A stretch of DNA of 64,000 nucleotides from an uncultured delta proteobacterium. Lineage in GTDB: Bacteria > Myxococcota > Myxococcia > Myxococcales > Anaeromyxobacteraceae. Of the stretch, positions 1-64,000 are shown in pieces. The position numbers were made by a program, and so were the translations under genes. The DNA lies in assembly GCA_963766715.1 (NCBI GenBank), contig CAVYBH010000015.1, forward strand, positions 288,001 through 352,000. Reading direction: 5' to 3'. The notes under the pieces were generated by a model, which saw nothing but the letters and a program-made list of their open reading frames with translations, was not told where the DNA came from and did not search any database. Numbering within the stretch: position 1 is the stretch's first letter; every line of letters begins with the position of its first letter.

Positions 1-106
1 GCCGCGGCGGCATGATGCGCGGGAGGTTCCGCGGATCGGAGAAGAAGCGGAACACGCGGGGGAGCGGGACCGGGACCCACTGCTCGAACTGGATGCGCTG
101 GCTCAT
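1..106 (-). CDS. SRPBCC-family protein, N-terminal part (runs off the window)
   Basis: Manual translation from ATG at 106: MSQRIQFEQWVPVPLPRVFRFFSDPRNLPRIMPP, typical of an SRPBCC N-terminus. Confidence 0.7.
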   Translation of the reverse strand, partial: MSQRIQFEQWVPVPLPRVFRFFSDPRNLPRIMPPR

Positions 107-127
107 GGCTTCCGGACCTGGGCCCTC

Positions 128-980
128 TCACCACTCGAAGAAGTAGGAGAGCAGGACGCCCACCATGAAGACCTCGCCCTCGGCGGCCACGGGGTCGAGC
201 GCGGTCTCGTACTCGGCCGCCAGCACCACCGATCGGCTGGCGGTGAGGAATCTCCCGGCGGTGAACTTGAGGAGCGACCCCACGTTTCCGTCCTGGAAGC
301 TCCAGCTGGTCTTGTCCTGGGCCGACACGAAGAACCAGGCCGGCAGCGCCACCGAGACGGTGGGCTTGAGCTGGAGGGTGTTCACCGGCTTGTAGCTGCC
401 CAGGTTGCCGAACGACTTCTGCCAGTTGAGCTCGACCGAGAGCGCCACGATGGAGGAGAGGCGGAAGGCGACCACGTAGACCGGCTCGATGATCCAGGGC
501 TGGCCCACCGCGGCGTTCGTGCCGGTGTTCCACTGGAGCTCCAGCCCGGCCGCCTGCCGGATCCCCTCGTGCGCGTAGAAGGCCCAGAGGAGCGTGCTGG
601 TGAGGCTCGCGAAGCCGGAGACGGTGGGCTCGCCGGCGGTGTTCGGGTAGTGGGTCTCGACGGGGATCTCCAGGCGGAGCGAGAACTCCCGCTCGACGCC
701 CCAGACGAAGATCGGCTTGAAGGTGAACTCGCCCGTGGCGGCCCCGGCCGCCTTCTCGGTCCACTCGTACTTGAGCTGGAGCGTGTTGCGGGTGAAGACC
801 GGCGAGTCCACCAGCTCCATGATGTCGAGCAGGTGCCGGAAGCCGTGGTCGTGGCCGCGCCGCTCCTCCGAGGTCTCGGCCTCCTTGCGCTCCGCTCCGC
901 CTCCTCCTGGGCCCGGGCGGAGGGGAGCCAGCAGCAAGGCGAGCAGGGAGAGCGTCGCGAGCGCGGGTCGTGGGGCGCAT
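128..980 (-). CDS. Putative outer-membrane beta-barrel protein (probable indel in signal peptide)
   Basis: Hydrophobic signal-like stretch LATLSLLALLLA, amphipathic beta-strand pattern, aromatic C-terminus SYFFEW; ATG at 980 lies 6 nt after a TACAGT -10-like box but is out of frame with ORF 128..1093. Confidence 0.55.
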
Positions 981-1113
981 CCGTCGACTGTACGGCAGTC
1001 GCGGGCCGATCGAGGGGCTCGATGCGGGATGCCCCGATCGGGCGCTCCTGGCCCCCCGGATGAGCCCTCGTCACTGAGCGGCAACTGTCCCATTGTCGTG
1101 CGGGGGTGTGGCC

Positions 1114-2430
1114 ATGTTCTGGGTCGAGCTCGCCGTCGTCCTGGCGATGATCGTGATCGGGGCCCGCTACGGCGGCCTGGGCCTGGGGATGATGGGCGGG
1201 CTCGGGGTCGCGATCCTCGCGTTCCTCCTCGGCGATCTCCCGTCCAGCCCTCCCATCGAGGTCATGCTGATGATCGCCGCGGTGGTGACCGCGGCCGGGA
1301 CCCTGCAGGCGGCGGGGGGCATGGACTACCTCGTCGACCTGGCCGAGAAGGCGCTTCGCCGCTACCCGCCGGCGATGACCTTCGTGGCGCCGCTCGTCGC
1401 CTACGTCTTCACGCTCTTCGCGGGGACGGGGCACGTCGCCTACGCCATCCTCCCCGTCATCGCCGAGGTCTCCCGGGAGGCCGGCGTGCGGCCGGAGCGG
1501 CCCCTCTCCATCTCGGTCATCGCCTCGCAGCAGGCCATCACCGCGAGCCCCATCTCGGCCGCCACGGTGGCCCTGCTCGTCCTCCTCGAGGGAACGGCAT
1601 CACGCTCGGCGGGCTCCTCGCGGTGTGCATCCCCGCCACGCTCCTGGGCGTCCTGGCCGGCGCGCTCGTCGCGAGCCGCATGGGCAAGGAGCTCGACGTG
1701 GACCCGGAGTACCTGCGGCGACTGGCCGAGGGGGAGATCGAGCCCCACGGACAGATCGGCCGCCCGGCCGCCACCTGGCAGGCGAAGGCTCGGTGGTCCT
1801 CTTCGTCCTCGGCGCCATGTCCATCGTCGCCTTCGGGTCGTTCCCGGCGCTGCGCCCCAGCTACGCGTCGGGCGGCAAGGTGGTCCAGATGGAGATGGCC
1901 GACGCCATCGAGATGGTGATGCTCTCGATCGCGGCGCTGATGGTGATGGTCTGCAAGGCGAAGGTGGAGAAGGTGGCCCACGGCTCGGTCTTCCAGGCCG
2001 GCATGCAGGCGGTGATCGCCATCTTCGGCGTGGCCTGGATGGGGGACACCTTCTTCAAGGCCAACCAGGCCACCGTCCAGGGACCGATGACGGCCATGGT
2101 GACAGGGCGCGCCGTGGACCTTCGCCATCGCGCTCTTCGTGATGTCGATCCTGCTCTACAGCCAGGCCGCCACCGTCCGCACGCTCGTCCCGCTGGGCGT
2201 CTCCATCGGGATGCCGGGCTGGGCGCTGGTGGGGATGTTCCCGGCGGTGAACGGCTACTTCTTCCTGCCCAACTACCCCGACCCTGGTGGCCGCCATCAA
2301 CTTCGACCGGACCGGCACCACCCGGATCGGCAAGTACCTGCTCAACCACAGCTTCATGATCCCGGGGCTCGTCGCCTCCGTCGTCTCGGTGGCGTCCGGG
2401 CTCCTGCTCGCGCGATTCATCCTCCTGTAG
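1114..2430 (+). CDS. dcuA: Anaerobic C4-dicarboxylate transporter, DcuA/DcuB family (several frameshifts)
   Basis: [53 protein letters not shown], and [15 protein letters not shown] pieces spread over successive frames. Confidence 0.9.
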
Positions 2431-2459
2431 CGACGTAGCGCCCCATCACGGAGAACCCC

Positions 2460-3932
2460 ATGGCCGCGAATCCCACCCGCATCGAGCACGACTTCCTGGG
2501 CGATCGAGAGGTCCCCGCCGACGCCTACTACGGCGTCCAGACCCTGCGCGGCGCCGAGAACTTCCCCATCACCGGGCTGCCCATCCACCCGGCGCTCATC
2601 CGGGCCATGGCCATCGTCAAGAAGGCCGCGGCGCTCGCCAACCGCGACACCGGCCACCTCGACGCGAAGATCGCGAACGCCATCGCGAAGGCGGCCGACG
2701 ACGTCATCGCCGGGAAGCTCAACGCCCAGTTCATCGTCGACCCCATCCAGGGCGGCGCCGGCACCTCCATCAACATGAACACGAACGAGGTGATCGCCAA
2801 CCGGGCGCTCGAGATCCTCGGGGAGGCCAAGGGGAGCTACAAGGTCATCAGCCCCAACTCCCACGTGAACATGGCGCAGTCGACCAACGACGCCTTCCCC
2901 ACCGGCGTCCACATCGCCGCGCTCGACCTGGGGCGCTCGCTCGTCGTCGAGCTGCAGAAGCTCCACGACGCCTTCGCGGCCAAGGAGAAGGAGTTCCACG
3001 GCCTCATCAAGATGGGGCGCACCCACCTCCAGGACGCCGTGCCCATCCGGCTCGGCCAGGAGTTCGGCGCCTACCGGCGCGTCATCGGGCGCGACATCAA
3101 GCGCATCCAGCAGGTCGGCCAGCAGCTGCTCGAGGTGAACATGGGGGCGACCGCGGTCGGCACGGGCCTGAACGCCGACCCCGACTACATCGTCGCGGTG
3201 GCGAGGTACCTGGCCGAGTTCAGCGGCTTCCCCATGCGGACGGCCGAGGACCTGGTCGACGCCACCCAGAACACCGACTGCTACACGGAGGTCTCGGCGG
3301 CGCTCAAGGTCTGCATGATGAACCTGTCGAAGATCGCCAACGACCTCCGGCTCATGGCCTCCGGGCCGCGCTGCGGGCTCGGCGAGCTCAACCTGCCCGC
3401 CCGCCAGCCCGGCTCGTCGATCATGCCCGGCAAGGTGAACCCGGTCATGGCCGAGGTGGTGAACCAGGTGGCCTTCCAGGTCATCGGCAACGACCACACC
3501 ATCTGCCTGGCCTCCGAGGCCGGCCAGTTCGAGCTCAACGTCATGGAGCCGGTGCTGGTCTTCAACCTGCTCCAGTCCATCGGGATCATGACCAACGTCT
3601 TCGTGGTCTTCCGGAAGTTCCTGGTCGAGGGGCTCACCGCCAACGCCGATCGGATGAAGGCCTACGTCGACGGCAGCGTCGGGGTGATCACCGCCATCAA
3701 CCCGCACGTGGGCTACGAGACCGCGGCCCGCATCGCCCGCGAGGCGAACCTGACCGGAAAGCCGGTGCGCGAGCTCATCCTGCGTGACAAGGTGCTCACG
3801 AAGGAGCAGCTCGACGCGATCCTCGACCCGTTCGAGATGACGAAGCCCGGCATCGCCGGGGCCAAGGCGAAGAAGCACGACGACGTCTGGTTCAAGGAGC
3901 ACGGAAGCGAGAAGGAGGAGAAGGGATCATGA
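2460..3932 (+). CDS. aspA: Aspartate ammonia-lyase
   Basis: Fumarase/aspartase signature GSSIMPGKVNP, QGGAGTS.NMN.NE, KMGRTHLQDA. Confidence 0.96.
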   Translation: MAANPTRIEHDFLGDREVPADAYYGVQTLRGAENFPITGLPIHPALIRAMAIVKKAAALANRDTGHLDAKIANAIAKAADDVIAGKLNAQFIVDPIQGGAGTSINMNTNEVIANRALEILGEAKGSYKVISPNSHVNMAQSTNDAFPTGVHIAALDLGRSLVVELQKLHDAFAAKEKEFHGLIKMGRTHLQDAVPIRLGQEFGAYRRVIGRDIKRIQQVGQQLLEVNMGATAVGTGLNADPDYIVAVARYLAEFSGFPMRTAEDLVDATQNTDCYTEVSAALKVCMMNLSKIANDLRLMASGPRCGLGELNLPARQPGSSIMPGKVNPVMAEVVNQVAFQVIGNDHTICLASEAGQFELNVMEPVLVFNLLQSIGIMTNVFVVFRKFLVEGLTANADRMKAYVDGSVGVITAINPHVGYETAARIAREANLTGKPVRELILRDKVLTKEQLDAILDPFEMTKPGIAGAKAKKHDDVWFKEHGSEKEEKGS

Positions 3933-5020
3933 GGAACGCGCGAACCCTGAAGAGCACGATGGTCCTGGCCGCCCTGGCGGTCCTGGTCCCCACCCTCGGG
4001 ATGGCCCAGGCGGCGAAGCAGCTCGCGCCGGCGAAGCCGACCGTCACCATCCTCGCCACCGGCGGCACCATCGCCGGGGCCCAGCCCAAGCCCGGCGAGG
4101 CCGGCTACAAGGCCGGCAGCTTCTCGGTGGAGTCGCTCATCTCGGCGGTCCCCGGGATGGAGAAGGTCGCCGTCGTGAAGGGCGAGCAGATCGCCAGCAT
4201 CGGCAGCCAGGACATGAACGACGCCGTCTGGATCAAGCTGGCGCGCCGGGTGAACGAGCTGCAGAAGGATCCGGGCGTGGACGGGATCGTCATCACCCAC
4301 GGCACCGACACGCTGGAGGAGACCGGCTACTTCCTCGACCTGGTGGTGAAGGGCGACAAGCCGGTGGTGCTGGTCGGCTCGATGCGCCCGGCCACCGCCA
4401 TCTCCGCCGACGGCCCCATGAACCTCTACAACGGCACCGCCGTCGCCGCCGACCCGGCGGCACGGGGGCGCGGCGTGCTCATCGTGATGAACGACGACAT
4501 CCACTACGCGCGCGAGGCCACGAAGACCAACACCACCTCGCTCCAGACCTTCACCTCGCCCAACCGCGGGCGCGCCGGCATCGTGCTGTTCGGCAAGCCC
4601 ACCTTCTACTCCCCGCCGGTGCCGAAGCACACGAGCGGCAGCGCCTTCGCCGGCAACGTGCCCGACGCGCTCCCCAAGGTCTTCATCGTCTACGCGCACG
4701 CCAACGTGGGACCCGAGTTCGTGGACGCGGCGGTCGCCGCCGGGGCGAAGGGCATCGTGCTCGCCGGCGTGGGGGACGGGAACGGAACCGACCCGCTCAT
4801 CCAGGCGCTGGCCGCGGCGGCGAAGAAGGGCGTGGTGGTCGTTCGCAGCTCGAGGGTGGGAACGGGCACCGTGGCCCGCAACGTGGAGCTCGACGACGAC
4901 AAGCTCGGGTTCGTGGCCGCCATGGAGCTGAACCCGGCCAAGGCGCGGGTGCTCCTGCAGCAGGCGCTCACGAAGACGAAGGACGTCGCCCAGATCCAGA
5001 AGTACTTCGACGAGTACTAG
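3929..5020 (+). CDS. ansB: Periplasmic type II L-asparaginase
   Basis: Signal peptide, ATGGTIAG and HGTDT catalytic motifs, LNPAKARVLL. Confidence 0.95.
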   Translation: MRNARTLKSTMVLAALAVLVPTLGMAQAAKQLAPAKPTVTILATGGTIAGAQPKPGEAGYKAGSFSVESLISAVPGMEKVAVVKGEQIASIGSQDMNDAVWIKLARRVNELQKDPGVDGIVITHGTDTLEETGYFLDLVVKGDKPVVLVGSMRPATAISADGPMNLYNGTAVAADPAARGRGVLIVMNDDIHYAREATKTNTTSLQTFTSPNRGRAGIVLFGKPTFYSPPVPKHTSGSAFAGNVPDALPKVFIVYAHANVGPEFVDAAVAAGAKGIVLAGVGDGNGTDPLIQALAAAAKKGVVVVRSSRVGTGTVARNVELDDDKLGFVAAMELNPAKARVLLQQALTKTKDVAQIQKYFDEY

Positions 5021-5028
5021 GGGGCCAC

Positions 5029-6263
5029 ATGAACCGAGAACGTCCTCCTCGTCGCTGCTGACCGCGGCGTCTGGCCCTCCCTGCGGCGGCGGCGGCCGAC
5101 GACGCGGCGCCCGCGACGTCCCCGGCGCCCGCGGTGAGGCACGCGCAAGCCCACCTTCGAGGTCTACGGCTTCGCCCAGGTCGACTTCATCCAGGACTTC
5201 CAGCGGGTGCGTCCCGACTGGAACGCCACCCTGCGCCCCACCCGCATCCCGACGGTGGAGGGGCTCTACGGCGCGAACGGCGAGTCCATCTTCAGCGCCC
5301 GGCAGACCCGGCTCGGGGTTCGGGGCTCGATCCCGGCCGGCGAGTACGACCTCTTCGCCCGCGTCGAGTTCGACTTCTTCGGCCTGGGCGAGGGAAGGCC
5401 GGACGCCGGCGGGCAGAACACGCTCCGGCTCCGCCAGGCCTACGGCTCGTGGGGCCCGGTCCTCGGCGGCCTCACCGCCAGCCTCTTCATGGACGACGAC
5501 TTCTGGCCGACCATCATCGACTACTGGGGCCCGGCCGGGATGGTCTTCTACCGGAACGTCCAGATCCGCTACACGCCCTTCACCGGCGAGCACTCCTTCG
5601 CGGTCGCCCTGGAGCGCCCCGCCACCGACCTGGATCCCACCGGCGCACCGGCGGCGAACGTCGCGCCGCGCTCGCTCCTCCCCGACCTCACGGCCCAGTA
5701 CCGGCTCTCCCAGGGCTGGGGCTACCTCCAGCTGTCCGGCATCCTGCGCTGGGTGGGCTACGACACGCCGGGCGCGGCGGTGCAGACGAAGGGCAGCGCC
5801 GTCGGCTGGGGCCTCCACGCCAGCTCGCAGGTGAAGCTCATCCCCGACAAGCTGAAGCTCCTCGTGGCGTTCGTCGGCGGGACCGGCTTCTCCTACTACA
5901 TGAACGACGCCACGCCGGACCTCGCCTTCGGCGGCACGCTCGCCGATCCCGAAGGCCGAGGCGGTCCCGCTCATCGGCATCACGGCCTACCTCGACGTCT
6001 ACTGGAGCAAGCTCTTCTGCAGCGCGGTGGGCTACAGCACGACCATGATGTTCCCCACCGCCCTGCAGGGGCCAGATGCCTTCAAGACCGGGCAGTACGC
6101 CTCGGTGAACTTCCTGGTCACGCCCTTCCGGAACTTCATGGCCGGCCCCGAGTTCCTCTGGGGCCACCGCACCGACAAGAGCGGCGCCACCGGCTTCGAC
6201 ACGCGCCTCCAGATCTCGGTGAAGTACAGCTTCACGAGCCTCGACTTCTGGAAGCCGGGATAG
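5029..6263 (+). CDS. DcaP-family outer-membrane channel (frameshifted)
   Basis: EVYGFAQVDFIQDF, SARQTRLG, LRLRQAYG, terminal strand RLQISVKYSF; parts in ORFs 5207 and 6027. Confidence 0.75.
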
Positions 6264-6275
6264 AGAGTCCGGTCC

Positions 6276-6710
6276 CTAGTTGGCCAGCTCGACGGCGCGC
6301 ATCGCCGCTCGCAGCTTGCCCGCCAGCGACTTGGCGATGGCGCGGAAGAGAAAGTGTCCGGCTTCGTGGTTGTCGCCGAGCGCCTCGCGAAGCTTGGCCG
6401 AGCGGAGGATGAGGAGCTTCGTCGGCTCCACCGTCGTCGCAGTCAGCGCGAGCGGCCCTCCATCGATCAGCGACAGCTGTCCGAACGCCTGGCCCGGCCC
6501 CATCACCAGATGGGTCGCGTCTCCGTGCCGGAAGCCCTGAACCGAGCCGCTGAGGATGATGTAGAGCGCATCGACGGCCTGATCCTCGTTGGCGATCGGG
6601 TCTCCGCCTGGCAGCGTCCGTTCCTCGGCGCAGCGGGCCACGATCTCGAGAATCGACTGAGGAACGTCTCGGAAGAGGAAGGTGGTCTTCAGGGCCTGAA
6701 GCGCGTCCAT
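6276..6710 (-). CDS. Stand-alone cyclic-nucleotide-binding domain protein
   Basis: LYIILSGSV..MGPGQAFGQLSLIDGGP..LTATT; no HTH; GGAG SD before ATG 6710. Confidence 0.85.
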   Translation of the reverse strand: MDALQALKTTFLFRDVPQSILEIVARCAEERTLPGGDPIANEDQAVDALYIILSGSVQGFRHGDATHLVMGPGQAFGQLSLIDGGPLALTATTVEPTKLLILRSAKLREALGDNHEAGHFLFRAIAKSLAGKLRAAMRAVELAN

Positions 6711-6830
6711 GGAGGCTCCTCGGGAAGTGGGCACGCGAGAATCCGGACGCCGCGGGGCGGCCGATTCGCGTTCGGGGCATGACTGTAGTCGATGAATCCG
6801 CCACGGGCACCACAAACCGACGGGCGGCGT

Positions 6831-8514
6831 TCAGCGCATCAGCGCGACGATCACCGGTCCCCACGCGGTGAGGAGGATGTTCCCCACCGCGTAGGGGACG
6901 GTGTAGCCGAGCACCGGCAGGCGGCTGTGGGCCGCGTCCTGGATGGCCCGCAGCGCCGCCGTCGTGGTGCCGGCGCCCGACTCGGCGCCGAGCAGGATCA
7001 CCGGGTTCATCTTCAGCACGTACCGGCCGAAGAGCAGCCCCACCGCGTGGGGCACGATCGAGACGAGGAGCGCGGCCGCGATGAGGCTCGGGCCGGTCTT
7101 CTGGATGCTCGCGACGAAGCTGGGGCCGGCGCCCAGCCCGACGATGCCGATGAAGGCCGCGAGCCCCACGCTGTCGAACACCCAGAGCGCGCCGTCGGGG
7201 ATCCTCCCGAAGGTGGGCCTCACCGAGCGCAGCCAGCCGAAGAAGAGCCCCATGACGAGCGCGCCGCCGCTCGTGGTGATGGTGATGGACACGCCGAACA
7301 CCGGGACGGCCACCAGGCCGATGAGCCCGCCCAGGAAGATGCCCAGTCCCGACGAAGATCATGTCGGTGGCGGCGGTGACGCGATCCGCGTAGCCGAGGC
7401 GCCGGGCGACCCGGGCGGTGTCGACCTGCCGCCCCTCGATCTGCAGGAGGTCGCCACCCTCGAGGAGCCGTGCTTCCCTCGAAGGGAATCTCCTGGCCGG
7501 CGCGGACGAGGCGGCGCAGCCGGATGCCGCGGCCGATCTCGCGGGCCAGCTCGGCGAGCGTGCGCCCCGCCACCTCGCGGTTCGTCACCACCACCTCGAG
7601 CTGCTCGGTCGGGAAGTCGAGCAGCTCGCGGTCCTGCACCTCGGCGCCGAGCCCCATGAGCTTCTCGATCAGGTCCGCCCGCTGGGCCACGATGGCCACC
7701 GTGTCGCCGTCGTGGATGACCGTGTCGGGGGTCGGTGTCGAAGACCAGGCCGTCGCGCCGGACCCGCTCCAGGAAGTACCGGACGCCGGGGACCGAGCCC
7801 TCGATCTCGTCCACGCGCCGGCCCGGCCGCCCCGAGGCCCGCGACCCGGATGGCCCGGACGTCCCACTCCGCGTAGGCCGAGGCGACGCCCTCCTCGGGG
7901 GTCTCCTTCCCGGCCAGCTGGATCTCGAGCTCCCGGGCCGCCTTCTGGAGGTCGACCTTCATGAGCCGCGGGGCGAGCGACGAGAGGAAGTAGACGAGCG
8001 TGGTGGTCCCGACCAGGTAGGTGACGGCGTAGGCCACCGGGACCTGGTTCGCCATGCGGGTCCGCTCGGCGGCGTCGATGGGGAGCCGCTGGATGGCCTC
8101 GGCGGCGGTGCCGATGATGGTCGACTCGGTGAAGGCGCCCGCCAGCAGCCCCGCCGCGGTCCCGGCGTCGTAGCCGAAGAGCTTCGAGACCACCACGGCG
8201 ACCGCGAGGCAGGTGACGGCCACCACCACCGCGAGGACGAGCTGCGGCAGGGCGTCCTTGCGGAGGCCGCGGAAGAACTGGGGACCGACCTTGTAGCCGG
8301 TGGCGAAGAGGAAGAGGTCGAAGAAGACGACCTGGACCGTCGGCGAGACGTGCACGTCGAGCTGGCCGATGACGACGCCGGCCAGCAGGCACCCCAGCAC
8401 CGTTCCCACGGTGAAGGTGCCGATGCGCAGCCTTCCGACGAGGAACCCCACGGCGAGCGTGAGGAAGATCGCCAGCTCGGGGTGCTGTTGGAGGATGTTC
8501 GCGAAGCCGGCCAT
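6831..8514 (-). CDS. aspT: Aspartate:alanine antiporter AspT family with TrkA-C domains (frameshifted)
   Basis: PELAIFLTLAVG, FLFATGYKVGPQFF, VAYAVTY, VLGYTVPYAVGNILLT.WGP. Confidence 0.88.
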
Positions 8515-8570
8515 GACCTACCTCATGCCACGGCCGGAGGCCGGCGTATCGCGCCCCGGACGGGGTGGTC

Positions 8571-9621
8571 CTACTTCCTCAGGCTCTTCGCGTCGATGAC
8601 GAAGCGGTAGCGGACGTCGGCCTTCAGCATGCGCTCGTAGGCCTCGTTCACCTTCTCGGCGGGGATGACCTCGACGTCGGCGGTGATGCCGTGCTTCCCG
8701 CAGAAGTCGAGCATCTCCTGGGTCTCGGCGAGGCCGCCGATGAGGGAGCCGGCCAGCGTCTTGCGGCCGAAGATGAGCCCCATGGCGTGGACCGGGGCCG
8801 CCTCGGGCGGCACGCCCACGAGGACCAGCGCCCCGTCGGTCTTGAGGAGGGAGAGGTAGGCGTTCAGGTCGTGGGGCGCCGAGATGGTGTCGAGGATGAA
8901 GTCGAACTTGCCGGCCAGGCGCTTGAAGGTGCCCTTGTCGGAGGTGAGGCCGAACCCGGTGGCGCCCAGCCGCCGCGCGTCGGCCTCCTTGCCCTTCGAG
9001 GTGCTGAGCATGGTCACCTCGGCGCCCATGGCCGCCGCGAGCTTCACGGCCATGTGCCCGAGGCCGCCCAGGCCCACCACGCCGACCTGGTCGCCCTTCT
9101 TCACCTTCCAGTGGCGAAGCGGCGAGTAGGTGGTGATCCCGGCGCAGAGCAGCGGGGCTGCGCCGGCGGGGTCGAGGTTCGCGGGGATCGAGAGGACGAA
9201 CTTCTCGTCGACCACCTCGTCGGTGGCGTAGCCGCCGTAGGTCGGCGTCTTCCGGTCCATCTCGGTGCCGTTGTAGGTGAAGGCGGCGCCCTTCTCGCAG
9301 AACTGCTCCAGGTCCTTCTTGCAGGGGGAGCAGACGCGGCAGGAGTCGACCAGGCATCCGACGCCGACCCGGTCGCCGACCTTGAACCGCTTCACCTCGG
9401 CGCCGACCTTCGTCACCCGTCCGACGATCTCGTGGCCGGGGACCATGGGGAACGTGGAGTTCCCCCATTCGTCCCGGACCTGGTGGATGTCGGAGTGGCA
9501 GATCCCGCAGAACTCGACGTCGAAGGCGACGTCGTGCGGGACCGACGGCGCGCCGCTCGAACTCGAACGGGGCGAGGGGGCTCTTCGGATCGAAGGCGGC
9601 GTAGGCCTTGGTCTTGGGCAT
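8571..9621 (-). CDS. Zn-dependent NAD(P)H alcohol dehydrogenase, cinnamyl-ADH/YahK type (indel near 9545)
   Basis: CGICHSD, GHE, structural Zn Cys cluster, APLLCAGITTYSPL, GLGGLG, VRYRFVID. Confidence 0.93.
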
Positions 9622-9631
9622 GCGGGGAGAG

Positions 9632-10715
9632 TTAGGCGAGGGAGCCCGCTGCCGCAACGCCGAGAGGGGGGGTCACCGGATCGCGTCGCATGCCCTCCCG
9701 CGCGTCGGCTTCCAGGCGAACGGGCCCGAGGCGGCCGTCGAAGAACTCGGGGACGAGGACGTCTGCGCCGAGCGCCGGGGCGCCGGCCGCCCGGGCGGCG
9801 AACCCGCCCACGGCGATGCAGGCGTGGGGCGCCGCGTGCCGGACCATCGCCGCGGCCTCCCGCGCCGCGGGCAGGTGCGCGATGGTCGACACGCCGATGC
9901 CGACGAGCGTCGGCTTCCGCTCCACCGCCGCCACGGCGAGCTGCACCGCCGGCGTGTCCGCCCCCAGCACCTCCACCGAGAAGCCCTCCAGCTCGAGCAG
10001 GTGGGCGGCCAGGCGGATCGCGGTGACGTGGAACTCCCCCGGCGCCGCCGCCAGGATGGCCGGGCCCCGGAAGCGCTTCCCGGGAGCGCCCCAGGTCTCG
10101 GAGACCAGCGTGGCCATCCCGAGCTCGGCGAGCTCGGTGGCCCGGTGCTCCTCCACCACGGTGGCCTGGTGGCGCATCCACGCCTCGCCCGCCTGCCGCT
10201 GCACGTGGGCGATGCCGAGGATCGCCCCGCGCGACGCCGCGCGCCTCCCGCCAGCCGTCGACCTCGGAGAGGTAGAGCTCCCGCGCACCCCGGAAGGCCG
10301 CGCGCACGGCGGGCTCGAGCTCCACCAGGCTAGTCGAGGTGCTCCTCCTCGGCGGCCTCGATGCCGCGACTCGAGCGCCCTCCCGAGCCAGGACCGCTCC
10401 TCGGCCGGCAGGTCGAGCCGGGGAGCCCGGCCGGCCATCGCCCGGAGGCAGGCGCCCACGCTGCCCGGGGGGAGCCCCGACGACTCGTGCACCTGCGCCG
10501 CCCAGTGGGCGTGGGCCCGGAACACCGACGGGGCGCGGAGGTCGACGGCCGCGGCGAGCGCGCGGGCGTGGCTCTCCATCTCCCACTCGCAGGCGTGGCG
10601 CCCCTGCGTGCGCCGGTCGCGCAGCGGCTCGGAGGCCGCCAGGATCTCCTCGATCAGGGACGGGCGCCTCGGCGAGGAGCACCGAGGCCACCCGTGCGTC
10701 CACCCGCGCGCGCAT
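9632..10715 (-). CDS. Globin/phycobiliprotein-like domain fused to a CarH-type cobalamin-binding module (frameshifted)
   Basis: W-x9-EH (WMRHQATVVEEH), GEFH..., LGADTP, IGVST, VGG; helical N-terminal domain GRHACEWEMESHARALAAAV. Confidence 0.75.
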
Positions 10716-10740
10716 GGGGAAGGAGCCTTGCCCCCAGACC

Positions 10741-11863
10741 CTAGATCGTCGCGGCGAAGATGGCCACCCTCCTCCAGACCCTGCTCGAAGGACGCCAGGT
10801 CGAACCCGCTCCCCGACGCCATCCAGTCGAAGTGGGGCGGGATGTGGTTGGGCTGGTTGTAGTGGCCGATGACGTCGTGGTGGTCGGCCCAGGCGGCCGC
10901 CACGAGCTCCCCGTGGATCTGGGAGAGCGTGGGGACGATGCCGTCGTTGGCGGCGGCGTCGGGGATGCGCCCGTAGGCGCGCCGGAGCACGGCGGCGTGG
11001 TCGCGCGTGATGCGCGGCATCCAGCCCTCGGGCGTGCTGGCCGAGAGCCGGTAGAGGGCCACGAAGAGCGCGTGGGTGACCTGGTGCGAGGGGTTCCACC
11101 CGGCGCCCCAGAGCGACCGGAACCCCGGGGAGCGGGCCTGGGTGACCACGGAGCCGTAGCGGAGGCCGGGGCGGTCCTGGCTGGAGGCGTTGAAGACCTC
11201 CATCCCGGCCGGCGAGATCTGGGAGACGAGCCCCTGGTCGCTGCGAACTCCCTCGAGGAACTGGGCGACGGCGCGGCGGCGGTCTCCCTCGAAGTCGCCG
11301 AGCAGCTCCAGGAAGATCTGGTCGACGGCGCCGGTGGCGCGGGAGCGGGGGTTGCGCAGCAGGCGCGCCAGCCGCAGCCCCGCCGAGATGGGCAGCTGCC
11401 CGGTCCGCAGCGTGTAGATCGAGACGAGCGAGAGGAGGCGGAGGAACTGCTGGCCGAACATGCCTCCGAAGAACTGGGCCAGCGGCGTGCCGTGGTGCGG
11501 GGTCGACACCGTGACCACCGACCGGACCGCCCGGGCGCAGCGCTCCACGTCGGCGGGGGTGGGGAGGACCACGCCCGGCGTCACCATCAGCCGGGCGTCG
11601 AGGCCGCCGCTCGAGTGCCCGACCAGGCTCACCCGGCCGGGCGACTCGTCGAGGAGCGCGCTCACCGCCTCGCAGAGGAGCGCGGCCCGGCGGGCCAGGG
11701 AGGCGGTGGGCTCGGTGCGCGCCACCCGGACCTCCCCGTCGATGCCCAGCTCGGGCCCCTTCTCGGCCACGTAGTTCCGGACGTGGCCGAAGTAGGTGAA
11801 GTCGCCGAGGTTGGCGAACCCGAAGAAGCCCGGGACGAGCAGGAGGTGATGGGGGCGGCCCAC
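10741..11863 (-). CDS. Triacylglycerol lipase/esterase (alpha/beta hydrolase)
   Basis: LVPGFFGF oxyanion, GHSSGG nucleophile, TPHHGT, NDGIVP, DHHDVIG; indel near C-terminus fuses it artificially to the next ORF. Confidence 0.9.
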
Positions 11864-11963
11864 GCCGTCAATCTAGACCGGCGGCGCCCCGGGCGCGCAA
11901 TCCCTTCGGGAGCGCTCCGCCAGGGGGGCGGCGGCGGCCTGGGTCACCAAAAGTGAAATCGGC

Positions 11964-12281
11964 TCAGAGGGTCGACGTCCCGTCCTGCGGGAAGAGCGGG
12001 AAGGCGCGCGCCCCGCCGTCCACCGGGGGGTGGCCGGCCGGGAGCCGCTCCCGCCCCACCGGCGGATGGCCGGGCGGCAGGCGGGGGCACCCGTCGACGT
12101 CCGGATGGCCGGGCGGGAGGTCGCCCTCCAGCTGCTCCTCGGCGGCGGGCTCGACGGAGCGGGCCATCGCCGAGCGGTGCGGCTCCCCCAGGACCCGCAC
12201 CGCGACGACCAGCGTGAAGGCCGTCATGGCGAGCAGCAGGGTGCGCGCGACGGCTTGGACCACGAGCGGGGACGGCTTCAT
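11964..12281 (-). CDS. Small membrane-anchored protein with three LP(P/A)GHP repeats
   Basis: GGAGG SD, N-terminal hydrophobic helix, LPPGHPDV/LPPGHPPV/LPAGHPPV. Confidence 0.7.
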   Translation of the reverse strand: MKPSPLVVQAVARTLLLAMTAFTLVVAVRVLGEPHRSAMARSVEPAAEEQLEGDLPPGHPDVDGCPRLPPGHPPVGRERLPAGHPPVDGGARAFPLFPQDGTSTL

Positions 12282-12496
12282 GGCGCCTCCTCGGTCGAAC
12301 GATGTCGACCTTCGCGCTCCATAATTGCCCCCTCTCCCTGGCGCGACCTCTCTTTCGCCGCGCCCGGCCACCCGCCGGTGGGGGGGACCCCGGACACGCC
12401 CCGGACAATTGCGCTCGATCAGGGCGGTGCCCGGTCGGTCCGCTATGGTCGGCCCGGAAAAAAAGACGGGATCGCAGCACCGCTCGGAGGTGGGGA

Positions 12497-13790
12497 ATGT
12501 CCGTGTCGTCGAAGAAGGGCTGGATCGTCACGCTGGCCGGCGTGGGCCTCAACCTGGCCCTGGGCATCCTCTACGCCTGGAGCATCTTCTCGAAGCAGCT
12601 GACCGAGCCCGTGGCGCGGGGCGGCTTCGGGTGGACGCGGACGCAGGCCACGATGCCGTACACGGTCGCCATCGCGTGCTTCGCGATCATGATGGTCCCG
12701 GCCGGCCGCCTGCAGGACAAGCTCGGTCCCCGGATCATCGCCAGCATCGGCGCGGTCCTCACCGGGATCGGGCTGCTCGTGGCGAGCTTCGCCTCCCCTT
12801 CCTCCTCCCTCCCCGCCGTCCTCGGCTTCGGCCTGCTCGCCGGGACCGGCTTCGGCCTGGGCTACGCGGCGGCCACCCCCGCCGCGGTGAAGTGGTTCCC
12901 GCCGCAGAAGAAGGGGCTCATCACCGGCCTCGTGGTGGCCGGGTTCGGCGTCGCGCCCGTCTACATCGCGCCGCTCTCCAAGTACCTGCTCGCCAACCAC
13001 GGCGTGGCCTTCTCCTTCCGCGTGCTGGGCGTCGCCTTCCTCCTCGTCACGCTGGTGCTCTCCCAGTTCATCGTGAACCCGGAGAAGCCGCTCAACGTGG
13101 CGGCGCCCGGCTCGGCCGCGGCGAAGGCCGCCGGCGCCGACGTCTCCTGGCGCGTCATGATCCGCAGCCTCGACTTCTGGTCGCTGTGGCTGCAGTACGC
13201 CTGCGGCGCCACCGCCGGCCTCATGATCATCGGCCACCTGGCCAAGATCGTCGCCGCCCAGTCGGGCAACGCCATCCAGGCCGGGTTCGTCTTCGTGGCG
13301 CTCCTGGCGGTCTTCAACGCCTCGGGTCGCATCGTGGCCGGCGTCGTCTCCGACCGCATCGGGCGCACCGTGACGCTCGTCTCGGTCTTCCTGCTCCAGG
13401 CGCTGAACATGATCTTCTTCGCCAACTTCTCCACCTTCGCCGGCTTCCTGGTGGGATCGGCGGTGGTGGGCTTCAGCTACGGCGCCTGCCTGTCGCTCTT
13501 CCCGGCCACGGCGGCCGACCGCTGGGGGACGAAGAACCTGGGGCTCAACTACGGCATCCTCTTCACGGCCTGGGGCGTGGGCGGCGTCTTCGGGCCGGTG
13601 CTGGCCGGGCGCATCGCCGACAGCACGGGCTCCTACGAGCTCGCCTACCAGACCTCGGCCGGGCTGCTCGTGTTCGCCTCGCTGCTCGCGATGTTCTCCT
13701 ACGTCGCCGTGTCGGTGAACCTCCCCGAGGGGGAGATCACCATCAAGGTGGGCAAGAAGAAGCCGGGGACCCGCCGCGGCGGACGGTCAG
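12497..13790 (+). CDS. MFS transporter, oxalate/formate antiporter (OFA) family; 3' end uncertain
   Basis: [48 protein letters not shown]; stop codon apparently lost by an indel. Confidence 0.88.
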
Positions 13791-15583
13791 GTCCAGGCGA
13801 GCGGGTAGCGCCCCTTCTCGAGGGTGGGGACGACGATGGTCTCGCGCCAGGCGGCCACGTCGCCCGGCTCGTCGTCGAGCAGGCGGCGCAGCTTCTCCAG
13901 CAGGGGCCGCGCCGCCGCCGGGTCCTTCACCGACCCGAGGATGGCCGCGCGGGCGCGGGTCCAGGCCCGGAGGTGGGCCTCCTCCGCGTAGAGCTTCACG
14001 CAGGCGTCGGCCACGGGGTCGGGATCGGCCTGGAGCGCGCGGGCCACGCCGCTGTCGACGGCGTACGCCTCGGCCGCCACGTCCGCCAGCGCGCCCAGCA
14101 CCTCCTGCTGCTCGCCCACCGCCGGCCCGTGGATCCGGGCGGCGACGCCGAGGGCGTAGGCGAAGAGGAGCTTGTTCAGCTCGGCGACCCGCCTCTCCCG
14201 GGCCAGGCGGCCGGTCCCGAGCTTCGGGAGGTCGCCGCGTCTCGACCGCCTTCGCGGCGCGCTGGGCCAGCTCGAGCAGCGGGAAGGCGCCCTTGGCGGC
14301 CCGCTTGAGCAGCGTGCCGGGCACGAGCAGCCGGTTGATCTCGTTCGTGCCCTCGAAGATCCGGTTCACCCGGTTGTCGCGGTAGGCCCGCTCGATGGGG
14401 TACTCCTCCACGAACCCATACCCACCGTGGATCTGCACCCCCTCGTCGGCCACCCAGGACAGGGCCTCCGAGCCCCACACCTTCAGGATCGAGGCCTCGA
14501 CGTTGTACTCCTCGACCGCGGCGATGTAGTCGCGCTCGTGCTCCTTCGTCCCCGCCACCGTCCCGCCGGCGGCGGTGCGGCGATCGATGAGGCCGGTGGT
14601 CCGGTAGCTCATGGCCTCGCCGACGTAGATGGTCGCCACCATCCGGGCCAGCTTCTCGCGGATCAGGCCGAACTCGGAGATGGGCTTGCCGAAGGCCTTC
14701 CGGTCCTTGGCGTACGGGGCGGCCAGCGCCACCACGTTGCGGCAGCCGGCCACGCAGGTGACGCCCAGCTTGAGCCGGCCGATGTTGAGGATGTTGAAGG
14801 CGATGCGGTGCCCCTTGCCAATCTCGCCGAGCAGGTTGCCCACCGGGATCCGGGCGTCCTCGAAGATGAGCGGCCGCGTCGAGCTGCCGCGGATGCCCAT
14901 CTTGTGCTCCTCCGGACCCGTCGTGAACCCCGGGGCGTCCTTCTCCACGATGAAGGCGCTGAACTTCTCGCCGTCCACCTTGGCGAAGACGATGAAGACG
15001 TCGGCGAAGCCGGCGTTGGAGATCCACTGCTTGGTGCCGTTCAGGATCCAGTGCTTCCCGTCGGGAGAGAGGACGGCGCGGGTCTTCGCGGCCATGGCGT
15101 CGGAGGCCGAGGAGGGCTCGGAGAGCGCGTAGGCCGCGATCCACTCGCCGGACGCGAGCTTCGGCAGGTAGCGCGCCTGCTGCTCCGGGGTCCCGAAGAA
15201 CACGATGGGCAGCGTGCCGATCCCCACCTGCGCGCCGAACATCACCGACCAGGAGCCGAGCACGGTCATGGCCTCGGCGACGAGCGCGCTCGTGGTCATG
15301 TCCTGGGCGAGCCCCCCGTGCTCCTCGGGCACGTCGAGGGAGAGGAGCCCAGCTCCCCCGCCTCGCGCACCAGGCGGCGCACCACCGCGAAGTCCTTCGC
15401 CTCGATGGCGTCGGCCGAGGGCAGCACCCGCTCGACCGCGAACTTGCGGGCGGTGCGGAAGAAGTCCCGCTGGTCCGAGGTGAAGCGGTCGGGCGTGTCG
15501 ATCGGCGTGGCGCCGACCTCGGCGAGGAGGAAACCGCCCCCGGACGGGAGCGTCGCTGCGGTGACCTCGGTGACCTCGGCCAT
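13787..15583 (-). CDS. Acyl-CoA dehydrogenase (long form; frameshifted)
   Basis: [51 protein letters not shown]. Confidence 0.93.
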
Positions 15584-15661
15584 GGTTCGCCTCCGGAGTT
15601 GATTCGGGAATCGAACGATGATCTACGCGCAGCAAGCCCCGGGGCGTCAAGCAGTCCCGGG

Positions 15662-17242
15662 TCAGCGGCCCGAAAGGTCCGCCGTGGGCAGGAAGCGGGG
15701 CGGGCGGCGCTTCCGGGTGGCCTGCTCGTACGCGTACGCGAGCCGGAGCAACTTCCCCTCTTCCCAGGCCTTTCCGATGAAGCTCACGCCGACCGGGAGG
15801 CCGAACGCCTGGCCGGCAGGAACGGTGATCGAGGGGTAGCCGGCCACGGCCGCCGGGGTGGAGCTTCCCTCCACGAAGTGGTCGCCGTTCACCAGGTCGA
15901 TGGTCCAGGCGGGGCCGCCGGTGGGCGCCACGATGGCGTCGAGCCGGTGCCGGGCGAAGACGGCGTCGAGCCCCTGCGTGCGGGAGAGGCGCCCGCACGT
16001 CTCGAGCGCCTTCCGGTAGGCCGGGCTGGTGAGCGGACCCTTCGCCTGCGCCTTGACGAGGAGGTCCTGCCCGAAGAACCGCATCTCCTCGTCCCGCCGG
16101 GCCTCGTCGAAGGCGATCACGTCGGCGAGGGTCTTCACCCGCGCGCCCGGCGCCCACTCCGGCAGCCAGGCGTCGATCCCGGCCTTCAGCTCGTGGAGCA
16201 GCACCTCCATCTCCGCGTCGTCGTACTCGCCGAGGTGCGGGATGTCGGCCGGGTCGACGATGACGGCCCCTCGACGCCGCATCTCCTCGACGGCGGCGTC
16301 GAAGATCCGGTCCGCCGGCGGCGAGCTCCCGTAGACCTTCCGGCGGGCCACCCCGATCCGCGCCCCTCGCAGGCCGTCGGGGTCGAGGAAGCGCCGGTAG
16401 TCGGGCCGCGCGTGCTCCCGGGCCGCGCGGGTGGCCGGGTCGGCGGGGTCGGGTCCTGCGAGGGCGGCGAGGAGCACGGCGGCGTCGGCGACGGTGCGGG
16501 TCATCGGCCCGGCGGTGTCCTGCGTCCGCGACACCGGCGCGATCCCGGTGCGGCTCACCAGCCCCACCGTCGGCTTGAGCCCGACCAGGCCCGTGGCGGC
16601 CGAGGGGCACACGATCGACCCGTCGGTCTCCGTCCCCACGCCCACCGCGGCCAGGCTCGCGGCCACCGCCGCCGCCGTGCCCGACGAGGAGCCGCACGGG
16701 GTCCGGTCGAGGGCGTACGGGTTGCGGGTCTGGCCTCCCCGGCCGCTCCATCCGGACGACGACTGGGACGAGCGCATGTTGGCCCACTCCGAGAGGTTCG
16801 CCTTGGCGAGGATCACCGCCCCGGCCTCGCGCAGCCTCGCCACCAGGAAGGCGTCGCGCGGGGCGCGGTTCCCCGAGAGCGCCAGCGACCCGGCGGTGGT
16901 CTCCATCGAGTCGCCGGTGGCGACGTTGTCCTTCACGATCACCGGGATCCCGTGGAGCGGTCCGCGGGTGACCCCATCCTTCCGCTCCCGGTCGAGCCGG
17001 TCGGCGACGTCGAGCGCGTCGGGGTTCACCTCGAGGACCGACCGCAGCGCGGGGTCGAGCCGGGCGATGCGGGCCAGGTACCCCTCGACGAGCGTCCGGG
17101 AGGTGGCCCGCCCCGCCGACATGGCCTCCTGGAGCTCGGCGACCGTCGCCTCCTCGAGCTCCACCCCTGCCGCGCCGGCTCCCGCCGGGACCGAAGGGAG
17201 GAAGGCGGTGATCGCGGCCGCTACCGCAACGAGTCGTCGCAT
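15662..17242 (-). CDS. Secreted amidase-signature family amidase
   Basis: Signal peptide, [30 protein letters not shown]. Confidence 0.93.
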
Positions 17243-17412
17243 CTTGGGGGACCTCCGGTCCGGCAGCGTAGCCCAGCCGCCCTCCCTCGTCGGTGTTTTT
17301 GCTCGACAATCTGGAAAACGCACGATAGAGGATTCGTTCCCGCCCCTCTCTGGGACGGAGCCGCCCGCCACTTTCTGGCGTACGGATTTCGAGAAGAAAA
17401 GAGCAAGAAGCA

Positions 17413-17616
17413 ATGGGTACCGGCACCGTGAAGTGGTTCAACGACGCGAAGGGCTTCGGATTCATCACGCAGGACGGCGGCGGCGAGGACGTGTTCGTCC
17501 ACCACACCGCAATCCAGTCCGATGGTTTCCGCACCCTCGCCGAGGGCCAGAAGGTGGAGTTCGACGTCAACAAGGGGCCGAAGGGGCTCCAGGCAGCGAA
17601 CGTCCGCGCCATCTGA
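17413..17616 (+). CDS. cspA: Cold-shock protein
   Basis: [21 protein letters not shown]. Confidence 0.96.
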
Positions 17617-17642
17617 TTCCACTTCACGTCCGCTGAAGTGGC

Positions 17643-17678
17643 GAGAGCCCGGCTCCTCGGCCGGGCTCTTCGGTTTTC
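17643..17678 (+). terminator. Intrinsic terminator after the cold-shock gene
   Basis: GAGAGCCCGGC..GCCGGGCTCTT hairpin followed by CGGTTTT. Confidence 0.75.
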
Positions 17679-19020
17679 AGAAGTTCTCGTTGATGTTGAG
17701 GTAGATGCCGTGGGAGCCGTCGAGCCCCACGCCGTACTCGATGAGCCCGTTCGTCCGGGTGGGCTTGTTCACGAGCACGCGGATCCCCACCGTGGCCGCC
17801 GGGTACCAGTACTGGAACGCCGGCGCGTTCTGGGGATAGCCGGGAACCCAGGCCTGGCTCGCCGAGTGGACGTTCATCCCCACCGCGCCGCCCACGAAGT
17901 CCCAGATCTGGAAGCGGTACTCCGCCTCGGCGTAGAGCAGCGACTTCCCGATGTGGCGCCCCTCGATGTAGCCGCGGCCGGAGCGCGCGTCGGGGTCGCT
18001 GCCGATGGAGGGCAGGTTCAGGTAGGGGACGTTCCCGAAGGAGAACCACCCGTAGGCCCAGAGCGCGAGCACGTTCGGCTTGGGGAGCGAGAAGTAGGCC
18101 CGGCCGTCGACGTACAGCGACTGCCAGTCGTAGTCGCTCCCCATCCACTTCGGGAAGGCGCGGTACGTGGCCGTGGCGTAGTAGCCGCGGGTGGCGTTCA
18201 CCGGGTTGTCGCGGCTCTCGTAGAGCAGGTCGACCGAGAGGCCGACGTTGTTGTACGGACCGGCCGTGCCGTACGGGTAGCTGGCGAAGGGATCCACGAC
18301 CCCCGGCGCCGCGCCCCGGTCGGACACCGCGTAGAAGCGGTCGAAGTAGACGCCGGCCCCGACGTAGAGGTCGGCGAAGACGCGCCGGTAGGCCGTCTCC
18401 CAGAGGCGGAGCAGGCTCTTGTCGACGATGACCTCGGCGGAGTCCGGGGTGTTTCCGCCCAGTCCCCAGGTGGGCGCCGGGAAGATCTGCCAGTTGGCGT
18501 AGCCGACGAGGCTCCAGTCTCCCCCGCCGAAGTAGATGCTCGTCCGCAGCGGGATCGAGAGCTGGCCCTTCACCGTGTAGAGGATGTTGGTGGCGAACTT
18601 GGAGAGCTTGGCCACCTTGTCGTCGAAGTGGAAGACGCCGGCGCCGGCCACGCCGAAGCCGAAGCCGATGAGGGGACTGGTGAGGATGAAGGGGACGGCG
18701 TTCCAGTGGAACTTCTTCTTCGCCGCCGCCTCCCGCTCCTCGGGAGTGGGCTCGGAGTAGAGCCCGAGGCCGCGCACGATGGCCTCGGGGAGGTCCATGG
18801 TGGCCTCGCTGGGCTCGACCGTGCCGGTCTCCTCCACCGGGCCCGGGCGGGCCGCGGGAGGAAAGGCGGTCTCGAGATCGGGGGCCTTCTCTGAACCTGG
18901 GGGGGGTGAATCCGCGGCCGCCGCCGCCGCCGGATCTCCCGCCCTCACCCAGGCGGGCGCGGCTCCGAGGAGCGCGCTCGCGAACAGGGCGATGGCGGGA
19001 ATACCGGGGCGGCGCGGCAC
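17677..19020 (-). CDS. BamA/TamA (Omp85-like) outer-membrane barrel protein
   Basis: Signal peptide, [21 protein letters not shown] loop motif, AEYRF, C-terminal YLNINENF. Confidence 0.8.
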
Positions 19021-19044
19021 GCGCGCAAGATAGCAGCGAAGGGG

Positions 19045-19680
19045 CTAGTTGGCGGCCTTCTTCGGGCCTTGGCGGCCTTCTTCGGGGCCGGCTCGACGGC
19101 GATGGCGACGGCCTCGGTGTACTCGGCGTTGACCTTGTCGCCGACCTTGACCTTCTCGAGCGGGATCTCCTTGCCGGCGGCGACCTTGAACTTGCGCCCC
19201 TCGGGGCCGACCAGCGTGACGACGCGGGTCTTCATGTCGATGGCGGCGATGGTGACCGTGCCCTTGATGGTGGCCTTCACGTCGGCGGCCGGCTTCTCGC
19301 CCGGAGCGGCGGCGGCGCCGGTGGCGGTGGCGGTGGGCTCGACCGGCTTGGCGCCGGGGGCGGCCATCGAGAGGACGACGCCCTGGCTGAAGGTCACGAC
19401 GACGAGGTCGCCGACCTTCACCTGGTCGAGGTTCTTCACGTCGGGGCTGACCGTGATGGTCTCCTCCTTGCCCTTCTTGCCCTTGAGCGTCACCTTGCGG
19501 GTGGCGACGTCGACGGCGGTGACGGTGGCGGTGAGCTGCTCGGCGCGGCCGCCGGACACGGTGCCCTTCTTCGACGACTGGTGGACGGTGAGGGGCTTCT
19601 CGGCGTCAGCGGCGCTGGACGGCCATCGGGACGAGCGAGAGCGAGGCGGCGCAGAGGGACAGGAAGAGCTTGCGATTCAT
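19045..19680 (-). CDS. Exported protein with two tandem OB-fold-like repeats (frameshifted)
   Basis: Signal peptide MNRKLFLSLCAAS; repeat TVTAVD..TRKVTLKG..L..VKVGD occurs twice. Confidence 0.7.
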
Positions 19681-19778
19681 CGGACCTCCAAAGGTCGTGG
19701 GAGTGGGCGGACATTTTACGCGTGGTGGGAGGAGATTGCCGCTCCTTTTGGGGCGCTGCGCCCCCCGAAGGACGCCCC

Positions 19779-20865
19779 TCAGCTCGCCGGGTAGCGGGCC
19801 CAGGTGCCGCACTGCCCGCCGGCGCAGGGCATGGTGCCGGTCCCGTAGTGTCGGTGCAGGTCGTCGGCCACCTGCTCGATCACGTCCCGCAGCTCGAGCC
19901 GGTCGACCCAGCGCCGCGGGATGGCCTGCTCGCCCAGCACCAGCCCGAGCAGGCTTCCCGCCACGCTCCCCGTGGAGTCGCTGTCGCCGGAGTGGTTCAC
20001 GGCCAGGAGGACGCCGTGCTCGAAGTTCTCCGCCACCATCGCGGCGTAGAGGCCGATGGCGAGCGCCTCCTCCGCCGACCCAGCCTCCCCCGATCGACTC
20101 GATCTCCGCCGCCGACCCGCGCGGCGACCGGGACAGCCACAGCGCCCGCTCCACGGCGCGGGCGGTCTCCTCGTGGCCGGGCTGCCGCCGCAGGACGTCG
20201 AGGGCGCGCACCGCTCCCTCGTCCAGGCTGGCGCCCTCGGCCACCTCGTGGACGAGCTGCGCCAGGTAGCCGGCGGCCAGCCAGCCGGTGGGGTGGCCGT
20301 GGGTGATGGCGGCGAGCTCGCAGCCGGTGCGGAACGGCTGGCCCGGGGGGAAGCCGGCCGGGGCGATGCGCATCACCCCGCCGCAGCCCTTGCTCTCGTT
20401 GATGGGCTCCTCCGGGGTTCCCATGCGCCCCTTGCGCAGCGCCGACAGGCAGGTGTCGCCCGGCCCCCGCACCGCGTGGAGCCCCTTCAGGCGGAAGAGC
20501 CAGCCGTCCTCGTCGGGCAGGCCGCGGCGCTGGACCACGTCCCCCTGGGTCTCCAGCCAGCGCAGGTAGGCGTGCCAGGCCACCTCGGCGACGCGGGCGC
20601 CGGGGTCCTTCTGGCGCAGGTGCTCGGCGCGCAGGAGGGCCTCGGCGGTGAAGAGGGTCATCTGGGTGTCGTCGGTGATCGCGCCCAGTCGCCGGTAGGC
20701 CATGGCGTAGTCGCGAAGGCCGGCGGGGCCGAACTGCTCCTTGATCTCGGCGTGGCTCTTGAACTCGATGGCCGCGCCGAGCGCATCCCCCACCGCGCCG
20801 CCCACCAGGCAGCCGCGGAAGTTCGCCCTCGTCCTCCCGCCCCGGATCGTCCTGGCCTCGTTCAT
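19779..20865 (-). CDS. ADP-ribosylglycohydrolase family protein (indel near 20075)
   Basis: [34 protein letters not shown]. Confidence 0.92.
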
Positions 20866-21138
20866 CTCGCGCCCCCTGGCCCGTTCCCGCCGCCGCGCAT
20901 TCTGGCACACCTCCGTCGGGGCGCCTCTCCCCTGCGGGGCAGGGGTCCGACATTCACCATTGAGTCTTCATGTGTACGCCGGAGCGACGCGCCACCACAT
21001 CCGCACAGCCCGACGCACGTTTCCCTCGATGAACACAGGGTTTCCTGCGCTACCCGGGTGCATCGGACCCCTCGATGCCCGTGGGACGGAGAGCGCTTCA
21101 AACCCCGTCCGGACGCGCGTCTTCGGCCGGGCGCGACT

Positions 21139-21154
21139 TGGCTCGCCAGGTGCT
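21139..21154 (+). promoter_or_regulatory. Candidate sigma54 -24/-12 promoter of the cytochrome gene
   Basis: TGGCTCGCCAGGTGCT with GG-N10-GC spacing directly upstream of ATG 21167. Confidence 0.45.
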
Positions 21155-21166
21155 CCTCTCGTGGGC

Positions 21167-21776
21167 ATGACCGGCGCATCGCTCACCTTGACCGCGCTCC
21201 TCGTCCTCCTGGCCGGGCCGAGCACGGAGGACCGCACCCAGTTCAACGCCTACCAGGTGCAGCTGGCGCGCATCATGGCCTCGGAGGCCGGCGCCCGGCC
21301 GTCCACGCTGTCGACGTCCGCGTCCGCCCCGGGAGGCTGCCTCCTCGTCCCGGGCGCCACCAACGTCGCGACCACGCGCGACTGCACCGCCTGCCACGTG
21401 GGCTTCGAGGGGAACCACTCCCACCCGGTCGACGTGGACCACGAGGCGGCGCGGTTCCGCTCCCGGGGCGGCTCGGGCCCGACGCTTCGCCCGGCGGCCG
21501 AGGTCGTGAAGCGCGGCATCTTCCTGGCCGACGGCAAGGTCACCTGCCTCACCTGCCACGACGGAAGCTCTCCCTGGAAGGCCAAGCTGGCGCTGCCTCC
21601 CGACGCCCAGCTCCGCGAGCCGGTGAAGCCGGGCAACCCCCAGACCTACGACCCCGCCCGGATGCGCGCCCTCCGCGATGAAGGGGCTCACCGCCGCCAC
21701 CGGCAAGCAGGTCCTCCCGGCCGGGACCGAGGTCAGCCCGACCCCGCTCTGCAAGGCGTGCCACTCGTTCGACTAG
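21167..21776 (+). CDS. Small triheme c-type cytochrome (indel near 21675)
   Basis: N-terminal hydrophobic segment, CTACH, SHPV, CLTCH, and CKACH just before TAG in a shifted frame. Confidence 0.85.
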
Positions 21777-21810
21777 CGCATCCCCGAGCATGGCCCGTAG
21801 ACTCCGGGCC

Positions 21811-24080
21811 ATGCTCCACCTCTCCGTCCGGGCGGCCGCCGCCGCGATCGCGGTCGCCACCGCCCTCCCCGCCCTTCCCGCCGCCACCCCGCCCGGCCAC
21901 CACGCCGCCTCCTTCACGTCAGTGGAGGGGCCGCGCTGGGCTCGTACGAGGCCGGCTTCCTCTACTACATGCTGGCCGCCGGGCAGGTGAACGGCGGCGG
22001 CGGGCTCGACCTGCGGCTGGCGACCGGCGCCTCTGCCGGGAGCATCAACTCGCTCCTCGCGCTGGTCCACGCCGAGGGAGGGCTCCCGCTCGATCCCGAC
22101 CAGAGCCTGTTCGCGCGGGTCTGGCTGCCCATGGGCTTCCGCGAGCTCTTCCAGCCGGGCATGACCACGACGCTGGGCGCGTTCTCCCGCCAGGCCCTCC
22201 TCCAGGACGCGAGGCGGGTCGAGGAGGCCTTCCGCGCCGGGCTGCCGGCCTCGCTCGACGTGGTGCTGGCGGTGGCGGTGACCCGCGTCACGCCGCGGCA
22301 GCGCCGGATCGCGGCGGGCCGGGCCTCGGTCCCGCGCACCGAGGAGAAGTTCATCGTCCGCATCCAGGGGCGAGGTCCGGGGCAGATGCCCCGGATCACC
22401 AACTACGCGTCGGAGAGCCTGGAGGAGGAGCAGGCGCTCCTCCCGGAGGACGGCAAGGGCGAGATCGCCTTCGAGCGGCTGGCCAGCCTGCTCGTGGCGT
22501 CGGCCGCGTTCCCGGTGGCCTTCGCGCCGGAGAAGCTGGCCCACTGCATGGTGTCGACGCGCGGGAAGTCGCGGCCCTTCTGCCCGGTGTCGGAGGCGCG
22601 CGAGGAGCTCTTCGTCGACGGCGGGGTCTTCGACAACGCGCCGCTCCGCGTGGCGGCCTGGATCGCGGCCGGCGGCCTCCGCCCCGTGGACGGCAGGCTC
22701 CGCTGGCTCGACGCGCCGGTCTACGACGATCCGCGACCGCCGCGCGACGTCGACTTCGCCTTCCTCTCGGCCGAGGCCCGGGCCTACCCCACCGAGTCGG
22801 AGGCCCGGCGGGCCGAAGGCGACGGCGGGCTGCCCTCGCTCGTCGAGGAGGAGCTCGCGAGCTTCGTCGCGACCGCGCGGTCGAAGGAGCTCGACACGCT
22901 CGTCTCCGAGTACCCGGCGGTCACGAACGGGCTGCTCTTCGCCCAGCGCCACGTCCCCGCGGCGAGCGAGCCGATGCTGGCCTTCTTCGGCTTCTTCGAG
23001 CGTTCCTTCCGGTCGTTCGACTTCGCGCTGGGCATGTACGAGGCCCGCCGGCAGCTGCGGAAGAACCCGCTCGCGCGCGTGCAGGACCACCCCGGATCGA
23101 CCCGGTTCGTGCTGCCGGAGGAGTCCCCGGGCGCGAGGGAGAACGCCGCCTCCTGGGCGCCGCTCGCCTGCCTGGACGCGGTGCTCGACGGGGAGGGCGA
23201 CCCGGCCGTCGCCTGCGCCGGGGAGCGGCTCTCCAGCCTGCGCATCGTCCTGCAGACCTCGCTCGACCGGCTGTGGAACGCCTGCCAGGCCTTTCCCGCC
23301 ACCGGCCCCGAGGCGGCCGCCTACCCGGCCTGCACGCGGATCGTGGGGCACGCCAGGCGCCTCGCGTCCCCGGCGTCCCGGCCCCGCCCGGCTCCACGCT
23401 TGCGGGGCGCCTCCGAGTCGGAGACGGAGTACGTGGTCCGGCTGCTCGCCGACTACGGCTTCGACTGGACCGACATGGGCTACGGCCGGGCCGACGCGGC
23501 CCACGCGCTGGTGGGCATCCGGGGAGAGCTGCAGGCCGTGTCGCGGACGCTGGCGAGGCGCCAGCCCACCCTCGCCGCCCGGAGCACCGTGCAGGCCGCC
23601 ACCAACCTGGCGGTCGACTCCGTCCACTACCTGCCCCCGCGCAGTGCACTCTGGGTCACGTTCGGGCGCGCGCTCGAGGTGGGCGGCGGGGTGGCGGTGG
23701 TCGACACGCTCTGGCTGCGGCTCAGCGGCGCGCTGAAGCTCCAGAACCTCCTGACCGCCGTCTCCTCGGACCCGACCTCGGTGAGCCTGCTGCCGGTGGC
23801 CGGCGTCGAGGTGGTGCCGGCCGCCATCGGGACCTCGGTCGTCCAGCCGAGCTTCCTGCTCCGGGGCGGCTACCTCTTCGACTTCAACGACGCGGGCTGC
23901 GGCGGGAGCGCCGGGACCAGCATCGGCGAGTGCTCGCGACCGGAGGTCGAGATCGGGGCGGCGGTGGTGATCGCCTCCCTGCTCCGGATCCAGTTCCTGG
24001 TGGAGTGGTACCCGGCGGCCCGCGGCGCCCGCGGCCTCTGGGGGCTGGCGCCGTCGATGGGCTTCCAGCTCGGGTTCTGA
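21811..24080 (+). CDS. Exported patatin-like phospholipase with C-terminal beta-rich domain (indel near 21915)
   Basis: Signal peptide; VSGGAALGSYEAG Gly-rich loop (manual translation), GASAG, ASAAFP, DGGVFDN; ends GFQLGF. Confidence 0.85.
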
Positions 24081-24089
24081 TCGGGAGGA

Positions 24090-24215
24090 GGAGGAACGGG
24101 AGAGGGGGCCGGCCGTCCTTCCGGAACCCCTCTCCCCCTTCACGCCGCGTGCGCCCCTAGGGAGGACGCGCGCGTCGCCTTCGTTCAGGCCCCGGCAGCA
24201 CCGCCGGGACCTCGA
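24090..24215 (-). ncRNA. Candidate sigma54-dependent sRNA with three stem-loops
   Basis: Downstream of a sigma54 motif at 24226-24241; two hairpins plus terminal GGGAGAGGGG/CCCCTCTCCC hairpin; no credible ORF. Confidence 0.6.
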
Positions 24216-24225
24216 CTGGGAGTGT

Positions 24226-24241
24226 AGCAAGCCCGGGGCCA
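24226..24241 (-). promoter_or_regulatory. Sigma54 -24/-12 promoter
   Basis: Minus strand TGGCCCCGGGCTTGCT = TGGC-N7-TTGCT. Confidence 0.7.
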
Positions 24242-24456
24242 TCCGGTCTCCCCGCCGGCCGATCGCCCAAGCGGTCGGGATCGCGGTGAATCCAACTTCT
24301 TTTCCCGCGCCCCCCCGGCCCGCGCCGGCGCGGACGGCCACCCTGGGTGCCCGGGGCACCCCGCCCCCCGGCACCCTTCCGGTCTCGGGGCCCCGAGGTT
24401 GTGGTACCTTTTCCGGCCCGGCCACGTGGGCCGGCTGCAACGTTCACGGAGACAGC

Positions 24457-25545
24457 ATGAGCACGAAGAAGCTCCGCGTCGGCGTCCTCGGCGCCACCGG
24501 CATGGTCGGCCAGAGGTTCCTGTCGCTCCTCGAGAACCACCCCTGGTACGAGATCACCCTCGTCGCCGCCAGCGCCAACTCGGCGGGCCAGAAGTACGCC
24601 GACGCCGTGAAGGGTCGCTGGGCGCTCGGGAGCCCCCCGCCGGCGAAGTCCGGCGCGCTGGTGGTCCAGAACGCCTCCGACGTGGCCCGGATCGCCGACC
24701 AGGTCGACCTGGTCTTCTGCGCGGTGGACATGAGCAAGGAGGAGACGGCCAAGCTCGAGGAGGACTACGCGCGCCGCGAGACGCCGGTGGTCTCCAACAA
24801 CTCGGCCCACCGCGCCACGCCCGACGTGCCGATGATGGTGCCCGAGGTGAACCCGGAGCACGCCTCGGTGATCGAGGCCCAGCGGCGCCGGCTCGGCACC
24901 CGCCGCGGCTTCGTGGCCGTGAAGCCCAACTGCTCGCTGCAGAGCTACGTGCCGGCCATCCATCCCCTCATGGCCTTCGGGCCGAAGCGCATCGCGGTCT
25001 GCACGTACCAGGCGATCAGCGGCGCCGGGAAGACCTTCGAGAGCTGGCCCGAGATGGTGGACAACCTCATCCCCTTCATCAAGGGCGAGGAGGAGAAGTC
25101 GGAGAAGGAGCCCATGAAGATCTGGGGCAAGGAGGTGGACGGCCGGATCGTCCCCGCCTCGAACCCGGTCATCTCGGCCCAGTGCCTCCGCGTCCCGGTC
25201 TCCGACGGCCACATGGCCGCGGTCTTCGTCCAGTTCGACCGCAAGCCGTCGAAGGAGGAGATCATCGAGCTGTGGCGAGGGTTCGTGGGCAAGCCGCAGG
25301 TCCTCGACCTGCCCAGCGCGCCGAAGCCCTTCCTCACCTACTTCGAGGACGACAGCCGCCCCCAGACGAAGCTCGACCGGGACGCGGGTGGCGGCATGGG
25401 CGTGACCATCGGCCGGCTGCGCCCCGACGCCCTCTTCGACTACCGGTTCGTGGCCCTGAGCCACAACACGGTCCGCGGGGCGGCGGGTGGCGCGGTGCTG
25501 ACGGCCGAGCTGCTCACCCAGGAAGGCTACATCCAGGCGAAGTAG
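24457..25545 (+). CDS. asd: Aspartate-semialdehyde dehydrogenase
   Basis: VGVLGATGMVGQRF, SNNSAHR, PEVN, KPNC, QAISGAG, RVPVSDGH, SHNTVRGAAG. Confidence 0.96.
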   Translation: MSTKKLRVGVLGATGMVGQRFLSLLENHPWYEITLVAASANSAGQKYADAVKGRWALGSPPPAKSGALVVQNASDVARIADQVDLVFCAVDMSKEETAKLEEDYARRETPVVSNNSAHRATPDVPMMVPEVNPEHASVIEAQRRRLGTRRGFVAVKPNCSLQSYVPAIHPLMAFGPKRIAVCTYQAISGAGKTFESWPEMVDNLIPFIKGEEEKSEKEPMKIWGKEVDGRIVPASNPVISAQCLRVPVSDGHMAAVFVQFDRKPSKEEIIELWRGFVGKPQVLDLPSAPKPFLTYFEDDSRPQTKLDRDAGGGMGVTIGRLRPDALFDYRFVALSHNTVRGAAGGAVLTAELLTQEGYIQAK

Positions 25546-25682
25546 CTCCTGGCCGGACCTGGGTGGGTGAAGGCACGCAGCCTGGGCCCTTTGCGGGGCC
25601 TTTGCCCCACGGGTCCGGCGTCCCTCACCTCGCAAGCGCCCGATCTCCGGGGATCCCGGGGTGGGCGTGGGGCGCCGAACTC

Positions 25683-25698
25683 TGGCACCTACCTTGCT
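25683..25698 (+). promoter_or_regulatory. Sigma54 -24/-12 promoter
   Basis: TGGCAC-CTACC-TTGCT, matches TGGCAC-N5-TTGC(A/T) consensus. Confidence 0.8.
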
Positions 25699-25708
25699 GT
25701 AAGTGCGA

Positions 25709-25864
25709 GTGGGACCGCGACGGGACCCAATCGGATTGGCGGTTTCTGGAGGGGGATCGCCAACCCGACGGCGCACTGCGCCAGACCCGCCTGCCGGCCC
25801 CGCCTATTGCTGGGGGAGATTCAGAAGGAGGCCACCTCGGAAGAGATGGCCTCCTTCCTCTTTT
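25709..25864 (+). ncRNA. Candidate sigma54-dependent sRNA (~155 nt)
   Basis: Between consensus sigma54 promoter and intrinsic terminator; long hairpin 25731-25768 with GGAG loop. Confidence 0.65.
25824..25864 (+). terminator. Intrinsic terminator
   Basis: GAAGGAGGCCA..GGAA loop..TGGCCTCCTTC followed by CTCTTTT. Confidence 0.85.
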
Positions 25865-25884
25865 CGGGCCCGGCCTCCGGCCGG

Positions 25885-26583
25885 CTAGTCCCGCCTGCCG
25901 CCGAAGACGTTCAGGATCGACAGGAACAGGTTGATGAAGTCGAGGTAGAGGGCCAGCGCGCCGTTCACCGGCAGCGCGGCCACGCCCGCACCGGCGGCCG
26001 CCATGCGACGCAGGCGCTGGGTGTCGTAGGCGGTGAGCCCGGTGAAGACCACCACCCCGGCGGCGGAGAGCACCCACTGCATCATGCTGCTCTTCAGGAA
26101 GATGTTCACCAGGCTGGCGATGACGATGCCGATGAGCCCCATGAAGAGGAACGAGGACCAGCCGGAGAGGTCGCGCTTGGTCACGGTGGCGAAGACGCTC
26201 ATGGCGAGGAACGTGCCCGCCGTGACCGCGAACGCGGCCGCCACCGACGTGCCGGTGTAGGCGAGCAGCACGACCGAGAGGGTCGCGCCGGTGAGCGCCG
26301 AGTAGAGCAGGAAGAGCGCGCCGGCCACCCCGGCCGAGAGCTTGTTCACTGCCGCGGACAGCGCGATGACCAGGCCGAACTGGGCGATGACGAGCCCCCA
26401 GAAGACGGCGCGGTTGCCGAGGACGACCTGCAGCGCGGCGGGCGTGCTCGCCACGTAGAAGGCGACGCCGGCCGTGACGAGCAAGCCGAGGCTCATCCAG
26501 CGGTACACGGCGGACATGAAGCGGCGCTCGACGTCGGACGCGCCGCGGACCATCACCTGATAATTTTCGTATCCCTGTGCCAT
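25885..26583 (-). CDS. Bax inhibitor-1/YccA family membrane protein
   Basis: FMSAVYRWM, TKRDLS, GLTAYDTQ, ALALYLDFINLF. Confidence 0.93.
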   Translation of the reverse strand: MAQGYENYQVMVRGASDVERRFMSAVYRWMSLGLLVTAGVAFYVASTPAALQVVLGNRAVFWGLVIAQFGLVIALSAAVNKLSAGVAGALFLLYSALTGATLSVVLLAYTGTSVAAAFAVTAGTFLAMSVFATVTKRDLSGWSSFLFMGLIGIVIASLVNIFLKSSMMQWVLSAAGVVVFTGLTAYDTQRLRRMAAAGAGVAALPVNGALALYLDFINLFLSILNVFGGRRD

Positions 26584-26661
26584 GCCGGGGATCTTAACCA
26601 TCCCGGCGGGGGAAGCCAGCACCGGCCGGGGCGTTTCCGGCCCGGAAGGCCCGCCAGCGCG

Positions 26662-27306
26662 TCAGAGCCGCTCGAGCACCGGCAGGAGCTCCCCCACCTC
26701 GGCGGCCCAGGCCCGGGGAGCGGCGGGCTCGAGCTCGGCCCGGGTGAACGGCCCCCAGAGCGTGGCCACGGTGGCCACCCCGGCGGCGTTGCCGGCGCGC
26801 ACGTCGTGGGGCGAGTCGCCGACGAAGGCGGCCTCTCCCGGCGCGGCGGAGAGCGCGCCCAGCGCGAACCGCACCGGCTCGGGGTCGGGCTTGTGGCGAG
26901 CCGTGGACTCGAGCCCGACCACCACCTCGAAGTGACCGAGGAGGCCGAGGAATTCGAGGGAGCGGCGCGCCGAGGGCTCGAGCTTGGAGGTGACGACCGC
27001 CATGCGCACGCCGCGGCGGCCGAGCGCGTCGAGCACGTCCGGCACCCCCGGGAAGGCGCGCACCATGGCGTCGTGGTGCGCCCACTGGTGCTCCTTGTAG
27101 CGCTCCTTGAGGAGCGCCACGTCGGCCTCGTCCGCGGCCCAGCGCCGGATCATGGCGTCGAGCGGGGTTCCGATGAGGGCCACCCATTCCGGCACGGAGG
27201 GCGCGCAGGCACGCCCGGCGAAGGCGTGCTGCATCGACGCCACGATGAGCGGGATCGAGTCGATGAGGGTCCCGTCCAGGTCGAACAGGACCGCGCGGGG
27301 CATCAT
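26662..27306 (-). CDS. HAD-superfamily hydrolase (PpaX/phosphoglycolate phosphatase-like)
   Basis: FDLDGTL, VTSK, HKPDPEP, VGDSPHD. Confidence 0.92.
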   Translation of the reverse strand: MMPRAVLFDLDGTLIDSIPLIVASMQHAFAGRACAPSVPEWVALIGTPLDAMIRRWAADEADVALLKERYKEHQWAHHDAMVRAFPGVPDVLDALGRRGVRMAVVTSKLEPSARRSLEFLGLLGHFEVVVGLESTARHKPDPEPVRFALGALSAAPGEAAFVGDSPHDVRAGNAAGVATVATLWGPFTRAELEPAAPRAWAAEVGELLPVLERL

Positions 27307-27328
27307 CGACCCGATCCCGGGGCGGCGC

Positions 27329-30300
27329 CTACAGGAGGCCGGGCTTGCCGGCCTTGAAGCGGTTGAACTCGGTGACCAGCAGGTCGACGTGCTCCCGCTC
27401 CTCGGCGGCCAGCTCCCTGTAGAGCTGCCCCTCGACGGATCCGGCCGGCGCCTGGGCGCCCTTCTCGGCGAAGAACTTCACCGCCCGCTGCTCGAACGCG
27501 ATGGCGATCCGGAAGAGGTTGGCGGGGTCCTTGGGGTCGTTGGGGATCCCGGCGTACACGGCGGCACGCTCGGTCTTGAAGCCGGCCGACGCCTCGGCCA
27601 CGTCGGCGTGGTAGCGCGCCGACAGGGTGGCCATGTGCTCCTTCTCCATCTCGGCGAACTTGCCGAAGAGGTCGCGGAGCAGCGGGTCGGTCGACTCGGC
27701 GGCGGCCCGCTTGTAGAAGGCCATGCCGCCCAGCTCGATCTCGAAGGCGGTGCGGATGGCGTCGAGGGCCTTGGCGTCGGCGATGGAACGCTCGCCCATC
27801 TGCGCGAGCTTGCCGCCGCAGGCCGGGCACTGGCCGTACGGGAAGGCGAAGCCCTCGCTCACCTTGGCGCACGCCTCACAGCGCCACTGGATCTTGGCGT
27901 CGGCGCAGCAGATGTACTCCTCGTCGCCGTCGAGCGGCTGGCGGCACTTCGGACAGGTCTTCGCACCGGCATCCACGGGGGCGGCTCCCTCTGCGGTCGG
28001 GGCGGCGCCGGCGACTCCCTTGCCGAGCGCCGTCATGGGGACGAAGGCTTCCAGGTCGGCGCCGGTCACCGGCCACTTCGACTTCCGGGCCGACAGCCAG
28101 GTGGCGATGCCCTTGGCGGCCCGGCGACCCGCGCCCATGGCGAGGATGACCGTGGCGCCACCGGTGACGATGTCACCGCCGGCGAAGACGCCGGGAAGGG
28201 TCGTGGCCTGGGCGACGTCGTCGGCGACCACGTTGCCCCACTTGTTGAGGCCGAGCCCCGGGGTGGCCTGGGTGATGATCGGGTTCGCCTTGGTGCCGAG
28301 CGCGTAGATCACCGTGTCGCACTGGAGGTCCTTGAAGCGGCCGGTGGGGACGGGCTTGCGGCGCCCCTTCTCGTCCGGGTCGCCGAGCTGCATCTCCTCC
28401 ACCTTCATGCCGCGGACGTTGCCCTCGGCGTCGGTGTAGATCTCCACCGGCGCGTGGAGGAAGAAGAAGTCGATCCCCTCCTCCTTGGCGTGGCGGATCT
28501 CCTCGATGCGGGCCGGGGCCTCGGCCTCGGTGCGCCGGTAGACGCAGCGGACGGTGGCCGCGCCGATGCGCTTCGAGACGCGCAGGCAGTCCATGGCGGT
28601 GTTGCCGGCGCCGATGACCACCACGCTCTGCCCGACGTTCACCGGGGTGTCGAGGTAGGGGAACTTGTCGCCGCCCATGAGGTTCACGCGGGTCAGGAAC
28701 TCGTTGGCCGAGTAGACCTGCCCGGCGAACTCACCGGGGATCCCGAGGAACGTGGGGGCGCCGGCGCCGACGCCGAGGAACACCGCGTCGAAGCCCTTGT
28801 CCTTCATGAGCTGGTCGACCGTGAAGGTCTTGCCCACCACCTTGTTGGTCTCGAGCTTCACGCCCATGTCCTTCAGGCGGTTCACCTCGCGGTCGATGAT
28901 GTCGCGGGGGAGCCGGAAGGACGGGATGCCGTAGCGGAGCACGCCACCGACCACGTGGAGCGCCTCGTAGATGGTCACCTCTGCGCCGTAGCGCACCAGG
29001 TCGGCGGCGGCGGCGAGTCCGGCCGGGCCGGAGCCCACCACGGCCACCTTGCCCAGCTTGCGCTCGAAGCGCGGGGGCACGGCCGGAGGCGGCTTGGCGT
29101 TGTCACCGACGAAGCGCTCGAGCCGGCCGATGGCGACCGACTCGACCTTCTTGTTGATGATGCACTGGGCCTCGCACTGCGACTCCTGCGGGCAGACGCG
29201 GCCGCAGACCGAGGGGAACATGTTGGCGTCGTAGATGGCCTCGAGGGCGCCGTCGAGGTCGCGGACGAGGAGGTGCCGGATGAAGCGCGGGATGTCGATC
29301 TGGACCGGACAGCCGGCGATGCAGGTCGGCTTCGCGCACTGGATGCAGCGCTCGGCCTCGCGCAGGGCGTCCTGCAGCGAGAAGCCCAGGTTCACTTCCT
29401 TGAAGTTGCGGGAGCGCTCGAGCGCGTCGCGCTCGGGCATGTGGACCTGGTGCGGCTCGAGCTCCTTGATCTTCTTGTAGTTGCGCTTCTGCTCGTCGAA
29501 GAGCTGCTTCTCGAGGTTGCAGACGTGCGCGTAGTCCTGGTTCGCCGTCTCCTCCTGGCCCTTGAAGCGCTTCTGCCGGGCCATGAGCTCCTTGAAGTCG
29601 ACCTTGTGCCCGTCGAAGTCCGGGCCCTCGACGCAGGCGAACTTCACCTGGCCGTCGACCGTGACGCGGCAGGAGCCGCACATGCCGGTCCCGTCCACCA
29701 TGATGGCGTTCAGGGACACCATGGTCTTCACGCCGAACGGGCGGGAGGTCTCCACGCAGCCGTACATCATCGGGAGCGGCCCGATGGCGACGACCATGTC
29801 GGGCTTCTGCGTCTCGAGGATCTCCTTCAGCGCCACCGTGACGAAGCCGGGCTTGCCGTAGCTGCCGTCGTCGGTGCAGACGATGAGGTTGTCCGAGTAC
29901 TTCTTGAACTTGTCCTCCCAGAAGACCAGGTCCTTGTTGCGGAACCCAATGATGCTGGTGGTCTTGCAGCCCGCCTCCTTGAAGGCGCGCAGCTGGGGGA
30001 AGACCGGGGCCACGCCCAGGCCGCCGCCGACGAAGACCACGTGCTTCCCGGCCTCGACGTGCTGGGGCATCCCCAGCGGGCCGACGAAGTCGAGGAAGGA
30101 GTCGCCCTGGGCGTAGTTCTCCATCATCTCCTTCGTGGTCTTCCCGAGCGCCTGGATCACCATGGTGATCGTCCCGGCGTCGCGGTCGTAGTCGGCCACC
30201 GTGAGCGGGATGCGCTCGGCGCCCTCCCGCAGGCGCAGCATCACGAAGTGACCGGCCTGGGCCGACTTCGCGACGTCGGGGGCCTCGACCTCCCAGAGGA

Positions 30301-30343
30301 AGGTGGTGGGCGAGAAGACCTGGTGGCGGACAATCTTGTACAT
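27329..30343 (-). CDS. Fused NfnA-NfnB (SudB-SudA/GltD-like) oxidoreductase with C-terminal Cys-rich and ferritin-like domains
   Basis: ERIPLT, GPLG, DGTGMCGSCRV..C (2Fe-2S); CIQC..C..GCP, CGRVCPQESQC, GSGPAG, GAGNTAMD, GGDIVTG; CPKC/CC/CEAC/CPAC; two E..ExxH pairs. Confidence 0.9.
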   Translation of the reverse strand: MYKIVRHQVFSPTTFLWEVEAPDVAKSAQAGHFVMLRLREGAERIPLTVADYDRDAGTITMVIQALGKTTKEMMENYAQGDSFLDFVGPLGMPQHVEAGKHVVFVGGGLGVAPVFPQLRAFKEAGCKTTSIIGFRNKDLVFWEDKFKKYSDNLIVCTDDGSYGKPGFVTVALKEILETQKPDMVVAIGPLPMMYGCVETSRPFGVKTMVSLNAIMVDGTGMCGSCRVTVDGQVKFACVEGPDFDGHKVDFKELMARQKRFKGQEETANQDYAHVCNLEKQLFDEQKRNYKKIKELEPHQVHMPERDALERSRNFKEVNLGFSLQDALREAERCIQCAKPTCIAGCPVQIDIPRFIRHLLVRDLDGALEAIYDANMFPSVCGRVCPQESQCEAQCIINKKVESVAIGRLERFVGDNAKPPPAVPPRFERKLGKVAVVGSGPAGLAAAADLVRYGAEVTIYEALHVVGGVLRYGIPSFRLPRDIIDREVNRLKDMGVKLETNKVVGKTFTVDQLMKDKGFDAVFLGVGAGAPTFLGIPGEFAGQVYSANEFLTRVNLMGGDKFPYLDTPVNVGQSVVVIGAGNTAMDCLRVSKRIGAATVRCVYRRTEAEAPARIEEIRHAKEEGIDFFFLHAPVEIYTDAEGNVRGMKVEEMQLGDPDEKGRRKPVPTGRFKDLQCDTVIYALGTKANPIITQATPGLGLNKWGNVVADDVAQATTLPGVFAGGDIVTGGATVILAMGAGRRAAKGIATWLSARKSKWPVTGADLEAFVPMTALGKGVAGAAPTAEGAAPVDAGAKTCPKCRQPLDGDEEYICCADAKIQWRCEACAKVSEGFAFPYGQCPACGGKLAQMGERSIADAKALDAIRTAFEIELGGMAFYKRAAAESTDPLLRDLFGKFAEMEKEHMATLSARYHADVAEASAGFKTERAAVYAGIPNDPKDPANLFRIAIAFEQRAVKFFAEKGAQAPAGSVEGQLYRELAAEEREHVDLLVTEFNRFKAGKPGLL

Positions 30344-30404
30344 GGGCTTCCGTTCCTCTTTCGGCGATGAGGGAGCACCGGGAGGGGTTTCCGGCGGGAC
30401 GACG

Positions 30405-30433
30405 TTGGTACCAGCGACCACTGTACCCGTCAA
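30405..30433 (-). promoter_or_regulatory. Candidate sigma70 promoter of the nfn fusion gene
   Basis: Minus strand TTGACG-N17-TACCAA with TG extension. Confidence 0.5.
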
Positions 30434-30552
30434 GGGCAACCCGTAGGGTCAGGGTCGCCAAAAAACGTGTAAACGGCGGGGGGTTGCGCCGCGTCAAGCT
30501 CTTCGGGGCACGTCCCCTTGCGCCCGGCGCCCCGCGGGGGCAGGAACTAGCC

Positions 30553-31149
30553 ATGGCGAGCGAGCAATCGGCATCCCACCTGGCCCCCGGCTTCCTCGTC
30601 GCCGCCCCCGCCCTGCGCGACCCCAACTTCGCCGGATCGCTCGTCCTCATGACCGGCCACCGCAAGGAAGGGGCGATGGGCTTCGTCGTGAACCGGCCCG
30701 CCGCGCTCACGGCGGCGGTCATGCTCGCGGCGGTCGACGACCGGCTCGGGGGGCTGGCGCGGGAGTCGGCCCACGGGAGCCAGCCGGTGCTGGTGGGGGG
30801 CCCCGTGGCGCAGGAGCAGGTCTGGGTGCTCTACCGGCGCGGCTCCGTGACCGACGACGACGACGCCATCCGGGTGGGCCGGCACTTCGCGGTGGGGAGC
30901 TCCCGGCCGGTGCTGGAGTCGATCCTGCGCAGCGCGGACGCCGGCCCGGTCCAGCTCTTCATCGGATATTCCGGCTGGGCGCCCCTCCAGCTCGAGAACG
31001 AGATCGCGCAGGGCGCCTGGGTCCCCGCCGCCTTCGACGAGGAGCTCGTGACCACCGTCCCCGTGGCCGATCGGTGGGGCGCGGCGGTGCGGCGCCTGGG
31101 GCTCGACCCGGCCGGGTTCCTGGTGGGAGGCGGCGGCGCGCTGGCCTGA
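30553..31149 (+). CDS. YqgE/AlgH family protein
   Basis: FLVAAP.L.DPNF, GAMGFVVNRP, GGPV, GYSGW..QLE.EI..GAW. Confidence 0.92.
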   Translation: MASEQSASHLAPGFLVAAPALRDPNFAGSLVLMTGHRKEGAMGFVVNRPAALTAAVMLAAVDDRLGGLARESAHGSQPVLVGGPVAQEQVWVLYRRGSVTDDDDAIRVGRHFAVGSSRPVLESILRSADAGPVQLFIGYSGWAPLQLENEIAQGAWVPAAFDEELVTTVPVADRWGAAVRRLGLDPAGFLVGGGGALA

Positions 31150-31172
31150 TAGGATCGGCGCCGGAGGGGACC

Positions 31173-31508
31173 TTGTTCCAGACGATCGAGCAGCTCGTGT
31201 TCGGCGCGGTCCAGTGGCTCCGGCTGGGGCTCGAGGCAATCGGCGCTCTCGTCATCGTGGCCGGCGCGGTCCGGGGATTCCTGGGGCTCTTCGGCCGCAT
31301 GTCCGGAGCCCAGGAGGGACAGTTCACCCCGGTGCGGCTCACGCTCGCCCGCTACCTGTCCCTGGCCCTGGAGTTCCAGCTGGCGGCGGACATCCTCTCC
31401 ACCTCCATCGCTCCGAGCTGGGACCAGATCGGCAAGCTCGCCGCCATCGCCGTGATCCGGACCGGTCTCAACTACTTCCTCGGTCTCGAGCTGAAGGGAG
31501 AGGCCTGA
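31173..31508 (+). CDS. DUF1622-type small membrane protein
   Basis: LARYLSLALEFQLAADIL, LAAIAVIRT.LNYFL; TTG start after GGAGGGG. Confidence 0.85.
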   Translation: MFQTIEQLVFGAVQWLRLGLEAIGALVIVAGAVRGFLGLFGRMSGAQEGQFTPVRLTLARYLSLALEFQLAADILSTSIAPSWDQIGKLAAIAVIRTGLNYFLGLELKGEA

Positions 31509-31610
31509 GGCTTCGACGGAGGGCGTCGCGGGACCCTTGCGGGAGCAGGCGAACCCGCTCTCGCCCTCTTAGACTACGGGTCCGCACTCCACGCGAAAGG
31601 AAAACCCAAG

Positions 31611-32111
31611 ATGGCCACCGTCACGCTGAAGGGGAACCCGATCCACACCAATGGCGAGCTTCCCGCCGCCGGCGCTCCCGCCCCGGACTTCAAGCTCACG
31701 GGGGTGGACCTGAAGGACGTCTCCCTCGCCGACTACAAGGGCAAGAAGAAGATCCTGAACATCGTCCCCAGCCTCGACACCGCCGTGTGCGCCGCCTCGA
31801 CCCGCCGCTTCAACGAGTCGGGCGGGAAGCTCGCGAACACCGTGGTGCTCGTGGTCTCCGCCGACCTGCCCTTCGCCATGAAGCGCTTCTGCACGACCGA
31901 GGGGCTCCAGAACGTGGTCAGCCTCTCCATGATCCGCGGCAAGGGCTTCGCCAAGGACTACGGCGTGCTCCTCCAGGACGGCCCGCTGGCCGGCCTGTCG
32001 GCCCGCGCGGTCGTGGTCGTCGACGAGAACGACAAGGTCGTCTACCGGGAGCTCGTCCCGGAGATCGGCCAGGAGCCCAACTACGACGCAGCGCTCGCCG
32101 CCGCGAAGTAG
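31611..32111 (+). CDS. tpx: Thiol peroxidase
   Basis: [31 protein letters not shown]. Confidence 0.95.
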
Positions 32112-32205
32112 CCCCGGCAACGCCGCCGGACCGCTCGTCCGACGCCTCCAGGATCTCGCCGACGCGGGCGAGGCTCCGGGGGCGTCGTGGCACCAGCGGG
32201 TCCTG

Positions 32206-33018
32206 GTGGGGCTCCGGGAGGTGGTGCGCGCGGCCTCGCTGCTCACCACCGACCGGGCGCTCCGTCGCAGCGCGCTCCTCCCCACCGCCCTGACCCTCGC
32301 CGGCTCGGCCGCCTTCGCCGCGCTCGTGGCCTGGCGGAAGGAGGGGCGCTTCTTCGACCTCGCCTTCGCGAGCTTCGTCGCCCTGTCGTCGATGCCGCCC
32401 ACCCTGCTCTGGCCGCTCTGGACGCGGCTGGGGCTGGAGGCGAGGCGCGCGGCCGGCGCGCCGCCCGGCGAGGAGGAGCGGCCGGGCGAGAGCTACGCGC
32501 GACTGCTCGTGCGCGAGTCGGTGAAGGCGGTGCGGCAGGCGATCGTCGTCGCGGCCGGCCTGGCCCCGGTCTTCTTCCTCGTGGAGGCGCTGCCCGGCGT
32601 GGGGCACGGGATCACGATCCTGCTCGGCGCCTTCTGGGCCTGGTACTGGGTGGTCCTCGACGCGCTCGAGATCCCGGTGGAGCTCCAGCCGGGCCGGCTG
32701 GGGCCGGGCGAGCCCCCGTGGTTCGAGCGGGGACTCCGGCACCTGGGCGCGCGGTCCAGGTGGCTTCGCCCGCTCGCCTGGGTGGGGCGCTTCGCCGGAT
32801 CGCTGTCCCGCCCGTGGCGCCACCAGGCCATGTTCACCGAACGTCACCCGTGGGAATCGGCCGGGTTCGGGGTGGGCACGGTGGCCTTCCTCGCCATCCC
32901 GGTGCTGGGGGTCTTCTTCCGCGCCGTGGCCATCACCGCCGCCACCTCCCTGGTGGTGCGGGACGAGCCCCCCGTCCGGGGGGCCGAGGAAGTGGCGCCT
33001 GCCCGGGATCCTTCGTAG
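32206..33018 (+). CDS. Membrane protein, possibly EI24/CysZ-like
   Basis: Multiple hydrophobic helices, LPGVG and GFG..FLAIPVLG patterns. Confidence 0.55.
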   Translation: MGLREVVRAASLLTTDRALRRSALLPTALTLAGSAAFAALVAWRKEGRFFDLAFASFVALSSMPPTLLWPLWTRLGLEARRAAGAPPGEEERPGESYARLLVRESVKAVRQAIVVAAGLAPVFFLVEALPGVGHGITILLGAFWAWYWVVLDALEIPVELQPGRLGPGEPPWFERGLRHLGARSRWLRPLAWVGRFAGSLSRPWRHQAMFTERHPWESAGFGVGTVAFLAIPVLGVFFRAVAITAATSLVVRDEPPVRGAEEVAPARDPS

Positions 33019-33052
33019 GCTCGTCGGGTCACCCCAGGGAAAGGACCCCGCC

Positions 33053-33655
33053 ATGAATTCCGCCCGCCGCATCCTCCTCGCCGCCATCGCCGCGGCCGCC
33101 CTCCTCGCCGTCCCCACCGCCTCGCGCGCGGGCGACACCTACCTCGCCCTGAAGGGCGGCGTGTGGGTTCCCACCGCCAGCGACGGGTACTCGGCCATCA
33201 GCGGCTCCATCGATTCGATCGGAAGTGGGAAGTTCCCGGCCTCGGGCGACGTCGAGCTCGCCTACGGCGCCACGATGGGCATCATCGGAGCCCAGATCGC
33301 GACCGGCTACATGTGGTCGAGCACCACCACGAACGGCGTCACCGTGAAGGCGAACGCCGTCCCGCTCTACGCCGTCGGCCAGCTCCGGCTGCCCATCTTC
33401 TTCATCCAGCCGTACCTGGAGCTCGGGATCGGCGGCCTCGCCAACTTCGCCAGCGCCCAGGATCTGCAACGCCACCCTGTCCTCGACGAAGTTCTCGTTC
33501 CTGGTCGTCGGCGGCGCGGGCGTGGACTTCTTCCTCGGGCCGATCCTGCTGGGCGCCGAGGCGCGCTACATGTACGTCACGCCGCAGACCTTCACTGGGG
33601 CGACATGAAGCTCTCCGGCGTGAACATCACCGCCAACGTCGGCTACATCTTCTAG
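33053..33655 (+). CDS. Small outer-membrane beta-barrel protein (probable compensating indels)
   Basis: Signal peptide, QPYLELGIG, C-terminal ANVGYIF. Confidence 0.8.
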   Translation: MNSARRILLAAIAAAALLAVPTASRAGDTYLALKGGVWVPTASDGYSAISGSIDSIGSGKFPASGDVELAYGATMGIIGAQIATGYMWSSTTTNGVTVKANAVPLYAVGQLRLPIFFIQPYLELGIGGLANFASAQDLQRHPVLDEVLVPGRRRRGRGLLPRADPAGRRGALHVRHAADLHWGDMKLSGVNITANVGYIF

Positions 33656-33686
33656 CCAGGCGTCGCGAACCGGCCGACGGGGCGGG

Positions 33687-34205
33687 CTACTTCGCCGCCT
33701 TCTCGGCCGCGTCGTTGATCCGCGCCCCCTCGGCGGGCGCGGCGCGCGAGAGCACCAGCAGCTCCAGGTCGTAGTCCCGGTGCCGCGCCTCCTCCATGGT
33801 CCCTCGCTCCTGCTGGATCGAGGTGATGACGACGAAGCAGCCGTCCGGGCCGGCGGGCGTGCCCCGGATCTGGTAGCGGAGCCGCGTGCTGTCGAAGTCG
33901 GTCTCCGACTCGAACATGCCCCGGTCGTCCCGGGTGGTGGAGTGGCCGGCGTTCAGGAGGTTGGTGATGGCGCCCTGCTTGTCCTGCCCCGCCAGCTCCC
34001 GGTCGGTCCCCACGAGCTCGAAGCCCTTGCTGGCCAGGACCTTCAGCCCGTCGACCCAGAGCGCCTCGCAGGCGACGGGGAAGCGATAGTCGCGCATCAG
34101 GTCGCGGACGGCCGCGGGGCGCGCGCCGCCCGCCGTGAAGGAGGAGCAACCCGCGGCGGCGAGCCCGACCACCACCGCACACGTCACGACGACCCGGTTT
34201 CTCAT
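33687..34205 (-). CDS. Putative lipoprotein
   Basis: MRNRVVVTCAVVVGLAAAGC lipobox. Confidence 0.7.
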   Translation of the reverse strand: MRNRVVVTCAVVVGLAAAGCSSFTAGGARPAAVRDLMRDYRFPVACEALWVDGLKVLASKGFELVGTDRELAGQDKQGAITNLLNAGHSTTRDDRGMFESETDFDSTRLRYQIRGTPAGPDGCFVVITSIQQERGTMEEARHRDYDLELLVLSRAAPAEGARINDAAEKAAK

Positions 34206-34426
34206 CGGCTTTCCTCCTCCAGCTTCTTCTTCAGCGCCTCGAGCCCGGCGAGGTCCTCCGACCACAGGAGGCCGACCTGCGTCTCGCCGCCGCCCGTCGC
34301 GGGCGCGTAGCACACCTTGAGCCGCCACCGCTCCTGCTCGCAGGCCTTCTTGATCTCGAACCGGACTCCGCGACCTTCGCGGCGGACCACCTCGAGGGCC
34401 CGGGCGGCGTTCTCGGGAAGCAACAT
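34202..34426 (-). CDS. Small hypothetical protein
   Basis: Coding-like codon pattern; stop overlaps the next start (ATGA). Confidence 0.55.
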   Translation of the reverse strand: MLLPENAARALEVVRREGRGVRFEIKKACEQERWRLKVCYAPATGGGETQVGLLWSEDLAGLEALKKKLEEESR

Positions 34427-34447
34427 GGCCCGGCAGTAAACCACGGA

Positions 34448-35407
34448 TCAGGGCGGGGCGGCGTCGCAGCGAATCCGGCCGATGAGCGGCACGTGATCCG
34501 AGAGCCCCGCGAACGGGCTCCGCCGGTCCCCGAAGCGGCTCGAGCCGTCCAGGTCCAGGAAGCGGACGCCGTTGCCGAAGAAGACGTGGTCGAGGTGCAT
34601 CCGCATCCGCATGAAGCCGGCCGTGGGCCAGCCCCGGGCGTCGTCGGGGGCGATGACGCCGAGGGCTTGCTGGGCGCTCTGGAGCCCGGCGGTCTCGGTC
34701 AGGTAGCGGAAGACCGGCGAGCCCGGCGCGGAGTTGAAGTCGCCGCAGACCACGAACGGCTCCCCGTCGGCGTGGCGCGCCACCAGGGAGGCGAGCGTCC
34801 GGGCCTCGTGCAGCTGGTTCGGTCCCCAGCCCATCCGGGCCGGCTCCGTCCAGAATCCGCGGGCGAACGGCGTGGGGAGGGAGATGTGGGTGTTGAAGAC
34901 GTGGAGCCGCCGGCCGGAGGCGTCGGCGACCTTCATGTGGGCGCAGATGCGCGCCTGCTTGCGTTCCCGGAACCGCTCCACGTGGTGGTGCGTGATGTGG
35001 TGGGGGGAGTCGACGTTGTGCGACTCGACGCGCAGCCGGCGCGTGTTCACGAGGATGGCGAGGCCGTGGGTGGTGATGGCCATCCGCCGGATGCGGTTCG
35101 CATGGGCCTGGAAGTAGAAGCCGTCGTAGGGGAACGGAACCCCCATGCCCGCGAACACCTGCTCCAGCGCGGCCATGAAGCTCTCCAGCTGGGTCGCACC
35201 CTGGGTGGCACGCCGGTAGGCGAGGCGCGACCGGAGCGAGATGGTCTCGATCTCCTGCAGGCAGACGATGTCGGGGACGGGGTCGAGCGACGCGAGGGCC
35301 CGCGCGATCCGGTGCTCCGGCCCCCGCGTGCTCGCCAGCCCCTTCAGGGCGTGGCCGAAATACCGGACGTTGTAGCTGACGATGCGGAGCGGAGGAGGAC
35401 GGACCAT
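34448..35407 (-). CDS. Endonuclease/exonuclease/phosphatase family protein
   Basis: SYNV, DIVCLQE, NTH, CGDFN, LDHVF, SDH. Confidence 0.92.
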   Translation of the reverse strand: MVRPPPLRIVSYNVRYFGHALKGLASTRGPEHRIARALASLDPVPDIVCLQEIETISLRSRLAYRRATQGATQLESFMAALEQVFAGMGVPFPYDGFYFQAHANRIRRMAITTHGLAILVNTRRLRVESHNVDSPHHITHHHVERFRERKQARICAHMKVADASGRRLHVFNTHISLPTPFARGFWTEPARMGWGPNQLHEARTLASLVARHADGEPFVVCGDFNSAPGSPVFRYLTETAGLQSAQQALGVIAPDDARGWPTAGFMRMRMHLDHVFFGNGVRFLDLDGSSRFGDRRSPFAGLSDHVPLIGRIRCDAAPP

Positions 35408-35536
35408 GGTGCCCTCCGGATCATGTGCCCGGCACCGGCGCTCCGCAACGGCGAGTGAGCCCCGCCTCGGCGTGCACGGCGGGTCCGCCCCGGGCGGGAT
35501 CACCTTCCGGGAGCCGCAGGGGAGTAGGATCGCCGG

Positions 35537-36469
35537 ATGCCCTTCCCGGACGGGCGACCCGGTGAAGGAACCGAGTCGTGGAACCTGACCCCTTCCCGCT
35601 CTCCGGTCGAGAAGCGTCCCTATCTCCTCGTGGTGTCCGGACCGCAGCTCGGGGAGATCCACGCGCTCGCCGCGGGCCGGGAGATCGTGCTGGGGCGGGA
35701 TCCGGCCTGCGACGTCCAGCTCCGGGACACCGGCGTCTCCCGCCGGCACGCCGGGGTCCTGGCCGGCAAGGACGGGGCGCGGCTGCGGGACCTGGGGAGC
35801 ACGAACGGCGTCTTCGTCGAGGGGATCCGCGTCGCCGACTGCCAGATGCAGGACGGCCAGCGCATCCAGATGGGGATGCACACGTCGCTCAAGTACTGCC
35901 TCTGCGACGACCTCGAGATCGCCTACCAGCGGCGGCTCGCCGAGGGAGCGCTGCTCGACCCGGAGACCGGCCTCTTCAACCGGCGCCACTTCGAGGACCG
36001 GCTGGGCGCCGAGCTGGTCACGACGCAGCGCTACGCACGCCCCATGTCGCTGCTCGCGGTGGAGGTGGACGGGTTCCTCCGGGTGCTCGAGGCCCACGGC
36101 CGCCCCGCCGCGGAGGAGGCGCTGGGGCTCGTTGCACTATTGGTGAAATCCGCGGTGCGGCGCGAGGACGTGCTGGCGCGGCTGGGCGCCGAGCAGTTCG
36201 GGGTGGTGGCCCGGGAGACCCCCGTCTCGGCGGGCCGGGCGCTCGGGGAGCGGATCCGGAAGGCGGTCGAGCAGGGGCGCCTGTCGGTCCACGGCCAGGA
36301 CCTGCTCCTCACCGTGAGCGTGGGCGTGGCCGGCATCGACACCGTGGGCAGCTACACCCCGGCGCGCAGCGAGGCCGAGGCGCTGGCCATCGCGGTGCGG
36401 GCGATGCGCCAGGCCCTGGCGGCGGGCGGCAACCGGGTCACCGCCGACGGGCCGCTCTCGCTCCCGTAG
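35537..36469 (+). CDS. FHA domain plus degenerate GGDEF domain protein
   Basis: GR..VSRRHA..GSTNG (FHA); D.ETGLFNRR, RRED, LGAEQF, LTVSVG. Confidence 0.88.
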   Translation: MPFPDGRPGEGTESWNLTPSRSPVEKRPYLLVVSGPQLGEIHALAAGREIVLGRDPACDVQLRDTGVSRRHAGVLAGKDGARLRDLGSTNGVFVEGIRVADCQMQDGQRIQMGMHTSLKYCLCDDLEIAYQRRLAEGALLDPETGLFNRRHFEDRLGAELVTTQRYARPMSLLAVEVDGFLRVLEAHGRPAAEEALGLVALLVKSAVRREDVLARLGAEQFGVVARETPVSAGRALGERIRKAVEQGRLSVHGQDLLLTVSVGVAGIDTVGSYTPARSEAEALAIAVRAMRQALAAGGNRVTADGPLSLP

Positions 36470-36482
36470 CGGCGGGCGCGCC

Positions 36483-37955
36483 CTAGTTGTTCACTTCCTC
36501 GAAGGCGCCGACCGCGTTCAGCAGCTTGAGCGTGGCCAGGTCGACGTTCAGCGACTCGGCCACGAGCCCCACCTCGGCCTGGCGGAGCGTCTGCACCGAG
36601 TCGGTGGACTCGAGGTAGGTGGCGGCGCCGGCCTTGTAGGCCACGTCGACGAGCCGCGCGTTCTCCTGCGCGAGCCCGGTCCGCTCCTTCGCCTTGGCCC
36701 GGTTGGCGATGGCCGCCTGGAGGTCGAGCTGCGCCTCCTTCACCCGGCTGACGGCCCGGAGGTCGACCTGGCGCTTCAGCGCGTCGGCCTCGACGATCTT
36801 GGCGCTCTGCTCCCGGATGGAGGCCTCGCGCAGCCCGCCGTCGAGGAGCGTCCAGGTGAGGCCGACGCCCACCTGCCAGAAGAAGGCGTTGGGGTTGAAG
36901 GTGCTCGTGCTCGCGTAGCTGTACGATCCGAAGACGCCGATGCTCGGCAGGTACTGCATGTAGAGCCGGGTGCGCTCGCCGTAGGCCAGGTCGAGGTTCT
37001 CGGCGGCGGCCTTCACGTCGGGGCGCAGGTCGAGGGCCTGCTGCTCCAGGTTCGACCCCTTGGGCTGGGGGGGCGAGGTCGGGATCACGATGTCGAAGTC
37101 GTCCGGGCGATCGAGCGCGGTGGCGAGCGCGAGCTGGGCGCGCTGGAAGTCGATCTGGGCCCGCTTGAGGTCCTCCTCGGCCTGGGCCCGGTCGATCTCG
37201 GCGCGGAGCAGGCCGACCTTGGTCCCGGTGCCGGCCTCGAAGCGGACGCGGGCGTCCCGCTCCCGCTCCTTGGTGAGCACCACCTGCCGCTCCTGCACGG
37301 CGGAGAGCTCCTGCAGGCTGGCGACGCCGTAGTAGAGCTGCGCCACCGCGAAGAGGATGTCCCGGCGCGCCTGCATCACGTTGTAGTCGATGACCCGCTC
37401 GGCCTTGTACGCGTTCGAGATGAGGAGCATGGCCTGCGGCGCGACCACCGCCTGGGTGAGCTTCACCTGCCCCTGCGTCTGCACCAGCGGCTGGACGACG
37501 GTCGACGCGACGGCGCTCGGGTAGACGATGAGGTTGGTGGGGCGCCCGGGCACGGTGCCCCCGGCGTCGGGCCCCTGCTGGCTGCCCATGTCGCGGACGT
37601 AGTAGCCCGGCCGGGAGGTCGAAGGACGACCTCGTACTGGTTGCGGGCCACCTGCACGCCGGCGTTCACCTGCGGCAGGTAGATCGACCAGGCCTTCCAG
37701 GCGAGCTGGCGCGCCTGCTCGACGCGCGCGTCGAGCTGCTGGATGTCCAGGTTCTGCTTCCGCGCCGAGTCGATGGCCTCGCGGAGCGTGAGCACCTTCC
37801 GCTGGGCCGACGAGGCGGCCGGCTTCGCCGCGGGGGCCGGCGTCGCGGCGGCGGCGGCGCGGCTGGCGGCGGCGCGGCGTGTGGGGCGCCGAGGGGACGC
37901 CCTGGGGAGCGGCCTGTGCGAGGACGAGGGCGGCGAAGAAGGCGACTGGACTCAT
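36483..37955 (-). CDS. TolC-family outer-membrane protein (frameshifted)
   Basis: LTLREAI..A..N, VAQLYY, RFEAG, RPD, YLP, YKAG efflux-family repeats. Confidence 0.85.
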   Translation of the reverse strand: MSPVAFFAALVLAQAAPQGVPSAPHTPRRRQPRRRRRDAGPRGEAGRLVGPAEGAHAPRGHRLGAEAEPGHPAARRARRAGAPARLEGLVDLPAAGERRRAGGPQPVRGRPSTSRPGYYVRDMGSQQGPDAGGTVPGRPTNLIVYPSAVASTVVQPLVQTQGQVKLTQAVVAPQAMLLISNAYKAERVIDYNVMQARRDILFAVAQLYYGVASLQELSAVQERQVVLTKERERDARVRFEAGTGTKVGLLRAEIDRAQAEEDLKRAQIDFQRAQLALATALDRPDDFDIVIPTSPPQPKGSNLEQQALDLRPDVKAAAENLDLAYGERTRLYMQYLPSIGVFGSYSYASTSTFNPNAFFWQVGVGLTWTLLDGGLREASIREQSAKIVEADALKRQVDLRAVSRVKEAQLDLQAAIANRAKAKERTGLAQENARLVDVAYKAGAATYLESTDSVQTLRQAEVGLVAESLNVDLATLKLLNAVGAFEEVNN

Positions 37956-38102
37956 GAATCCTCCATTTGGCATGCGAGGTCTACACCACGGCGCCCCGCT
38001 GCGCTCGCAGGAATTAGCGGCCCGACAGGGGTCGTGCAGCGGCGGAGGGCGCGCCTCCTCGAGAGGGGGGCGGCGGCCCTGCCAGCGCCGGGGTCGGCCC
38101 GG

Positions 38103-41100
38103 CTACTTCCCGCCCAGGTCCTCAATCTCGCGCTCGACGTCCTTCTTGTCGTCGGCGTCCGGACGCATCGAGAGGTATTTCCTCAACTCCTGGACCGCGC
38201 GGGCCTTCTGCCCCTGCTCCTTCGCCCAGAAGCCCAGGTAGAGGTGGGGCATCGGGTTCGCGGGGTCGTTCGCGACGGCCTTCTCGTACCAGGGGACGGC
38301 GGCCTTGAGCCCCTGCGTGTCATTCACTGTACGTGCAATGAGGTAGTAGGCCTCCACCCGGGTGGGATCGTTCCGGAGGGCCTGCTGGTAGAGCGCGACG
38401 GCCTCGGTCGTGCGGCCGAGCTGGGCCTGGCACGAGGCCAGCTCGATCCGGGCCGTCTCCCGCCTCGGGTCCACCTCGAGCGCCTTCTGGAACTGGGGAA
38501 TGGCCTGCTTGCAGTCGCTGTGGACCGCGTAGAGCCGGCCCAGGTGCTCGTAGGCCTCCGGGGCGCGCGGCGCGGCCTGGGCGGCCGCGCGGTAGGCCCG
38601 GATGGCCTCCGGCAGCTGGCCGGTGCGCTCGAGCGCGTCCCCCAGCTCGACCTGGTACACGGGCTCTCCGGGCGCCAGGTTCGTGGCCCTGCGCAGCCGG
38701 TCCACCGCGCCCGCCGGGTCGCCCTTGGCGAGGAGCACCCTGCCCATCCAGTACTGTGCCTCGGCCAGGTTCGCGTCGAGGTTCGTGGCCTGGTCGAGCG
38801 ACTGGAAGGCCTCGTCGGCCTTCTTCTGCTCGAGCAGCATCGCGCCCAGCCGGACCCGGGCGAGCGCCCCCCGGGGATCGAGGGCCACGGCGGCCTCGAG
38901 GGCCTTGCGAGCGGGCTCGGCCTCGCCGGAGCGCCAGAGGGTCCAGCCCAGGAGCAGCTGCGCGTCGGCGGAGCCGGGGTCGGCGACCACGGCCTTCTCG
39001 GCCATGGCCCGGGCGCGCGGGAACGTCGCCCCGCAGGAGCGCCAGGCGAGCCGAGCCCGCCAGCGCCGCCGCGTTCCCGGGATCGGCCGCCAGCGCCTTC
39101 GCGAACGCCGCCTCTGCGGCGGGCTGGTTCCCCCGCAGGAGCTCGAGGAGGCCGACGGTGGCCAGCACCTCGGGCTCGGCGGGCGCCTTCTCGGACGCGA
39201 TCTGGACCTGGGCGGCCGCGACCTCCAGCTCCCCCTCGGCGAGCGACAGCCGGGCCAGCGCCAGCGGGGCCTGCCATCCGCCCGGCGCCTTCGCGGCCGC
39301 CTTCTCGTAGAGCTTGCGGGCCTCGGGCCTCCGGCCCGCCCTCTGCTCGAGCAGCCCCTTGGCGAGGAGGAGGTCCGGGTCATCGGCGAAGCGGGCGAGG
39401 GCCGCGTCGATCGTGTTGGCGGCGTCGACGGGCTTGCCGGCGGCGAGCTGCGCCCGCGCGAGCAGCGCGGAGACCGCGGCGGATCGGCTGGCCGCCGGCA
39501 CGGACTCGAGCACCTGCGCGGCCTTCGCCGTCTCCCCGCGCCGGAGCAGGAGCCGGCCCAGCTCCACCCGGGCCTCCACGGAACCCGGCTGGTCCTTCGT
39601 GGCCAGCTCCAGCTCGGCCTCGGCGGCGGCCAGGTCGCCGCGGCGAGCCAGGGTGCCGGCCAGCAGCACGCGGGCACGCGCACGTTCCGCCGGTCCGAGC
39701 CGGCCGAGCTGGTCCTTGTCGAGGAGCGCCCGGAGGCGGGCCTCCGCGCCCGGATCGCCGGCGCGGTCGAGCAGGGCGGCGAGGTCGAGGGACGCCGCCG
39801 CGTGCTGCGGGTCCTTCGCCAGGTCCGCCTCGAGGAGCGCGCGGGCCCCCTTCTCGTCGCCGCGCCGGACCAGGACCGCGGCGCGGAGCCGCGCCGATCG
39901 GGGAGAGCCCGGCGCGCGCGCGTCGAGCCGATCGAGGAAGGAGGCGGCCTTGGCGGGATCGCCGCGCGCCAGCGCCGCGCGGGCCAGCAGGAAGAGCGTC
40001 TCGGGATTCGGCCTCCGCCGGCAGGAGCTTCTCCAGCGCGAGCGCCGGCGCCGTCGCGTCCTCTCCTGCCGCGAGCGCCACCGCGACGCGCGCCTCCTGG
40101 GCGCCGAGGGACGCGGGCTCCTCCGCGAGGAGCGAGCCCGAGAGCTGCCTGGCGCGAGGGAGGATGGCGTCGGCGCCGCGCGGAGCGAGTGCGGCGGCCG
40201 CGCTGGCGAGCAGCCGGATGCCCTGCGGGTCGTCCGCGCGCCGGGCCAGCCCTTGCTCGGCGAGCTCCCGCGCCTTCTCGTCCGACGGGAACGCATCCAG
40301 CGCCAGCGCCGCGCGCCCCTCGGCGGCGAGCCTGGCGACCGCCGGGTCGCCGTGGCCCCGGAAGACCTTCCAGAAGAAGGGGCCATACCGCGTCATGGCG
40401 CCGGCCGCTCCGATCCCCGCGACGAGCAGCAGCACGCCGGCGGCCACCGCGATCGACACCGTGCGGCGGCTCACCGGGGCCCCGCTCGCGGCCGCCTCGC
40501 GGAAGCCGCTCTGCATCCGGGGCTGGAACGGCGCCGGGACCCGCGCGCCGCCGGCCGGCACGGTCGTCTCCGGCGACGAGCGGCGCCTGCTGCATCTGGC
40601 GGACGGCCTTCTCGAACACGGCCACCGCGGCGATGGACATCCACTCGTCGCCCTCTCCGGCGGAGACGTCCTCGTTGCCGTTCAGCTCGCCCTTGCCGAG
40701 CATGTCGGAGATCTCACGCTCGGTGAACGGGCCGAAGACGCGGCCGGACGGGCGCCGGACCTTGTAGGTCGGCTCGGCGGTCTTGCGGGCCGGGGGCGGC
40801 CGGGGCGCGTCCTCGCCCGACGGCGCGAAGAGCATCTCCAGCTCCTCGTCGGGCGGGGGCGGGGCGCCGCGCGGGGGTCGCAGCGAACGGGTCCGGCGCC
40901 GCGTGGTCGAGGGGCACCTCGCCGAAGGAGAGCGGCTCGGGCGTGGGCTCGGCGGCGACCGGGGGCTCGAGCGGCTCGGGCGTCCGGCTCGGCTCGATGG
41001 CGCCACCGCGGCGAACATGTCCGGCTCCTCCGGGGCGAGCGGCTCGGCCGTCTCGAGCTCCTGGAAGGGCGCGCCAAAGGGCTCGTACGGCTCGGCGCCG

Positions 41101-41758
41101 GGGTCGCACGGCGGGCGTCGGCTCGACCGGAGCGGGCTCGGGAGCGGGCTCGGCCTCCGGCTCGAGCTGCGCCTCCGGCAGGGGCTCGTCGAGCGACGCG
41201 GGCAACTCGTCGGGCTCGAACTCGGCCTTCCGGGAGCAGGTCGGGGTCCTCGGGAGGGGGCCAGGCCGGCGCCGCCCGGGCCTGGGGATCGCCCGCCGGT
41301 CCCGGCAGGGGGATCGCGCCGGGAACCGAGGGGGAGGCGACGGCCGGGGGCGGGACGCGCGTTCCCGGACGAGGGGGCGGGGCGCCCACGAAGGTGGGAG
41401 AGGACGGCGGGGGCACGGTCGGCATCGGCGCCTTGCCGGGCAGCGGCACGGGGGCATCCGGGCGGAAGGCGAGCGGCCGGCGGCGGGGGCGGCGCCATGC
41501 CCACCATGGTCATGCCTCCGCGAGGAGCGACCGGGGGCGGGGCCGGACGGCGTCGCCGGGGCCGGAGGGGCCCCGACCATCGTGGGGGCGGCCGCCGAGG
41601 CCGGAGGCTGGCCGGCCATGGTCGTGGCCGGGCGCCTGGGCGATGCGCACCGAGAAGACCCGTTCGCACTGGGGGCAGCGAACGCGCAGCCCGCCCGGCG
41701 GGATCTTCTCGGGGTCGACGTCGTAGCCGGCCTGGCACTGCGGACAGGTGATGCGCAT
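38103..41758 (-). CDS. Zinc-ribbon / Pro-rich / GYF-like / TM / multi-TPR protein (many indels)
   Basis: MRITCPQC..VRCPQC; YKVRRPSGRVFGPF..W; TM VSIAVAAGVLLLVAGIG; many TPRs to C-terminus. Confidence 0.8.
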
Positions 41759-41840
41759 GGCGGTGGCGCCCCTCGGTACCCGCGCGCTGGCGCGGGAGCA
41801 ACCTGCGTGCTAGCTAGGATCCGGAATCGTACCGCCGCCC

Positions 41841-43152
41841 GTGAACCGAGCGCCACCAAACAGCGACGTGCTCGTCCTGGGCGCCGGCCTCGCCGGCATC
41901 TCCGCGGCGTTGGCCCTGGGCGGGCGCTATCGCCTCCTCGAGCGGGAGGACCGGCCCGGGGGGCTCTGCCGCACCGACGTCCGGGACGGCTTCGCCTTCG
42001 ACGCCACCGGCCACTGGCTCCACCTGCGCGACCCGGCGAATCCGGGCGCTCGCCGAGGAGCTGCTCCCCGGCGGCTGGGTCTCCGTCGAGCGGCGGGCCG
42101 CCATCTGGTCCCACGGCGTCTTCACCCGCTACCCGTACCAGGTGAACACGCACGGCCTGCCTCCCGAGGTGGTGGCCGAGAACCTCCTCGGCTTCGTCGA
42201 GGCCCAGCTCGGGGAGCGGGGCCGCGCGCTGCGGGAGCGGGAGCCGCGCGACTTCGCCGAGTACGTCCTGCGCCACCTGGGCGAGGGGTTCGCCCGGAAC
42301 TTCATGTTCCCGTACAACCAGAAGCTCTGGACCGTGCCCCCCTCGGAGCTCGGCACGCGAGTGGATGGGGCGGTTCGTGCCCCGGCCGACGCTCGAGCAG
42401 GTGGTGCGCGGCGCCCTCGGCCTGGAGGGGGACGCAGCCGGGTACAACGCGCGCTTCCTCTACCCGCGCGAGGGCGGCATCGAGACCTTCGTGCGGGCCC
42501 TCGCGGCGCGCCTCCCGCGGGCGCCGGAGTGCGGCGTCCGCGCCGTCGCCGTCGACGCCGCCCGCAAGGTGGCGCGCCTCTCCTCCGGCGAGGAGGTCCC
42601 CTTCCGCGCCGTCGTCTCGACCCTCCCGTTGCCCGACCTGGTGGACCTGGTGGGCGGCGCGCCTCCCGCGGTGCGCGAGGCGGCCCGCGCGCTCCGTGCC
42701 GCCACGGTCACCTACGTCAACGTGGCCGCCCGCGACGTCGGTGGGCCACCCTGGCACTGGGTCTACCTGCCCGAGGCGCGCCTGCGCCCCTACCGCGTCG
42801 GCTCGGCGTCGGCCGCGGTCCCCTCGCTCGCCCCCCCGGCTGCCGGAGCTTCTACGTGGAGATGTCGGGCGCCGAGCCGGTGCCGGCCGCCGAGGCGGAG
42901 GCCGCCGCGCGCCTCGCCCTCCTCGAGCTGGGGATGATTCACTCCGAGTCCGACGTGCTCTTCGCGGAGGTCCGCGCCATCCCCCGGGCCTACGTGATCC
43001 ACGACCGCGCCTACGGGCCGGCCCGGGACGAGGTGCGCGGATGGCTCGCCGCCCGCGACGTGCTGGTGGCCGGCAGGAGCGGGAACTGGGAGTACTCGTC
43101 CATGGAGGACGCGATCCTGGGCGGCCGGGAGGCGGCGCTGCGGCTGAAGTGA
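41841..43152 (+). CDS. FAD-dependent oxidoreductase, HemY/UDP-galactopyranose-mutase-like (frameshifted)
   Basis: GAGLAG, PGGLCRT, FDATGHWLH, PYNQKLW, FLYPREGG, GRSGNWEYSSM. Confidence 0.8.
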
Positions 43153-43171
43153 TAAGCAATGGGCGGTTCCC

Positions 43172-43924
43172 ATGCCGCCGGGCGCGCCAGAGATCACCGT
43201 GGTCATTCCCGTCTTCGACGAGGAGGGCATCGTCGCGTCGGCCTGCCGGGAGCTCATGGCGGCCCTCGACGCGCGCGGCTGGGACTACGAGCTGGTCCTC
43301 TCCGAGAACGGGTCGCGCGACCGGACCGCCGAGATCCTCGCCGGCCTGTCCCGCCAGCACCCCCGGCTGCGCTTCATCCGCTCGAGCCAGCCCAACTACG
43401 GGATGGCCCTGAAGCGGGGGATCGCGGAGGCGCGCGGCCGCTGGGTGGTGGCCGACGAGATCGACCTCTGCGACCCCACCTTCTACGACCGGGCCCTGCC
43501 CCTGCTGAAGGCGGGCGAGGCCGACATGGTGGTGGGATCGAAGCGGGCGCGCGGCTCGGTGGACGGGCGGCCGGCCTTCCGGCGACTGGCCACCTGGGTG
43601 CACAACACCCTCCTCCGCGTCCTGCTCGGCTTCCATGGCACCGACACCCACGGCGTGAAGGCCTTCTCGCGCGAGGCCGTCGCCCCGGTGGCCTCCCGCT
43701 GCGTGGTCGACCGGGACGTCTTCGCGAGCGAGCTCGTGCTCCGCGCCGGCCTGGAGGGCAGGCGCGTGGTGGAGATCCCCATCGAGCTGCACGAGAAGCG
43801 CCCGCCTTCGATCGGGTTGCTGCGCCGCGTGCCCAACGTGCTCCGGCAGGTGGGGCGGCTCTTCTGGGTGCTCCGGGTGAGCGACCCGGTCCGGCGGGGG
43901 AAGCGCGTCGAGGCCGGGGAGTGA
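43172..43924 (+). CDS. Glycosyltransferase family 2 (polyprenol-phosphate GT-like)
   Basis: VVIPVFDE, ENGSRDRT, YGMALK.G, VVGSK, DTHGVKAF. Confidence 0.9.
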   Translation: MPPGAPEITVVIPVFDEEGIVASACRELMAALDARGWDYELVLSENGSRDRTAEILAGLSRQHPRLRFIRSSQPNYGMALKRGIAEARGRWVVADEIDLCDPTFYDRALPLLKAGEADMVVGSKRARGSVDGRPAFRRLATWVHNTLLRVLLGFHGTDTHGVKAFSREAVAPVASRCVVDRDVFASELVLRAGLEGRRVVEIPIELHEKRPPSIGLLRRVPNVLRQVGRLFWVLRVSDPVRRGKRVEAGE

Positions 43925-44865
43925 AGGGACTCGCCTCCCTCTCCATCGACCTCGACGCGCTCGCGCACTACCACGCCATCCACGCCCTTCCGCCGCCGCC
44001 CCCCGGCCCCGACCCGGTCCACGGCCTGGCGCTCGAGCGCTTCGGCGAGCTCTGCGATCGGCTGGGCCTCCGCGGGACGGTCTTCGCCGTCGGCGACCGG
44101 CTCTCCGACCCCCGGGCCGCCTCGGGCGTGTCGGCGCTGGCGCGGTCCGGTCACGAGATCGCCAACCACAGCTTCTCCCACGACTACGCGCTCACCCGGC
44201 GGCACGACCTGGCGGTGGCCGACGAGGTGCGGCGGGGCGGCGACGCCGTGGAGCGCGTCACCGGGCAGCGGCCGGTCGGCTTCCGGGCCCCGGGCTACAC
44301 CCTCTCCGCGCCGCTCCTCCGCGCGCTGGCCGACCAGGGCTACCGCTACGACTCGTCCGCCTTCCCGGCGCTTCCCTACTGGCTCGCCAAGGCGGCGGTG
44401 ATGGGCGCGCTCTCGCTCGCCGGACGTCCCTCCGGCGCCATCCTCGACCGGGTGCGCGTGCTGACCGCCCCGCGCCGCCCCTACCGGCCGGATCGGTCCG
44501 AGCCGTACGCGCTCGGCGATCTTCCGCTGCTCGAGCTCCCCGTCACCACCGGCCTGGCGGGCTTCCCGCTCATCGGGACCTTCCTCGCGACGATGCCCGC
44601 TCCCCTGGCCCGGGCGCTCGCCACCGGGACCGGGTCGCTGCCCCTCTTCAACCTGGAGCTGCACGGCATCGACCTGCTCGACGCCTCCGACACCTCGGCC
44701 GCGCTGGCCGCCCGGCAGCGGGACCTCCACGTGCCCGCCGCGGAGAAGATGGCCCGGGTCGCCACCTTCGTCCGCTCCCTCGACCGCGAATGGGTCCCCC
44801 TCGCCGAGGCCGCCTCCCGGCTCGGAGCCCCCGACGCGGGGTCGGCACCGGCCACCGGGGCGTGA
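43921..44865 (+). CDS. Polysaccharide deacetylase family protein
   Basis: SIDLD, GHEIANHSFSH, GFRAPGY, YDSS. Confidence 0.9.
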   Translation: MKGLASLSIDLDALAHYHAIHALPPPPPGPDPVHGLALERFGELCDRLGLRGTVFAVGDRLSDPRAASGVSALARSGHEIANHSFSHDYALTRRHDLAVADEVRRGGDAVERVTGQRPVGFRAPGYTLSAPLLRALADQGYRYDSSAFPALPYWLAKAAVMGALSLAGRPSGAILDRVRVLTAPRRPYRPDRSEPYALGDLPLLELPVTTGLAGFPLIGTFLATMPAPLARALATGTGSLPLFNLELHGIDLLDASDTSAALAARQRDLHVPAAEKMARVATFVRSLDREWVPLAEAASRLGAPDAGSAPATGA

Positions 44866-44877
44866 TAGATCGAGCCG

Positions 44878-45732
44878 ATGGCGGGCATCGGAGACGAGAT
44901 CCAGGACCGGCTCCGCCGGTGGACGCTGGAGCTGGGCGGCCCCGGCACCCGGGAGCGGCTCGAGAAGCTCACCCCGCCCCGCAACGAGTTCGGCGTCGAC
45001 CCCTACGGCTTCGACGTGGACTACCTCCAGGCCGCCGCCGCGCCGGTGCTCTGGCTCTACCGGAAGTACTTCCGGGTGAAGGCCTTCGGGCTCGAGCACG
45101 TGCCCAGCGAGGGGCCGGCGCTGCTCATCGCCAACCACTCCGGGCAGCTCCCCTTCGACGCGGCCATGGTCGAGGCGGCCTGCCTCGTCGACAAGGATCC
45201 GCCGCGCGCCGTCCGGGCCCTCGTCGACAAGTGGGTGCCCACCCTCCCCTTCGTCTCCACCCTCTTCGCCCGCTGCGGCCAGATCGTGGGAACGCCGGAG
45301 AACTGCCGGCGGCTCCTCTCGGCCGGCGAGGTGCTGGCCGTCTTCCCGGAGGGGACGCGCGGCCTCAACAAGCCGTTCGCGCGGCGCTACCAGCTCCAGC
45401 GCTTCGGGCTCGGCTTCATGCGGCTGGCCCTCGAGAACGGCGTGCCCATCGTCCCGGTCGGCGTGGTCGGCGCCGAGGAGCAGGCCCCGGCCATCCTCGA
45501 CCTGAAGCCGGTGGCGAAGCTCTTCTCCTTCCCCCACTTCCCCATCACCCTCACCGGGCTGCCGCTGCCCATGCCGGTGCGCTACCGCATCTGGTTCGGC
45601 GAGCCGATGCACTTCACCGGCAACCCGGACGACGAGGACGCCGTCCTGGAGGCCAAGGTGGCGCAGGTCCGGGACGCGGTGGCGGGCCTGCTCGCCCGCG
45701 GCCTGCGCGAGCGGGAGCACGTGTTCTGGTGA
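44878..45732 (+). CDS. Lysophospholipid/glycerol acyltransferase family protein
   Basis: NHSGQLPFD, FPEG, PIVPV. Confidence 0.9.
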   Translation: MAGIGDEIQDRLRRWTLELGGPGTRERLEKLTPPRNEFGVDPYGFDVDYLQAAAAPVLWLYRKYFRVKAFGLEHVPSEGPALLIANHSGQLPFDAAMVEAACLVDKDPPRAVRALVDKWVPTLPFVSTLFARCGQIVGTPENCRRLLSAGEVLAVFPEGTRGLNKPFARRYQLQRFGLGFMRLALENGVPIVPVGVVGAEEQAPAILDLKPVAKLFSFPHFPITLTGLPLPMPVRYRIWFGEPMHFTGNPDDEDAVLEAKVAQVRDAVAGLLARGLREREHVFW

Positions 45733-46691
45733 GGAACTTCCCCGCCAGCGTCGCCATCACGGGCATCGCCGGAAACCTGGGGCGCAAGCTCGCCCGGGTG
45801 CTCCACGGGGAGACCCGCGTGGTGGGCTTCGACCGGCGCCCGCTCCGCGACCGCCCCAAGGACGTGGAGCACCACCAGCTCGACATCCGCAAGGCGCAGG
45901 TGGAGGACGTCTTCCGGCGCGGCGGGATCGAGGCCATCGCGCACCTGGGGCTGAAGCACGACCCGCGCGACGACGCCGCCGACGCCCACAGCTTCAACGT
46001 GGCCGGAACCCAGCGGCTGCTCGACATCGCCGCCCGCCACGGGGTGAAGAAGGTGGTGCTCCTCTCCAGCGCCAACGTCTACGGGCCGGCCCCGGGAAAT
46101 CCCAACTTCCTCCCGGAGGAGACGCCGCTGCTCGGAGCGGCCCGCCTGCCCGGCTACCGCGACCTCATCGAGGTCGACATGTACGCGCAGTCGTTCATGT
46201 GGCAGCACCCGGAGATCGAGACGGTCATCCTCCGGCCGGTGAACATCGTGGGCCCCACGGTCCAGAACGCGCCGTCGAACTACCTGCGGCTGGAACGGCC
46301 GATGACCGTGCTGGGGTTCGACCCGATGATCCAGGTGATCCACGAGGAGGACGTGTGCCGGGCCATCGCGCTCGCCCTGCGGCCCGGGATCCGCGGCGTC
46401 TACAACGTGACCGGCGCGGGCGAGGTCCCGCTCTCGGCGGCCCTGCGGGAGCTGGGGCGCGAGCCGTTGCCCTTTCCCCATTTCCTCGTCCGGACGGTCG
46501 TGAAGAGCCTCTTCGACGCCCGCCTCTCCTCCTTCCCGCCCGGCGAGGTCGACTACATCCAGTACCTGTGCGCGGTGGACGGCTCCCGCTTCGTCCGGGA
46601 CGCGGGGTGGAGCCCGCACTTCTCGATCCGCGAGACCCTGCGCAGCGTGCTCTCGCCCCGGCGCCCGGACGGCCCCGTCGGGGGTCCCTGA
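45729..46691 (+). CDS. NAD-dependent epimerase/dehydratase family protein
   Basis: ITGIAGNLG, NVAGT, SSANVYG, LRPVNIVG, YNV. Confidence 0.88.
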   Translation: MRNFPASVAITGIAGNLGRKLARVLHGETRVVGFDRRPLRDRPKDVEHHQLDIRKAQVEDVFRRGGIEAIAHLGLKHDPRDDAADAHSFNVAGTQRLLDIAARHGVKKVVLLSSANVYGPAPGNPNFLPEETPLLGAARLPGYRDLIEVDMYAQSFMWQHPEIETVILRPVNIVGPTVQNAPSNYLRLERPMTVLGFDPMIQVIHEEDVCRAIALALRPGIRGVYNVTGAGEVPLSAALRELGREPLPFPHFLVRTVVKSLFDARLSSFPPGEVDYIQYLCAVDGSRFVRDAGWSPHFSIRETLRSVLSPRRPDGPVGGP

Positions 46692-46752
46692 ACGCTTCGC
46701 TTAGTCGACGGGGAGGTCTATGCTCCCGATCGGGAGCGGTACCGGAGGTCCC

Positions 46753-47712
46753 ATGTCGACCCGTGCGCTCGTCCTCGCCATCGCCGGAGTGATCGCGGCC
46801 GGCTGCGCCACCCCGCCACCGGGTCGCCCGGTGACCATGCGCCCTCCTGCCAATCTGGCCGAGCCGGTTCCGGAGTTCGAGCGGCTCGGGGAGATCCAGT
46901 TCACGCCGGCGGGCACGGTCGGGGCCAGCGCCGCCTGGGATCGGCGGAGCGTTCGCGGACCCGCGGTGAACCTGACGCTCACCGACGAGGGGCTCTGGGG
47001 CGGCACCCTGCGAGACCGGGCCGTGCTCGTGCTGGCGCGCGGCGGGCGCATCACCGGCGAGGGCGTGGACCTCTTCGTCACGCAGGACGGGCCGGTGCTC
47101 CACGTCCAGGGGATGTGGTTCGGCAGCCTGGTCCGGGTGGACCTCGGGTCCGCGACCCTCTCCGCCTCCCCGGCCGCCGGAATCTGCGGCATCGAGCTGG
47201 GGCTCGCGCCGGACGGCCTGTGGCGAGGCTTCGGCGGGTGCGGCGGCGCGCTCGAGTCGATCTGGATGAACCTGAAGGGGCTGGCGGCCGATCCATCGGC
47301 GGAGATGCCCCAGTGGATCTTCGCCTTCCTGGCCATCCTGCCTTCCGCCCAGGTCTCGACCCTCGCGGTCCGCGGGACTCCGGTGATCGACGGAGCCGGC
47401 CTCGCCTGGTTCCTTCCGGCGGAGTTCCGGGGCGGCCGCCTGGCCCGGACCCATCTGGCCCTGCTCGAGGTACGACACCCGCCAGTGCGGCCCGCTGGGC
47501 TACGACATGGGCACGTCGAAGGACCTCTGGTTCCGGGGCGGCGCGGCGCCGGTCTCGGGGCAAGTCGAGTCGCGCGATGCGGGTGGCCGCCCCCGGGGCG
47601 AGGCAGGCCGGCTCCGGCGGGTCGCCGGTCCGGGTCACGGCGCCGACCGGGCGAAGCCGCAGCGGGAGCGGTACGGGCGAGCCGCACGTCGCCCGGGCGC
47701 AGCGCGCGCTGA
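46753..47712 (+). CDS. Putative lipoprotein (paralog of next gene; 3' end uncertain)
   Basis: IAAGC lipobox; shared blocks GLWGG, GVDL.VT, WRG..GC, PQW.FAFL..LP. Confidence 0.65.
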   Translation: MSTRALVLAIAGVIAAGCATPPPGRPVTMRPPANLAEPVPEFERLGEIQFTPAGTVGASAAWDRRSVRGPAVNLTLTDEGLWGGTLRDRAVLVLARGGRITGEGVDLFVTQDGPVLHVQGMWFGSLVRVDLGSATLSASPAAGICGIELGLAPDGLWRGFGGCGGALESIWMNLKGLAADPSAEMPQWIFAFLAILPSAQVSTLAVRGTPVIDGAGLAWFLPAEFRGGRLARTHLALLEVRHPPVRPAGLRHGHVEGPLVPGRRGAGLGASRVARCGWPPPGRGRPAPAGRRSGSRRRPGEAAAGAVRASRTSPGRSAR

Positions 47713-47754
47713 CCGGCGCGTGAAACCGGGCAGCGGCCGGGGTAAACCTGTCGG

Positions 47755-48357
47755 ATGCACCGGTCCCTCGCCTTCGCCGCCTGCGCCGCCCTCGCCCTCA
47801 CCGCCTGCGCCACCGCTCCGCGGGGAACGCCCGTCGCCATGGGCGCCACCCCGCCCACCGCGCTGGAGCTCGCCTCGACGTACCGCCCCGAGGGAGAGGT
47901 CTACGGCCAGTACGGCCGGGCCGCCGGCATCACCAACTCCTACGGGCGCTTCCGGGTGGTCGGCCCCACCACGAGCCTGTCCTGCACGTCGCAGGGACTC
48001 TGGGGAGGCCGCATCGGCGGCGACGACGTCCTGCTGGAGGCGAAGGACGGGCGGATCAGCGGGGCGGGCGTCGACCTCCGCGTGACGCGGGAGGGCGGGA
48101 GCCTGCTCGTGTCCGGGCTCTGGCGCCGCGCGCGCCTCGACCTCACCTTCACGGACGTGCGCATCCAGGGAACCATCGGGGGAGGTTGCTCGATCGACCT
48201 GCACCCCGGCCCCGGGACCTCCTGGCGGGGGCTCTTCGGCTGCCCGAACCCGGAGCAGGCCATGATCGCCCTCGAGGGCGCGGCCATGGAGGTGCCCGAC
48301 GTGCCGCTCCCGCAGTGGCTCTTCGCCTTCCTGGGCACGCTGCCGGAGGGGCCGTGA
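47755..48357 (+). CDS. Putative lipoprotein
   Basis: LTAC lipobox; similar to previous gene. Confidence 0.7.
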   Translation: MHRSLAFAACAALALTACATAPRGTPVAMGATPPTALELASTYRPEGEVYGQYGRAAGITNSYGRFRVVGPTTSLSCTSQGLWGGRIGGDDVLLEAKDGRISGAGVDLRVTREGGSLLVSGLWRRARLDLTFTDVRIQGTIGGGCSIDLHPGPGTSWRGLFGCPNPEQAMIALEGAAMEVPDVPLPQWLFAFLGTLPEGP

Positions 48358-49247
48358 AGGACCTCCTGCTCCGCGGGATCACCCGGCCCACCGAGCTCCG
48401 GGTGATCCTGGTCGAGGACACCGACCTGGCTCGCATGGCGCGCATGCTCCACGACCTCGCGCCCACGAGCGCGTCGATCTTCGCCGAGGCCCTCACGGCC
48501 GGCCTGCTGCTCGGAGCCCTCCAGAAGGACAAGAGCCGGGTGAACCTGTCGCTCGAGGTGGACGGGCCGCTCTCCGGGCTGCTCGTCGACGCCGACACCG
48601 AGGGAAACATCCGCGGGCGCGTCCGGCAGCCGGCCGTGCACTTCCCCGGCGACCCCTCGGTGGGCCCGCGCGCGGCGCTGGGCGGGTCGGGAACGCTGTC
48701 GGTGCTCCGGGACCTGGGAAGCGGAGAGTTCTACCGGGGCTCGGTGGAGGTGGTCCCGGGAACGCTCACCGAGAACCTGCGCCGCTACTTCGCGGCGAGC
48801 GAGCAGGTGGCCACCGCGCTCGACGTCCAGGTCCTCCCGGTGGGGAAGGAATGGCTCGGGGCGGTCGCGGGCATCGTGGTCCAGAAGATGCCGGAGGGCA
48901 GCCTGGCGTCCCTCGAGGAGGCCCGGGCCCGGATCGCCGCCGGCGCCTTCCGCGACGCGCTCGCCGGAGGGGCCAGCGACGAGGCGCTGGCCCGCTCGGT
49001 GGTGGGCGACGGGCTCGAGGTCCTGGCGCGCCAGCCGGTCTCCTACGTGTGCAACTGCTCCCGGGAGCGGGCCGTGAACGCGGTCTCGGCGCTCGGACCC
49101 GACGGGATCCGCTCGGTGATCGAGAACGAGAAGCAGGTGGTCATCGACTGCGAGTTCTGCAAGCGGCGCTACGTCATCGACGAGCCCGAGCTCTCCGCGA
49201 TCGCCCGCGGGCTCGAGGCCGGCGCCCCCGGGGGCGCCAAGGCCTGA
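48354..49247 (+). CDS. hslO: Hsp33 redox-regulated chaperone
   Basis: DGPL, YFAASEQ, CNC..CEFC zinc switch. Confidence 0.92.
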   Translation: MKDLLLRGITRPTELRVILVEDTDLARMARMLHDLAPTSASIFAEALTAGLLLGALQKDKSRVNLSLEVDGPLSGLLVDADTEGNIRGRVRQPAVHFPGDPSVGPRAALGGSGTLSVLRDLGSGEFYRGSVEVVPGTLTENLRRYFAASEQVATALDVQVLPVGKEWLGAVAGIVVQKMPEGSLASLEEARARIAAGAFRDALAGGASDEALARSVVGDGLEVLARQPVSYVCNCSRERAVNAVSALGPDGIRSVIENEKQVVIDCEFCKRRYVIDEPELSAIARGLEAGAPGGAKA

Positions 49248-49277
49248 TCGCCCCCCTGCGGCGGGCCCGGCGCCCGC

Positions 49278-50039
49278 GTGATAGATTCCCCCGGCCCACC
49301 CGCCCTTTTCCCGGAGGCTCCCATCGCTCCCTCGAAGAAGCCGAAGAAGTCCGCGAAGTCCAGGACGGCTGGCCGTCCCGCGAAGGCCGTGAAGGCCGTG
49401 AAGGTCGCGAAGCCCGGCAAGGCTCCGGCTCCGCGCGCCGCCGCGAAGAAGGCGCCGGCGCGGTCCCGCAAGCGGGTCCGGGCCGAGCAGCCGCTCGGCG
49501 TCGGCGTCGGCGATGCCTGGGCCGTGGAGCGGCTCGGGGGGCTGCCGCCCGCCGCTCCCAGCTCGGCCGGCGGGGTCCGGGAGCTGACCTGGGTGGAGTT
49601 CGGCGCCGTGGTCCGCGACCTGGCCAGCCGCGTGTCGGCCCGCTTCCAGCCCGACGTGATCCTGGGCGTGGCCCGCGGCGGCATCTTCGTGGGCGGCGCG
49701 CTGGCCGCGCCCATGCGCGCCGACTTCCTGCCGGTCCGGGTGGAGAAGCGCTCGCGCGACCGGCGCGCGGTCCCCACCTTCCGCGTCCCCGAGGCCCGCG
49801 GCAAGCGGGTGCTGGTGGTGGACGACGTGACCTCCTCCGGGGCCACCCTCGGAAAGGCCAAGGCGCTGGCGCGCCGCTCCGGCGCGAAGGAGATCCAGGC
49901 CGCCGCGCTGGTCGTGCGCCCCGGCGGCTCCCGCCCGGAGTGGTTCGCCCTCGAGACCGCACAGCTCATCGTCTTCCCCTGGGACTACCAGCTGGACGCG
50001 AGCGGGCCGCTCGGGGACCCCGGCTCCGTCGGTGTTTGA
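49278..50039 (+). CDS. Phosphoribosyltransferase (Gpt-like) with Lys/Ala-rich N-terminal extension; start uncertain
   Basis: GVARGG, VLVVDDVTSSGATL, IVFPW. Confidence 0.85.
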   Translation: MIDSPGPPALFPEAPIAPSKKPKKSAKSRTAGRPAKAVKAVKVAKPGKAPAPRAAAKKAPARSRKRVRAEQPLGVGVGDAWAVERLGGLPPAAPSSAGGVRELTWVEFGAVVRDLASRVSARFQPDVILGVARGGIFVGGALAAPMRADFLPVRVEKRSRDRRAVPTFRVPEARGKRVLVVDDVTSSGATLGKAKALARRSGAKEIQAAALVVRPGGSRPEWFALETAQLIVFPWDYQLDASGPLGDPGSVGV

Positions 50040-50045
50040 CTCCAA

Positions 50046-51998
<1,953 letters not shown>

Positions 51999-52002
<4 letters not shown>

Positions 52003-54542
52003 ACCCGTCCGACCTGCTCGATTCCCTCCCGGTGGCCGCGCTGCTCGTCCGCGGCGACGTCGTCGCCTACGCGAACCGCGCCGCCTGCGTCCTGATGGGG
52101 CTGCCGTCGGAGGCGATGGTCGGCAAGCGCTACGACACCTTCCTCTCGCCCGGCGAGGGGGACCGGGTCCGCGGACGCCGCGACCGCCGCCTGCGCGGGG
52201 TGGAGGAGCCCACGCTCTACGAGGTGAACGCGGTCACCGCCGCCGGCCGCGTCCTCCCGCTCGAGCTGCACGTCTCCCCGCTGGGCCCCGAGGAGCTCCT
52301 GCTCCAGTTCGTCGACATGTCGGCGCGCGCCGGGCACCTGGAGCGGCTGGAGGGGCTGGCCCGCCTGGGGGCCCGGGTGCAGCGCGAGCAGACGCGGGAA
52401 GGGGTGCTCGACGCCGTCGCCGGCGGCCTGCTCGAGCTGGGGCTCGCCTCCGTCCGGCTCCGCCAGGACGGGGAGTCGATGCTGGTCGAGCGCTTCGCCG
52501 CCTCCGAGCGGGTGATCGCCACGCTGGGCGCCGCCGGCCTCGAGGGCGAGCCCATCGGACGGAGCGTCCGTCCCCTTCCCTGGGCCTGGCGGGAGGGCGT
52601 CATGTTCATCGACGACGCGCCCACCGCGGCGGAGCGCATCGTGGGGTTGCCGGCCGGGATGCGGGCGGCGGTCCGCGAGGCGCGGCTCGAGCGGGCGATC
52701 GCGCTCCGGGTGGGCGATCCCGCCGAGACGGTGATCGCCGCGGTCGGCGACTGGATCGCGCCGGCCGACGTCCCCGCCTTCCGGCTCTTCGGGGCGCAGG
52801 TGACCGCGGCCTTGGCCTCGGCCGAGGCCGTGGCGGCGAGCTGGGGACGGAACCAGCTGGTGGAGGTGTCGGCGACGGCTCCCGGCCTCGCCGACTTCTT
52901 CGCCCGCGGCAGCGAGGTGGTCCAGGAGGCGCTGGCCTGCGACGGCGTGGCCATCTGGCTGCTCGACGCCGAGCACGACGAGCTCCTCCTCGGCCACTTT
53001 CGCGGGGAGTCCCCGGACATCCTGGCCCCGTTCTCCCGGATCCCGGTCTCGCGATCCCGCTACTTCGGACCGCTCCTGCGGGGCGCCCGACCCGAGCTGC
53101 TCTACCTGGACGACCTGGAGGAGCCGGAGCGCCGGGTCTTCGGCAGCGCCGGGTTCCAGAGCTTCGCCACGGTGCCCCTGCGCATCCGCTCCCGGGTGGT
53201 GGGGGTGATGACGGTCGGGTTCCACCAGCGCCGGGCCCCGCACGAGGGCGTCATCGGCACGATGCGCGGGCTGGCCGGACCCTTCGCCGCGGCGGTGGAG
53301 ACCCAGCGGCTCGTCGACGACCTGCGCCGGCGCGTCTCCGAGCTGGAGCTCATGAACGTCACCGCGGTGGCGTCGGCGACCATGAACATCCGGTCGATGC
53401 TCGGGGAGGCGCTGGCCCGCATGCTCCAGACCTTCGGGGCCGACGTCGGCGGCGCCTACCTCCTCGAGGGGGACGTGCTGGTGAACCGGGCGCTCGCCGG
53501 GGTGGTGGAGGCCGGCACCCGCGAGATGCTGGCTCGCCTTCCGGCCGGGCGCGGCGCTCCCGGCGAGGCCATGCGGACGCTGCGGCCGGTGAGCGTCGCC
53601 GCCATGTCCGACGGCTCCGACTTCACCCGCGGCCTGCGCGGCTCCGAGGGGGTCGAGACGGCGGCCGTCATCCCGCTCGTCGTCAAGAACCGGGCGCTCG
53701 GCCTCTTCGCGCTGGGGAGGCGGCGCCCGGTCCCCTTCCGCGACGTGGAGCTGCAGCTCCTCTCGGCCGTCGCCTCCCAGCTGGGCGTGGCCGTGGAGAA
53801 CTCCCGGCTCTTCGAGGACCTGACCCAGAGCTACGCCGACCTGGGACGGGCCCAGCAGCAGCTCGTCCACCGCGAGCGGCTGGTCGCCCTGGGCGAGCTC
53901 TCGGCCGTGGTGGCGCACGAGGTCCGCAACCCGCTCGCCGTCATCTTCAACTCGCTCGGCTCGCTCCAGCAGATCCTGCGCCCGGAGGGCGACGCCAAGA
54001 TGCTGCTCGGGGTCATCCAGGAGGAGGCCGACCGGCTGAACCGCATCGTCGGCGACCTGCTCGGCTTCGCCCGGCCCTCCGAGCCCGCCATGCGCGCCGA
54101 GCCGATCGACCGGGTGCTGGAGGAGGCGGTGGGCGCGGCGCTCGCCGGCGGGCCGGCGGGGATCGAAGTTCACCGCGAGTACGATACGAGGCTGCCCCCG
54201 GTCAGCATCGACCCGCACCAGGTCCGCCAGGCCCTGCTCAACCTGGCGTCGAACGCGGTGCAGGCGATGCCGCGGGGCGGGGTGCTCACCCTGCGCACCC
54301 GCGCCGAGGACCGGTTCGCGGTGGTGGAGGTGGCCGACTCCGGCCCCGGGGTCCCCGCCGAGCTCCGCGCCCGGATCTTCGAGCCCTTCTTCACCACCAA
54401 GGCCACGGGCACCGGCCTCGGCCTGGCCGTCGTGCGGCGCATCGCCGAGGGGCACGGCGGCTCGGTGGCGCTGGCGCCGCCGGGGGACGGGGGCGCGACC
54501 TTCGTGCTTGCGGCTCCCGCTCGCCCCCGCTTCCCGCGATAG
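51999..54542 (+). CDS. PAS/GAF sensor histidine kinase
   Basis: PAS-like N-terminus, GAF repeats, AHEVRNPL, NAVQAM, DSGPG, FEPFFTTK, GTGLGL. Confidence 0.92.
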
Positions 54543-54572
54543 GATGGGCGAGCCCCACGGGTCCTCCCCGCC

Positions 54573-55985
<1,413 letters not shown>

Positions 55986-56063
55986 TCAGAACTACGCCCG
56001 ACGACCACGAACACGGTCCGTCTACCGCGAACACGCTCCGTCGATCGGAACCGCCCCCCGCGA

Positions 56064-56186
56064 GTCGAGCGCCGAGACCGACGCGAGGCGGGCGCCCGAG
56101 GAGCGAGCAGCGGAGACGTAGTTTCCCTACGTCGAGCAGCGCAGCCGACGAGGCCGCCCGCCGCAGCGAGAGGATCGGCGCTCGAC
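56064..56186. repeat. 123-bp nested inverted-repeat element (REP/MITE-like)
   Basis: GTCGAGCGCCGA/TCGGCGCTCGAC terminal IR, GGCGGGCG/CGCCCGCC inner IR, central GACGTAG-N5-CTACGTC. Confidence 0.7.
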
Positions 56187-56188
56187 GC

Positions 56189-57650
56189 CTACATGCGCAG
56201 AACGGCGGCGCGAGCCCAGGCGGTCAGCGGCTCGGGCGTGAAGCCCAGCACCACCACCACCAGCGCGGCCAGCGCGATCGCGAAGGCCACGGTGGCCGGG
56301 GCCGAGGCCGGCTCCTCCCCCTCGGCGGGGCGCATGTACATCGCGACCACCACCCTCAGGTAGTAGAAGACGCCCAGGATGCTGGTGAGCACGCCCACGA
56401 TGGCGAGCCCCCAGGCCTTGGCCGCGGCGGCCGACTGGAAGATGGAGAGCTTGGCGACGAAGCCGGCCGTGGGCGGGACGCCCGCGAGCGAGAGCATGAA
56501 GATGGCCATCGCGAAGGCCAGCCAGGGGCGGCGCGCGGCCAGCCCGGCGAAGCGCGAGATGTCCCAGGCGCCGGCGACGTCGGCGTCGGGGTTCGGATCC
56601 TTGCGCTCCAGGACCGCCACCACGGCGAAGGCGCCCACCACCGTGAACGCGTAGGCCGCCAGGTAGACGAGCACGGCCGAGAGCCCCTGGGCCCGGGCCG
56701 AGGGGTCGAAGGCGGCGACCACGCCGACGAGCAGGTAGCCCGCGTGGGCGATCGAGGAGTAGGCCAGCATCCGCTTCACGTTGCGCTGCGGCAGCGCGAA
56801 GAGGTTGCCGACCACCATGGTGAGGACGGCGAGCAGGCCCAGCATCCCGCCGAACTGGGCGGAGACGGCGAGCGGCGTCCCGGCCACGACGGCGAGGGCC
56901 CCGCGGGTCAGGAAGGCGAAGGCCGCCGCCTTCACGCCGGCCGCCATGAAGGCGGTGACCGGGGTGGGCGCGCCCTCGTAGACGTCGGGCGTCCAGGCGT
57001 GGAAGGGGACCGCGGCCACCTTGAAGCCGAGGCCGACCAGCACCAGCGCGAGCCCCCCGGCCAGCAGCGGACCGCCGCCGCGGGCGAAGGCAGGCGAGCA
57101 GCGTGGAACCGGTGGCGCCGTACACCAGCGCCGAGCCGTAGAGGAAGATGGCCGACGCGAACGAGCCGAGGATGAAGTACTTGAAGGCCGCCTCGGGCGC
57201 GCGCTGCCCGCGCCGCGGGTAGGCCGCGAGCGAGTAGACGGCGAGGCTCATGATCTCGATGGCCACGAAGGCCAGCAGGAGATCGGTGGCCATGCCGAGG
57301 AGCACCATGCCGCTGGCCGCGAAGAGCACGAGCGCGTAGTACTCGCCGCGCTCCATGTTGCGCCGCTCCAGCCAGCCCCGGCCGAGCAGCACCGAGAGCA
57401 CGAGCCCCGCGCAGACCACCACGGTGACGAAGCCGGCGAAGCCGTCGGCGACGGCCTGCCCGCCGAAGATGACCCGCTGGGGCGTGAAGGGGACCACCAC
57501 CGCGGCGGCGAGCCCGAAGGCGATGGCCAGCCCGGACTGGTAGCCACGCGCCTCCGAGCGCAGGAACACCTCGGAGAGCATGAGCGCCAGCGCCCCGAGG
57601 ACGAGGAGGAAGAAGGGCAGGAGCGGCGCGAGATCGAGGCTCGACGGCAT
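56189..57650 (-). CDS. nuoN: NADH-quinone oxidoreductase subunit N (indel near 57085)
   Basis: [53 protein letters not shown]. Confidence 0.93.
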
Positions 57651-57651
57651 G

Positions 57652-59287
57652 TCAGTGGCTCCCGTGGGCGGGGGCGGCCGGCTCGGCGGGCGCAGCCTCG
57701 GGCGCCGGGGCCGGGACCAGCCGGCGGGCGCGCGAAGGCCAGCGCCGCCGGCTCGGTGCCGACGAGCGGGCGCAGGTCCGGGTCGGCCTGGCGGAGCCGC
57801 TGCTCGGCCGCCTGCATGCGGACAATCAGCCGGTCGACCGAGGGCTTGGCCTGGTCGAGGAACGGCTGGGGCACGAGCCCCATCACCAGGATGAGCACCA
57901 CGATGGGCACCATCACGAAGGCCTCGCGCAGGGAGAGGTCCGGGAGGTGGCGGTTCTCGGCGTTGGTGATCTTGCCGAAGAAGACCTTCTGCATGAGCAC
58001 CAGCATGTACACGGCGCCGAGCACGACGCCGGTGGCGCCGAGGGCCGCGTACCAGCCCGGAGCCCGCAGCCGGGACAGCCAGGTGCCGGAGAGGATGAGG
58101 AACTCGCCCACGAACCCGTTCGTCCCGGGGAGGCCGATGGACGAGAGGGTGACCACCAGGAAGACGGTGGCGATCCAGGGCACCTGCTTGGCGAGGCCGC
58201 CGTACTCGGAGATGAGCCGGGTGTGGCGCCGCTCGTAGAGCATGCCGACGAGGAGGAAGAGGCCGCCCGTGGACACGCCGTGGTTCAGCATCTGGTAGAC
58301 CGAGCCGGTCAGCCCCTCGGCCGTGATGGCCATGAGCCCGAGCATGACGAAGCCCAGGTGGGAGACCGACGAGTAGGCCACCAGCCGCTTCATGTCCTTC
58401 TGCACGAAGGACATGAGCGCGCCGTAGGCGATCCCGAAGGTGGCCACCGCCGCGATGGCGCCGCGGTACTTCAGCGCCGCCTCGGGGAAGAGGGGCAGCG
58501 CGTAGCGGAAGAACCCGAAGGTCCCCATCTTGAGCAGCACGCCGGCCAGGATGACCGAACCCGCCGTGGGCGCCTCGGTGTGGGCGTCGGGCAGCCAGGT
58601 GTGGAACGGGAACATCGGGACCTTCACCGCGAACGCCAGCGCGAAGGCGCCGAAGAGCAGGGCGCCCACCGCCGGGGACACTTGAAGGGCGCTGCGGGCG
58701 ACCACGTAGTCGAAGGACCTCCCGTCGTTCATCCACACGTAGAGGATGGCGATCAGCATGAGGACGCTGGCCGCGAACGTGTAGACGAAGAACTTCACCG
58801 TCGCGTAGACGCGGTTGGCCGAGCCCCAGACGCCGATGAGCAGGTACATCGGGATGAGGATGGCCTCGTAGAAGACGTAGAAGAGGACCAGGTCGAGCGC
58901 GGCGAAGGTGCCGATCATCGCGGTCTCGAGGAAGAGGAGCGCGATGAAGAACTCCTTCACCCGGTCCTGCACGGCGTTCCAGGCCGACAGGATCACGATG
59001 GGCGCCAGCACCGTCGTGAGCATGACGAGCAGGAGCGCGAACCCGTCGAGGCCGACGTGGTAGCCGATCCCGAGCGAGGAGATCCAGGGGACGTTGGTCT
59101 CGAACTGGAACTCGGGCGCGCCGCGCGACGGGTCGAAGCCGAACCAGAGCCCGAGCGACGCGAAGAAGGTGGCCAGGCTCACCACGAGGGCCCAGGCCTT
59201 GTGCTGGTTGCCCTCGCCCCGCGGCAGGAGGGCGGCGACGAGCGCGCCGACCAGCGGGAGGAAGAGGACGGCGTTCAGGAGGGTCAT
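57652..59287 (-). CDS. nuoM: NADH-quinone oxidoreductase subunit M (indel near C-terminus)
   Basis: KVPMFPFHTWLPDAHTEAP, LLKMG, KRLVAYSSVSH, GLPG..GFVGE. Confidence 0.94.
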
Positions 59288-59289
59288 GG

Positions 59290-61314
59290 CTAGTTCCCCC
59301 CCGAGGCCAGGACGGCCCAGAGGACCGCGGCGGCGCCGATGGCGATGACGGTGGCGTAGCGCTGGAGGTTGCCGTTCTGCCAGCCGCGCAGCACGTCGCC
59401 GATCGAGTAGACCGCCTTGGGCACGCCGTTCACGAAGATGCCCTCGATGGTGAAGACGTCGACCGCCTTCCAGAGCACCTCGGCGATCTTCTGGATCGGC
59501 CGCAGGAAGAGGAAGTCGTAGAGCTCGTCGATGCGGAACTTGTCGGCGACCAGCCGGAAGAAGGCGGGGAAGGCGGCGACGAACCAATCGGGGAAGCCGC
59601 GCATCGATCCGGCGTACATCTGCCAGCCGAGCCAGCCGGGGACCAGCGCCACCAGCCAGGCCACCGCGTACGGCCAGATGGCCGAGTGCTCCTCGATGCC
59701 CAGGATCTTGTAGGCGCGACCGAAGACGGGGTTGGTGAACTGCTGGAAGAGCTCGGCGTAGTGGTGCCCGACGAGCCAGGCCGGCAGGCCGAGCACCAGC
59801 GCCACCACCGAGAGGAAGGCCAGGATCCAGAGCGGCAGCGTCATGGTCCAGGCGGACTCGTGGGCGTGCTCGGCGGTCTTGGTGCGGGGCGGGCCGGCGA
59901 AGGCCAGCGCGAAGGCCCGCACCATGTAGAAGGAGGTGCCCGCGGCGGCGGCGGTCCCGAGGAAGTAGGCGATCTTGCCCACCGCCGGCCAGGCCGGGTT
60001 GTGGCTGAAGAGCGCGCCGGCCAGGATGGCGTCCTTCGAGAAGAAGCCGGAGAGCGGGACGATGCCGGTGATGGCCAGCGTGGCGATGAGGAAGGTCTTC
60101 CCGGTCGACGGCATCCGCTTCCACAGGCCGCCCATGTTCCGGATGTCGAGGTCGTCGTGCATCGCGTGCATGACGCTGCCGGCGCCGAGGAAGAGGCAGG
60201 CCTTGAAGAAGGCGTGCGTCATCAGGTGGTAGACGCCGGCCGAGTACGCGCCCGCGCCCACGCCGATGAACATGATCCCGAGCTGGCTCACCGTGGAGTA
60301 GGCGAGCACGCGCTTCAGGTCGTACTGCGCGAAGGCGATGATGGCGGCGAACAGGGCCGTGGCCGCGCCGATGAAGGTGACGACCGCCATGGAGGCCGGC
60401 GCCAGCACGAAGAGGAAGTTGGTGCGGGCGACCAGGTAGACGCCGGCGGTCACCATGGTGGCGGCGTGGATGAGGGCCGAGACCGGGGTCGGGCCGGCCA
60501 TGGCGTCGGGCAGCCAGACGTAGAGCGGGAGCTGCGCGCTCTTGCCGGCGGCGCCCACGAAGAGGCCGAGGGTCGCGAAGGTGATGGCGGCCCGGAGGGT
60601 CCAGCCGGAGAAGACGCCGGTGGTGAGCACCCAGTCCGGGCGGACGGCGAGGGCCTTGGCGGAGAGCTGGCCGAACTCGGCGGTGCCGAAGACGGAGAGG
60701 ATGGCGAAGAGGCCGAGCAGGAAGCCGAAGTCGCCGATGCGGTTGGTGACGAAGGCCTTGCGCCCCGCGTAGGCCTTCTCGTCGTCGGTGTACCAGAAGC
60801 CGATGAGGAGGTACGACGCGAGCCCCACCCCTTCCCAGCCCACGAAGGTGAGGACCAGGTTGTCGCCGAGCACGAGCGTGAGCATCGCGGCGATGAAGAG
60901 GTTCAGGTAGGTGAAGAACCGCGCGTACCCGGCGTCGTCCTCGTGGGACATGTACCCGGTCGAGTAGAGGTGGATGAGGAAGCCCACCCCCGTCACGATC
61001 AGGATCATCGTCCCGGACAGGCGATCGACGAGCAGCCCCCACGGGACGGCGATGGGCGCCCGTCCGGTCGCGTCGACGACGCGGAACCACCAGTCGCCGA
61101 CGAAGTGCAGGTTGGTTCCGCCGGCCACCCAGGCGAACGCCACCAGCGAGAGCAGGAACGACCCACCCACCATGGCGAGCGCGAGGAAGGCCACGTTGCC
61201 GCGGCCGAGCCGGCGCCCGAAGAGCCCGTTGACGAGCGCTCCGGCGAGAGGGAGGAGAATGATGGCCCACAAGTAGCTCTGGGCCGCAGCCGGGTTGTCC
61301 AGGAGCGAGGGCAT
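59290..61314 (-). CDS. nuoL: NADH-quinone oxidoreductase subunit L
   Basis: GWEGVG, NRIGD, GKSAQLPL..WLPDAMAGPTPVSALIHAATMV, THAFFKA. Confidence 0.96.
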   Translation of the reverse strand: MPSLLDNPAAAQSYLWAIILLPLAGALVNGLFGRRLGRGNVAFLALAMVGGSFLLSLVAFAWVAGGTNLHFVGDWWFRVVDATGRAPIAVPWGLLVDRLSGTMILIVTGVGFLIHLYSTGYMSHEDDAGYARFFTYLNLFIAAMLTLVLGDNLVLTFVGWEGVGLASYLLIGFWYTDDEKAYAGRKAFVTNRIGDFGFLLGLFAILSVFGTAEFGQLSAKALAVRPDWVLTTGVFSGWTLRAAITFATLGLFVGAAGKSAQLPLYVWLPDAMAGPTPVSALIHAATMVTAGVYLVARTNFLFVLAPASMAVVTFIGAATALFAAIIAFAQYDLKRVLAYSTVSQLGIMFIGVGAGAYSAGVYHLMTHAFFKACLFLGAGSVMHAMHDDLDIRNMGGLWKRMPSTGKTFLIATLAITGIVPLSGFFSKDAILAGALFSHNPAWPAVGKIAYFLGTAAAAGTSFYMVRAFALAFAGPPRTKTAEHAHESAWTMTLPLWILAFLSVVALVLGLPAWLVGHHYAELFQQFTNPVFGRAYKILGIEEHSAIWPYAVAWLVALVPGWLGWQMYAGSMRGFPDWFVAAFPAFFRLVADKFRIDELYDFLFLRPIQKIAEVLWKAVDVFTIEGIFVNGVPKAVYSIGDVLRGWQNGNLQRYATVIAIGAAAVLWAVLASGGN

Positions 61315-61383
61315 AGGGAGGCGAAAGGATTACCTTCTTCGAACAAGGGAGGCAATCACCTTGTGAATGGCTATCATGCCGCC

Positions 61384-62833
61384 GTGACCGCCCCCCGGGA
61401 CGCTGCCGCGGAAGCCCGAAAGATCCCCAAGGCCGACCGGCTGCTGGCTGCCGCCGGCCGGGCCGGGATCACCGGCCGGCTGGGGCACGCCCCGGTCATG
61501 GAGGCCATCCGGGCCGCCCTGGACGAGGTCCGGGAGTCGGTGCTCGCGGGGGCCCCCTGCCCTCCCCCGGAGGAGGTCGAGGCCCGGTTCCTGGAGCGGC
61601 TGGCCTCCGGCGCCCGGGGAACGCTCCGGCCGGTGGTCAACGCGACCGGGGTGGTGATCCACACCAACCTGGGAAGGGCCCCCCTTTCCCGGGCCGCCAT
61701 CGAGGCGATGCAGGAGGCGGCGGGCTACTGCAACCTGGAGTTCGACCTGGAATCGGGGGATCGGGGCGACCGCTACGGCCACGCCGGGGCTGCGCTGGCC
61801 CGCCTGGCCGGCGCCGAGGCGGCGCTGGTGGTCAACAACTGCGCCTCCGCCGTGCTCCTCGCCCTCTCCGCGCTCTCCGAGCGGCTGCCCGCCCGCCGCG
61901 AAGGGGCCTCGCTGCCCGTGGCCGAGCCGGGCGCCGCCGGGCGACCCGAGGTCCTGGTCTCCCGGGGGCAGCTGGTCGAGATCGGCGGCGGGTTCCGGGT
62001 GCCGGACGTGCTCCGGCGGTCGGGCGCCGACCTGGTGGAGGTGGGCACCACCAACCGCACCTACCTCGCCGACTTCGTGGGGGCCCTCTCCCCGCGCAGC
62101 CGCATCGTCCTCACCGTCCACCGCTCCAACTTCAGGATCGAGGGGTTCGTGCACGACCCCACGCTCGCCGAGCTGGCCGACCTGGGCCGGCGCGCCGGCG
62201 TCTGGGTGGTGGAGGATTCTGGGCTCCGGCGCCCTCTTCCCCACCGCGCCCTTCGGCCTGGGGGAGGAGCCCACCGTGCCGGAGCGGGTCGCGGCGGGCC
62301 CGGACGTGGTCTGCTTCTCCGGAGACAAGCTGCTGGGCGGCCCGCAGGCCGGCATCCTGGCGGGGCGCCGGGAGGCCATCGACCTGTGCCGGCGCCACCC
62401 GCTGCTGCGGGCGCTCCGGGTGGACAAGGTGACGCTGGCCGGCCTGATCGCCACCCTCGCCCACCACGAGCGGGGCGAGGCCCTGCGGGAGATCCCGGTC
62501 TGGCGGGCCATCGCCTGGAAGCCGGAGGAGCTCCGGGCCCGGGCCTCGGCCTGGCGGGACGCGCTCTCCCTCCCCGGCGTCGAGGTCCTGGAGGGCCAGT
62601 CCGCCGTGGGCGGGGGAACCTTGCCCGGCGTGACGCTCCCCACCTTCGTGCTCGCCCTGGCTCCCGGGGACGCCGACGGGCTGGCCCGCCGCCTCCGCGA
62701 GGCCTCCCCACCGGTGGTGGCCCGGATCGAGGAGGGGCGCGTGCTCCTCGACCCGCGCACGGTGCTGCCCGGGGAGGACGACGCGGTCCTGGCCGCGATC
62801 CGCTCCGCGGTGTCCGCGCCGGTCAGGGATTGA
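61384..62833 (+). CDS. selA: L-seryl-tRNA(Sec) selenium transferase (indel near 62220)
   Basis: VVNATGVVIHTNLGRA, SRGQLVEIGGGFR, EVGTTNRT, FSGDKLLGGPQAG, RALRVDK. Confidence 0.95.
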
Positions 62834-63518
62834 AGCGGTAGCCCACTCCCCGCACCGTCTCCAGGAAGCGCGGACGGTCGGCGTCGTCGCCGATGTGGGC
62901 GCGCAGCCGGGCCACGAAGTTGTCCACGGTGCGCTCGGTGCCGATGTAGAGCGACCCCCAGACCGCCCGGGTGAGCTGCTCCCGCGAGTAGACGCGCCCG
63001 GGGTGGGCCACGAAGAAGGCCAGCAGGTCGAACTCCCGCGAGGTCATGGCGACGACCTGGCCGTCGACGGTGACGCGCCGCTCTCCGAGGTCCATCTCCA
63101 CCTTGCCGAAGCGCTTCACCTGCCGGTCGGGACCGGTCGCGCCGGCGGCCCGCCGGCGGCGCAGGGCCGCGCTGATCCGCGCCAGGAGCTCCTTCAGCCC
63201 GAAGGGCTTCACCACGTAGTCGTCGGCGCCCAGCGCCAGCCCGGCCACCTTGTCGGCCTCCTGCCCCTTGGCCGACAGGATGAGGATGGGCATGTCCGGG
63301 TCCTCCTTGCGGAGCTCCCGGATCAGCTCCAGGCCGCCCAGGCGCGGCAGCATCACGTCCACGATGAGCAGGTCGGGACGCTCGGTGCGTGCGATGCGCA
63401 GCCCCTCCTCGCCGTCGGTGGCCGTACGCAGCTTGTAGCCCTCCATGGAGAGGTTGAGGTCGAGCCCGCGCAGGATGGACGGGTCGTCCTCGATGATCAG
63501 GATGCGCTCTCCGCTCAT
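62823..63518 (-). CDS. OmpR/PhoB-family response regulator
   Basis: [34 protein letters not shown]. Confidence 0.95.
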
Positions 63519-64000
63519 GGCTGTGGGGCCTCCGCGATCGGCAGCAGGATGGTGAACGCCGCTCCCTTTCCCAGCTCGCTCTTCACGCTCACCTTCCCGC
63601 CGTGCGCCTCGACGACGTGCTTCACCATGGAGAGCCCCAGGCCGCTTCCCTCGATGGTCCGCTCCAGGGGATCCTTGCCGCGGTAGAACTTGTCGAAGAT
63701 GCGCTTCTGGTCGGCGCCGGGGATGCCCGGGCCGTTGTCCTGCACGACGATCTCCACGGCGTTGCCGGCGGCGCGGGCCAGCACCGTGATGCGCTTCTCC
63801 GGGCCGGTGTACTTGAAGGCGTTCTGGAGCAGGTCGACGACCGCGTCGGCGAGCGCGTCGCGGTCCACGCGGATCTGGGGAAGCCCCTCGGGCAGCTCGC
63901 GGATCACCTCGGCGCCGGTCTGGAGCCGCTGGGGCTCCAGGGCGCGCAGCGCGTCGTCCACGATGGGCCCCACCGGCTGGCGGCGGAAGTCGTAGCTGCG
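63515..64000 (-). CDS. Sensor histidine kinase, C-terminal HATPase part (truncated by window)
   Basis: [23 protein letters not shown]. Confidence 0.92.

Follow-up and report, generated by a model that had tools for sequence, protein, structure and literature searches.

A predicted sigma54-type small RNA family divergent from asd in one group of myxobacteria and its candidate pairing site in the leader of an oar-like gene

The window, which is the whole stretch of 64,000 nucleotides that was analysed, belongs to the genome termed G000; related genomes are termed G001 and so on, loci are given L numbers, and all carriers that were examined are assemblies taken from sequence collections. On the minus strand of the window, a predicted small RNA (sRNA) of three hairpins (SL1 to SL3) lies between asd, from which it is divergently oriented, and a convergent patatin-domain gene (Table 1). 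Several genes of the window look frameshifted, perhaps due to assembly errors. Moreover, SelB winged-helix and SelA fragments are present at 51052-51999 and 62276-62830, about 10 kb apart.

Table 1 Coordinates of the predicted sRNA, its neighbours and the loci used for comparison
Feature	Position	Strand	Basis or remark
Predicted sRNA, ~130 nt	24083-24216	-	Start at 24216-24213 placed by promoter spacing; long relatives of 249-316 nt
Predicted sigma54 (-24/-12) promoter, TGGCCCCGGGCTTGCT	24226-24241	-	Sequence motif; kept in 12/13 copies
Conserved upstream box (GATCC repeat and GATCCCG-N5-TTG)	24268-24293	-	Candidate site of an activator or a DNA-bending protein
SL1, P1 helix of 5' leader (GAGGYCC) and end of deleted sORF (GGGCCU; remnant TGA at 24187-24185)	24187-24212	-	Fold and comparison
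SL2, with seed CUCCCUAGG (24164-24156) and loop CCCUA (24162-24158)	24142-24178	-	Predicted target pairing by 24166-24154
SL3, terminator-like hairpin (stem 24136-24098, invariant loop GGACG, pyrimidine tail)	24083-24136	-	Tail weak in window copy; terminator scan calls none
asd (aspartate-semialdehyde dehydrogenase)	24457-25545	+	Pfam, synteny; divergent neighbour in every copy examined
Patatin-domain gene	21969-24080	+	Convergent; not a conserved neighbour
Canonical pxr neighbourhood, pxr slot empty	51999-57043		Synteny test; not part of the element
Kinase gene (pxrK-like)	51999-54539		pxr neighbourhood
PxrR orthologue	54573-55982		Best match, 60-62% identity
NADH-dehydrogenase-like gene	56192-57043		pxr neighbourhood
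oar-like TonB-dependent transporter gene	G000:C8, start 451928	-	Predicted pairing site at -17 to -5

The element has close relatives within its genus. A DNA search of 41 related genomes yielded seven homologues, every one of which is divergent from asd. A covariance model of SL2 and SL3, which was built from the window copy and these seven homologues (8 sequences), detected one copy each in 11 of the 14 genomes of the genus, three of them new, and a single weak match to the terminator part in 78 genomes of other genera (L095 in G067). Moreover, two of three pattern matches in metagenomes are family members, giving 13 distinct copies in total. This count leaves out the third metagenome match, which is devoid of the family structure (L097), the terminator-like L095, and eight matches in a genome collection that are likely to stem from the same species set as the G genomes (L076-L083). 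The three genus genomes in which no member was detected are G006 (74% complete, asd likewise not detected), G008 (94%) and G010 (99%), and the viral contigs searched with the family pattern gave zero matches. No Rfam model reached its gathering level in the window or in four related loci, and the matches obtained by E-value on 23900-24500 were GC-hairpin noise (isrO, miRNAs). A scan for sigma70 promoters and terminators called nothing at the element. One soil metatranscriptome (7% shared words) was uninformative, with contigs on the asd of other organisms and zero on 24074-24277. The literature searched on sRNAs of Anaeromyxobacter and other myxobacteria, sigma54, dual-function RNAs and oar holds no description of the family, and sRNA lists in supplements or subscription papers might include it.

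The sigma54 promoter consensus is GG-N10-GC. The motif at 24241-24226 places the transcription start at about 24215, where the first-pass annotation had proposed a minus-strand sRNA to begin; this proposal is supported. In 12 of the 13 copies, a GG-N10-GC motif precedes the leader by 9-10 nt, and the remaining copy, that of G013, has a broken cytochrome-like gene in place of the promoter. G000 contains a match to the RpoN DNA-binding domain and 31 matches to PF00158. The upstream box is present in all promoter-bearing copies (12/12). Its distance from the -24 element is 35-37 nt in 11 copies; in the window copy, the distance is 26 nt, i.e. one helical turn less. A position weight matrix of the box has 56 matches on G000, of which solely the training site precedes a sigma54 motif; thus, no regulon or activator can be named. 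The DNA downstream of the element is not conserved and the genes there change between genomes, the patatin gene being a neighbour in just 2 of the 13 loci. An attenuator was also considered but discarded, since conservation does not extend to any co-oriented gene downstream and the neighbours are convergent wherever they are readable (L084, L090, L092 and L096 have too little flank or no clear ORF). In G018 of the sister genus, a sigma54 motif occupies the same position upstream of asd and is followed by a different hydrophobic ORF of ~60 codons, without the seed module (L056). This arrangement is possibly related to the origin of the sRNA family.

The three minus-strand hairpins, which had been noticed by eye, are present in the sequence and in the minimum free energy (MFE) fold of 24216-24083. 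SL1 consists of 11 bp closed by a GUGC loop, and SL3 is followed by GUUCCUCCUCCUCCC, which is a pyrimidine run rather than a clean U-tract, as had been annotated. For SL2, the hairpin and its C-rich top were confirmed, but not the CCUCCCU apex, as the predicted loop is CCCUA and the CCU sits in the weak top of the stem. The folding z-scores were -0.20 for 24080-24250, -2.23 for the minus strand of 24085-24216 and -3.70 for the plus strand of the same interval, and SL1 alone was significant among the hairpins (z -4.56). By themselves, these values are modest evidence and do not pick a strand. It is the comparative evidence, i.e. promoter, seed, covariation and tails, rather than the folding that lifts the element above chance. 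Across SL2 and SL3, 90.9% of the cells are paired and 7 of 28 pairs show double-sided changes; the covariation score was reached by none of 500 shuffles, a significance that is inflated by kinship among the copies. The minus-sense strand carries T-rich tails in 13/13 copies (4-8 T of 10 vs 0-3 on the other strand). Furthermore, the seed is intact in 12/13 copies and altered solely in the promoter-less G013 copy, and across the 10 long copies its column identity is 0.97 as compared to 0.57 for the adjacent spacer. The loop and closing stem of SL3 (GGACGGCCGG, 24120-24111, minus strand) are invariant in 13/13 copies, which is unusual for a plain terminator. A loop-loop pairing of SL2 and SL3 that was spotted by eye in three copies does not hold across the family. 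The element is not Pxr but a predicted, undescribed small regulatory RNA of one myxobacterial group, and we are confident that it has some function as an RNA.

Most members of the family are longer than the window copy. In 11 of the 13 distinct copies, the RNA is 249-316 nt long and carries a small ORF (sORF) of 35-68 codons. A Shine-Dalgarno (SD) sequence and a start codon at positions 40-42 are found at the same place in 11/11 long copies, and the long relatives usually appear to encode a peptide of ~44 amino acids with an Arg-rich C-terminus. The 5' leader pairs with the end of the ORF, thereby enclosing the ORF in a long P1 rod. This duplex can form in 13/13 copies and is part of the full-length MFE fold of 11/13 (not G004 and G012), and the Arg-rich tail of the peptide may partly be dictated by P1 pairing. 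The window copy is ~148 nt shorter than L098, a close relative of the long form with the same patatin neighbour. As judged from this comparison, SL1 of the window copy is the closed base of P1 and the scar of a ~148-nt sORF deletion. The copy of G012 became short separately, as it belongs to another branch of the asd tree, and in G007 the ORF is frameshifted by an internal duplication.

The seed points to a candidate target. By searching the genus for exact seed complements ahead of start codons, a recurring context, CTAGGGAGGAAGTC-ATG, was found in 11 of the 14 genomes as the ribosome-binding site (RBS) of a gene for an Oar-type TonB-dependent transporter (TBDT). The earlier idea that an anti-SD loop could pair with ribosome-binding sites has thus gained oar as a specific candidate. 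The site CTCCTAGGGAGG-ATG is present in 11/14 genus genomes and in 1 of 78 others, there with different flanks, and it is the single CTAGGGAG-start context that occurs in more than about seven genomes. In G000, the gene encodes CarboxypepD_reg and OMP barrel domains, its ORF is split by a frameshift in the assembly, and TonB and ExbB/ExbD-like genes (the latter named by eye) are divergent from it. The cognate sRNA and oar leader can form 11-15 contiguous bp in 9 of the 10 genomes having both parts and 6 bp in G013. For instance, a UU change in G002 and G003 breaks the SL2 stem yet extends the target pairing to 15 bp. With respect to contiguous pairing through the loop, oar ranks first among the 4052 self-called genes of G000, by a metric that was chosen after the candidate had been seen.

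The sRNA and the oar site are also distributed alike. They occur together in 10 genus genomes, including G013 with its decayed RNA, which retains the oar site although the promoter and seed of its sRNA copy are lost. G007 (70% complete) has the RNA only and G006 (74% complete) the site only, and both are absent in G008 and G010. The latter genome (99% complete) is nested inside the sRNA clade with a support of 95/95, and its proximal oar leader is otherwise identical, minus the single A that faces the loop. In G008, the T of the site is missing and the gene is a different TBDT with an RBS like that of the sister genus, so that G008 may represent an ancestral condition and not decay. Among the orthologues of other genera, of which 20 of about 34 matches were compared, 20/20 are devoid of the CTAG core, the CTCTC/GGAGG flanks are mostly kept and the pairing comprises 7-9 bp. 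However, conservation within the genus is strong over the full oar leader, so a conserved site is not in itself specific. Since kin are not independent, the co-distribution would amount to about two independent events, one gain and one loss in G010. The leader of ~125 nt (G000:C8:451928-452070, minus strand; L100/L113) also has a TTGACA-17-TAGAAA promoter and a covarying hairpin; it is without an Rfam match and may hold further regulatory elements.

These observations suggest the following mechanism. An enhancer-binding protein would activate the sigma54 promoter, which would drive the synthesis of a trans-acting sRNA. The CCCUA loop of SL2 would nucleate on UAGGG in the RBS of the oar mRNA, and the contact would zip into a duplex of 11-15 bp over the SD sequence, thereby blocking oar translation without Hfq, for which no match was found in G000 (85% complete). 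In the majority of relatives, this RNA would in addition encode the ~44-amino-acid peptide held inside the P1 rod, and in the window copy the peptide would have been deleted and the RNA function kept. The conservation, synteny, covariation, deletion, complementarity and co-distribution that are observed fit a dual-function sRNA of the SgrS kind that acts without Hfq and represses oar in the manner of ChvR. We consider this reading rather probable, its transcription, sigma54 dependence, peptide translation, binding and repression being predicted from sequence.

An unlikely alternative is that the RNA is a real sigma54-dependent sRNA whose anti-SD loop regulates other or many mRNAs, the oar match being incidental. 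Five genes of G000 indeed have CCTAGGGAG within 28 nt of the start. Moreover, the energy scan of all 4052 genes is non-specific: 3062 genes passed the loose energy cut, the ranking places other genes ahead of oar, and oar came 13th among the 120 best hybrids that were rescored for accessibility. The invariant GGACG loop of SL3 suggests a second functional site that is not explained by oar. However, it is the oar site alone that tracks the sRNA across genomes.

It is improbable that the locus is essentially a sigma54-driven gene for a small peptide, such as a small membrane protein or a type I toxin-like mRNA, with a structured 3' UTR, the window copy being a decaying pseudogene. The coding evidence is mixed. 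The constant place of the SD sequence and the start codon speaks for such a gene, as does the codon usage, with T at position 2 at a frequency of 0.46 vs 0.07/0.03 and a GC3 of 0.92 (the frameshifted G007 was excluded from the codon statistics); the shortened box spacing and the weakened tail would suit a pseudogene. The peptide has a hydrophobic N-terminus (best 17-residue hydropathy 1.8-2.5) and a net charge of +3 to +9. The pN/pS of the sORF is 0.97, and that of the other frames is 0.80-1.24. No significant Pfam match was obtained (best E 0.099, in 1 of 10 members), just unnamed clusters below 0.9 were retrieved from the Atlas, and a peptide search returned 3 of 1.84 billion representatives, all from this sRNA family. 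However, three separate lineages have lost the peptide or carry a broken version (G000, G012 and, by frameshift, G007), with promoter, seed and SL3 remaining intact, and the seed decays solely where the promoter is lost, in G013. In type I toxin-antitoxin systems, a 3' anti-SD sequence of the mRNA sequesters the toxin's own SD and the antitoxin is a cis-antisense RNA. Such own-SD sequestration was rejected here, as the probability of pairing between SD and seed is 0.0 in 11/11 long copies, in which all or part of the SD is instead base-paired inside the P1 domain.

It is still less credible that the RNA acts as a CsrB-like decoy, in which SL2 mimics the CCUAGG hairpin of the oar RBS and titrates its protein, or that it dimerises via the palindromic CCCUAGGG loop. 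The CCUAGG core is palindromic and hence has an identical sequence in sRNA and oar leader, and the oar RBS itself folds into a hairpin with a CUA loop. However, a mimic should retain the 3' flank GAGG of its target, where the sRNA varies, and the change in G002 and G003 is complementary to the target rather than identical. Decoys of the CsrB/RsmY type have several GGA loops and a genomic CsrA; the element has one such loop, in SL3, and CsrA (PF02599) was not found in G000 (85% complete).

The first-pass annotation had named as its own refutation that the hairpins are nothing but the terminator of the convergent patatin gene, without a minus-strand RNA. About 15 nt separate the patatin stop from the beginning of SL3, and the z-score of the fold is better for the plus strand, but this view has very little probability because the element is conserved beside other convergent genes, the T-tails are on the minus-sense strand, and promoter and seed would be left unexplained. 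Least probable of all is a divergent Pxr homologue, in spite of the sigma54 promoter, the three stem-loops, the C-rich loop and the same bacterial order, given the missing RF01812 match, the wrong locus, the C-rich loop in another hairpin and the origin of SL1 as a deletion scar.

The comparison with Pxr (RF01812), to which the annotation had likened the hairpins, can be made in some detail. The model gave no match in G000 at E≤1 and was absent from the matches at E≤10 on 23900-24500, and in two genomes of the same order it found real Pxr copies with 134.8 and 122.8 bits. These copies have the C-rich loop in SL1, and the element has it in SL2. Pxr is further characterised by its processing into L/S forms and by a block of development. 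The available descriptions agree with the element in the myxobacterial origin, the sigma54 promoter motif, the three stem-loops and the C-rich loop (PMC5684412, PMC5568312, PMC11928866, PMC10217877); in contrast to Pxr, most copies of the element contain a sORF. As far as these sources describe it, pxr sits behind pxrR (nla19) and ahead of an NADH dehydrogenase gene (PMC5684412, PMC5568312). In the window, this neighbourhood lies 30 kb from the element, which is divergent from asd and not behind pxrR. The slot behind the PxrR orthologue (55986-56191) contains no GG-N10-GC motif on the plus strand and no Pxr, leaving the regulator pair without its known sRNA. Since SL1 is the remnant of the deleted sORF domain, the three-hairpin likeness to Pxr is partly accidental. 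According to the accessible part of a recent study, the oar transcript is one of those that change when pxr is deleted, and the direct targets of Pxr were still described as unknown in 2025 (PMC11928866).

Two further sigma54-associated elements were observed in G000. The most Pxr-like layout seen in this genome is located after mutL (G000:C12:599281-599450, plus strand; L101/L157), where a sigma54 promoter is followed by a long first hairpin with an UCUCCCCCCC loop. It is conserved in 8 of the 13 further genomes of the genus and matched more weakly in G018, and it has no RF01812 match. Its GAT-N-TTG box is about 15 nt ahead of the promoter, as compared to 26 or 36 nt in the 24083-24216 family, which is roughly in helical phase. 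A second sRNA candidate of the window lies just after asd (25683-25865, plus strand) and consists of the promoter TGGCACCTACCTTGCT, a hairpin whose loop (GGAGGGGG) is SD-like, and a terminator; related elements with a promoter and a hairpin follow asd in G001, G004, G008, G012 and G018. Both the 24083-24216 element and the C12 element have anti-SD loops complementary to this SD-like loop, and the co-occurrence of the candidate with the former element is not strict. A sponge for sRNAs with anti-SD loops is a possible role of this RNA.

A wider reading, which is offered only tentatively, would see the favoured dual-function, sigma54-dependent and Hfq-independent RNA as born within the genus, with a palindromic seed in its loop whose gain and decay went along with those of the oar RBS site. 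The rod-locked and repeatedly shed membrane peptide might act on the same envelope system, and the RNA might be one node in an unreported set of sigma54 sRNAs whose SD-like and anti-SD-like loops complement each other, the genome having pxrK-pxrR and lacking pxr. Pxr is the sole sRNA found in the myxobacterial literature that was searched, and the predicted oar pairing would add a concrete sRNA-target pair that can be tested by mutation. Moreover, the family offers natural experiments, namely ORF-less copies, a promoter-less copy and genomes without both RNA and site. Thus, it gives a compact view of the gain and loss of a young sRNA, a peptide and a target site in a lineage without detected Hfq.

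Among known systems, the predicted target resembles Oar of Myxococcus xanthus, for which a PF13620 N-terminal extension, an outer membrane barrel and a linked Ton system have been described in the part of the report available, as well as a requirement of oar for protein secretion and development (PMC6434023). It is alike in the extension, the barrel and the linked Ton system, whereas its identity to the best matches in the two Pxr-bearing genomes is about 38-39%. The layout of the RNA recalls the enterobacterial SgrS/SgrT, as outlined in the accessible text: this RNA of 200-300 nt carries an sORF of about 40-57 codons at its 5' end and, ahead of the terminator, a conserved 3' region for pairing with its target, a transporter mRNA, and natural ORF-less short forms of 84-139 nt occur among the Yersinia homologues (PMC2760817). 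The likeness comprises the layout, the natural loss of the ORF and the transporter mRNA, which is here a predicted target (PMC2760817). However, no sequence kinship was found, and the element differs from SgrS by its sigma54-type promoter, the lack of a detected Hfq, the ORF enclosed in a 5'-to-stop helix and the seed in a hairpin loop. Furthermore, the ORF loss in SgrS is described as a 5' truncation, whereas that in the element is an internal deletion (PMC2760817). ChvR of Caulobacter crescentus is reported to be an Hfq-independent trans-acting sRNA that represses the TonB-dependent receptor mRNA chvT by base pairing, and is thus alike in target class and Hfq independence (PMC6237742). In contrast to the element, with its predicted pairing to an Oar-class TBDT mRNA, ChvR is controlled by ChvIG and uses two pairing sites, and the accessible part of that report mentions no peptide (PMC6237742). 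The element belongs to neither SgrS nor ChvR.

Follow-up and report, generated by a model that had tools for sequence, protein, structure and literature searches.

Candidate sigma54-driven small RNA genes on either side of asd in Anaeromyxobacteraceae

A sigma54 promoter which points at the 3' end of a convergent gene raises the question of what it could be there to drive. The window analysed here (the whole 64-kb stretch of DNA) raises it twice, because each of the two intergenic regions flanking asd was predicted to carry such a promoter, followed by stem-loops and with no protein gene to drive. The original prediction read the two as an unannotated regulatory module of two small RNAs (sRNAs) around asd, on the analogy of Pxr of Myxococcus xanthus (RF01812), which is likewise a stem-loop sRNA with a sigma54 promoter, from the same bacterial order (PMC5568312, PMC5684412).

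Two promoters and their predicted transcripts

Both sigma54 motifs lie where they had been predicted (Table 1). The pattern TGGC-N7-TTGCW occurs at these two sites only in the 64-kb window, and its 38 occurrences in the 4.2-Mb genome imply that about 0.0065 would be expected in the two asd-flanking intergenic regions; the right motif is one of four TGGCAC-N5-TTGCW sites genome-wide. The segments beyond the promoters fold better than their shuffles (left z -2.15, with 3 of 200 as good; right z -3.54, with 1 of 200), they end, as had been claimed, in hairpins with a purine-rich 5' arm, and the convergent genes which they face are identified by Pfam as patatin-like on the left and Bax1-I/YccA on the right. 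No strict U-tail was found at either terminal hairpin in the window genome (0 terminator-like sites), and many relatives have one; the left hairpin is probably bidirectional, shared with the patatin gene, as is the right one with yccA. The asd gene probably has its own promoter near 24400-24410, judging by a TGTGGTA-like block upstream of asd in relatives.

Comparison of the window with Rfam gave nothing at gathering score, and only chance-level matches at E<=10 in either region. The conservation in relatives that the original prediction called for is borne out: the promoters, the activator and IHF-like elements which precede them and the hairpins are kept, with covariation, and both sigma54 motifs are conserved in two Anaeromyxobacteraceae-like genera. 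Ten of the 13 genus genomes in which asd is assembled have the left promoter, at 214-230 nt upstream of that gene, and two genomes of the sister genus have it at -271/-273 from asd. All 12 left upstream regions carry its upstream half-site, CACCCAGG, under a pattern that was loosened after inspection, and nearer the promoter lies a GATC..TTG block which we take to be IHF-site-like. A model of the left RNA (R1) finds a single copy in each of 11 genomes among the 14 of the genus; in the other 78 genomes of the family its matches number only four, all weak. A metagenome contig supplies a further intact copy of the unit. The right promoter is present in 8 of the 14 genus genomes (in G003 it drives an inserted ORF) and in two sister-genus genomes, and it occurs together with the RNA in 7 of the 14 and in two of the sister genus; in G005 the promoter has been lost and the terminator-like hairpin alone remains. 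Outside the family the right pattern matched one of 227 genomes, with no sigma54 motif in the part inspected, and a scan of all species returned three contigs, two from Anaeromyxobacteraceae MAGs and one from an uncultured deltaproteobacterium.

In the left unit as a whole 8 of 29 base pairs have changed on both sides, which 0-1 of 500 shuffles reach, the genomes being non-independent kin; the seed hairpin contributes 5 of 13. The right apical hairpin has 5 of 17 pairs changed on both sides among five long-type sequences (2-8 of 500 shuffles reach this), a covariation that is modest on such an alignment. The loop of the left seed hairpin, CUCCCUAGG, is unchanged in all ten genus genomes which bear the promoter, against a neutral baseline of 42 invariant positions among 157 four-fold asd sites in nine of the ten, and the GGAGGGGGA 9-mer, which occurs 151 times genome-wide, stands at a hairpin apex in 9 of 9 right units.

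Table 1. Features of the asd region, in window coordinates
Feature	Position	Strand	Basis or remark
Patatin-like gene, convergent with left unit	21969..24080	+	Pfam Patatin
Predicted left RNA, ~130 nt	24086..24215	-	5' end inferred from sigma54 spacing
Left 3' terminator-like hairpin, invariant GGACGGCCGG	24098..24137	-	U-tail in most relatives, weak here
Left seed hairpin, invariant apex CUCCCUAGG at 24156-24164	24144..24179	-	antisense to ribosome-binding site
Remnant of the deleted ORF's 3' end	24185..24205	-	aligns to relatives' last codons and stop
Left sigma54 -24/-12 promoter	24226..24241	-	motif and conservation
GATC..TTG block, presumably IHF-site-like	24268..24282	-	conserved in 11-sequence alignment
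Putative activator half-site CACCCAGG, ~110-125 nt upstream of left promoter	24341..24349	-	
asd, aspartate-semialdehyde dehydrogenase	24457..25545	+	Pfam Semialdhyde_dh, Semialdhyde_dhC
Putative activator site CCTGGGTG / GGGTG..CACCC, half-site common to left unit	25558..25569	+	
Right sigma54 -24/-12 promoter	25683..25698	+	motif and conservation
Predicted right RNA, ~150 nt (~70-200 nt in relatives)	25709..25864	+	fold z -3.54
Right apical hairpin with GGAGGGGGA(UC) at 25748-25758	25733..25766	+	
Second G-rich site	25807..25822	+	complementary to the C-rich loop over all 11 nt of 25812-25822
Right 3' terminator-like hairpin	25825..25856	+	fold, relatives
Bax inhibitor-1/YccA gene, convergent with right unit	25885..26583	-	Pfam Bax1-I

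From this conservation of promoters, upstream elements and hairpins, and from the covariation, two RNA genes driven by sigma54 are likely; that the left and right units are real sRNA genes we consider quite probable. The alternative is that the DNA is silent, with unused promoters, and that what is conserved are DNA-level sites and terminators. This would suit the patchy distribution and repeated losses of the units, and no transcript was seen in four metatranscriptome assemblies, which gave no cover on either unit, held only the asd and yccA of other organisms and are uninformative; it is nevertheless very improbable in view of the full sigma54 architecture with its fixed spacing, the covariation in hairpins that are not terminal and a loop invariance far over the neutral baseline.

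The proposed module around asd has fared less well than the RNAs themselves. Of the 13 genus genomes in which asd is assembled, only four have a unit on each side of it, and when parted from asd the right unit follows yccA (in G006 and G011 it lies apart from asd, still at the yccA 3' end), so that the module reading is unsupported and the position beside asd looks incidental. A variant in which the units regulate asd or yccA by cis-antisense or by transcription interference on their neighbours could appeal to the convergence of the right unit on yccA in 9 of 9 cases, and to the single intergenic region that holds both the left promoter and the asd promoter. The predicted transcripts, however, stop short of the neighbours' stop codons, the convergent neighbour of the left unit varies across relatives, the conserved loops imply partners in trans, and asd so seldom has both units beside it; we regard this variant as most unlikely. 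Pairing between the left and right RNAs was tried and rejected, since the gain on cofolding did not exceed that with shuffled partners in four of four genomes (21-25 of 40 as good), by a method that covers structures other than kissing loops.

What the units do share is the upstream half-site, which makes their co-activation plausible. Eight of the nine right units have it at a plausible distance upstream (100-125 nt), and genome-wide such a site precedes 7 of 70 sigma54-like motifs. A single activator for both units is plausible on this evidence, and one enhancer-binding protein, probably not PxrR, would then switch on both; the enhancer found at pxr genes is absent from the left (0/12) and right (0/8) upstream regions.

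The left RNA, its reading frame and a candidate target

In most relatives the left promoter is followed by a Shine-Dalgarno (SD) sequence, a hydrophobic, Arg-tailed ORF of ~44 codons, the CUCCCUAGG hairpin and the terminator-like hairpin. No SD-led ORF of more than 14 codons stands behind the promoter in the window genome, a state found elsewhere only in G012. The claim that the left promoter has no protein gene to drive is unsupported, since in most relatives there is this small ORF behind it; the right units share no conserved ORF. Among the 11 genus copies of the ORF seven are intact, two have an altered end or frame, and two are deleted, those of the window genome and G012. The two deletions are different and internal, and their branches are split by a 97/97 node; the leader start is still present in the left unit of the window genome, and the small peptide was not found elsewhere in the window genome (85% complete) or in G012 (93% complete). 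By this comparison the ORF is lost independently in the two genomes, with the predicted RNA kept.

Over seven sequences the ORF gives pN 0.17 and pS 0.18, compared with 0.04 and 0.25 for asd from the same seven; it evolves almost neutrally, and we take it to be dispensable. The peptide has no Pfam match and four matches among 1.84 billion representatives, one of which is a repeat artefact. In the sister genus the left promoter is followed by a different small hydrophobic ORF, with no CUCCCUAGG-type hairpin. The ancestral left gene can thus be inferred to have been a small-peptide mRNA whose 3' UTR acquired a regulatory hairpin.

If, instead, the left unit were simply a small-peptide gene, its hairpins would do no more than stabilize or terminate the mRNA, and the window copy would be a decaying remnant, retained because its hairpin terminates the convergent gene. 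Such an explanation accommodates the SD, start and frame kept in the seven intact copies and in the metagenome contig, the indels among them being in frame, as well as the hairpin-less arrangement of the sister genus and the R1 score of the window copy, which is the lowest of the 11. It does not account well for a peptide that is near-neutral and altered or deleted in four copies, for the retention of promoter, upstream site and apex after the ORF was lost, or for the invariant apex of a second hairpin that a terminator does not need. We consider it improbable. G013 is the single unit-bearing genome without the promoter, and in this one case the ORF is kept and the apex is altered.

The sequence of the left apex suggests a target. 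The CUCCCUAGG apex is antisense to CCUAGGGAG, and the 11-mer complementary to the window genome's allele has only two other sites in that genome, one of them the ribosome-binding site (RBS) of an Oar-like gene on contig C8, whose product has CarboxypepD_reg and OMP_b-brl_4 domains. The pairing extends over 11-15 bp across alleles; in the allele of G002 and G003 two stem pairs are broken and the pairing with the target is lengthened to 15 bp. Among 4,054 start regions ranked by a contiguous helix which covers the loop, the Oar-like RBS is second by energy and first by Watson-Crick count, in a set of crudely called starts from which the caller had missed this gene, and to which it was added by hand after being noticed. 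An unanchored energy ranking with accessibility places it only 223rd, the seed being buried in both partners at an opening cost of about 5-10 kcal/mol each.

Eleven of the 14 genus genomes have the RBS site together with its start codon, and in G004 and G012 there is no other such site. The left RNA is absent from G008 and G010, and these two genomes have no such RBS site anywhere: G008 has a different receptor type at the slot of the Oar-like gene, and the syntenic orthologue in G010 has lost one base within the match, its sole difference from the majority over the last ~45 nt. The orthologue was not found in G007 (70% complete). It counts against this target that G013, whose apex is altered, still has the site, that the receptor at the G008 slot is of another type, and that the 5' UTR of the Oar-like gene is conserved throughout. 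A regulon-wide excess of seed-matching starts was not found (0-6 per genus genome, mostly under the reversed-pattern control), and seed matches at rplI-, glpX- and miaA-like starts, so named by reading, and at an MlaD gene shared with G005 were set aside as not generally conserved. The left RNA thus combines a conserved anti-SD hairpin motif with a complementary, conserved RBS. We give about even chances to the Oar-like mRNA being its target by this predicted pairing, in which case it would probably block translation of an outer-membrane transporter.

RsaE of Staphylococcus is an sRNA with an anti-SD loop. The rhizobial NfeR1 and AbcR1/2 have an anti-SD hairpin motif predicted to inhibit translation of transporter mRNAs, as the left RNA does (PMC8844928). 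The left RNA differs from these in having one 9-nt seed which is part-buried in a stem, in its sigma54 promoter and in showing no sequence relationship to them, and on the host side in that Hfq was not found in five genomes of the family. The predicted target resembles the TonB-dependent transporter Oar, which in M. xanthus is encoded with a Ton system (PMC6434023), in being a large beta-barrel with an N-terminal extension. The divergent neighbours of the Oar-like gene look TonB/ExbB-like by eye, with no Pfam match. CpxQ and MicL are envelope sRNAs derived from 3' UTRs, and CcsR RNAs lie behind a small ORF. The left hairpin resembles them in being a regulatory element that belongs to the 3' UTR of an mRNA for a small protein, and in its predicted outer-membrane or envelope target; in contrast, its ORF is near-neutral and twice deleted, and the RNA which remains stands alone behind its original promoter.

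A third sigma54 RNA and the right RNA

The analogy with Pxr does not extend to the two units themselves, and leads instead to a third RNA on another contig. Pxr lies downstream of pxrR, the loop of its SL1 hairpin is essential and its targets are unconfirmed, according to the literature, in which its mechanism and the disappearance of Pxr-S within half an hour of starvation are still described as open questions (PMC5568312, PMC5684412, PMC11928866, PMC8538405, PMC10217877). Alleles of pxr have been expressed from the pxr promoter in an M. xanthus strain deleted for pxr (PMC5568312). The left RNA shares with Pxr an exposed loop rich in pyrimidines. Neither unit, however, is beside a pxrR orthologue, has a pxr enhancer or has the seven-C loop of SL1 (the apex of the left RNA has a C-run of three, and the right RNA is G-rich), and RF01812 gives no gathering match in the window and is not among the E<=10 matches in the left and right regions; both were accordingly rejected as Pxr. 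Model R1 reaches E 0.08 and 0.34 at best against Pxr loci. The sequence that best matches the regulator found upstream of pxr occupies window 54543-55982, next to a nuoN-like gene that converges on it, and neither a sigma54 motif nor a C-run loop was found in the canonical pxr slot, the gap between pxrR/nla19 and NADH dehydrogenase at window 55983-56200. At E<=0.1 RF01812 finds none of 12 genomes of the family, and it exceeds its cut-off in 6 of 61 genomes of the order, all from another family.

A scan of sigma54 sites revealed a third non-coding unit, at G000:C12:599281-599445, which has a sigma54 promoter, a predicted 5' end near C12:599307 on the plus strand and a long SL1-type hairpin with a C-run loop. 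Seven genera of the family have this unit, and an eighth has variants of it. The hairpin has 8 of 18 pairs changed on both sides, and 20 of 21 loci carry an enhancer, TT(T/G)CA-N4-TG(A/C)AA, at about -110 and -89. All seven pxr loci tested have this enhancer, at -110 and -92 in six and shifted in the seventh, and the strict pxr-type motif occurs twice in the genome, once at the third RNA. The latter is not beside pxrK-pxrR: its neighbours are a gene for a membrane protein on one side and the end of mutL on the other. Its locus was not found in G004. RF01812 does not match it; a model of the third RNA (R2), run over 45 kb of fetched loci, has Pxr SL1 as its top three matches (E 0.002-0.04), and genome-wide at E<=0.01 it finds none of 39 Pxr-family genomes. 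The shared enhancer, at a matching spacing, and the hairpin suggest that the third RNA is probably a diverged, relocated and overlooked Pxr, with model score and synteny both short of formal membership. The left RNA was also considered as a paralogue of this C-loop RNA and rejected, because R1 does not detect it. In the literature searched, with most subscription journals outside its scope, no description of Pxr or of sRNAs in Anaeromyxobacter, or of sRNAs elsewhere in the family, was found; the original Pxr phylogeny and the PxrR papers may discuss Anaeromyxobacter.

The third RNA supplies a possible partner for the right one, for GGAGGGGGA of the right RNA is complementary to its C-rich loop. 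Positions 25812-25822 match the C-rich loop at G000:C12:599333 over 11 nt without a mismatch (net -15.5 kcal/mol with accessibility), by an 11-mer that has three genomic occurrences including the right-RNA site itself. In G012 both partners differ and 12 contiguous pairs are retained, and the complementarity is present in seven of the seven genomes with both RNAs assembled. When partners were permuted among these seven, 188 of 5,040 permutations were as good as own-genome pairing by hybrid energy (p ~0.04, from kin that are not independent), and with six genomes 22 of 720; in swaps that take accessibility into account, own pairs are no better. Among 69,656 G-run sites the right site ranks about 3,500th against the C-loop. 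The C-loop RNA is deleted and the right RNA absent in G002, G003 and G010, and four genomes keep the C-loop RNA with the right RNA not found (Fisher p = 0.096 for co-occurrence, among non-independent kin). That the right RNA acts as a sponge of the Pxr-like RNA is on this evidence a lead and not a result, and less likely than not.

The unremarkable genome-wide rank of the pairing also leaves room for the right RNA to titrate a protein that binds GGAG hairpins, in the manner of CsrB/RsmZ, or to activate mRNAs through anti-SD pairing. Its hairpin loops carry one to two GGAG per RNA, often two, the remaining GGA lying in stems, and the GGAGGGGGA 9-mer is a common SD context (13 start regions). 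Against this, CsrA was not found in the window genome (85% complete), and the 11-nt match of the window genome and the 12-nt match of G012 each track the flank of that genome's own C-loop; an alternative of this kind, by the one role or the other, is rather unlikely. GlmY is a sigma54 decoy sRNA, and SroC is described as a sponge for GcvB. The right RNA would resemble them as a predicted mimic of another sRNA's target or as a decoy, and differs in its own sigma54 promoter, its SD-like G-rich hairpins and the Pxr-like identity of its predicted partner.

Meaning for the family

Taken as a whole, the best explanation is of two sigma54 sRNA genes which are independent of each other and confined to this lineage, with one activator probably turning on both. 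The left RNA would derive from the 3' UTR of an mRNA for a small peptide, with the ORF then lost in the window genome, and its CUCCCUAGG apex would pair with the RBS of the mRNA for the Oar-like TonB-dependent transporter and repress its translation; the SD-like G-rich GGAGGGGGA hairpins of the right RNA would make it a decoy to which the mutL-adjacent Pxr-like sRNA binds by its C-rich loop. Transcription, the activator, repression and sponging enter this account as extrapolations from the conservation, covariation, ORF loss, complementarity and co-distribution observed, and the balance of evidence for the combination stands near the midpoint between acceptance and rejection. A more ambitious construction, in which non-fruiting myxobacteria have an Hfq-less sigma54 circuit of three sRNAs, comprising a relocated Pxr orthologue which keeps the PxrR enhancer, the right RNA as its dedicated sponge and a co-activated, ORF-freed left RNA which silences an Oar-like transporter, is unlikely to be correct in all its parts.

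The units are sigma54 sRNA candidates, themselves undescribed and of kinds already known; the predicted target of one is reasonably supported, and the partner proposed for the other is speculative. They are limited to two mostly uncultured genera, and their functions are all predicted. For comparative work the left unit offers a clean instance of a 3' UTR regulator that persists after its ORF has gone, and it has a single named target that can be tested. If the three-RNA circuit is true, then Pxr would be placed in Anaeromyxobacteraceae, the right RNA would be the first candidate anti-Pxr RNA, and the conversion of an mRNA into an sRNA would have been caught twice. The Pxr-like RNA and its candidate sponge provide a specific model of pairing, and indicate a kind of antagonist that could be sought in Myxococcus.

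Pxr-like RNA beside mutL

The NtrC-like regulator gene in the window that best matches the gene upstream of pxr is preceded by a kinase-like gene and followed by a convergent nuoN-like gene, and Pxr is absent from this canonical slot next to the regulator. The C-loop RNA beside mutL, which is conserved across the family and has been deleted in G002, G003 and G010, is probably a relocated Pxr that was missed by Rfam. Divergent variants of this RNA occupy the gap between the membrane-protein gene and mutL in G020 (L197) and G036 (L198), where the enhancer is kept but the -24/-12 motif is non-canonical.

Coordinates of features in the window and elsewhere in the source genome (G000)
Feature	Location	Strand	Characteristics
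Cytochrome c-like gene, short	window about 21100-21760		CxxCH motifs
NtrC-like regulator	window 54543-55982		best match to gene upstream of pxr
C-loop RNA, non-coding, sigma54-driven	G000:C12:599281-599445 (= L164:5781-5945)		C-run loop; pxr-type enhancer
Additional conserved sigma54 motif	G000:C11:201545	(-)	also at L205, L212, L214, L221, L223

Candidate partners and a possible fourth sRNA

When accessible complements of the C-loop are ranked genome-wide, G000:C11:140941 (+) and C17:40361-40370 (+) are among the strongest (ranks 1 and 5), and they are candidate targets or additional decoys. The additional sigma54 motif, which is followed by ~90 nt without an obvious start, running towards a convergent gene, may mark a fourth sRNA in the source genome and at the five other loci. 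Genome-wide counts may be slightly inflated, because identical stretches on different contigs of G000 (C6:7265 and C10:108108; C3:23001 and C15:199213) suggest duplicated assembly segments.

Surroundings of asd

In the sister genus (L011 and L015) the same left sigma54 promoter lies upstream of asd and is followed by a different ORF of ~62 aa, which is hydrophobic and glycine-rich. In G008 a cytochrome c-like gene lies directly 5' of asd; that of the window has an apparent frameshift close to its end in the present assembly. The asd gene of G012 (L088; 1,087 nt) carries a one-base insertion, meaning that either its reading frame is shifted or the assembly is wrong at this point.

The Oar-like promoter slot

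The Oar-like gene of the source genome, the predicted target of the left RNA (G000:C8:451928 downward; L114, L134), is either broken or affected by an assembly error, because it has only 517 codons, compared to open frames of ~1,130-1,190 codons in most relatives. Its 5' UTR of ~130 nt is almost invariant throughout the genus. In G008 (L151) and G018 (L157) the promoter slot holds another type of TonB-dependent receptor with a related 5' UTR upstream, which suggests that receptors are swapped at this slot.
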